This document shows positions 1 to 36,248 of a DNA stretch of 36,248 nucleotides, piece by piece. Within the stretch, counting starts at the first letter, position 1. Each line of letters starts with the position of its first letter. The DNA comes from a virus. Location: positions 1 through 36,248 of the IMG/VR virus record IMGVR_UViG_3300045988_150173. The stretch is one strand, 5' to 3'. The notes beneath the pieces were generated by a model. That model saw only the letters and a list, made by a program, of their open reading frames with translations, made no database searches and was not told the DNA's origin. The translations under genes were made by a program, and so were the position numbers.

Positions 1-119
1 GGTATCAACCCTTTCATTATATCAAATTAAATAATGGAGGGACAATTATGGCAACATATTTCAAGCGTGGTAAAAAGTGGTCAGTCAAGGTTCGTTGGTA
101 CGACAACGAAGGAAAACGA
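1..119. repeat. Terminal direct repeat, left copy (identical to 36130..36248). This is the signature of a circular contig written with an overlap.
   Basis: Read directly. Bases 1-119 (ggtatcaaccctttc...ggaaaacga) recur exactly at 36130-36248 and include the integrase RBS and its first 24 codons. Confidence 0.95.
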
Positions 120-1142
120 CATTCTAAGTCCAAATCTGGCTTTGCCACTAAGGTCCTGGCTAAACAATGGGGTGTGGACCAGGAAAGCAAGCTCAACAAG
201 GGCGTAGCAATCGCTAAGGAAATCAGCTTGACTAGCTATTATCAGGACTGGGTTAATACCTACAAGGCTGATAAAGTCGCGGACATTACCTTGAACCGAT
301 ATGCTTATACAGGTAAAGCGCTAGATGAATTTTTCCATGATGTTAAGATCAAGGCCATTACTAGGGCTGACTACCAAAAGTTTATTAATTGGTACGGGGC
401 TACCCACGCCCCTGCAACAGTGAAAAAGGTCAACGCTATTATCCGAGCTTGTGTTAAGTCTGCTATCTTGGACGACTATCTGTACAAGGACTTTACTCAG
501 CGTGTTGAACTGACTTCAAACAAAGATAAGACGTTGAAAGTGGAATATCTGAATTTGAAAGAAATCCACCAGTTGTTGAGTGCCGCAACGGACAACATTG
601 GGCATCGACCAGGCTTTACTAGCCGTTTTATGATTGTTACCGCAATTTATACTGGTATGCGTTTGAGTGAAATTCAGGCCCTAACCTGGAACGACATTGA
701 TTGGCTGCATCGTACTATCACTATCAATAAATCATGGGACGCACGAACTAACGACTTTAAGCCTACTAAGAATGAATCAAGTAACCGAAAAATTAAAGTT
801 AATCCTGAATTGCTGAATTATTTAAAGATACTTCAAGAGCACCGACGGTCGAATTTGGTCTTTATGAGTCAGTACGGAACCATCCCCACAAGCAATGCTG
901 TAAATAAGACGCTCAGGAGCCTCCTGACGGCTCTTAACATTCATCGCAGTGGATTTCACTTCCACAGTCTTAGACACTCCCACGTGGCTCTCCTGCTGGC
1001 AAATGGGATAGATATTTATGCCATCAGCAAGCGACTTGGTCATAGCAATATCTCCACAACTGCCAATATCTATGCTTATTTAATTGATGAGTACCAAGAC
1101 AAGACTGACCAGCAGATTATAACTGCGCTATCCAAAATTTAA
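48..1142 (+). CDS. int: Tyrosine recombinase / phage integrase
   Basis: 364 aa. It has an N-terminal SAM-like/arm-binding region. Catalytic-type motifs are present: GMRLSEI (Arg), HFHSLRHSH (H-x-x-R) and GHSNISTTANIYAY (His...Tyr). A GGAGGG RBS lies 7 nt upstream of the ATG. Confidence 0.93.
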   Translation: MATYFKRGKKWSVKVRWYDNEGKRHSKSKSGFATKVLAKQWGVDQESKLNKGVAIAKEISLTSYYQDWVNTYKADKVADITLNRYAYTGKALDEFFHDVKIKAITRADYQKFINWYGATHAPATVKKVNAIIRACVKSAILDDYLYKDFTQRVELTSNKDKTLKVEYLNLKEIHQLLSAATDNIGHRPGFTSRFMIVTAIYTGMRLSEIQALTWNDIDWLHRTITINKSWDARTNDFKPTKNESSNRKIKVNPELLNYLKILQEHRRSNLVFMSQYGTIPTSNAVNKTLRSLLTALNIHRSGFHFHSLRHSHVALLLANGIDIYAISKRLGHSNISTTANIYAYLIDEYQDKTDQQIITALSKI

Positions 1143-1143
1143 A

Positions 1144-1166
1144 TGGGACCCAAACGGGACCCAAAG
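1144..1166 (+). repeat. Tandem GGGACCCAAA(C/G) repeat, copy set 1 (candidate integrase arm-type site)
   Basis: tGGGACCCAAAC GGGACCCAAAG starts immediately after the int stop codon. It is nearly identical to 1328-1346. Confidence 0.6.
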
Positions 1167-1206
1167 TTATTATTCTACGTGATTTTCTAGAATTTTAAGA
1201 AAACAC

Positions 1207-1251
1207 AAAAAGGCCGCTAACCCTTGATGTTAAAGGATTAGCGGCCTTTTT
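1207..1251. terminator. Bidirectional rho-independent terminator downstream of int
   Basis: AAAAAGGCCGCTAA (1207-1220) pairs with TTAGCGGCCTTTTT (1237-1251). An A-run and a T-run flank the stem. Confidence 0.8.
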
Positions 1252-1327
1252 AGAATTCTGTAAAATTCTTGATTTATGCCCCAAACAGGCAATTATAGTC
1301 CCGGTATATCAGTATTTATAGCGATTT

Positions 1328-1346
1328 TGGGACCCAAGCGGGACCT
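1328..1346 (+). repeat. Tandem GGGACCCAAGC GGGACCT repeat, copy set 2 (candidate integrase arm-type site)
   Basis: tGGGACCCAAGCGGGACC matches 1144-1161 at 17 of 18 positions, in the same orientation, 184 bp downstream. Confidence 0.6.
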
Positions 1347-1389
1347 ATTTAATCTTTTCCAAGCCGTTCACTAATCATTTTTTACAAAT

Positions 1390-1429
1390 AAAAAAGACCC
1401 GGTAGACGCTCTCCACACGTCTCCGGGTC
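1390..1429 (-). terminator. Rho-independent terminator of the lysis operon
   Basis: The minus strand reads GACCCGGAGACG-loop-CGTCTACCGGGTC followed by TTTTTT. It lies just downstream of the frame-corrected lysin stop (1468). Confidence 0.8.
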
Positions 1430-1467
1430 ACGGTTAACTTTTGAAAGGTTTTCCTTTCCATATTAAA

Positions 1468-1674
1468 TTAGCTAAAAGTTACTTTCTGCTTGCCACCTAC
1501 TGATTCCACAGTTACGTGGTCGGCTAAAATTTCGTTGGTCGTCTTGCCGTCTAAGGTCGGCTTGGCTGGTCCTTCAAATTCTGGGAACCAGTAATCGACC
1601 CGGCTGCCCTCGCCGCCTTCATCATCAGAGTAGCGGGACACCAGTTGGAGCTTCTTGCCGCTGGGTAATCGAAT
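1468..1674 (-). other. Alternate-frame continuation of the endolysin second repeat
   Basis: The -1 frame reads GKKLQLVSRYSDDEGGEGSRVDYWFPEFEGPAKPTLDGKTTNEILADHVTVESVGGKQKVTFS*. This parallels repeat 1 (ANKKVTVYFRYTDDPEGNGNAADFTADHEF...LDG). The annotated frame gives unrelated residues. Confidence 0.8.
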
Positions 1675-2840
1675 TCACCATTGAAGCCAGCCTGTCCGGA
1701 ACCATAAACGCCCGGATAAGACTTGGCTACATCAGGGCGGTTAACCGAGTCTACTTTGATTCGCTGAACTTCCTTGCCGTCAGCCAGCAAAATCAAGAAC
1801 CGGTATTTCAAGCCAATTGACAGGTCAGTAGCGTGCCAGCCTGACAGCTGGAGCTTGCTGGTGTAGATGGTTGACTTCCGGCCGTCCAAGTATGCCAGGT
1901 TCTGGTTGAACTCGTGGTCAGCTGTGAAGTCAGCCGCATTACCGTTGCCCTCTGGGTCATCAGTGTAGCGGAAGTAGACCGTCACCTTCTTGTTAGCCAT
2001 ATCCTTAGTGTAGTCGAACTTGGCAGAGAAGCCACACTTGGCGTCGATGTCTGGATAGGCCGTGTGGACGTCTAGGCGGTCGGCCAGTTCTACCTTTTGC
2101 CGGGCCAACTCATGACCATCGGCAGTCAAGATAACGTAATGGTGTGGCTTATCCTTTGCCTGGTCAGTACCGAACCAACCAGATACAGTCATTTGATTTC
2201 CATCAAAGGCAATGACGTCTAGCCAGCCGCCAGTGGTAATCTTCTCAGGCTGAGTGGCGTCCTGTTCAGTGGTGTAGTAGCCAGAGAAATCGTAAGACAT
2301 ATCAACACGGTAGCCACCAATTGGATAGTTGCTTGAGAACTGCCAGGTTCCGACATTGTCCACACCAGGTTGACTAGCACCATAAGCGGCAATCCAGCCG
2401 TTAATCTTGTAGCCAAAAGCACCTAGGCTGACCTTACCAGACCAGATGTAAGATGCCATTGTATACAGGTCAATCCGTGGGTAGCCATTGGCAATGACCC
2501 GGTCAAGGAAAGTCTTAGCAAATGCTGGGTTGCTTCCTTCTTCCAGGTCCAGCGCCATAACAGAACTAGCATCAATGCCATACTGCTTGGCAACTGAGCA
2601 GAAGTAATCCGCTTCCGCAACGGCTTGGTCAGTGCTCCAGAACCGTGCGTAGTGATAGCAGTGGACAATTAGTCCCACTTTAACAGCATTTCGGATTTTC
2701 TCAGCCGATGTTGAACCAATCCAGCCTGTGTCTTCGGTTAACTTGATAATGACGGCTTTAACGCCACCGTCTTTTAGTGCCTGCATAAATTGCACGCTCG
2801 ATTCCTGGTAGTCAGATAAATCTGCAACTAAGTTAGGCAT
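1551..2840 (-). CDS. Endolysin: GH25 muramidase domain plus two C-terminal wall-binding repeats, with the 3' end frame-disrupted
   Basis: The N-terminus (DLSDYQ...VKAVIIKLTE...ALDLEE) is typical of GH25. Two about 100-aa repeats follow: GW..T/D...Y.IL.ADG.E..R.KV....R.DV...YP, then GF...FDY. The start overlaps the holin stop (ATGCCTAA). Confidence 0.85.
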   Translation of the reverse strand: MPNLVADLSDYQESSVQFMQALKDGGVKAVIIKLTEDTGWIGSTSAEKIRNAVKVGLIVHCYHYARFWSTDQAVAEADYFCSVAKQYGIDASSVMALDLEEGSNPAFAKTFLDRVIANGYPRIDLYTMASYIWSGKVSLGAFGYKINGWIAAYGASQPGVDNVGTWQFSSNYPIGGYRVDMSYDFSGYYTTEQDATQPEKITTGGWLDVIAFDGNQMTVSGWFGTDQAKDKPHHYVILTADGHELARQKVELADRLDVHTAYPDIDAKCGFSAKFDYTKDMANKKVTVYFRYTDDPEGNGNAADFTADHEFNQNLAYLDGRKSTIYTSKLQLSGWHATDLSIGLKYRFLILLADGKEVQRIKVDSVNRPDVAKSYPGVYGSGQAGFNGEFDYPAARSSNWCPATLMMKAARAAGSITGSQNLKDQPSRP

Positions 2841-3207
2841 GTTTATCAGGTCCTTTCTTATTATAATCGTCAGTCAATTTGTAGATATAAGGTTTTAGCC
2901 AAGATGGTAGTGGTAGCCCCATCTGCCCCCAGTTCTCCAAGATAGACGTGGTATAGAATAGGACGTAGAAGCCAACGAATGCGTCAGCCGCTCCCTTGTA
3001 ACCATTAACGTCCATGATTGGATAGAGAGTCAGGATAACCAGTAAAAGGACACCGTGCTTAATCAAGCCATCGGTGCCCTTTGTTGATGTCGTCCGGTGA
3101 GTTACTAGGCTCTTGGCAAAACCAGTAACGATGTCTGCGACTACCGCCCATACTAGCAGCCAAATCAGAACATTGTCCGCCATTCCAGCGAAGTGCAAAA
3201 AGTACAT
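2833..3207 (-). CDS. Holin (phage_holin_4_1 / TcdE-like)
   Basis: Hydrophobic segments are present with the motif DIVTGFAKSL...STKGTDGLIKHG. It lies immediately upstream of, and overlaps, the lysin. The start is ambiguous: ATG 3207, ATG 3183, or TTG near 3243 with a GGAAGGGGTG RBS. Confidence 0.8.
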   Translation of the reverse strand: MYFLHFAGMADNVLIWLLVWAVVADIVTGFAKSLVTHRTTSTKGTDGLIKHGVLLLVILTLYPIMDVNGYKGAADAFVGFYVLFYTTSILENWGQMGLPLPSWLKPYIYKLTDDYNKKGPDKHA

Positions 3208-3256
3208 CGTGTGAAACGGCGATGTCGGCGGTGCTTGTAGTAACTGCAACTTTAGA

Positions 3257-4462
3257 TCACCCCTTCCGTACATAGGTAAAGTTAACGTGGCAACCAGAAA
3301 CGGCATTCATATCTTTGTCAGTAGTAATCACTAGATGGCCGTCTTTATTCAGCGAACAATAAAATCCATCGTCATGATATGGACGGTAGAAGCTAACGAC
3401 ATTATCGAATGTTGGTCGCAAGTATTCAGCAAGCGTTCCAACGTCGACTTTCCATTGATTGCTACTATCGTAAGTAAACCCAGAGACATCAACATGTAGC
3501 AGAATTAGAGTCGCATTTTTTGCAAGTGGGATTGAGTAGTATTGGTCATCAATTCGCCCACCATAGTTTGCACTAAAGTGATGATTTTGCTTATTCTCAG
3601 TTAGCATTCTACTAGCTAACAGGCTACTTGCCTTCGAATTGGCATCCTTAGCGTCACTAACGGCTGAATTAAGACTGACCATCATGCTGTCGACATAATC
3701 AGACATTTCTTGTTTTGTATCAAGCAGGTTTTTGGTGATTCTATCCACCAAAGAATCATTATCAAACTTGTACTTATCAGTAGTTAGGAACTGCTTAGTC
3801 TTGGCGTCAATGTACTTTTGGATTTCGTCCCAAGTACCAACGCCATCTTTTCCAAGCGCCTTCTGCTCGGTATTAACCCCGCCAATATGCCAGTTGCCAT
3901 CTTCGCCAATGACTGGTGTGTCACCGGGATTGCCTTGAATTCCCTTCATGTCTTGCAAGAAGTCGGTAACAGTACCAGTGTGACCATTCTCCAGCCAAAC
4001 ATCATAGACCGACTTACCAGCGGGGCCACGCAGCTTAGCAACGTCTTGGGTCAGCTGTTGCTTGAACTCTAAGAACCTTCGCTCAAAGTCTTCTACCTTG
4101 AGTGAAGACACAACTGTGACAGTATCATTACCGACAAGATTCTGGTTCAACGTCAGCTCCAGTGAGCCAACTGTTGGATAGATGTCGGTCTTATCGCCCT
4201 CAGTTACCCACATTTCGACCTTATAGGTGTCGGGTTTCAATCCTTTTAGCGAAGCAGATGAGAAGCCCACGGATTCACCATCATCGGAAATAGCCCCATC
4301 AATGCTTCGTTTATCCTCACTATCGAAGTGGAACACAATGGACTGCTTATCGGTAAAGTGAACCCGGTTCAGGTCGACGTAGGCTTTAAACAAAAATTGT
4401 GTATTAGTATCGTCCAGCTTAGTTACCGGGTCACTAATACACTCCAATCGTAGGTCCTTCAA
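3257..4462 (-). CDS. Putative tail fibre / host-specificity protein with a short collagen-like motif
   Basis: 401 aa. It contains the GPAGKSVYDVWLENGHTGTVTDFLQDMKGIQGNPGD motif common in phage fibres. It sits in the distal tail module. The start is TTG with an AAGGAGGTG RBS. Confidence 0.5.
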   Translation of the reverse strand: MKDLRLECISDPVTKLDDTNTQFLFKAYVDLNRVHFTDKQSIVFHFDSEDKRSIDGAISDDGESVGFSSASLKGLKPDTYKVEMWVTEGDKTDIYPTVGSLELTLNQNLVGNDTVTVVSSLKVEDFERRFLEFKQQLTQDVAKLRGPAGKSVYDVWLENGHTGTVTDFLQDMKGIQGNPGDTPVIGEDGNWHIGGVNTEQKALGKDGVGTWDEIQKYIDAKTKQFLTTDKYKFDNDSLVDRITKNLLDTKQEMSDYVDSMMVSLNSAVSDAKDANSKASSLLASRMLTENKQNHHFSANYGGRIDDQYYSIPLAKNATLILLHVDVSGFTYDSSNQWKVDVGTLAEYLRPTFDNVVSFYRPYHDDGFYCSLNKDGHLVITTDKDMNAVSGCHVNFTYVRKG

Positions 4463-4528
4463 AATTATGCACCTCCTTAATAGCCGCCCCTTTCGGTATT
4501 GTGTATTTCTCGGCGACTAAAAAAAGGA

Positions 4529-4648
4529 CTACGCCGCAACGTAATCCTTGCCAGTGATTTGCTTGTATTCTTCTGGCGTGATTACCAGATTAACGTAGCC
4601 CTCAATTGGGTTGTGCAGGTTAAACATCAATTGGCAAAAGTTAAACAT
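4529..4648 (-). CDS. XkdX-like small phage protein (39 aa)
   Basis: Hand-translated as MFNFCQLMFNLHNPIEGYVNLVITPEEYKQITGKDYVAA. The IT.EEY..ITG signature is characteristic of XkdX. It is too short for the ORF track. Confidence 0.6.
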   Translation of the reverse strand: MFNFCQLMFNLHNPIEGYVNLVITPEEYKQITGKDYVAA

Positions 4649-4650
4649 AA

Positions 4651-5031
4651 TTACTTACCCCCATTTTCTGTCTTGGTATCGGTTTGCGACTTGGCAAATT
4701 GTAGTCCCAGCTCATTGACTGCCTTGTTGAGGTCTTTAATCTGCCCCATCACAGTAGCTACTTGTAATCCCAGCTCATTCATTGCTTGAGCACCCGCGCT
4801 TGGCTGTTCAGGCACAGCTGGGTGAGCCTTGTTGTACTCTTCTTGAGTAGCACCGACCCATTGACCAGTCTGCCCACCGGACCGCTTAATCGGCATGAGT
4901 AAACCATGTCCTTGTGCGTCCTTGGGCTCGTCAAAAGTTTCATTACCCGCCAATTTGTAGTCGTCAGGGACTGCTTTATTAGCAGACGGAATATATAGAT
5001 TATTGCTATCCCATGTGTATACAGCTTTCAC
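4651..5031 (-). CDS. Hypothetical tail-module protein with an internal NELGLQ repeat
   Basis: 126 aa ORF in the structural operon. AMNELGLQVA and AVNELGLQFA are duplicated in its C-terminal part. Confidence 0.5.
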   Translation of the reverse strand: MKAVYTWDSNNLYIPSANKAVPDDYKLAGNETFDEPKDAQGHGLLMPIKRSGGQTGQWVGATQEEYNKAHPAVPEQPSAGAQAMNELGLQVATVMGQIKDLNKAVNELGLQFAKSQTDTKTENGGK

Positions 5032-5044
5032 TTTGTAACCCTCC

Positions 5045-5512
5045 TTAGTCCTTAACAGCTAGGTACAAGAACTCTCCGTGATAACCAGTACTGATATTAC
5101 TGTCGTAGGTTTCTGGAAGAATAGCCGTAACAATACCATCGCCGCCTAATTCCAAAACAAACATTGCATTAGTACCGTTATTCCCCATTGCTCCTTGAAT
5201 GGCGTCAACTCCATATAATGGTCGAATATTACTTGGCACTGATAGTACGGCCAGCTTATGCTTGTTTGAACTATTGATTAGCGTAGTGCTTTGCAAATGC
5301 ACGGATAAAGAAACTAGCCGGGCATCTGGTAGTTCAATTGTTCGATAGTGGGTTCCATTAGCCCAGGAATCAAAACTGCCGTTCAAATAAGCAAGTCCAA
5401 CTGTCGATGGTTGTGAAATGTTTAGCGGCGTGTAGTCATCCAGTGCGGCAACTACCGTCTTTGGGTACACCACATTCCCATTGCGGTCTTTAATTTGTCC
5501 AATATAAGCCAT
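5045..5512 (-). CDS. Hypothetical tail fibre / receptor-binding-like protein
   Basis: 155 aa. The N-terminus (AYIGQIKDRNGNVVYPKT) resembles fibre N-termini. The call rests mainly on position. Confidence 0.4.
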   Translation of the reverse strand: MAYIGQIKDRNGNVVYPKTVVAALDDYTPLNISQPSTVGLAYLNGSFDSWANGTHYRTIELPDARLVSLSVHLQSTTLINSSNKHKLAVLSVPSNIRPLYGVDAIQGAMGNNGTNAMFVLELGGDGIVTAILPETYDSNISTGYHGEFLYLAVKD

Positions 5513-5658
5513 TACAGCTTCCCCTCCTCTTTCATCTTTAAAACAATTTTGCGGACGGCTTGTTCAAAACCAGTGACAGCTTTGGGCGTCGATTCATAGT
5601 AAATCTGGCGCTTCCGGCCCTCCGGTTCATTCTTCATCGCTTTTACGACTTCGGTCAT
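5512..5658 (-). CDS. Small hypothetical protein (48 aa), translationally coupled on both sides
   Basis: Hand-translated as MTEVVKAMKNEPEGRKRQIYYESTPKAVTGFEQAVRKIVLKMKEEGKL. It has an ATGA overlap with the upstream stop and a TAATG overlap with the downstream start. Confidence 0.5.
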   Translation of the reverse strand: MTEVVKAMKNEPEGRKRQIYYESTPKAVTGFEQAVRKIVLKMKEEGKL

Positions 5659-6542
5659 AAGCTCTTAACCTCCTCGATTGAGTAATCAGTAGTAGGCCCA
5701 ATCACCAGACCGGCATTATAGCCATCATCGGTAGCTTGAGCTACCTGGTCCACGCTGAACGGCTCTGAAGTTGGCCCTAGGTCGGTCATCTGCAAGGTCT
5801 GCACCTCATTGATGACCCGGTCCACCATGTCGGACTGGACAATGGAACCAAGAATGTACTTCTTGAACTCGTCCGCCTCTGCCTGCGTGAACAAACCATC
5901 TTGCAGAATCTTTTCTTCAAGGGACTTCAACCGGTTCTGGCAGGTAGTAATCATGGTCTTAGTCAGTTCGCCCTGCGTGTTCAAATCGTGGAACAGCTGG
6001 TTGAACTTTTCCGTGAATTCAGCAATGACCTTCTTGACGTCGGCGTCACCCTTGGTCAGGATAGCTTCCAGCTTGCTGTACAGGTCCTCAAACGGCGTAA
6101 TGTAGTCGCTAGGAATAATTCCACTAATGACTTTATCGGCCAGGACTTCCAAGTTAAATTCCAATGTGGCAATATTTTCGTGATTCCGATAAATCCGGAA
6201 AAAGGCTTGCTGGTAAGACCCAGCAATCGCAAAAGCTCGAGCTGGCATATCAAATCTAAACTGCCCATTCAATGGATCAATTGGGACCCCGTGTTTAGTG
6301 TCAATCACTGCGAACTTCCCACCAGGTAGCTTCCCTTCAAAGACATAGTTGGCACCAGTTAGATCGTAAGGCGTGCCATCTTCGTTCTGAATGTTGACGA
6401 AGATCTGCCGCATGGAATTTTCATACTGACGTGCTTGCACCCAGTTCTTGATGCCAGGGTCGTTGAAGTCGATGGTAAAGTTTTGCACATCCTTAACTAG
6501 TGCCCGGCGATCCTTACCAATGACATAAGTTAATGTCTGCAA
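5655..6542 (-). CDS. Baseplate upper protein (BppU_N / DUF2479-like)
   Basis: 295 aa. The N-terminal region (DFNDPGIKNW...EDGTPYDLTGANYVFEG) is typical of BppU. It lies downstream of Tal. Confidence 0.6.
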   Translation of the reverse strand: MQTLTYVIGKDRRALVKDVQNFTIDFNDPGIKNWVQARQYENSMRQIFVNIQNEDGTPYDLTGANYVFEGKLPGGKFAVIDTKHGVPIDPLNGQFRFDMPARAFAIAGSYQQAFFRIYRNHENIATLEFNLEVLADKVISGIIPSDYITPFEDLYSKLEAILTKGDADVKKVIAEFTEKFNQLFHDLNTQGELTKTMITTCQNRLKSLEEKILQDGLFTQAEADEFKKYILGSIVQSDMVDRVINEVQTLQMTDLGPTSEPFSVDQVAQATDDGYNAGLVIGPTTDYSIEEVKSL

Positions 6543-6860
6543 CTAAATAACCCCCTTTTCTTTTAAAATTGCTTCGACCACATTACGGATGGCTGTATCA
6601 TCAGTCCCCATCGTAATGCGGTCGATTCGTGCATTTAAGCGTTTTTCAAGTTTCTCCAAAGCGTTCTGGTCGTTGCCATTGTCATCGCCCTCCAACTCAG
6701 CGATTTTCTTGTACATCAGCTCAAACCCTTGGGCGATGGCTTCCCGGACATCGACACCATACATCTTGTGGCGAATCGCTTCGGCAATCTGCTTCATCGT
6801 ATGGTCAGAATCGTCAAACGGTGTGTCATCACGATAACTAACTGGCACTATCATCACCAC
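6543..6860 (-). CDS. Minor structural protein (tail/baseplate module)
   Basis: 105 aa with the KMYGVDVREAIAQG motif seen in phage minor structural proteins. The likely start is at 6857 or 6851, after an AAGGTGGTG RBS. Confidence 0.45.
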   Translation of the reverse strand: MVMIVPVSYRDDTPFDDSDHTMKQIAEAIRHKMYGVDVREAIAQGFELMYKKIAELEGDDNGNDQNALEKLEKRLNARIDRITMGTDDTAIRNVVEAILKEKGVI

Positions 6861-9285
6861 CTTTAGAATTCTCCAGTGCTTCGACCCGCTGCCGCAGCTT
6901 TTCTAGCTCGCTGACCGGCACATAATTCTTCATGACTTGTGACAAATCATTTTGCACATTTGTCATGTTTTGCCGCATATTAGCTAAGTCCTTACTGGTA
7001 GCTGCGTTGGCAATTACCCGATCAGTACCGCCGGTGATAGTTTCTTGGACTTGGGCCACCTGGTTAACCAGTACCTTGACTTGCTGGAATTCCTTCAAGC
7101 CAACCTGGTTTTGCACCTGGTAGTCATCAAGCCCCATCTGCTTATCGCCAATGGTCAGCTGAGAATTGTACGGGTGAAGCAGGTCAACCTTCTTTTCAAC
7201 AATCCTCAGTAATTGTTCCTTTGCCACGTACGGGTTAATGAACATATAGCGGTCGCTCACCTTAAAGCTCTTGAAGTTCGGCATGTGCAGTTCAAGGGCA
7301 GTGACTGTCCACGACTGTGGAATCCGTTGAGCCGCTATCCATGCCTTAGCCTGCTTTAGCAACTCATTAGGGTCGTCAATGTCATCAAACGGCACCTTAC
7401 CTTCGATAATTCCGAACTCTTTTTGCAGGTCAGGAATGTCAATGTAGTCCTTACCTTCATTCACAGTGGCAATCGTGAGCTTAGGCCGGGGGCCGTTGTT
7501 GTTTTCTTGATAAGTCGTGTCTTCGGTAGGAGCAGAAGAGCCATCCCCACCGTTCTTGATGAGTTCCCGGACGTCCATCCAACCACCAGATGGGTCGAAC
7601 GAGTGACTGACGGCTTCCATGAAGTCCTTCTTAGTTACCCCGATATGGCAGTGGTCAAGATCCCGCCAGCCGATAACATCGCCGGTTTTAACCTTGTCAC
7701 CGATATTGACACGAATCTGGCCCGGACCAGAAAAGGCTTCCTGATAAACGATGTTAAAACCGTCAGCCGAATGGGTAACAACGTACCACTTTAAGCCACC
7801 CATATACCCCTTGTGGGTAACCGTGCCGCCATGCACAGCGTGAACGTCACGCCCTGGGTGGTCATAGGCTCCAAAGTCGACCCCATCGTGGTAACCATTG
7901 CCACGAAAAGCGCCAGTACCTGGTCCAAATGACTGCGCTAGTGAGAATGGCTTATTTCCGTCTTCAGGAGAGAACGGCCAACCCCAGCCGCCACCGCCGG
8001 AACCATTGTGACCACCCCAAGACTTGATAAAGCCGATACACTGCTGAATCGGGTGCCCGATATAGGCGTTCGGCCACGGGGTTGCGTTCGCAATGTCCCA
8101 AGTAGCAGCGGCTGTTCCTTGCAAGTAGACCCGGCCGATGGTTCCTTTGCCGAATTCCTGGTTCCATTTAGCAGCAAGTGCTGGGTTAGCCGGCATTGAT
8201 CCTTCATGCGCCCACCAGGCGGGTGAAATAGTGTTGGACTGTGACGTGTTTTTAATCCAGTCGCAGACGTATTGGGCGTCCTGGTAAGCGTCCCCGTGTC
8301 GACCTGTGTGGTTAAGCCAACCAAGTCCGCCAGATAGCATTTCGCACAGTTCATAAGCGAAAAACCACTCCGGGCTAACGCCGGCGTTCTTGATAGTGTC
8401 ATATAGTCGATTAACATCGACACCCCAAGCACGGGCCCGGTTTGACCTCGCCATGAAGTCTTGCTTCATCTTATTAATGTCACAACCCCAGGTGGCGTTA
8501 ATCGGTGATTTGCAAAATTCTTCCGGGCTTCCTAGCTGACCAGATGAATCATCGCCAGCAACATCAACCTTTTCTGGTTCCAAGGTCTTCCCAAGCGGAA
8601 TCACCCTTGTAATCACCTTAGTCGGGTCGATTGCCATTGTGGCGGCCTTCATATTCTTAGCCAGTTGAATTGGCGTATTGTCTTTATGATCCTCACCGAT
8701 GTCTTTTAGGTAATCGACATAGTGGGGGCCGTTCGGATTGTACTCAACTCGCAGATAACCACCAATTGAATCCAGTAGCTTTTCTTTGATAGCCTCACGG
8801 GTCTTAGGGTAGTCAATTTGACGGTAACCGTTGTCTTTGGGGTTATCCACATCAACCTTCCGCAGTTGCATTTGCTTATAGCCATCAACCTGGCCATTGT
8901 GGACCTCAATCAAGCTAAGCAGGAACTCCTTCGGTGTCTGGCCGACAAACTCACTAAACCGCTGTACGCTATCCATTAAGTAGGCTTCGATGTCCTCGAA
9001 AATATACTCACGAGTGAATTGACCACTGGTTTCCATTTCGTACTTGGGCTTAATCGCCCTTCCACGAAAAATCAATTTCTTGTCGTCGTACACTTCAACG
9101 TGAGTGTGCATTGGACGAACATGATCAAAGAGAGGATTACCCTGATTAACCTTCAGAGTCAAATCATCGATGTCCGACTCTTTCAAAGTTAATTCGCCAG
9201 AGACGACTTGACGATCAACTCGTGGGTCATAGACAACAAAACCACCCTTATCCGTCGGTTCGTTGTAACCAATAATGCGATACAT
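6838..9285 (-). CDS. Tail-associated lysin (Tal): prophage-tail endopeptidase N-domain plus peptidase M23 domain
   Basis: About 815 aa. The N-terminus (MYRIIGYNEP...HVEVYDDKKLIFRGRAI) is typical of Tal. The M23 signatures HDGVDF (HxxxD) and HCHIGV (HxH) are present. The ATG at 9285 follows a GAGGAG RBS and overlaps the Dit stop. Confidence 0.85.
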   Translation of the reverse strand: MYRIIGYNEPTDKGGFVVYDPRVDRQVVSGELTLKESDIDDLTLKVNQGNPLFDHVRPMHTHVEVYDDKKLIFRGRAIKPKYEMETSGQFTREYIFEDIEAYLMDSVQRFSEFVGQTPKEFLLSLIEVHNGQVDGYKQMQLRKVDVDNPKDNGYRQIDYPKTREAIKEKLLDSIGGYLRVEYNPNGPHYVDYLKDIGEDHKDNTPIQLAKNMKAATMAIDPTKVITRVIPLGKTLEPEKVDVAGDDSSGQLGSPEEFCKSPINATWGCDINKMKQDFMARSNRARAWGVDVNRLYDTIKNAGVSPEWFFAYELCEMLSGGLGWLNHTGRHGDAYQDAQYVCDWIKNTSQSNTISPAWWAHEGSMPANPALAAKWNQEFGKGTIGRVYLQGTAAATWDIANATPWPNAYIGHPIQQCIGFIKSWGGHNGSGGGGWGWPFSPEDGNKPFSLAQSFGPGTGAFRGNGYHDGVDFGAYDHPGRDVHAVHGGTVTHKGYMGGLKWYVVTHSADGFNIVYQEAFSGPGQIRVNIGDKVKTGDVIGWRDLDHCHIGVTKKDFMEAVSHSFDPSGGWMDVRELIKNGGDGSSAPTEDTTYQENNNGPRPKLTIATVNEGKDYIDIPDLQKEFGIIEGKVPFDDIDDPNELLKQAKAWIAAQRIPQSWTVTALELHMPNFKSFKVSDRYMFINPYVAKEQLLRIVEKKVDLLHPYNSQLTIGDKQMGLDDYQVQNQVGLKEFQQVKVLVNQVAQVQETITGGTDRVIANAATSKDLANMRQNMTNVQNDLSQVMKNYVPVSELEKLRQRVEALENSKGGDDSAS

Positions 9286-10091
9286 CAAATCATCTCCTCT
9301 CGCTTAAACTTGAAAGTAATCGTTCCATTGCCCGACAAATGAATCTTATTATCACCAACGTCAAGCACAATCTGGGTAGACCGGAAGTTATCCTTATTCA
9401 GATTAACAGTCCCTAGTGCGGCACTCTTTAAGGTGACTGCACCGGTTAGGTCAAACCCGCAGGTAATAAACCGGGACCCGATATTTTGAACGTTGACATC
9501 CAAGTCCCCCGCTACAGTGAACTTCACCGGCTGAAAAATCCAATGGTCGAAGTTTACATCATCCCAGATGTCAGTCCCTTCTTCGTTCTCAGTGATAGCG
9601 TACGGGTAAGCCGTAAAGGTCACCGTTGCTGTTAAGGTGCTGGCGTCAGCACTATCTTCAACAGTGACTTCACTACACTTGGCTCGCCAAACATAGCCTG
9701 GCATGTGGGTATCGGTCAGGCTCTGATAACCTTGCGGAATTAGTTCCCGTTTGATTTCATGTTCGGCCCCTGACCGATAGCGATAGTCGCCATCAAAGAC
9801 AATGAACTTGTAGGTCAGTGTCCGCACCTCAAAATAGCGCTGGTTATCCAGCATGGAAAAGTCATACTCGCCCTGCTGATATGGGACGGAGTCGGTGATA
9901 GTTTTTTCCTTCGGTGTCGGGGCTTCCCGTTCTAGCAGCCACAGCCCAGACTTAGCAGAATCAAAGCTGCCGAACTTGATCCCTTCACGCTCTAGCAAAT
10001 CCTGGACATCTTCATCGGTGATTGTTAAGTCCCGGAATGGAAAGTCAGGATCCGTCGGGTGGTGGAACTGGCTGAATGTTTTATCTTCCAA
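9285..10091 (-). CDS. Distal tail protein (Dit)
   Basis: 268 aa, located between the tape measure and Tal. The TTG start follows the TMP stop directly, with an AGGTGG RBS. Confidence 0.7.
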   Translation of the reverse strand: MEDKTFSQFHHPTDPDFPFRDLTITDEDVQDLLEREGIKFGSFDSAKSGLWLLEREAPTPKEKTITDSVPYQQGEYDFSMLDNQRYFEVRTLTYKFIVFDGDYRYRSGAEHEIKRELIPQGYQSLTDTHMPGYVWRAKCSEVTVEDSADASTLTATVTFTAYPYAITENEEGTDIWDDVNFDHWIFQPVKFTVAGDLDVNVQNIGSRFITCGFDLTGAVTLKSAALGTVNLNKDNFRSTQIVLDVGDNKIHLSGNGTITFKFKREEMI

Positions 10092-12794
10092 TTATGACCA
10101 CCTGCCTTTCAAGCTGACACCCTGACCTAAGTCTTGGCTGACCGTTGGTGCAACAATGTGACCAACAGGAGTTCCGTCCATATAGACGTCACCAGACTTG
10201 TTAACCAACTGCCTTAACAACTGGTTGTTCTGCATCTGCAAGGTACTGTCCTGCATGGTTAGCGTACCGTTATAGTTGCCACTGACTGAACCGTTTAGTC
10301 GACTCAGTGAATCTTGGAAACCGGCTGGGCTAAGACTAGGGCTGACCATCGCAGCTTTCGACATAGCAGTCACGGCCTGTTTTACTATTCGGATTTCATC
10401 GGTTATACCGATGGCGAAACCTTCAGTAAACCAGTTCCCGTACTGCATCATAACCCGTGATGGTGAACCAATCTTGAAGAATGACTTAGCTGTATCAACG
10501 GCTTTTCGACCAAGGCTCATAACTGCACTAACTGCAGCACCAATCATACCGGTGACCCCTTTGATAAAGCCGTTAACAAAGTCTCGACCAACGCTGACCA
10601 TCGTGGAAGCAATATTAGCAACGGCGTTCTTACATGCGTTGATACCATTTGAAGTAACGGCCTTAGCGGCATTCCAGCCGTTAGAGAACACGCTCTTAAT
10701 CCCATCCATCACAGATGAAATAACGCTCTTAACGGCGTTTATGCCAGTGGAAACAACACTTTGAATGCCGCTCCAGATGGCTGAAGCAACACCCATGATG
10801 GCATTCCAAGCGCCGGACCAGTCACCTTGAATGGCCGCAGTTACTGCTTGGATAATACCAGCAACGGTGTTAATCGCCGTCGATACCACCGTGACAATAA
10901 TGGTCCAGACTGCTGAAATTACCGTGACTAGCACTTGCCAAACAGTTGTGGCAACGGTAACTACGTTCTGCCAGACAGTCGACATAATTGTCACAAAGTT
11001 TTGCCACATCGCGACAATCACAGTCCAGACACCTTGAATGACGGTGACAAGGGTTTGCCAAATTGGCGTTGCCACAGCGACAATGCCTTGCCATAGAGCA
11101 CTGAAGAAGGCACTTAGTCCCTGCCAGATTCCCTTAATGGCAACTACGATTGCACCAATAACAACTACCAGTGCTTGCCAGATAGGGGTTGCAATGGCGA
11201 CAATTCCTTGCCACAAGGTACTGAAGAAGTCAGATAACGCACTCCATAAGTTCTTGAAGGCCTCAACAATCGGTTGAATGCTACTGATAAAGCCGTTCCA
11301 GGCACCAACGGCAACTCCCTTGATGGTATTCCACAGATTACTGAAGAATTCGCCAATTGGTTGCCAGACGGCCTTGATTTTCTCCACAGCGCCTGTCACA
11401 AAATCAGCAATCGCATTCCACACTGTAGAAGCGACGCTCTTTAGCGTTTCCCATGCACTCGATAGAAAAGAAACAAAGCCCTGCCATAGCCTTTGCCCCG
11501 TTTTAGTCTTGGCAAAGAAGAATGTAAGTGCGGCGACAACTGCTATAATAGCAGCCGCAATTAGAACATAGGGATTGGCCGCTGCTACCGCATTAAAAGC
11601 TGCTTGCGCAGCCGCCGCTACTTTTGACACTTTCGCTAGTGTACTCATAGCTTCTGAAAAAGCCATAGCCAAGTTACCAGCCTTAGCAATTACGCTTAAA
11701 GCCACGAATGCTGAACGAAGCCTCATAACAATGGCAATTACACCATTAATCGACTTAAACGCTCCTATGAAGCCAAGTACGCCAATAGCAGCACCTTGGA
11801 AAATCTTGTTATTGAGTGCTGAACTCACCATCTTAGCAAAATTCAGAATAACCGTAGTAGCTCCAGCGACAACTGGACCAATAGCAGTAAAAGCAGCGTT
11901 AATACCGTTCTTCATACTATCCAAAGTGGAGGCAATTGAACCAAAGCCGGCATTCTTGAACCCTTGGTCAATATACGTCAGCATATTAGCCAAGTTCTTG
12001 ATAACCGAGTTCTTCAAGTTTGCAAACGACGTCCCGATTCCGGCACTGTTCTTCTTAGCAAGTGCCGCAAATCCATTAGACCCACCATTCAATTTAATGA
12101 AGGCGTCATTCAACTGGTCAACTGAAATTTTACCTTTTTTCAAGGCATTGTACAGGTCCATTTCAGCTGACTTGCCAGTGAACCCAAACGACTTCGCTAC
12201 TTTCCGTAAAGCGGTCGGCATGGTTTCCATCAGCGTCCGCCACGACATCAAATCGACCTTACCAGTGGACATCATTTGTGTGTACTGCTGAAGCCCACGA
12301 GAAGCGTCGGCATAGCTTGCACCAGAAGCTAGAAAGGCGTTGTTCAGTGCCACTGCCGACTTAGCCGCCTTGGTTGCATTACCAGTCAGAGGCCCCAACT
12401 GTTGAGCCGAAGCGGTGATTTCATCAAGTGAAGTGGGCAAACCATCAATTCCTTTTTGTAGGATCTTAGATGACTTGGTTATATCACCCATTGAGTAGTC
12501 TAAGGCGCGCATAACCACTGGGTACTTATTCAAGGTATCAAACCGAGAAATTGCTCCACCCATGGAGTTCTTCACAACGTCCCAGGCCTTGCTGGCAATC
12601 TGAACAGCCCCCATTCCGGCTGCAACACCTTTAAAGGTGCCCATCATGGACCCACCGGCGGACCTAACGCCACCAGCAGTGTTATTAGTTGACTCTCCCA
12701 GTTTATAGACGGTGTTCAGTGCTTGATTCATCGTTGACGAGAACGACTTATCGACAGCACTTAAAACGGCTTCTAGACTAAATTCTTGTGCCAC
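10092..12794 (-). CDS. Tape measure protein
   Basis: 900 aa, immediately after the tail chaperone pair. It has a hydrophobic middle region and tandem W-containing repeats (LWQGIVAIATPIWQ / LWQGIVAVATPIWQ / VWTVIVAMWQN...). The start is GTG, after a GGAAAGGAGGTGG RBS. Confidence 0.9.
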   Translation of the reverse strand: MAQEFSLEAVLSAVDKSFSSTMNQALNTVYKLGESTNNTAGGVRSAGGSMMGTFKGVAAGMGAVQIASKAWDVVKNSMGGAISRFDTLNKYPVVMRALDYSMGDITKSSKILQKGIDGLPTSLDEITASAQQLGPLTGNATKAAKSAVALNNAFLASGASYADASRGLQQYTQMMSTGKVDLMSWRTLMETMPTALRKVAKSFGFTGKSAEMDLYNALKKGKISVDQLNDAFIKLNGGSNGFAALAKKNSAGIGTSFANLKNSVIKNLANMLTYIDQGFKNAGFGSIASTLDSMKNGINAAFTAIGPVVAGATTVILNFAKMVSSALNNKIFQGAAIGVLGFIGAFKSINGVIAIVMRLRSAFVALSVIAKAGNLAMAFSEAMSTLAKVSKVAAAAQAAFNAVAAANPYVLIAAAIIAVVAALTFFFAKTKTGQRLWQGFVSFLSSAWETLKSVASTVWNAIADFVTGAVEKIKAVWQPIGEFFSNLWNTIKGVAVGAWNGFISSIQPIVEAFKNLWSALSDFFSTLWQGIVAIATPIWQALVVVIGAIVVAIKGIWQGLSAFFSALWQGIVAVATPIWQTLVTVIQGVWTVIVAMWQNFVTIMSTVWQNVVTVATTVWQVLVTVISAVWTIIVTVVSTAINTVAGIIQAVTAAIQGDWSGAWNAIMGVASAIWSGIQSVVSTGINAVKSVISSVMDGIKSVFSNGWNAAKAVTSNGINACKNAVANIASTMVSVGRDFVNGFIKGVTGMIGAAVSAVMSLGRKAVDTAKSFFKIGSPSRVMMQYGNWFTEGFAIGITDEIRIVKQAVTAMSKAAMVSPSLSPAGFQDSLSRLNGSVSGNYNGTLTMQDSTLQMQNNQLLRQLVNKSGDVYMDGTPVGHIVAPTVSQDLGQGVSLKGRWS

Positions 12795-13264
12795 TACTTG
12801 CCACCTCCTTTCCGACGTTTTTTTAGTTCATCTAGCTTACCACTTGCTTTTAAGCGCTGGTAAAGCTGGATATTGGCATTAAAGCTGTCGTATGCCTTTG
12901 CTTTCTGTTCATGTTCTCTGGTTCGCTTCGATACCTGGTAACCGGGTTCATAAGCACTCCGTAGCTGGTCCTCAAAGTAGGGACGGTTATAGAACTTCGA
13001 GAAAGACGTGTAGACAGGCTTGGGGTTCTTCTTTCCTTTTGTTGCCTGAACCTGCTGATTTAGCCATGCTTGGAGAGCGATGTCTTCCTCAAACTGGATT
13101 CTGTGAAGCTGATACGCTTCTAACCGTAAGTAGTACTCATCTAGCGTCAGCGCTTCAACTTCTTTTAGGTCATGGAAGCCCAGATAAGCTAAGCAGTTTA
13201 AAAGGATCCCGCGATAGGTAGTCGCAGAATCCTGCTCAACTTGATCTAGGCCTTCATGTTTTTT
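12794..13264 (-). CDS. Tail assembly chaperone -1 frameshift extension (gpT-like part of gpGT)
   Basis: The -1 frame is open from the slip site to TAG at 12796-12794, about 154 codons (KKHEGLDQVEQDSATTYRGILLNCLAYLGF...ELKKRRKGGGK). It has no start codon of its own near its 5' end. The stop overlaps the TMP GTG start. Confidence 0.75.
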   Translation of the reverse strand, partial: KKHEGLDQVEQDSATTYRGILLNCLAYLGFHDLKEVEALTLDEYYLRLEAYQLHRIQFEEDIALQAWLNQQVQATKGKKNPKPVYTSFSKFYNRPYFEDQLRSAYEPGYQVSKRTREHEQKAKAYDSFNANIQLYQRLKASGKLDELKKRRKGGGK

Positions 13265-13596
13265 GATGTCAGCTGGACCTGTGCTGACTTCAGCATTTCG
13301 GCCTTCACGGAATCGAAAACCTTGTTCAGCTTAGCCGGTGTCAAACCGTCCAAGTAGTCGTCAATTGCGGCTTGTCCCGGACGTGGTGAATTACCATAAG
13401 CTGCCGCATAGATGATGATAGCCAACATACCAGCGTTGTTGGACCCGATCCCCGTCAAAACCTGGGTCAGCCCCAGACCAAAATTAATCTGAGGGCCACC
13501 TTGCTGAGTGATGACCGGCATCGCCTTATCCAGCTCACGAATGAAGCGAACTCCAAAGTGCAGCTCCAATTTCTTATCACCAAAAGTTAATTCCAT
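13246..13596 (-). CDS. Tail assembly chaperone (gpG-like)
   Basis: 116 aa, between the major tail protein and TMP. It ends 12 nt after an A AAA AAC slippery heptamer. Confidence 0.8.
   Translation of the reverse strand: MELTFGDKKLELHFGVRFIRELDKAMPVITQQGGPQINFGLGLTQVLTGIGSNNAGMLAIIIYAAAYGNSPRPGQAAIDDYLDGLTPAKLNKVFDSVKAEMLKSAQVQLTSKNMKA
13258..13264 (-). promoter_or_regulatory. Slippery heptamer A AAA AAC for the tail-chaperone -1 frameshift
   Basis: The minus strand reads tcA AAA AAC atg in the gpG zero frame. This is a canonical X XXY YYZ site. Confidence 0.75.
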
Positions 13597-13612
13597 GATT
13601 TATACCTCCACT

Positions 13613-14215
13613 TTATTGATTCTTGCTTACCAGTTCACCGGTCCCGGTGTCTGCACTAGTCCAGGCAGTACCATCACCAGTTGCGTCATCGCTAGTAATT
13701 GCGGCCAAACCACGGAAACCGAAGTCGATTTCTTCTTCCATTTCCTTGGTCAGCGTTACCCAACCGCGCTTTGGCGCCCCAGTAGCGTTAAAGGTAATTT
13801 CACGGGTTGAAGCATCATCGGCGTCGTTAGAACCGCTATCTTCGGTTACATACCCGCGAATGTACCAACCAAAGTATTTGCCTGCAGTATTCTTGCGGCG
13901 GCGATTAATCATCCAGATTTCGACTTGCTCACCGTTCAAAATAGCAGTGGCGATTGCATCGGAGACATAGCTAATCGAATCAATAAATTCATTGGTTAGT
14001 TCTGTTTCCAGACCAGCAGGAACAGCGATGGAGCCGTCCTTAGTAGCGGTACTATCAGCGTCACGACTCATGTCAAAGTCGAAACTCGTTTGGTGGGGAA
14101 TCAATTGTGCTGCTTTCGTATGATCTTCCGACAGCAAACGGAAAAAACCGATATTGTCAATTCCCATGATGGCGTCCTTTGACTTCTTCATCTGAGTTGT
14201 AGTCTGTTCAGGCAT
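13613..14215 (-). CDS. Major tail protein
   Basis: 200 aa, upstream of the chaperone pair and downstream of the tail terminator. Size and position are typical. Confidence 0.75.
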   Translation of the reverse strand: MPEQTTTQMKKSKDAIMGIDNIGFFRLLSEDHTKAAQLIPHQTSFDFDMSRDADSTATKDGSIAVPAGLETELTNEFIDSISYVSDAIATAILNGEQVEIWMINRRRKNTAGKYFGWYIRGYVTEDSGSNDADDASTREITFNATGAPKRGWVTLTKEMEEEIDFGFRGLAAITSDDATGDGTAWTSADTGTGELVSKNQ

Positions 14216-14231
14216 CTATATCATTCCTTTC

Positions 14232-14627
14232 TTATCGTAAAATAAAAGCGATTGTGATTACGCCGTGCCATAGTAGCGTATTCGCAATGGAATCATCAAT
14301 CATCATCTGATTATCGATTAAACCTGGTTTCCCTGAAAAAAAGTAGTGTTCTGTTTGGAAGGCTGGATTGTAAGTCAAACTCGTAATTCGTTCTTTCATC
14401 TGGTCAACGACTTGCTGCTGGTGACGACTGCCCCAGACGTGAACCGTGATGTAGCACGTCTCACCAACAGACGTCTTCGTTATGCTAGGTGTAGACTGCT
14501 GTCCCCCCACAATAACGAATGGGTACTTAGCATTCTCACTATCCAGCGGCAAATGGTCCCAGGTATCAAAACCCCAGCCCTCGCACTTATCGGCAATGTA
14601 GTTATATAGCTCATTTAAAGCGCTCAT
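14232..14627 (-). CDS. Tail terminator / tail completion protein (DUF3168-like)
   Basis: 131 aa. The pattern YPFVIVGGQQSTP...TKTS..ETCYITVHVWGSRH matches my recollection of the DUF3168 family. Confidence 0.55.
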   Translation of the reverse strand: MSALNELYNYIADKCEGWGFDTWDHLPLDSENAKYPFVIVGGQQSTPSITKTSVGETCYITVHVWGSRHQQQVVDQMKERITSLTYNPAFQTEHYFFSGKPGLIDNQMMIDDSIANTLLWHGVITIAFILR

Positions 14628-14995
14628 CTGAACACCTTCTTCAAATCGCGAGTAAAGATTGCAGACTGGGCAAGGAAAGCTGGACGAACTGTCGGACGTG
14701 GCGACATGAACCGCGTTCCGTACTCCAGATAAGGAGCATAGTCGGTATGTGGCCCAACAGAAACAGAAAAACCAGCGTTGGCGTAGTTTTCAGTCACACT
14801 GCCCTTAGTCCGCCCAGTGGGGTGTTGGTAGGTAGCCTGCATATTCTTCCGCATCTTGCTAGCCATCTGGGAGCCGTTCTTCTTCACGATTTCCATTACA
14901 GCAATCTTCATTTCGGGGGTCTCAGCTTTCAGCTTTGCTTCCAGCTGAGTTAGCCCCTTAAATTCGATGTTCATTCCACTAGCCAATGTCCTCAC
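14624..14995 (-). CDS. HK97 gp10-like tail-component protein
   Basis: The ...TGRTKGSV...GPHTDYAPYLEYGT motif is typical of the HK97_gp10 family. The probable true start is ATG 14974 (MNIEFKGL). Confidence 0.6.
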   Translation of the reverse strand: MRTLASGMNIEFKGLTQLEAKLKAETPEMKIAVMEIVKKNGSQMASKMRKNMQATYQHPTGRTKGSVTENYANAGFSVSVGPHTDYAPYLEYGTRFMSPRPTVRPAFLAQSAIFTRDLKKVFR

Positions 14996-15263
14996 CTACA
15001 ATCATCGTGTTTCCCTTGAGTGGGCGCCGTCCAGTCGTCAGTCGGTAATGCTTATCACCATCATCAATGGTTAAATAGCTAAAACTAACTTCGACTGGAT
15101 GTAGTGTCCGCACTACTAACGACCGCTGGTTAATGTTTCCCAGCACGTTAGCAGAACGGTCAACTCCTACATCAGTGACGTTTGCCATGTCCTCAGCTAC
15201 TAGCTTGATGTCACCGCTGCGGTGGCCTTCCTGGTAGAGCTTCACTACGCTATCCATTCGCAT
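14979..15263 (-). CDS. Head closure / head-tail adaptor protein
   Basis: 94 aa from ATG 15263 (MRMDSVVKLYQEG...), overlapping the upstream stop. The call rests on position and size. Confidence 0.45.
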   Translation of the reverse strand: MRMDSVVKLYQEGHRSGDIKLVAEDMANVTDVGVDRSANVLGNINQRSLVVRTLHPVEVSFSYLTIDDGDKHYRLTTGRRPLKGNTMIVGEDIG

Positions 15264-15630
15264 GGCTATCACCTGCGTATGGATTGATGAACTGAGCCTT
15301 CCCCAAGGACTTAATCTCCCGTTTCTTTCGCCATTCAGCGATGTCATCGAGGAAACTGTCGAAGTCCGTGTTATCAAAGGTAATGGATTCGCCCTCTTGA
15401 GAGTACGAAGACATGCCTTCATTCTTCAAGCGGTTATACCGCTTCACACAGACTTCCAGGGGGATGTAGTTCAATTCACTTGGAAATTCTTCTTCAGTAG
15501 TCAGGCCTAGCTTGAACCGGGCTTGGGAAACTGTATTTTTGATAATCAAATCTAAAACACTATCCATCTTATCGGTGGACAGCTGCAACATGGTTTTTAA
15601 ATCTTTTTTATTAACGGGTTGGTCCTCCAT
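15250..15630 (-). CDS. Head-tail connector protein (gp6/gp15-like)
   Basis: 126 aa, the first gene after the capsid region. An AAGGGGG RBS is present. The N-terminal helical region is typical of phage gp6-like connectors. Confidence 0.55.
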   Translation of the reverse strand: MEDQPVNKKDLKTMLQLSTDKMDSVLDLIIKNTVSQARFKLGLTTEEEFPSELNYIPLEVCVKRYNRLKNEGMSSYSQEGESITFDNTDFDSFLDDIAEWRKKREIKSLGKAQFINPYAGDSHANG

Positions 15631-15643
15631 TTTGGAACCCCCT

Positions 15644-15790
15644 TTACTTTACTAATGCCAGTAATTCGTCCTTAGTGGCACTGGCAGTGTAGCTAATGCC
15701 GTGTTTATCAAGGTAAGCCTTGATTTCAACTATGGTATTAGCAGACGTTGGTTTAACGTCAGTGTCGCCTGCTGACGAATTTATTTTCCC
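15644..15790 (-). CDS. Putative -1 frameshift C-terminal extension of the major capsid protein (46 aa, HeH/SAP/Rho-N-like)
   Basis: The -1 frame reads INSSAGDTDVKPTSANTIVEIKAYLDKHGISYTASATKDELLALVK*. It contains no ATG, GTG or TTG between the upstream in-frame stop (15883-15881) and its own stop (15646-15644). Confidence 0.55.
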   Translation of the reverse strand, partial: GKINSSAGDTDVKPTSANTIVEIKAYLDKHGISYTASATKDELLALVK

Positions 15791-16647
15791 GGCGTAATGG
15801 TTGCTACTACAATGCCGTCCAAGCGTTCTGGGAATACCTTCAAAGCGTCCATGATTACTGATTGATAAGTCAGAGAATCGTTAACGTTATTGTGGGCAAT
15901 CCCGATTAAGCCAGTCTCATCAGTCGTAAAGTTGAATGCCTGAGAAAGAGCCCCACCAACTTGAGCATAAGCAATATTTAAGTTGTTAGCCGCAGTTGCG
16001 ATTACTTTGCTTTGTGGGACAGCACTGGAAACGATAACCGAGTTGAAGTTGAAGAAGCCTTGTAGGTAAGTCATACCAAAGGCAGTTTGCAAAGTAACGT
16101 CGGTGTTACCAAGGTAGTCGTAAAAGTCTAGTGGGTTGACAAAAAGGACTGATTGAATGTCATCATCTTCCCACTTCACAGCCAACTGGCCCATTACCTT
16201 AGCCACAGCTTCCTTAAAAGTCGTTGCGGTAGCGGCTGTAACGCCTGTGGTATTAGCTAAGTAGTTGAATAGCCCAGTCTTAACGTCTTTCTGGACTTCT
16301 CTTAACAGCTTAGCATCAGTATCGTTAACTGCTGCTTGAAGGCCGGAAGATTGAATTGCTTCAGCGGTAACCAGCTTACGGTACTTGGCGTAATCCAACG
16401 TCAGTGTTTCAGCAAGTTTCCGGGTTACCTTGGACAGCGGAATAACTTCCCCTTCGCCAGCCTGGGTAGAGGCCTTAGTGACTTCGGACTTGTAAATCTT
16501 AATTTGGTTACCAACAGGCATTGGCGTTAAGCGGGTAACGCCTAGAATTTCTTGCAGCTTCTTAATTGAACCCGTGAACTGCTCCGCGAAGTCGATAGAG
16601 GCGGCAACCAGATCCTTCTGCATAGTAGTATTAGTATCAACAACCAT
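15781..16647 (-). CDS. Major capsid protein
   Basis: 288 aa, directly after the scaffold gene. Abundant-protein codon usage is an impression by eye. The last two sense codons form G GGA AAA. Confidence 0.8.
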   Translation of the reverse strand: MVVDTNTTMQKDLVAASIDFAEQFTGSIKKLQEILGVTRLTPMPVGNQIKIYKSEVTKASTQAGEGEVIPLSKVTRKLAETLTLDYAKYRKLVTAEAIQSSGLQAAVNDTDAKLLREVQKDVKTGLFNYLANTTGVTAATATTFKEAVAKVMGQLAVKWEDDDIQSVLFVNPLDFYDYLGNTDVTLQTAFGMTYLQGFFNFNSVIVSSAVPQSKVIATAANNLNIAYAQVGGALSQAFNFTTDETGLIGIAHNNVNDSLTYQSVIMDALKVFPERLDGIVVATITPGK

Positions 16648-16658
16648 AATATAACCTC

Positions 16659-17282
16659 CTATTTCTTAAATAAGTCAAGGTGCTCAGCAATAGACTTCTG
16701 ACGCTCCAGCGGATCTTTAATTTTCATAATATCAGCTTTAGTTACTGACTGTTGACCATTGACCCGTGGCGTCGTGCCTTTAAGCATACCTTTTTTCGTC
16801 TTATCTTGAACATCAGCGATTAGACTCAGAATTGCCTTGGTGTTAGCGTAAGTCTGCTCATCTTCCCCAGTAACCACCATTTCGACAATTTCATCAGACG
16901 GATTAAACCCGCTATCCTGGAAGACTGCCATTGTTTCCTTAACGGCCTTGTTATGGTCAAGCTGGTTCTGCAACTCTTGAATCTGCTTGTCCTTAGCCGC
17001 CAATTCGTCTCTCGACTTAGCATCATCAGATAGTTCTTTGACCGACTTCTTCTTGTCCGTAGAGCCCTCAAGTTCCTTAATCCGGGCTTTCAGTCGGTCG
17101 TTTTCGTCCTTGTATTGATTCTTTTCGCTTTGTTCCTTACCAATCCGCTTCTTGAGTTTGCCTAACAAGGCATCGCTGTCCACCCCTTCAACCTTTGGCG
17201 CCTTAGGCTGTTCTTGAGCTTTCTGTTTGCCTTGTTCTTTGTTAGCCGGAGTAACGTTTTGGCTAGTAATATCTTCATTCAT
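16659..17282 (-). CDS. Scaffolding protein (DUF4355-like)
   Basis: About 207 aa, highly charged and coiled-coil-like (KELEGSTDKKKSVKELSDDAKSRDELAAKDKQIQELQNQL). It lies upstream of the capsid gene. The ATG at 17282 follows a GAAAGGAG RBS. Confidence 0.8.
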   Translation of the reverse strand: MNEDITSQNVTPANKEQGKQKAQEQPKAPKVEGVDSDALLGKLKKRIGKEQSEKNQYKDENDRLKARIKELEGSTDKKKSVKELSDDAKSRDELAAKDKQIQELQNQLDHNKAVKETMAVFQDSGFNPSDEIVEMVVTGEDEQTYANTKAILSLIADVQDKTKKGMLKGTTPRVNGQQSVTKADIMKIKDPLERQKSIAEHLDLFKK

Positions 17283-17375
17283 AGTAAAAACTCCTTTCAC
17301 GCATTTACGGCCATGGGAGGCCCTCGGGCTTAGTTAACGTCCACACACACGGAACGGACGATCCCTGGTTATAGT

Positions 17376-18389
17376 TTAAAATCCAAGCTTATTCAGCTTT
17401 TTGTCCAACATCTTATCAGAATAGTAAGAACCAATCGAACAGCGGCAGTTTGGGTGGGTATCTTGCGGAATCTTCGGTGCCTTTTTCAGCGGATAAATTC
17501 CCGGCCCCTCGCCGTTATCGACCCGTGCAAGCCGAGCGCAAACAGCACATGCACTAGGTTCCGCAAACCATTCTACCCATTTGAAACCGTTAGCCTCGAT
17601 AGATTCACGTTGAACGTCATATGCGACCCGTGCTGACTCAGTCCGAACCAGCCGTTCAGTGGCATAGCGCTGATTCTCCATCGTCGAACGGACGGTTTTG
17701 CGCAGCCGCTGGGCCATCTTCTGGTTAGACTCACCACTAATGAAGCCAGCCGACAGCACAGCGTCAAGGTTAGCCTTCAGGACGTCCTGGTTCTTCCACA
17801 AGCGCTGAGACCAATTGCCACCCTGAACGTTCTTCATCACCAGCACTTGTGGTTGGAATGACGTCCAGGGCTTTGCATTGCCCAATTGTTCGCCCATGAT
17901 TCCAGCTTGACGTTTGAACTCCTTGCGGGCATCGTCAGTCAACTTTAATCCCAACGAAGTATTAAGCTCGCCGGTCAACTGTGTTAGTTCAAGGCCAACC
18001 TCAGACTTCAAGAATTCTAGGCGGTTGATCTGCATAGTGGCATTGTACAGCCGTATTCGGGCGTTCTCTTCGGACGTAAAGTCACCATAAGTAACGCGGT
18101 GGCCTTGACTACGTAACTGATTAGCACGACCAACCAGCTTTTGAGCGTCCTGACTGGCCCGTTGAATGTCCAGGTTGTCGACTTCCTTTTGCATTTCGGC
18201 ATAGGGCTGACCAGAACGAGTTGCTAGCCATTGCAATTGATTATTGATGTCGTCATTGATTCGACGAATAGCAGCTTCATACTGACTACGGATCTGACCG
18301 ATATAGCGTTCATCATCAGCCAACTGCTTCATCTGCCAGCGACGTTCTTGCTCTTCCCGGTCTTGCCAATAACTACTCTTCTTCGCCAT
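17376..18389 (-). CDS. Minor head protein (SPP1 gp7 / Mu F-like head morphogenesis)
   Basis: About 337 aa, directly after the portal gene. The C-terminal region (WVEWFAEPSACAVCARL...HPNCRCS) is characteristic of the gp7 family. Confidence 0.8.
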   Translation of the reverse strand: MAKKSSYWQDREEQERRWQMKQLADDERYIGQIRSQYEAAIRRINDDINNQLQWLATRSGQPYAEMQKEVDNLDIQRASQDAQKLVGRANQLRSQGHRVTYGDFTSEENARIRLYNATMQINRLEFLKSEVGLELTQLTGELNTSLGLKLTDDARKEFKRQAGIMGEQLGNAKPWTSFQPQVLVMKNVQGGNWSQRLWKNQDVLKANLDAVLSAGFISGESNQKMAQRLRKTVRSTMENQRYATERLVRTESARVAYDVQRESIEANGFKWVEWFAEPSACAVCARLARVDNGEGPGIYPLKKAPKIPQDTHPNCRCSIGSYYSDKMLDKKLNKLGF

Positions 18390-19773
18390 CAGCTTCACCG
18401 CCTAGTGATTCATCTTGGCCCTTCTGCTGGTCAGTAGCGGCAAACTGCAAACCGGGCATATTCTTTACCTTTTCGGCTTGCTCCTCTTCCTTCCGCTTCA
18501 GTTCTCCCTTCGGGTCATCAACAATCGACAGGACAGACAATGCTGTTTCCTGTGAGGTAATGCCTGATAGCTTCTGAGCGGTGTCAGCCTCCGATTCAAC
18601 ATTGGCTGGCATATTCCGTGGGAAGTTGAAGTCGAGGTTGCTCCAGGCGTCTTCGGGAGCAACACGGTCAAGACTAAACAGGATCCGGTAGCACTGCCGT
18701 AACCCCTGACGAAACTTCCGTTCTTTATTCGCTGCCATGTTCTGCATGGGGAGCATCTTGTACTTTAAAGCTACACCAGAAGAATTACCGCTGAACTCTT
18801 TGTCGTTTAAGTTAACCACCTGACTAGTCTGATAAATCAGGTCCATTAAGCGGTTCAACATGTTCTCTTGCATGGTGTCACCATCAGGCTTACTGATGAA
18901 GTCAACTACTGCATCGGCCGCTTCAGCATCTGGCGAGTAGATCATGTGGTTCTGCATAATATCCACGTCAGGCTTGCCATCGCCGTCCTTATCAAGGTTA
19001 AGCCCTAACATTTTCAGGTAGGCGTTGTCGAAGTATTCGACCTGGTTAGCTTTCTGGCTCAGCACTTTATCTAGTGACTGGCACAACGTTTTGACATTAT
19101 CGAAAACACCTTGCCGCTCCACGTTGTCAATAAACTCGACAGCAGGAACCATTCCATAAGGATTAGGTGTTTCTTCTCCTAGTTCATCGTCAAATGCAAC
19201 GGTCTTATTAGCATAGTAGATATTACCAAGCCACTGTGACTTCCCCTTGCGGTCCTTAGCATAAGTGATAAAGGCTAACGGCCGTTGGGCAATCGTATCA
19301 TCATAAACCATGAAGGCTTTCTGTGGTGATACAACTGCGACCTTGGTTTCAGCGTCTTCATCCTGATAGAAGAATAGAAAAGACCGGCCATACAGATCAG
19401 CTTGTTTGCTAACCTCGTTCAGTCGGTCTTGTAATGAATTGCTGTCGTTCCAATCCTGTAATGATTGGTTCTGTCCCTTATCCGGCAGGGTAATCTTTGG
19501 AGGATTGCCCATGAAGTAGCCATTGAAGGTGTCCACAATGTAGTGCGGCATATTGACCACCAGTCGATTATCTGGTCCAAAGATTTTCTTAGTAGCAGTT
19601 AAAATATCATGCTGTCCAATATACAATTGCAAATTTTCTTTATAGTCAGCAGCCCAATCTTCGTTCTGACTAATCATCGACTGCAAATCAGTCTTAGTAA
19701 TCTCCTGGTCCTTTGGATATAGCAGCAGGTGATTATCTGTCACCTGAACATCGCTATTACTTGAAATTGCCAT
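18373..19773 (-). CDS. Portal protein (SPP1 gp6-like)
   Basis: 466 aa, directly after terL, with an acidic C-terminus. Size and order are typical. Confidence 0.85.
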   Translation of the reverse strand: MAISSNSDVQVTDNHLLLYPKDQEITKTDLQSMISQNEDWAADYKENLQLYIGQHDILTATKKIFGPDNRLVVNMPHYIVDTFNGYFMGNPPKITLPDKGQNQSLQDWNDSNSLQDRLNEVSKQADLYGRSFLFFYQDEDAETKVAVVSPQKAFMVYDDTIAQRPLAFITYAKDRKGKSQWLGNIYYANKTVAFDDELGEETPNPYGMVPAVEFIDNVERQGVFDNVKTLCQSLDKVLSQKANQVEYFDNAYLKMLGLNLDKDGDGKPDVDIMQNHMIYSPDAEAADAVVDFISKPDGDTMQENMLNRLMDLIYQTSQVVNLNDKEFSGNSSGVALKYKMLPMQNMAANKERKFRQGLRQCYRILFSLDRVAPEDAWSNLDFNFPRNMPANVESEADTAQKLSGITSQETALSVLSIVDDPKGELKRKEEEQAEKVKNMPGLQFAATDQQKGQDESLGGEADGEEE

Positions 19774-19785
19774 CTTATCACCTCG

Positions 19786-21051
19786 CTAAATGTAAATATT
19801 GGGAAGAACCGTTGCCTTCGGACTCGCCATACCATTGATTTCATTCAAGGCGTACCGAATAGCATCAATTTCGTGGTTGTAGGCGTCAACCGGCTCATTG
19901 GTATATTCGCCAGTCTGGCGGTCCTTCTTGTAGGTGTAGTTCTCCAGTTCCTCAATCGTCTTCACACAGCGGTCATCAACAACTAGGTGGTACTGCTGCA
20001 TGAAGCTAATGCCTTGAATAATACTGTCTTTTCCCTTCTTAGCAGGACGAATCCGATAAATGCCATCCCGTTTGATTTCGGCAATTGACTTCGGCTCAGC
20101 GGCATCAGCCGTGATGACTTCCTTGCTGTAACCCATTTGCTTAATCATCCGGGATATATCGGAATTCAGCATACCGTGCTTGGCGTACTCTTCCATCACG
20201 TAAATAATGTGGCGGTCCTGGTCAACCTTAACGTGCATAAAGGCCGTTTCATCATTGGTGTAACCAAAGTCCAAGCCGAAGTATGATGGCAAATTTGACA
20301 GCTTACGAACACTAAGCCGCCGCTTCTCAAATTCAGGAAACACCAGCTTGTCCAGTGTAGCAAACTCGCCCAGCGTGTAGATCTTGTAGTAGGCTGGGTT
20401 AGTCTGCTTCAAGTTCTCAATTGTCTTAATGTTGTCCTCATCCAAGAAGTGGTTGTCCTTGTAAGTCGACTGGTGGATTGCTACCCGATTAGTATCAACC
20501 TCAACATCAGGATCAAACCACTGCTTGTAAGTCCAATTCAACTTTGACACCGGATTAAACATACAGAACAGCTGACGTTCCTTATGCTTGGGCTCACGAA
20601 GACGAAGAGTAAGCTGAGTAAAGTCGTCCTGGTTGAACTCGGATGCTTCTTCCATTACTACGTCAGATAAGCCTTTGATTGACTTAATCTTTTCCGGGTC
20701 GTCCATTCCTTTAAACAGAAAAACCGCACCATTCGGCAAATTGATGGTACGGTTTGACTTATTGATCCGGCACAATGGTAGTAGCTGCCATGTCGACAAG
20801 CAGTCTAACACGTCGGTAAAAATAGAATCCTGAATGGTCCGGTCGACCTTGCGAAGCCACAGCACTTTGCGGGGATGTTTCCAGTGTTTCAGTGATTTAA
20901 GCACTACCTTCTGGACTACGCCATGTGACTTGCCAGAACTGGCACCTCCATACCAGACTTCGATGAAGTGGTCGTAATCGAAAAGACTATCGAAAATCTG
21001 CTTGTTGAAGACGTTAGCAGGCTTGGGGAAGTTCAGATTAATCGTCGGCAT
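19786..21051 (-). CDS. terL: Terminase large subunit
   Basis: 421 aa. It has Walker A GGASSGKSHG, a Walker B-like VVMEEASEF, and a C-terminal nuclease region with conserved acidic residues. Confidence 0.92.
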   Translation of the reverse strand: MPTINLNFPKPANVFNKQIFDSLFDYDHFIEVWYGGASSGKSHGVVQKVVLKSLKHWKHPRKVLWLRKVDRTIQDSIFTDVLDCLSTWQLLPLCRINKSNRTINLPNGAVFLFKGMDDPEKIKSIKGLSDVVMEEASEFNQDDFTQLTLRLREPKHKERQLFCMFNPVSKLNWTYKQWFDPDVEVDTNRVAIHQSTYKDNHFLDEDNIKTIENLKQTNPAYYKIYTLGEFATLDKLVFPEFEKRRLSVRKLSNLPSYFGLDFGYTNDETAFMHVKVDQDRHIIYVMEEYAKHGMLNSDISRMIKQMGYSKEVITADAAEPKSIAEIKRDGIYRIRPAKKGKDSIIQGISFMQQYHLVVDDRCVKTIEELENYTYKKDRQTGEYTNEPVDAYNHEIDAIRYALNEINGMASPKATVLPNIYI

Positions 21052-21190
21052 AATCCATCACCAGAAAAACGATAAAAAATTCAACTATTAGTGCAGCGAT
21101 AAAGCACCAGGCGTTGACTAACTCAGGTTTCAACCACAATGCTGCTATAAGCATAACTGGTATAAATGCCATTGCACTAATCTTCATCAT
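21038..21190 (-). CDS. Small two-TM membrane protein (50 aa) wedged between terS and terL
   Basis: MMKISAMAFIPVMLIAALWLKPELVNAWCFIAALIVEFFIVFLVMDYADD. It overlaps the terS stop by 14 nt and the terL start by 14 nt, filling the 125-nt gap. Confidence 0.5.
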   Translation of the reverse strand: MMKISAMAFIPVMLIAALWLKPELVNAWCFIAALIVEFFIVFLVMDYADD

Positions 21191-21614
21191 AATCCCCCAT
21201 TCCAATATCAATGTCCAAATTGCCGTTGACTTCCTTTTTGTCCGTCCAAGCTCCGAACCGTTTACCAATCAGCTCCAATGCCTTCAGCTTGTCAGCATTC
21301 CGAGTAGACGTTTCAATAACGTCACCCTTGTTAGTAACGGTCTCTTCAGTTGTTTCGCCTCGACCCATCGCCGCTAGCCGTTCCATGACTTCCTGCATGT
21401 CCATCGTCTTAGCGGATTGAATTTCAGCGTTGCGGCGATCTAATTCGGCTTTAATGACAGGTTTTGACAAGTTTTCAGTAGCAATCCGGTTAGCTGTCTT
21501 CTCAGAATAACCAGCCTTAATTGCCGCTTGAGTAGCATTACCGGAAATAATATACTCATCGACAAATCGTTGTTGCTTCAACGTTAACTTCTTAGTAATG
21601 CTACTCACCTCCAC
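21177..21614 (-). CDS. terS: Terminase small subunit (Terminase_2-like)
   Basis: LTLKQQRFVDEYIISGNATQAAIKAGYSEKTA is the classic terS HTH N-terminus. The exact start is ambiguous (GTG 21614 lacks a spaced RBS). Confidence 0.88.
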   Translation of the reverse strand: MEVSSITKKLTLKQQRFVDEYIISGNATQAAIKAGYSEKTANRIATENLSKPVIKAELDRRNAEIQSAKTMDMQEVMERLAAMGRGETTEETVTNKGDVIETSTRNADKLKALELIGKRFGAWTDKKEVNGNLDIDIGMGDYDED

Positions 21615-21642
21615 AAAAGAAAAGCACCACCGAAGCAGTGCT
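21613..21642 (-). terminator. Intrinsic terminator-like hairpin abutting the terS start
   Basis: The minus strand reads AGCACTGC-TTCG-GTGGTGCT: an 8-bp stem with two G-U pairs and a UUCG loop. TTTCTTTTG follows, then GGAGGTG. Confidence 0.6.
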
Positions 21643-21738
21643 CAAAGTATTTATTAGCGTTCCGTTCCAAAAACTTCACAATATCATAATAACATGGTTT
21701 TTAAGTCAAAAAAGGTAATTATGCGGTAATTCCGCGCC

Positions 21739-22188
21739 CTATTTTTTATCAAGCGGTTGCCATTCACCTAACCAGCGCCAAGGAATGATTTCCAACGCCT
21801 GATCCAAAGCGGCCTCTTGCTTTGAGCGAAAAGTCTTATTTGACATATCCCAGCCATAACGTTCAGCCACCAGCCGCATACACTTCCGCTGGGAGAATTC
21901 GTGCAAGTATCGCCACGATAAGATGTCAGCCAGCATAGTGTACTGGTCCCCCACGTCCCGAAGATTATCCACGATAACCTGTCGCTTCCAGCATTCGTTT
22001 TTTGCAGTAGCATGAGCGTCTAACTGTGCGTTGGGATCTTTTTTGACTGGTGCCTTGGGCATACCGTCATAGGACACCCCGCCAACGTCAGCTGAAATCT
22101 GTTTCGACTTCCGCTTCCAAAGATGATACTCGCTTAAAAAATCGGCCATTTTTCGTTGCTCAAAATTAATTATACTCACCTCACACAA
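21739..22188 (-). CDS. ArpU-family late transcriptional regulator
   Basis: 149 aa, the last gene before terS. The C-terminal region (LSWRYLHEFSQRKCMRLVAERYGWDMSNKTFRSKQEAALDQALEI) resembles the sigma-region-4-like part of ArpU. Confidence 0.6.
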   Translation of the reverse strand: MCEVSIINFEQRKMADFLSEYHLWKRKSKQISADVGGVSYDGMPKAPVKKDPNAQLDAHATAKNECWKRQVIVDNLRDVGDQYTMLADILSWRYLHEFSQRKCMRLVAERYGWDMSNKTFRSKQEAALDQALEIIPWRWLGEWQPLDKK

Positions 22189-22315
22189 TAAATAGGAAAT
22201 GTAACAACCCAGACACTAACTCAGACACTAACCACCAGCCGAACAGGCCAAGAATGGCAATTAGCATCGCAATCCAGATGATGGTAATGCCTACAATCAT
22301 GATTCGCTCAAACAT
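22181..22315 (-). CDS. Small membrane peptide (44 aa)
   Basis: Hand-translated as MFERIMIVGITIIWIAMLIAILGLFGWWLVSELVSGLLHFLFIV. A GGAGG RBS lies 6 nt upstream. It overlaps its neighbours. Confidence 0.5.
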   Translation of the reverse strand: MFERIMIVGITIIWIAMLIAILGLFGWWLVSELVSGLLHFLFIV

Positions 22316-22505
22316 GATTCGCCTCCAAACTTAGATACTTCGGTTCAATTTCAACCGGGCCATAACGGTTATTGAGTGACCGCCGTTGCACCAGTACCAC
22401 GTCACCAGTTGTGCTCTGCTTACAGTAGATGATGTCGTAGCAGTCACCCATGTAGTAGACCGGTTGCTTGGCCTACATGGCCTTAATGGCTTCTTCAATC
22501 GTCAT
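22308..22505 (-). pseudogene. Small phage gene (65 codons) interrupted by an in-frame TAG at codon 11
   Basis: MTIEEAIKAM*AKQPVYYMGDCYDIIYCKQSTTGDVVLVQRRSLNNRYGPVEIEPKYLSLEANHV. The TAG is at 22475-22473. The ATG overlaps the upstream stop, and an internal ATG at 22451 could restart translation. Confidence 0.5.
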
Positions 22506-23055
22506 TGCCATCACCACACTTTTGAATGCTCCGAATAATAGCAGTGGGGATGATGAAGTTGCCAAAGTCGATTGCTTTGTTTTGGAAATCGCTAGACATA
22601 AAAGTGCTATATCGCCGTTCACCGTGCAGCTCTTGACCATTATCCAGCGTGATAATTACACCGTGCTGGGGTAGTTCATAGGTTGGCCCAGCACTCTCGT
22701 CTATACGACAACCAGTAATAGCTCGAATGATATCGTTGTGCTTATCCTCTAGTTTTTTCTTCAGCTGGCCAAAGGCATGCTCTTGAGCGCCAACCCAATT
22801 GCGTCGTTCGATAGGCGTATTTACATAGTCGTTAATTAAATTTAAGAGAGCATAAGCATTACCAAGAGAACGGTTTTTAGCTGTTTTGAGTGCTTCCCAA
22901 TTAACTAATATATTCTCCAAGTATTCAACGTTGTCAGGAAAGTCCATGAAACTTTCTTCGTTTTCAGCGATGACATTTATCCTATTGCCGTCATGACACA
23001 CAACATGCCACGAAGAACAGTTATTAATTTCCCTAATTAACTCATCTTTAGTCAT
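22495..23055 (-). CDS. Hypothetical protein (186 aa)
   Basis: ORF with ATG at 23055 after a GAAGAGG RBS (MTKDELIREINN...). No family was recognised. Confidence 0.6.
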   Translation of the reverse strand: MTKDELIREINNCSSWHVVCHDGNRINVIAENEESFMDFPDNVEYLENILVNWEALKTAKNRSLGNAYALLNLINDYVNTPIERRNWVGAQEHAFGQLKKKLEDKHNDIIRAITGCRIDESAGPTYELPQHGVIITLDNGQELHGERRYSTFMSSDFQNKAIDFGNFIIPTAIIRSIQKCGDGNDD

Positions 23056-23068
23056 CTTCGTTACCTCT

Positions 23069-23230
23069 TCATATACACCAAACAAGAACAACAAATGCAA
23101 TGGCAAGTCCGAAAAGTGTTAATAGCATCCACGCCGGTTGGTTAAGGAAACAACTAAGTGCTACCCCAGCAATATCCATAACGATTGCAAATGTAAGCGA
23201 GGATTTCACCACCATTTCTTGTTTATCCAT
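23069..23230 (-). CDS. Small two-TM membrane protein (53 aa)
   Basis: Hand-translated as MDKQEMVVKSSLTFAIVMDIAGVALSCFLNQPAWMLLTLFGLAIAFVVLVWCI. An AGGAGG RBS is present. The start overlaps the upstream stop (ATGGATAA). Confidence 0.5.
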   Translation of the reverse strand: MDKQEMVVKSSLTFAIVMDIAGVALSCFLNQPAWMLLTLFGLAIAFVVLVWCI

Positions 23231-23549
23231 CTTCGTTACCTCCTAAGGGACGGCCGCACATTGGGCAATAGTTAATGGGGATCATCACTTGAAAAGTAAG
23301 AGGATTAGCCACCCATAAGTACCAACCATCCTCTCCAAGTACAAGTTCCGATTGATAATCAGAACCAACCTTAATCATTTTTAGCCCGTGATCTCCATCC
23401 TTTTCATGGCAGTAAGGGCAATTCTTTTGCTTGTCGATTTTTGCTTTCACTTTTTCTGCCTGCCCATATCCCATACGTTCAGCGTATTCATCGAACCGTC
23501 CCTGCTTGTAACCATCGTGGTATGCCTTTTCTCGTTCTGTTAGTTTCAT
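23223..23549 (-). CDS. Zn-ribbon protein (108 aa), paralog of 23553..23762
   Basis: KQKNCPYCH ... NYCPMCGRPL gives two CxxC pairs. The motif spacing and flanking residues are shared with the neighbouring gene. Confidence 0.65.
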   Translation of the reverse strand: MKLTEREKAYHDGYKQGRFDEYAERMGYGQAEKVKAKIDKQKNCPYCHEKDGDHGLKMIKVGSDYQSELVLGEDGWYLWVANPLTFQVMIPINYCPMCGRPLGGNEDG

Positions 23550-23552
23550 TGT

Positions 23553-23762
23553 TCAATCCTCCCTGTTCAGTGGGCGCCGGCAAAACGGACAATTAGGTAC
23601 TTTCAAAACGTTAACTTCTCCAATTAAAGATTCTGCAATTGGGCCTTCACCAATAACGTTTGAAATTCTTACATAGTACGAGCCATCCTTACCAACCGAA
23701 GGAAACGGCTTATAAGGGATGTGACAGTACGGACAATTCTTTTGCTTTTCAGTTAGTTCCAT
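23553..23762 (-). CDS. Zn-ribbon protein (69 aa), paralog of 23223..23549
   Basis: MELTEKQKNCPYCH ... PNCPFCRRPL. The ATG at 23762 follows an AAGGGGTGG RBS, with a TAATG overlap. Confidence 0.65.
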   Translation of the reverse strand: MELTEKQKNCPYCHIPYKPFPSVGKDGSYYVRISNVIGEGPIAESLIGEVNVLKVPNCPFCRRPLNRED

Positions 23763-23995
23763 TATTTCCACCCCTTAATTTCTTTAATCGCTAGATACAG
23801 CGGCTTGTCCATTCCGTTTAAACTACAGTAGGCGTCGAGAACCGCCTGCTTATCGGGGTAAATAACCACGTCTTCATTGTTGTCATCTGATGCCCAAGTT
23901 GCTAGTAAAGCGATCGGATAACCTATCGAACCAACGGCTTTCCCGAAAGTAACGAAAAAATTATATAAAACCTGTTCATCTTTAGTTAGTTTCAT
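23762..23995 (-). CDS. Hypothetical protein (77 aa)
   Basis: ORF from ATG 23995 (MKLTKDEQVLYNFF...), with a GAGAGGTG RBS. It is translationally coupled on both sides. Confidence 0.55.
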   Translation of the reverse strand: MKLTKDEQVLYNFFVTFGKAVGSIGYPIALLATWASDDNNEDVVIYPDKQAVLDAYCSLNGMDKPLYLAIKEIKGWK

Positions 23996-24228
23996 CAGTC
24001 GCACCTCTCATAAGTACTGCGGAAGACATCTGGATAGCAGACTTCATGGAATCCATCTTCATCTGTAATGATGTATGTGCCTTTTACAATCGGAGTGAAA
24101 TTATAATCTGTAGGCAAGACCCACGTTTTAGGGCCATAAGAATGTAATCTATATTTTTCTATCATCTCTTCTGACCCATCAAACTGTTCTGCTTCGATTA
24201 ATGCTGTTTTTCGATATTTATGAATCAA
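23995..24228 (-). CDS. Hypothetical protein (77 aa)
   Basis: ORF track entry. The TTG start overlaps the upstream TGA. No family was recognised with confidence. Confidence 0.5.
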   Translation of the reverse strand: MIHKYRKTALIEAEQFDGSEEMIEKYRLHSYGPKTWVLPTDYNFTPIVKGTYIITDEDGFHEVCYPDVFRSTYERCD

Positions 24229-24371
24229 TATAAGTCCACCTCTTCAACTTGGTATAAATCACTGTCATCGGGGTAGCTTTCTATGGCTCGTTCCGCCTCT
24301 TCCTTTGATTTGAAAGCGTCCATAAGCCAAACATCATCGTAGTATTGGTAGTAAGTAACATAGATTGTCAT
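24225..24371 (-). CDS. Small acidic hypothetical protein (48 aa)
   Basis: Hand-translated as MTIYVTYYQYYDDVWLMDAFKSKEEAERAIESYPDDSDLYQVEEVDLY. It has a TAATG overlap with the upstream gene. Confidence 0.45.
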   Translation of the reverse strand: MTIYVTYYQYYDDVWLMDAFKSKEEAERAIESYPDDSDLYQVEEVDLY

Positions 24372-24574
24372 TAGTTAATCACCGTCTCTTCAGAGTAATT
24401 GTCGGGATTAATTGGACCGCTAACTGCAAAGTCACTATCTTTATAGAAAATAGCTGTCTGTGTTGTATTAAACATATCTGCAACCAATCTTTTTGCATTT
24501 TCTTCATTCTTAGCAACTACTAAATAACTGCCAAAATAGAATCCTTTACTTAACATTACTTCGTAAATGTGCAT
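24371..24574 (-). CDS. Hypothetical protein (67 aa)
   Basis: ORF with a strong AAGGAGGAA RBS. Confidence 0.55.
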   Translation of the reverse strand: MHIYEVMLSKGFYFGSYLVVAKNEENAKRLVADMFNTTQTAIFYKDSDFAVSGPINPDNYSEETVIN

Positions 24575-24586
24575 TAGTATTCCTCC

Positions 24587-24781
24587 TTAATCCACGTCAT
24601 CAATGACTTCCGTAATACTATCAATCGAAGCAATTGGGATAATGACCCGTCGGTTGTTCAAGTTAGTACCAATGAGCACCACTGTCCCAGCATGGTCTAA
24701 TGCTCGCCTTGCTTCCTGATACGTCGTTTTCAGCTTGTGGGTCTCTCCACTAATCGTTTGAACTTTAATCAACTTCATCAT
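24587..24781 (-). CDS. Hypothetical protein (64 aa, acidic C-terminus)
   Basis: ORF translationally coupled to the upstream XRE gene (TAATGATG). Confidence 0.5.
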   Translation of the reverse strand: MMKLIKVQTISGETHKLKTTYQEARRALDHAGTVVLIGTNLNNRRVIIPIASIDSITEVIDDVD

Positions 24782-24984
24782 TATCCTTTCTCATCAGACC
24801 AGCCGACTAAGTAAGCCGGACTGACATGCAGTGCAGAAGCAAGGCATTCCCACATAGCCAGGCCAAGTTCACGAAGGTTATTTTCATAATTAGATATCGT
24901 ATTATCAGCAAACCCTACCTGGTTTCCCAGCTCCGCCTGGCTCATTCCCAATGCCAGTCGGCACTCTCTAATTCGATTCTTCAT
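24781..24984 (-). CDS. XRE-family HTH protein (67 aa)
   Basis: CRLALGMSQAELGNQVGFADNTISNYENNLRE is a canonical HTH_3 motif. Confidence 0.8.
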   Translation of the reverse strand: MKNRIRECRLALGMSQAELGNQVGFADNTISNYENNLRELGLAMWECLASALHVSPAYLVGWSDEKG

Positions 24985-25132
24985 TGTCGTTTACCTCCCG
25001 AAATACGCTAATATCTTCAGCACGGACATAACACTTTGAGGACAACTGAAGAAAAATTGGATTTGCTTTCAGTCCTTCGATAATCTGGTCTAGTGTTAAT
25101 GTCGTACAGTTAACGACGTCCCCATTCGTCAT
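24968..25132 (-). CDS. Small hypothetical protein (54 aa)
   Basis: Hand-translated as MTNGDVVNCTTLTLDQIIEGLKANPIFLQLSSKCYVRAEDISVFREVNDNEESN. It fills the gap between two tracked ORFs. The RBS is weak. Confidence 0.35.
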   Translation of the reverse strand: MTNGDVVNCTTLTLDQIIEGLKANPIFLQLSSKCYVRAEDISVFREVNDNEESN

Positions 25133-25139
25133 TCTTAAT

Positions 25140-25370
25140 TCAATCATGTTTAGTTCCTTTCACTTTCCGCCATTGCTCTTCTTGATAATCGGCAACGGCA
25201 ACTAAAATCTTCACTACTAGTGGATTGCGGTTGTACCGTACTTCAATCCTCCCCAGCGTTTCAGTCAGCCACTTCCAGTAGCAATCACTGGTCAGTCCCT
25301 CACGCTGTAACATGACGTTTGATGCTTTCATCCACTCTTGCAGGTCATTAAAGAACGCTGCCCAGTTCAT
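25140..25370 (-). CDS. Hypothetical protein (76 aa)
   Basis: The ATG at 25370 follows a GAGGGTGG RBS, with an ATGA overlap on the RusA stop (MNWAAFFNDLQEW...). Confidence 0.55.
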   Translation of the reverse strand: MNWAAFFNDLQEWMKASNVMLQREGLTSDCYWKWLTETLGRIEVRYNRNPLVVKILVAVADYQEEQWRKVKGTKHD

Positions 25371-25972
25371 GATTCCACCCTCACTGCTGGGGTCAGGCTG
25401 ATAAACAAACCCGGAATCGTCGCCCAAAACTTCTGCGCTACCAGGCTAACCACGAAACGGTCGTCCTCGTAGAAGTCCAGACTATTCATCACGTCTTGCA
25501 GAAGTTTCGCCAGGTTGTCACAGTCCGGCTTGGTCGTCTTCGGCTGCCCATCATATGAGCCAGCTACCACCGGGAAGCAGAATTTCACCACCAGTTCGAC
25601 TGGGCCCTTCATTGGCTGCTTTGGCCGATACTGTGCCAGGTGGTCAGTTAAGTTGGCCCGTGCCTGCTTCAGCTCAGTCGGCTCATAGAAAACAGGCTTA
25701 CCATGAACAATGTGAACCTGCTTTTCTTGGTGGGTTACCGTTGGAATTTTCATTGGGATAAAGAACTGCAGTGAGGGCTTAGGTGCCAGTCCTTGCAGAT
25801 ACTCCACAGATACATTAAAGAAATCAGCTAATTTCATCCAAGTATCTAATTTGGGTTCAGTTTTCCCAGATTCATAATTGTTATAGGTGCCTCTATTAAT
25901 GCCTGTCTTTTCCTGTATATCATCAAGCGTCAACTGTTTTTCTTTTCTCAACTTTCTTAAACGGTTTTGCAT
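25367..25972 (-). CDS. Fusion protein: N-terminal XRE HTH plus RusA-like Holliday junction resolvase
   Basis: Residues 1-60 (LRKEKQLTLDDIQEKTGINRGTYNNYESGK) form an HTH_3 domain. The C-terminal part carries the RusA-type KPDCDNLAKLLQDVM...YEDDRFV...KFW..PG motif. It is a single uninterrupted ORF. Confidence 0.65.
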   Translation of the reverse strand: MQNRLRKLRKEKQLTLDDIQEKTGINRGTYNNYESGKTEPKLDTWMKLADFFNVSVEYLQGLAPKPSLQFFIPMKIPTVTHQEKQVHIVHGKPVFYEPTELKQARANLTDHLAQYRPKQPMKGPVELVVKFCFPVVAGSYDGQPKTTKPDCDNLAKLLQDVMNSLDFYEDDRFVVSLVAQKFWATIPGLFISLTPAVRVES

Positions 25973-26250
25973 TGGTCTAGTCCTCCTTACTTTTAATTGG
26001 CTACTTACTTTTTAACAGAGTCAACACCTTTTTAAATTTTGGGGTGCGCTTGTTAGCGCCCGTGTCTTCAGTCAGGTCCCCTCCGTCACCCGTCAACTCT
26101 CCCTGTCCAGGGATAGAGTTGACGGGGAGGGGTCCTGAAACGTTGACCTGACAACGTTTTGATACAGGTTGTCAGTTTGTCAGGTCTAAATAGAGTTTAC
26201 TCACGTTGTCAGTGTCAGGTCTAAATAGAGTTGACAGCCTTGACAACTGC
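25973..26250. repeat. Iteron- and palindrome-rich non-coding region: candidate origin of replication
   Basis: A 20-bp perfect direct repeat TGTCAGGTCTAAATAGAGTT occurs at 26178-26197 and 26213-26232. There are about five copies of TAGAGTTGAC-like motifs in both orientations and four copies of GTCAGGTC. A long imperfect palindrome spans 26073-26137, and AAACGTTG-N6-CAACGTTT lies at 26138-26159. Confidence 0.6.
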
Positions 26251-28503
26251 TTATTTTTTCTTAGTAACATTTCCATCTACTATTTCGTAATTAGGATTTT
26301 GCTTTACACGATAATAAATAGCTGTCCGTTTAACTTCTAGGTATGCTGCCATTTGAGTAGCTGCTACTGAATCAGAACCGTCATTAAGAATGTTAAATGC
26401 CTCTTCTAAATCAGATTGCGTCTTATCATGTTTTGACTGATTAGCATTTTGCACACCAGTTTTCCATTTCTGCTTCTGAGCCTCTAATGGATTCTCAATC
26501 GCCACCGTGTCTAGCTTGTGGTCTACCTCGTAAACCGGGTACTTGAACCAGTAGCTGATTGGGCGAAACGACGGGAATTCCCGCAGGGTCCCCTCAAGCC
26601 GCCAGGCCGTATGCAGTGCTGCTTGTTCTTTGACCTGCTGGCGTTCTCCTGCAATCCGTTGTAAAAGAGCTTGCTTGTTCGGCAGGTCGACAAAGGCACT
26701 CATCAAGTGGTCATCCATTTTGCGGACGTTCATCATGTCCGCTTCCGGCACCTGATGTTCGGGATTGTACTTAGCGATTTCACCCGCAATGAAGCGGCAC
26801 TCCTCATCAATCACGTGGGTAGTTCGTAGGTTTTCATCAACCGGTAATGGCGTTGCTGTCAAGATACTATCGGGATCCCGTGAGAAGACCCCCGAACCGC
26901 TTGACCGCTCCATTGACGACTTGCCACCTTGGGCACCCTTGCTGAAGTGGTGAGCATAGATGACGGAACTTCCCAGCTCGGTCGCAATCTTGTCGAACTG
27001 GTTGACGAACTTTGCCATATCAGAGGCAGAGTTTTCATCCCCCGTCAGGACCTTGTAAATTGGGTCAATGATAATTGCTGAGTAGTGACCGTCTTGGGCT
27101 CGCCGAATCAGCTTCGGGGTCAGCTTGTCCATCGGAGTTGTCTTCCCCCGCAGGTTCCACATATCAATATTGTTGACGTTGTTGTGGCTAATCCCCATTG
27201 CTTTGTAGATGTCGACTAGCCGCTTCTTAGCGGAGTTCGGGTCGATTTCCAAGTTAACGTACAGCACCCGGCCTTGCTCGCACTGGAAGCCATTCCACTG
27301 GGTCCCCTCGGCAATCGCAATTGCTAGCTGCATGAGTCCAAATGACTTTCCGGCTTTACTAGGGGCCGCGAATAACATCTTGTGCCCCAGCCGCAAAATA
27401 CCATGGATCAGTTCCGGCGCCAGGTGAATTGGCTTGTCGAACAAGTCATTTAGGTTTTCAATGTCTGGCAGATTGTCGTTCAAGTCTTCGATGTAATCTT
27501 TCCAACTTGCCCAATCCGCCAGACCAATGTTAGAATCAACTAAGAATTGTTTATCCCCGTTGCGTTCAAAGCCCGGTAAGCGGCTAAGGCGTGACGGGTT
27601 TTTATCTTGAGTGTCGATTTCAATCCCGTTTTGATTCAACACGGTGTACAGGTACTGGACCCGTTCTTGGTACTCGTACTTGTTCTTGGCGTCAATCTTA
27701 ACTAGAGCGTGTAGGCTCTTGCCGGCTGAGTAAGTCAGAGTGGCAATCGGCAGATTGAGCTTGCGGAACAGTTCGTTCTGTCGCTCCAACTCCAAACTGT
27801 CACTCTCTACTAAGGTATACTCAAACTTAGCCACGTTGGCGTTTTTAATCCCGTCCCCATCGAGGGGGTTGATTCGCATCCAGGCCCCCGCCTGTGGGTT
27901 GGGGTCGCCGAACACTAACGAAATATCACCTTTGCAACTGTCCAGGGCTTTTAGCAAATCCCCCGCAGTCCGGGTGTATACTCCATTCCCTGACGGTACC
28001 CATTTTGTGGTGCCGTCTTTTTCTTCCTTTGGATAAGCCTGTGTGACGTAATTGATATAGTCTTCCGGCTTGTAAAGAGCTTGCACGAAACGCTTAATCT
28101 GGTCCACTGGATCCCAGTTCTTCGGTTCCTGAAGTTTAGTCCCCTTGATGTAGTCCGTATCAATCAGCCGATAGCCTCGGTCCAGGTCGTCCACTTCTAA
28201 GGCGGAATCCCAGTCCAGGACTTCATCATCGTGGCTTGCTGGCTGCCAGCCGGCATTCTTAGCCATCTGAGTAATGGTGGCCCCCGTGACGACACTGCCT
28301 GCTTCTTCCTTAAAAGTGCGCCACTTGCGTTCACACTCTCCAGCATGGTAGCGTGATCCGTCACGTTGCGACCACTGGTCCCAATCTGATACAGAATAGC
28401 CTTCGTGCTTGAGGGCCATCCCTACCTGGGCCCATTCCGTATAGGAACAAGCCGCCGGGTCGATATAGTTCAGTAAGGGACGTAAGTCGAATTGCTCGTC
28501 CAT
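26251..28503 (-). CDS. Primase-polymerase / replicative ATPase (PriCT-2-like N-terminus, prim-pol core, AAA_25/RepA-like P-loop, C-terminal HTH)
   Basis: 750 aa. YTEWAQVGMALKHEGYSVSDWDQWSQRD matches PriCT-2. Walker A is AAPSKAGKSF and Walker B-like is AIIIDPI. The C-terminal VAATQMAAYLEVKRTAIYYRV is an HTH. Confidence 0.75.
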   Translation of the reverse strand: MDEQFDLRPLLNYIDPAACSYTEWAQVGMALKHEGYSVSDWDQWSQRDGSRYHAGECERKWRTFKEEAGSVVTGATITQMAKNAGWQPASHDDEVLDWDSALEVDDLDRGYRLIDTDYIKGTKLQEPKNWDPVDQIKRFVQALYKPEDYINYVTQAYPKEEKDGTTKWVPSGNGVYTRTAGDLLKALDSCKGDISLVFGDPNPQAGAWMRINPLDGDGIKNANVAKFEYTLVESDSLELERQNELFRKLNLPIATLTYSAGKSLHALVKIDAKNKYEYQERVQYLYTVLNQNGIEIDTQDKNPSRLSRLPGFERNGDKQFLVDSNIGLADWASWKDYIEDLNDNLPDIENLNDLFDKPIHLAPELIHGILRLGHKMLFAAPSKAGKSFGLMQLAIAIAEGTQWNGFQCEQGRVLYVNLEIDPNSAKKRLVDIYKAMGISHNNVNNIDMWNLRGKTTPMDKLTPKLIRRAQDGHYSAIIIDPIYKVLTGDENSASDMAKFVNQFDKIATELGSSVIYAHHFSKGAQGGKSSMERSSGSGVFSRDPDSILTATPLPVDENLRTTHVIDEECRFIAGEIAKYNPEHQVPEADMMNVRKMDDHLMSAFVDLPNKQALLQRIAGERQQVKEQAALHTAWRLEGTLREFPSFRPISYWFKYPVYEVDHKLDTVAIENPLEAQKQKWKTGVQNANQSKHDKTQSDLEEAFNILNDGSDSVAATQMAAYLEVKRTAIYYRVKQNPNYEIVDGNVTKKK

Positions 28504-28540
28504 CGTTTACCTTCTTTCTGTTAAATTTTCAGCGCTGAAT

Positions 28541-28584
28541 GCCAAGTGGGGGATTCGGACCCCCACCAGTCACCGTGACTTGGC
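28541..28584 (-). other. GC-rich hairpin with tRNA acceptor/T-arm-like geometry (not a tRNA)
   Basis: The minus strand reads GCCAAGT-cacggtgactggt-GGGGG-TCCGAAT-CCCCC-ACTTGGC-A. It follows the helicase stop directly. A 12-bp palindrome TTCAGCGCTGAA lies at 28528-28539. Confidence 0.4.
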
Positions 28585-30167
28585 TAGTTACTTGGCACAA
28601 AAGTTTGCACATTGATATTAAACGGCACTCGCCAGTGATTAGCGGCAATTCGTCCGATCATGCTCTTGGCCGCTTCAAAGGACCACATGCCGACATTCTG
28701 GAAGCCGTAGATTTCCAGGCGATGAATCTGCTTGGGCGTGGCGAACCCGTTTTGACTACGCTTAATCAAACGGGTAATCATTACGGACGCCTTGCCTGCA
28801 TTACCAATCGTTGTTGGATCAATTCCGAACCGTTCCAGGGTGGCGGATTGCTTATCACTCATCGGGCCCATTTCCCAGCCGAACGCTGGTTGGTAGTTTG
28901 CTAGGTCGAGGTCTTGAATCGACATTTCAAACTGCAAAGGGTCAACGAGTTTCCGCCGCTTGTGCCGTACTTCTTCGAGCCGCTTCTTCAAAGCGTCCTC
29001 TCGCTCTTGAACCACGTCTCGCTCCGCCTTCTCCTCGGCTTCTTGCAGGTCAGTAGCTTCCTCGCTTTCAGCCTGCTGTTCGGTCATCTTCTTCGCCACC
29101 TCGCCATTGGTAGTGATTAAGTTGGCTGGGTGACAGAGTTCATGGCGTTCCGTGTTCCAGAGGAAGTCCAGCAAGAGCAGGCTTTCCTTGCCAGGGGCTA
29201 AACGGGTCCCCCGCCCTACCATCTGAACGTATAAGGACCGAACTTTGGTGGGCCGTAAGACAACAATGCAGTCAACTTGTGGGCAGTCCCAGCCCTCCGT
29301 CAGCAGCATGGAATTACACAACACCTGATAGCGCCCGCCAGCATAATCGGCCAGGATCTGTTCCCGGTCTTCGGATTGCCCATCGACTTCCGCCGCCGTC
29401 ATGCCCCGTTCTTGTAGTAACTTGGTAAACTGCTTGGCCGTCCTTACCAGCGGTAAGAACACCACCGTCTTACGGTCCTGGCACTGCTTGACCATTTCAT
29501 CAGCAATCTGTTCCAGATACGGTTCCAAAGCGTCCCCCAACTGACCAGCGGAGTAGTCCCCCGCCGTTTGTTGAACACTGGTGATGTCCAGGTTTAGCGG
29601 AATCGTTAGGGCTTCAATCTTGGACAGGTAGCCCTCATTGATGGCCTTAGGGAGCTTGTACTCGTAAGCCAGGCTATCGAAGTATTCTCCCAGGTTCTTC
29701 ATGTCGCCCCGATCCGGTGTAGCCGTGACTCCTAGGACTTTCGCATTCTCAAAGTGCTTCAAGACCTTCTGGTAGCTATCGCTGATGGCGTGGTGCGCTT
29801 CATCAACTACAATCGTGTCGAAGTAGTCTCGAGTGAACTTCGCCAGTCGTTTGTCACCCTGCATGGTTTGCACGGAACCAACAACCACACGGGCCGGATT
29901 GCCTAGGCTGGTCTGACTTGCCATTTCGGTAGCAGTAGCCAGGCCGCAGGCTTTATAGAGCTTGTCGGAAGCCTGCTCAAGCAACTCTTCCCGATGAGCT
30001 AGTACCAGGACCCGGTCACCATTTGCCACACAATCCTGAATAACTTTGGCAAAGACAATCGTTTTCCCAGTTCCGGTTGGTAGAACCAGCAAGGTCTTGC
30101 GGTTACCCTGTTGCCACTCGGCTTCAATGGCTTGCCGGGCTTCTTCTTGATATTGACGCAGTTCCAT
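28584..30167 (-). CDS. SF2 DEAD/DEAH-box helicase
   Basis: 527 aa. Motif I is LPTGTGKT, motif II is VVDEAHH, motif III is TATP and motif VI is QMVGRGTR. Confidence 0.9.
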   Translation of the reverse strand: MELRQYQEEARQAIEAEWQQGNRKTLLVLPTGTGKTIVFAKVIQDCVANGDRVLVLAHREELLEQASDKLYKACGLATATEMASQTSLGNPARVVVGSVQTMQGDKRLAKFTRDYFDTIVVDEAHHAISDSYQKVLKHFENAKVLGVTATPDRGDMKNLGEYFDSLAYEYKLPKAINEGYLSKIEALTIPLNLDITSVQQTAGDYSAGQLGDALEPYLEQIADEMVKQCQDRKTVVFLPLVRTAKQFTKLLQERGMTAAEVDGQSEDREQILADYAGGRYQVLCNSMLLTEGWDCPQVDCIVVLRPTKVRSLYVQMVGRGTRLAPGKESLLLLDFLWNTERHELCHPANLITTNGEVAKKMTEQQAESEEATDLQEAEEKAERDVVQEREDALKKRLEEVRHKRRKLVDPLQFEMSIQDLDLANYQPAFGWEMGPMSDKQSATLERFGIDPTTIGNAGKASVMITRLIKRSQNGFATPKQIHRLEIYGFQNVGMWSFEAAKSMIGRIAANHWRVPFNINVQTFVPSN

Positions 30168-30775
30168 TAGAAGGCCCCCGGTTGTCCACCATTAGCCCCC
30201 TGCTGGCCGTTAAACGGTTGCTGAGGTTGACCATTCATCGGTTGTTGGGGTTGCTGTGGCTGTTGTGGGAATGGCATTTGGGACTGGTTCATTTGACCCT
30301 GGCTCTGCTGACTAGCCACATTGGCATTCACTGCTGGAGTTGGGTCCTGTGGCTTCAAGTAGCGGCTAATCTGGTTATTAGTCCGGTCGTCCCCGTTTTG
30401 GTTGGTGTAGTGGTGCTGGGTGATTTCAGCCTTACCTGTGGAACCGATAACCGTTGACCAGTTAGGCGTGAAGGGTTGTCCGGTAACGACCGGCTGACCA
30501 ATGCCAGCAAAAAATTGGGTTAGCTTCCACAACATCGACTTCATTAAGTACAGCCGCTCTTTGATGTTGGCCGTGCCCTTCTGCGATTCAACCTGAATGG
30601 TTAGCTCAGCATATGGGCACCCGTTCGGAATTTTTGAAGAGTTACCGTCGTAGACCTTCTTTTCCATCTTGGCTACCGTGAAGTTGTAGACCCCTTCGTC
30701 CAGTAAGACAAATTCGTTTTCTTGTGCGGTGAAGCCTTCGCCCCATTGTAAGAATTCGTTGTTTTCGTTATTCAT
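30167..30775 (-). CDS. DUF669-like protein with a Q/P-rich C-terminal tail (possible SSB-like accessory protein)
   Basis: 202 aa, between the AAA_24 ATPase and the helicase, as DUF669 usually is. The low-complexity QQPQQPQQP tail ends in GAF. Confidence 0.55.
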   Translation of the reverse strand: MNNENNEFLQWGEGFTAQENEFVLLDEGVYNFTVAKMEKKVYDGNSSKIPNGCPYAELTIQVESQKGTANIKERLYLMKSMLWKLTQFFAGIGQPVVTGQPFTPNWSTVIGSTGKAEITQHHYTNQNGDDRTNNQISRYLKPQDPTPAVNANVASQQSQGQMNQSQMPFPQQPQQPQQPMNGQPQQPFNGQQGANGGQPGAF

Positions 30776-30786
30776 GAATTAGTACC

Positions 30787-31743
30787 TCATTTCTTGATTT
30801 GTGTGTTGTAAAAGTTGATTGCATCCGACCAGTGATCATTGATATGCTGCCAGGTCGCCGCCGGCACTTGCGACATTGGTGTGCCTGGTGCGACAAACTT
30901 GCCTTGATACAGAATGGCTTGTAGGTCAGCTAGCTGAATCTGGCTCCCAATCATCTTGGTAAGAATATCAGCCGGGACCTCATCATTGTCAGGTTCAGCA
31001 GGTGGCTGTTTAGTTAGACCCATCACCTTTTCTAGCGGCCCCTTAATGGCGTCATAGTTGAATGGCAACTGGTCATCTAACCCCAGTCGATTCTTGGCGT
31101 CCCAGGCGGGCTTGTGGGTAGTGTACATAACCCGTTGGCCCCCTTGGGCTTTGCCATGACCATTAGAATCGGTAACGACTGTGGTCTTGTAATCGGCGAA
31201 CAGGAGTAAGTCGGCCCACTCCTTTAGCAGAGCGGAATTCTTATCCCGGTCTAGTTTTAGCTCCCAGCGGTCATAGCGACCAACCTCATCAGGCTGTTCT
31301 CGTTTGACCAACTTGGCGTGGGCAACAACGACCACATTAATGCCGGCCTGAGTAACCAAGTTCAGGCCATTCAGCAGCCGGATAATTTCATCGGTCCAGG
31401 TCACGTACTTAGTTCCGTAACCAGCGGCGTCCATGAGCTTCCAGTTATGCTTCTTGAGCAGCCACTCTTTCGCCATCAGTTCGGCCTTGTCCATTGTGTC
31501 CAAGACTAAAGTCTTTGCTGGCCGCTTGGTAGCTACGAAATTTACTTCATTCAGCAGCTCGTCCCAATCCTTGGGGTATGGTAGCCGCTTGGCGTCAATG
31601 AAGCTCGTCCCCTTATCATCAGTGTCGATGAATAGCGGCTCGGGAAATTGACTAGCAAAAGTGGTTTTCCCGATTCCCTCGGGTCCGTAAATGACGACCT
31701 TCTGCGGTCTGGCCTGGCGAGTGTTAGTGATTTCAAATTCCAT
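30787..31743 (-). CDS. AAA_24 / Sak4-like RecA-type ATPase
   Basis: 318 aa. Walker A is YGPEGIGKTT and Walker B-like is TLVLDT. This is the typical partner of DUF669 and a helicase. Confidence 0.75.
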   Translation of the reverse strand: MEFEITNTRQARPQKVVIYGPEGIGKTTFASQFPEPLFIDTDDKGTSFIDAKRLPYPKDWDELLNEVNFVATKRPAKTLVLDTMDKAELMAKEWLLKKHNWKLMDAAGYGTKYVTWTDEIIRLLNGLNLVTQAGINVVVVAHAKLVKREQPDEVGRYDRWELKLDRDKNSALLKEWADLLLFADYKTTVVTDSNGHGKAQGGQRVMYTTHKPAWDAKNRLGLDDQLPFNYDAIKGPLEKVMGLTKQPPAEPDNDEVPADILTKMIGSQIQLADLQAILYQGKFVAPGTPMSQVPAATWQHINDHWSDAINFYNTQIKK

Positions 31744-31745
31744 AT

Positions 31746-32129
31746 TTAAAACACTTCCGTTCCCAGTGCATCAGATTCATTTTTCGGTTTGAAACGATAA
31801 ATATGGTAGTTGAGGTTCCCCTTATAGTTTTCTAAAACCACAACCATTTTCCCTTCAACTTCAGCATCACCCAGGACTACAATGTCAGGACTATAACCGC
31901 CAAATAAGCTACCTTCGACCGTTAGACTTTTAATCGGATGAAAATTAATGAAAGGATATGGGCGCGGTGGGTAATTGCTGTCTTTTATGGTTGTCCTCCC
32001 ATAAAGATGTTTTCCATCAGGTTCAAATTCCCAAAACTCAGTCTTCTTGCTTTCTTTCAGCCATTTACTAATTAATGGTTCCATGTGCATTAGTTTTAGT
32101 AATTGCCTTGCACCATTTGATTTATGCAA
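31746..32129 (-). CDS. Orphan hypothetical protein (127 aa), visibly AT-rich
   Basis: An ORF inserted between the Gp157-like and AAA_24 genes. The start is TTG after AAGGAGGAA, or the internal ATG (MHMEPL...). No family was recognised. Confidence 0.55.
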   Translation of the reverse strand: MHKSNGARQLLKLMHMEPLISKWLKESKKTEFWEFEPDGKHLYGRTTIKDSNYPPRPYPFINFHPIKSLTVEGSLFGGYSPDIVVLGDAEVEGKMVVVLENYKGNLNYHIYRFKPKNESDALGTEVF

Positions 32130-32165
32130 ATTAATTTCCTCCTTAAAGTTTCAGATTAATAATCT

Positions 32166-32192
32166 AATTTACGGATTTGAAATCCGTAAATT
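32166..32192. repeat. 27-bp perfect palindrome AATTTACGGATTT-G-AAATCCGTAAATT
   Basis: Read directly. Two 13-nt arms surround one central base, between the Gp157-like stop and the orphan gene RBS. A second small palindrome, AGATTAATAATCT, is adjacent. Confidence 0.85.
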
Positions 32193-32198
32193 AAACAC

Positions 32199-36248: not shown

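Follow-up and report, generated by a model that had tools for sequence, protein, structure and literature searches.

The major capsid gene of this phage very probably ends in a programmed -1 ribosomal frameshift. The virus, a temperate Limosilactobacillus phage, most likely gives some of its capsid subunits 46 extra residues that end in a helix-extended loop-helix (HeH) domain. The window, by which we mean the whole 36,248-nt stretch analysed (IMG/VR record IMGVR_UViG_3300045988_150173), carries the features concerned on its minus strand (Table 1). The proposed frameshift would account for a stretch of 150 nt that looks empty, and it implies a second capsid species, a 334-aa fusion product of 35.9 kDa as against 31.1 kDa, that is absent from the current annotation. 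We regard it as a well-supported further example, hitherto unannotated, of the capsid frameshift already reported for Listeria phages.

Table 1. Features around the end of the capsid gene, with positions counted over the whole window.
Feature	Position	Strand	Basis or remark
Major capsid protein gene, zero frame	15781..16647	-	288 aa, 31.1 kDa; stop TAA 15783-15781; ORF list
Slippery heptamer G_GGA_AAA	15784..15790	-	Last two sense codons (Gly-Lys)
-1 frame extension, 46 codons, first codon AUA	15647..15784	-	4.85 kDa; translation
Spacer UAAAUU, 6 nt (zero-frame stop + 3 nt)	15778..15783	-	Between slip site and stem
Family-conserved putative stimulatory hairpin: CGUCAG (15777-15772), 9-nt loop, CUGACG (15762-15757)	15757..15777	-	Conserved helix
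Alternative local folds, this phage only: UCGUC/GGCGA (15778-15765), GACGUU/AACGUC (15760-15744)	15744..15778	-	Energy folding
HeH (helix-extended loop-helix) domain, extension residues 17-46	15647..15736	-	Pfam, AlphaFold2, hhalign, pN/pS
-1 frame stop TAA	15644..15646	-	AGGGGG ribosome-binding site of next gene immediately after
Head-tail adaptor gene	15250..15630	-	phrog_132, E 3.6e-30

In a profile search the capsid protein matched the phrog_544 major head protein (E = 1.4e-53). Its HK97 fold was read from a model of L038, a capsid homologue 55% identical to the window protein, and Foldseek matched this model to phage capsids including HK97 (1ohg) with E values of 1e-11 to 4e-9. An earlier note on this DNA, made from the letters alone, had read the capsid ORF as ending ACG CCG GGA AAA TAA, with a canonical slippery heptamer over its final two codons. 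The sequence bears this out, with G_GGA_AAA at 15790-15784 in X_XXY_YYZ register and GGA and AAA as the zero-frame codons. No other in-frame X_XXY_YYZ occurs in the capsid gene, and the capsid ORF is the only one among 66 window ORFs of at least 80 aa to have such a terminal heptamer. Two further candidates were tried and rejected. Stop-codon readthrough would carry the ribosome to a TAG after 16 codons of the zero frame, which does not encode the HeH domain. An upstream Shine-Dalgarno-like stimulator, as in dnaX, could be proposed from a GGAG found in some relatives; it is absent from the window and is not conserved.

The -1 frame translates as INSSAGDTDVKPTSANTIVEIKAYLDKHGISYTASATKDELLALVK, with its stop at 15646-15644. 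The C-terminal 30 residues of this extension had been proposed to resemble a HeH motif, and the Pfam, AlphaFold2 and hhalign results point to a HeH-like domain. Pfam reported Ish1 (PF10281) at 32.0 bits, over a gathering score of 26.6, and HeH/LEM (PF12949) at 24.8 bits, which falls short of the gathering score (28.9); SAP (PF02037) was not reported, and Pfam found no Ig-like domain in the extension. The AlphaFold2 model places helices at residues 18-27 and 38-45 (pLDDT approximately 90), giving two short helices and an extended loop of about 10 residues. In hhalign, the extension aligned with ORF7 of Listeria phage A118 over 39 columns (probability 95.5%, E = 1.5e-8). A Foldseek search with the 46-aa model gave no significant match, the C-terminus of T4 endonuclease VII, the SAP-like domain of CDNF and Rho all having E values of at least 0.9. 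Since the extension is not basic (pI 5.55), non-specific DNA binding is weakly disfavoured. Read at -1, the HeH part has a pN/pS of 0.20, as against 1.98 and 2.15 when the two remaining frames are read; purifying selection acts on the HeH codons at -1 only. With regard to detection of the fusion product, trypsin cleaves at the junction lysine, so no junction-spanning peptide would be expected and the extension would give just INSSAGDTDVKPTSANTIVEIK.

A frame of this kind might instead be an independent small gene, started at a non-canonical codon or by a restart after the capsid UAA, whose product, some 30-46 aa long, would be a free peptide instead of a fusion. A stand-alone HeH protein does exist in FluMu gp35 (PDB 2OUT; E = 4e-4 to the extension profile), and candidate starts are found elsewhere: in ORF7 of A118 an ATG overlaps the capsid stop as TAATG, in Javan68 a GTG is annotated as the start, and in the L006-L030 group a GTG stands at the first HeH residue. 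In the window, however, the frame has no ATG, GTG or TTG between its upstream stop and its end, just as the earlier note had found, and no Shine-Dalgarno-like motif precedes any of its ATA or ATC codons. In the window, L003 and L005, the codon at the position of the L006-L030 GTG reads GTT, GCT or GCC, and the GTG is therefore not conserved as a start. A separate gene would have no need of an open linker in a fixed frame, yet the conserved KPT motif lies 30, 42, 45 or 60 nt past the slip site among the relatives, all four distances being stop-free multiples of 3. It would also leave the slip motif, the stem and the in-frame fusions described below unexplained, and we consider it very unlikely.

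Across our comparison set of 47 viral loci of the window's capsid family, the HeH frame lies at -1 and abuts the capsid stop in 26, many of the loci being closely related so that these counts are not independent events. All 26 extension-bearing loci end in AAAA-TAA or AAAT-TAA, with G_GGA_AAT, A_AAA_AAT or A_AAA at the slip position. In the fifteen loci without the extension, the capsid gene ends otherwise (e.g. GGT AAG TAG) and the adaptor gene comes straight after it; the gap before this gene in relatives lacking the extension is 44 nt in LfeSau and 14 nt in JNU_P11. A megablast search of the region against GenBank phages gave no matches, and tblastn was required instead. Recurrence of both the start-less frame and the heptamer in homologous phages had been proposed as a check on the frameshift, and the comparison supports it, with one correction. 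The start-less -1 HeH frame is kept in the 26 loci, with no start codon conserved, and an A-rich slip motif is kept as well, but the full X_XXY_YYZ is not, most relatives having only A_AAA before TAA. Because most relatives lack the full heptamer, the classical tandem-slip model, as judged from these gene endings, fails to explain the whole family.

The run of A residues could also be read as a site of RNA polymerase slippage, at which one A is added to some transcripts and the fusion is made from the edited mRNA. Such a run is present at the site in every extension-bearing relative, L004 and L005 have runs of six A there, and one extra A would give the same protein. The window and most relatives have just four A there, though, and efficient bacterial transcriptional slippage needs approximately 7-9 identical bases. 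A stem held at a fixed 6-nt spacing, with compensatory changes, would moreover be needless for a polymerase. We judge this route highly improbable and favor slippage by the ribosome, for which the downstream stem would be a putative stimulator.

Both hairpins that had been pointed out downstream of the heptamer, CGTCAG-N9-CTGACG and GACGTT-N5-AACGTC, are present at the positions in Table 1. Only 0.9% of window positions are followed, 5-9 nt downstream, by the start of a stem with 6 bp or more, at least 4 of them GC. In 14 of 15 distinct related sequences, the slip site is followed by a 6-nt spacer and then a 6-7-bp GC stem, with the stems located by a best-stem search near the slip site, an approach that favors pairing. 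The MAFFT alignment of the slip region was ungapped and left the 3' arms out of register; pairs were counted by script instead. A matching 6-bp helix is present in 13 distinct sequences, with compensatory changes at two of the six pairs, and pairing is 100% in register versus 24-44% with the partner slid. Four stem variants occur (CGUCAG/CUGACG, CGUCGG/CCGACG, CGUCCG/CGGACG and CGCCCG/CGGGCG), in which pair 3 is U-A or C-G and pair 5 is A-U, G-C or C-G. The loops vary in sequence and in length (6, 7, 9 or 12 nt). From the window to L003, two synonymous third-position changes compensate each other in the stem.

By energy folding, all candidate stems in the window are modest (-5.9 to -10.8 kcal/mol, z = -2.2). 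The CGUCAG/CUGACG hairpin alone comes to -6.6 kcal/mol, and in the window sequence alone this helix is predicted to have an ensemble probability of essentially zero. The minimum-energy fold is a 5-bp UCGUC/GGCGA stem, 5 nt past the heptamer, together with the GACGUU/AACGUC hairpin, for a total of -10.8 kcal/mol. The latter hairpin is probably incidental to the D-V-K-P-T-S codons, because it is disrupted in L005 and in the L006 group. A covariance model of the loop-12 subgroup recovered L009, LF1 and phiPYB5, with some of the alignments spurious, and is too sequence-specific. With this model, the window site was the top match in the window at 10.4 bits (E = 1.6), a weak recovery. Pairing of the hairpin loop with sequence further downstream, to form a pseudoknot, was also considered and rejected, there being no convincing complementarity by eye.

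The HeH domain is also joined to capsid proteins without a change of frame. L038, L043 and L044 encode the same capsid family as a 338-aa protein with the HeH in frame and the C-terminus EVKPKANSSKEDIMAYLTKKNISFDENASRDDLFKLVE. In the model of the L038 fusion, the core spans residues 1-283 and a disordered stretch, residues 287-300, precedes the two HeH helices. The capsids of Lj771, KC5a and phiAQ113 likewise have the domain in frame. Among the 120 best matches of the protein collection there was no in-frame fusion; the fusions all came from loci that are more distant. In further members of the window's capsid family, Big_2 or SbsC_C takes the place of HeH as the in-frame domain, and a +1 version of the capsid-HeH arrangement is found in streptococcal and Leuconostoc phages.

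In-frame versions occur among the relatives, with a single base change separating the two forms, and the window could thereby hold a decaying remnant or an assembly error, that is, an ancestral in-frame capsid-HeH gene that lost a base, or had one miscalled in a homopolymer, and no longer makes the tail. L009, which retains the slip site and stem but has an extension of only 16 aa and no HeH, shows that the module can decay. Against this, the HeH frame stands at -1 in 26 loci that come from separate assemblies, and at least six GenBank phages have it behind other capsid genes. The linkers are stop-free throughout, the HeH codons have the low pN/pS given above, and it is implausible that independent assemblies would all have made one and the same error in a run of 4 bases. 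We therefore give the remnant or error reading almost no credence.

The unit of slip site, stem and HeH also lies behind unrelated capsid genes, namely those of phiPYB5, LF1, LFP01, JCL1032 and PM411. The sequence G_GGA_AAA followed by a stop codon is found in phiPYB5, LFP01, JCL1032 and PM411; the slip site of LF1 reads TCA AAA TAA, and that of R10.1 C_CCA_AAA. The phiPYB5 capsid is dissimilar to that of the window (E = 0.24), but from the slip site on the two DNAs align, and GCGTCAAAATAACGCCG is common to LF1 and L006 despite their differing capsid genes. The slip site and stem thus appear to travel with the HeH domain. A more far-reaching reading, which we offer tentatively and which may well prove wrong, is that the slip site, 6-nt spacer, GC stem, linker and HeH form one portable recoding cassette that recombines onto unrelated capsid genes in Lactobacillaceae phages. 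Here the signal would move with the domain instead of evolving afresh after a chance out-of-frame landing, and the HeH tails, supplied at a fixed sub-stoichiometric level, would serve a particular function, for instance cell-wall polymer binding or head stabilisation. If true, this would explain why the shifted form persists beside in-frame forms.

The anatomy of the site suggests how the programmed frameshift would proceed. Most ribosomes would read GGA AAA and stop at the UAA, yielding the 288-aa capsid protein. A minority would pause over G_GGA_AAA, with the zero-frame stop next and an RNA stem 5-6 nt downstream, and would slip one base back, with tRNA-Gly and tRNA-Lys re-pairing on GGG AAA. 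Alternatively, tRNA-Lys alone could re-pair on A_AAA, as most relatives would require. The slipped ribosomes would then continue with AUA AAU UCG and onward, for 46 more codons. The resulting 334-aa isoform would consist of an HK97-fold core, a flexible linker of approximately 16 residues and the small HeH domain. Both isoforms would be expected to co-assemble, leaving sub-stoichiometric HeH tails on each head. We speculate that the tail serves as an accessory domain on the surface, much like the Ig-like tails that other phages carry.

The arrangement is likewise unannotated behind the capsid genes of phiPYB5, LF1, LFP01, JCL1032, PM411, JNU_P1 and R10.1. Because it is unannotated in many deposited phages of lactobacilli, annotation pipelines routinely lose what would be a virion component. 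Within this one capsid type, in-frame, -1, +1 and tail-less forms occur naturally and can be compared. The finding leaves known recoding mechanisms unchanged.

Among known systems, Lactobacillus casei phage A2 had been put forward as the precedent. Its major head protein is made as two capsid isoforms, gp5A and gp5B, by a -1 shift (Garcia et al. 2004, as described in Atkins et al. 2016, PMC5009743). Like the window phage, A2 is a phage of lactobacilli with a -1 heptamer ending in AAA (C_CCA_AAA) at the end of its capsid gene and a downstream structure. The A2 system differs in having an extra sense codon, GCG, between heptamer and stop, a capsid of the protease-processed type, and an extension of approximately 85 aa that is an Ig-like Big_2 domain (30.6 bits) and not HeH. 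The likeness therefore holds for the -1 shift at the capsid end, but A2 is not the best precedent because of this Big_2 extension. In the L. rhamnosus phage R10.1, the slip site is that of A2 (C_CCA_AAA GCG TAG), whereas the extension is HeH.

Ig-like domains more broadly are known as additions to structural proteins of phages, made in frame or through a frameshift (Fraser et al. 2006, and the account by Hendrix in PMC5009743). Those systems share with ours a small C-terminal accessory domain that is found in frame, at -1 or at +1 across unrelated capsid families. The fold is Ig there and a two-helix HeH here. The frame relation of the Ig-like domains is ascribed to chance landing in that account (PMC5009743), whereas the slip signal here apparently moves with the HeH domain.

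Among solved structures, the best match to the extension profile is residues 93-120 of FluMu gp35 (HI1507), TVEQLKAQLTERGITFKQSATKAELIAL. Unlike the extension, gp35 is a stand-alone 131-aa protein with its own start and is not a capsid extension; judged by its gene number, it presumably belongs to a Mu-like head-gene region. Within the literature on HeH or SAP domains together with capsid and frameshifting, we found no paper describing such a domain as a frameshift product.

Frameshifting in capsid genes of Listeria phages is of both kinds, with -1 used in the coat genes of A118 and A500 (Dorscht 2009) and +1 in PSA (Zimmer 2003), both as cited in Atkins et al. 2016 (PMC5009743). PSA Cps is annotated with "ribosomal slippage" in NC_003291, and its recoded C-terminal extension, MKVVELKEELDKRGITYNTSDLKSDLILKL, is the same kind of domain as in the window (Pfam SAP, 27.9 bits, above the gathering score). 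In PSA, the shift is +1 at ACA_CCC_(UCC_GAA), on a proline codon several codons before the stop and with a pseudoknot as stimulator, according to the same review (PMC5009743). The PSA capsid is also of the protease-processed HK97 type.

A118 and A500 differ from the window phage in host genus, Listeria, and in that their frameshift was shown experimentally according to the review (PMC5009743), while the window case is predicted from sequence. The A118 and window capsids have no detectable similarity at the level of sequence, which is the only level compared (BLASTP E = 0.36, 22% identity over 116 aa). The A118 hairpin is far stronger, at -20.3 kcal/mol versus -6.6 to -10.8 kcal/mol in the window, and an ATG overlaps the capsid stop in A118 with none in the window. 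The likenesses to A118 extend from the slip site to the gene order. Its cps gene ends GCG GGA AAC TAA, so that G_GGA_AAN covers the two final sense codons, with the stop directly behind it and then a hairpin; the window has GGA AAA TAA. Its ORF7, annotated separately as a "HeH/LEM domain-containing protein" in the -1 frame (Pfam HeH, 44.9 bits for that frame), is homologous to the window extension. The head module has the same order of portal, MuF-like minor head protein, scaffold, capsid and adaptor. The best precedents are Listeria phages A118 and A500, at -1, and PSA, at +1, with their HeH/SAP extensions.

The capsid gene of the window closes with ACG CCG GGA AAA TAA on the minus strand, and its last two sense codons form the in-register slippery heptamer described in the earlier note. 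Reading in the -1 frame past this site gives AUA AAU UCG..., a 46-codon extension (INSSAGDTDVKPTSANTIVEIKAYLDKHGISYTASATKDELLALVK) that exactly fills the 150-nt gap ahead of the head-tail adaptor gene. A codon check confirmed that this frame contains no ATG, GTG or TTG from the upstream stop to its end. Among the 66 window ORFs of at least 80 aa, only the capsid ORF has a heptamer-type ending, and within the gene the terminal heptamer is the only one in frame. Stems of six or more base pairs, at least four of them GC, start 5-9 nt downstream of only 0.9% of window positions; for a spacing of exactly 6 nt the figure is 0.23%. We infer that a fraction of ribosomes shifts at the capsid end, with predicted products of 31.1 kDa (short) and 35.9 kDa (long), and consider it very likely that, as first proposed, a -1 frameshift adds a helix-extended-helix (HeH) tail to the capsid.

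Features of the window bearing on the two candidate frameshifts
Feature	Position	Strand	Remarks
Scaffold gene	upstream of capsid gene		phrog_2932
Major head protein (capsid) gene	15781-16647	minus	288-codon ORF; phrog_544, E 1.4e-53
Slippery heptamer G_GGA_AAA	15790-15784	minus	X_XXY_YYZ register, last two sense codons
TAA of the -1 frame	15646-15644	minus
Head-tail adaptor gene	start 15630		phrog_132
Tail assembly chaperone gene	13246-13596	minus
A_AAA_AAC in chaperone gene	13258-13264	minus	in register, four codons before stop
-1 frame after A_AAA_AAC	to about 12797	minus	open 154 codons

The chaperone site looks like the usual G/GT-type frameshift, in which case decoding of the late operon would involve two -1 shifts.

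Scanning viral contigs turned up 47 loci with the same capsid family (capsid identity 49-86%); the nearest named proteins belong to Limosilactobacillus reuteri, mucosae, fermentum and vaginalis. The HeH frame adjoins the capsid stop at -1 in 26 loci and is fused in frame in three (L038, L043, L044), while 15 lack the extension and have the adaptor gene immediately after the capsid gene; two were uninformative. The tail-less arrangement is also found in GenBank phages LfeSau and JNU_P11; relatives of this kind show that a capsid of this type can be built without the HeH tail. The remaining locus, L009, retains the slip site and stem (L009:2349-2412; GTC AAA ATA A, a 6-nt spacer and the 7-bp stem CGUCCGA/UCGGACG), and its -1 frame of only 16 codons, ITTSEDKSDDNPKGDQ, has no HeH domain; here the cassette has either decayed or specifies a very short tail. 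Every locus with the extension terminates in G_GGA_AAT TAA, A_AAA_AAT TAA or NNA_AAA TAA (TCA or TTA, then AAA, in the last class), and extension-free loci have other endings, such as GGT AAG TAG. The -1 HeH frame is conserved among relatives and the full heptamer is not, most of them keeping only A_AAA followed by TAA.

No conserved start codon for the HeH frame was found among the extension-bearing relatives. Like the window, L003 has a -1 frame without any start codon, and in L004 and L005 start codons are confined to the final third. The first HeH residue is encoded by GTG in the L006-L030 group and by GTT, GCT or GCC in the window, L003 and L005. Between the slip site and an invariant KPT motif lie 30, 42, 45 or 60 nt, all multiples of three, and no stop codon intervenes at any of these four linker lengths. 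Summed over all sequence pairs, pN/pS of the HeH codons is 0.20 in the -1 frame versus 1.98 and 2.15 in the remaining frames, showing purifying selection in the -1 frame only.

The slip motif is followed by a 6-nt spacer (the stop codon and 3 nt) and a 6-7-bp GC-rich stem in 14 of 15 distinct sequences. This stem is CGUCAG/CUGACG in the window and L005, CGUCGG/CCGACG in L003, CGUCCG/CGGACG in L009 and phages phiPYB5, LF1 and LFP01, and CGCCCG/CGGGCG in the L006 group, with loops of 6, 7, 9 or 12 nt that share no sequence relationship. All six pairs are standard across 13 distinct sequences, the stems having been picked by a search near the slip site, which favours pairing; moving the 3' partner 1-3 nt out of register lowers pairing from 100% to 24-44%. 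Pair 3 is either U-A or C-G, and pair 5 is A-U, G-C or C-G. The window and L003 differ by two third-position substitutions, both synonymous and each compensating for the other. Of the two hairpins suggested earlier, the first is this family helix, yet it reaches only -6.6 kcal/mol in the window sequence alone and is not the minimum-energy fold. That fold (-10.8 kcal/mol) combines UCGUC/GGCGA, 5 nt after the heptamer, with the second hairpin, GACGUU/AACGUC, which is not conserved, being broken in L005 and the L006 group. Whichever of these candidate folds acts, a stem begins 5-6 nt downstream.

In the window, the shift could occur by tandem re-pairing of tRNA-Gly (GGA to GGG) and tRNA-Lys (AAA to AAA), or by re-pairing of tRNA-Lys alone. 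In most relatives A_AAA is preceded by GUC, AUC or GUU, on which a P-site tRNA would not re-pair, so the family-wide element is A_AAA, then UAA, then the stem. This arrangement points to tRNA-Lys slippage across the family, perhaps with the stop codon still undecoded in the A site. Transcriptional slippage at the A run of the slip site is unlikely, as the run consists of only four A.

The final 30 residues of the extension match Pfam Ish1 at 32.0 bits (gathering score 26.6) and HeH/LEM at 24.8 bits (gathering score 28.9). An AlphaFold2 model built from an alignment of 13 extensions has a disordered start and helices at 18-27 and 38-45 (pLDDT about 90); these two helices fit the proposed HeH-like C-terminus. 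With a pI of 5.55 the extension is slightly acidic, a weak argument against non-specific DNA binding. In the three in-frame fusions, the 338-aa capsid ends in ...EVKPKANSSKEDIMAYLTKKNISFDENASRDDLFKLVE, and its AlphaFold2 model comprises a core (1-283) matching HK97-fold capsids (best E 3e-11), a disordered segment (287-300, pLDDT 33) and helices at 310-319 and 330-337 (pLDDT about 90). The annotated major head proteins of Lj771, KC5a and phiAQ113, from a different capsid family, also end with an in-frame HeH. In some other capsids of the window's family, an in-frame Big_2 or S-layer SbsC_C domain takes the HeH position (representatives P0133, P0169 and P0215, 375-450 aa), indicating that the capsid C-terminus is a usual site for accessory domains. 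The C-terminal parts of further long members (e.g. P0131, P0136, P0144, P0262) had no Pfam match. An in-frame C-terminal HeH motif, TIPDIKKYLDKHGIDYSHAKFKGDYVALIPED, also occurs in the 'hypothetical protein' F375_gp04 of Lactobacillus phage Sha1 (L064:1-429).

The 46-aa extension matched 64 phage records by tblastn. In seven of the inspected subset, an unannotated HeH frame lies at -1 behind capsid genes of other families. The capsid genes end in G_GGA_AAA TAA in phiPYB5 (L050) and LFP01 (L062) and in TCA AAA TAA in LF1 (L061), each with its stem after 6 nt; in G_GGA_AAA TAG in JCL1032 (L060; 9-13-bp stem) and PM411 (L063; CCCCGG/CCGGGG); in C_CCA_AAA GCG TAG in R10.1 (L053; GCCGUC/GACGGC after 7 nt); and in GCA AAA AGC TAG in JNU_P1 (L052; -23 kcal/mol stem). 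The phiPYB5 capsid (373 aa, adjoining a protease gene) has no similarity to that of the window (E 0.24), yet the two DNAs align from the slip site onward, and GCGTCAAAATAACGCCG spans the junction in both LF1 and L006. These alignments suggest that the slip signal may move together with the HeH domain. In JCL1032, annotated ORF9 (locus 327-497) overlaps the region and stops before the end of the HeH frame (locus 302-526); its reading frame is probably a different one.

Relative to the capsid gene, the HeH frame is at +1 in a set of streptococcal and Leuconostoc phages, namely Pika (S. equinus, L051), phiMH1 (Leuconostoc, L058), Javan626 (L059), Javan39 (L066) and Javan68 (L065), which are candidate unannotated +1 capsid frameshifts. 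In four of the five, ACN CCC AGY stands a few codons upstream of the stop; the fifth, Javan68, has CCC TAA. The former resembles ACA_CCC_(UCC_GAA), the site of +1 frameshifting in the coat gene of Listeria phage PSA (Zimmer 2003, cited in Atkins et al. 2016, PMC5009743). The PSA long form carries a 'ribosomal slippage' annotation, and its extension contains MKVVELKEELDKRGITYNTSDLKSDLILKL (SAP, 27.9 bits).

Phage A2, cited earlier as a precedent, is comparable in its capsid-end -1 slip site (C_CCA_AAA GCG TAA) but not in its domain, as it adds a Big_2 Ig-like domain rather than HeH. A literature search found no paper naming an HeH domain as a capsid frameshift product. Decoding of the A118 and A500 coat genes involves -1 frameshifting (Dorscht 2009, cited in Atkins et al. 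2016, PMC5009743). In Listeria phage A118, cps ends in GCG GGA AAC TAA, and the -1 frame, separately annotated as ORF7 ('HeH/LEM domain-containing protein'), reads GKLMAARSGKTDSAPIKDFSVMTVAELKEELANRNIEFASNAKKAELVALLEGSE, followed by a -20.3 kcal/mol hairpin. This frame scores 44.9 bits on Pfam HeH and aligns to the profile of the window's extension with 95.5% probability. The putative frameshift of the window capsid is an unannotated further case of the A118/A500-type capsid frameshift with an HeH tail.
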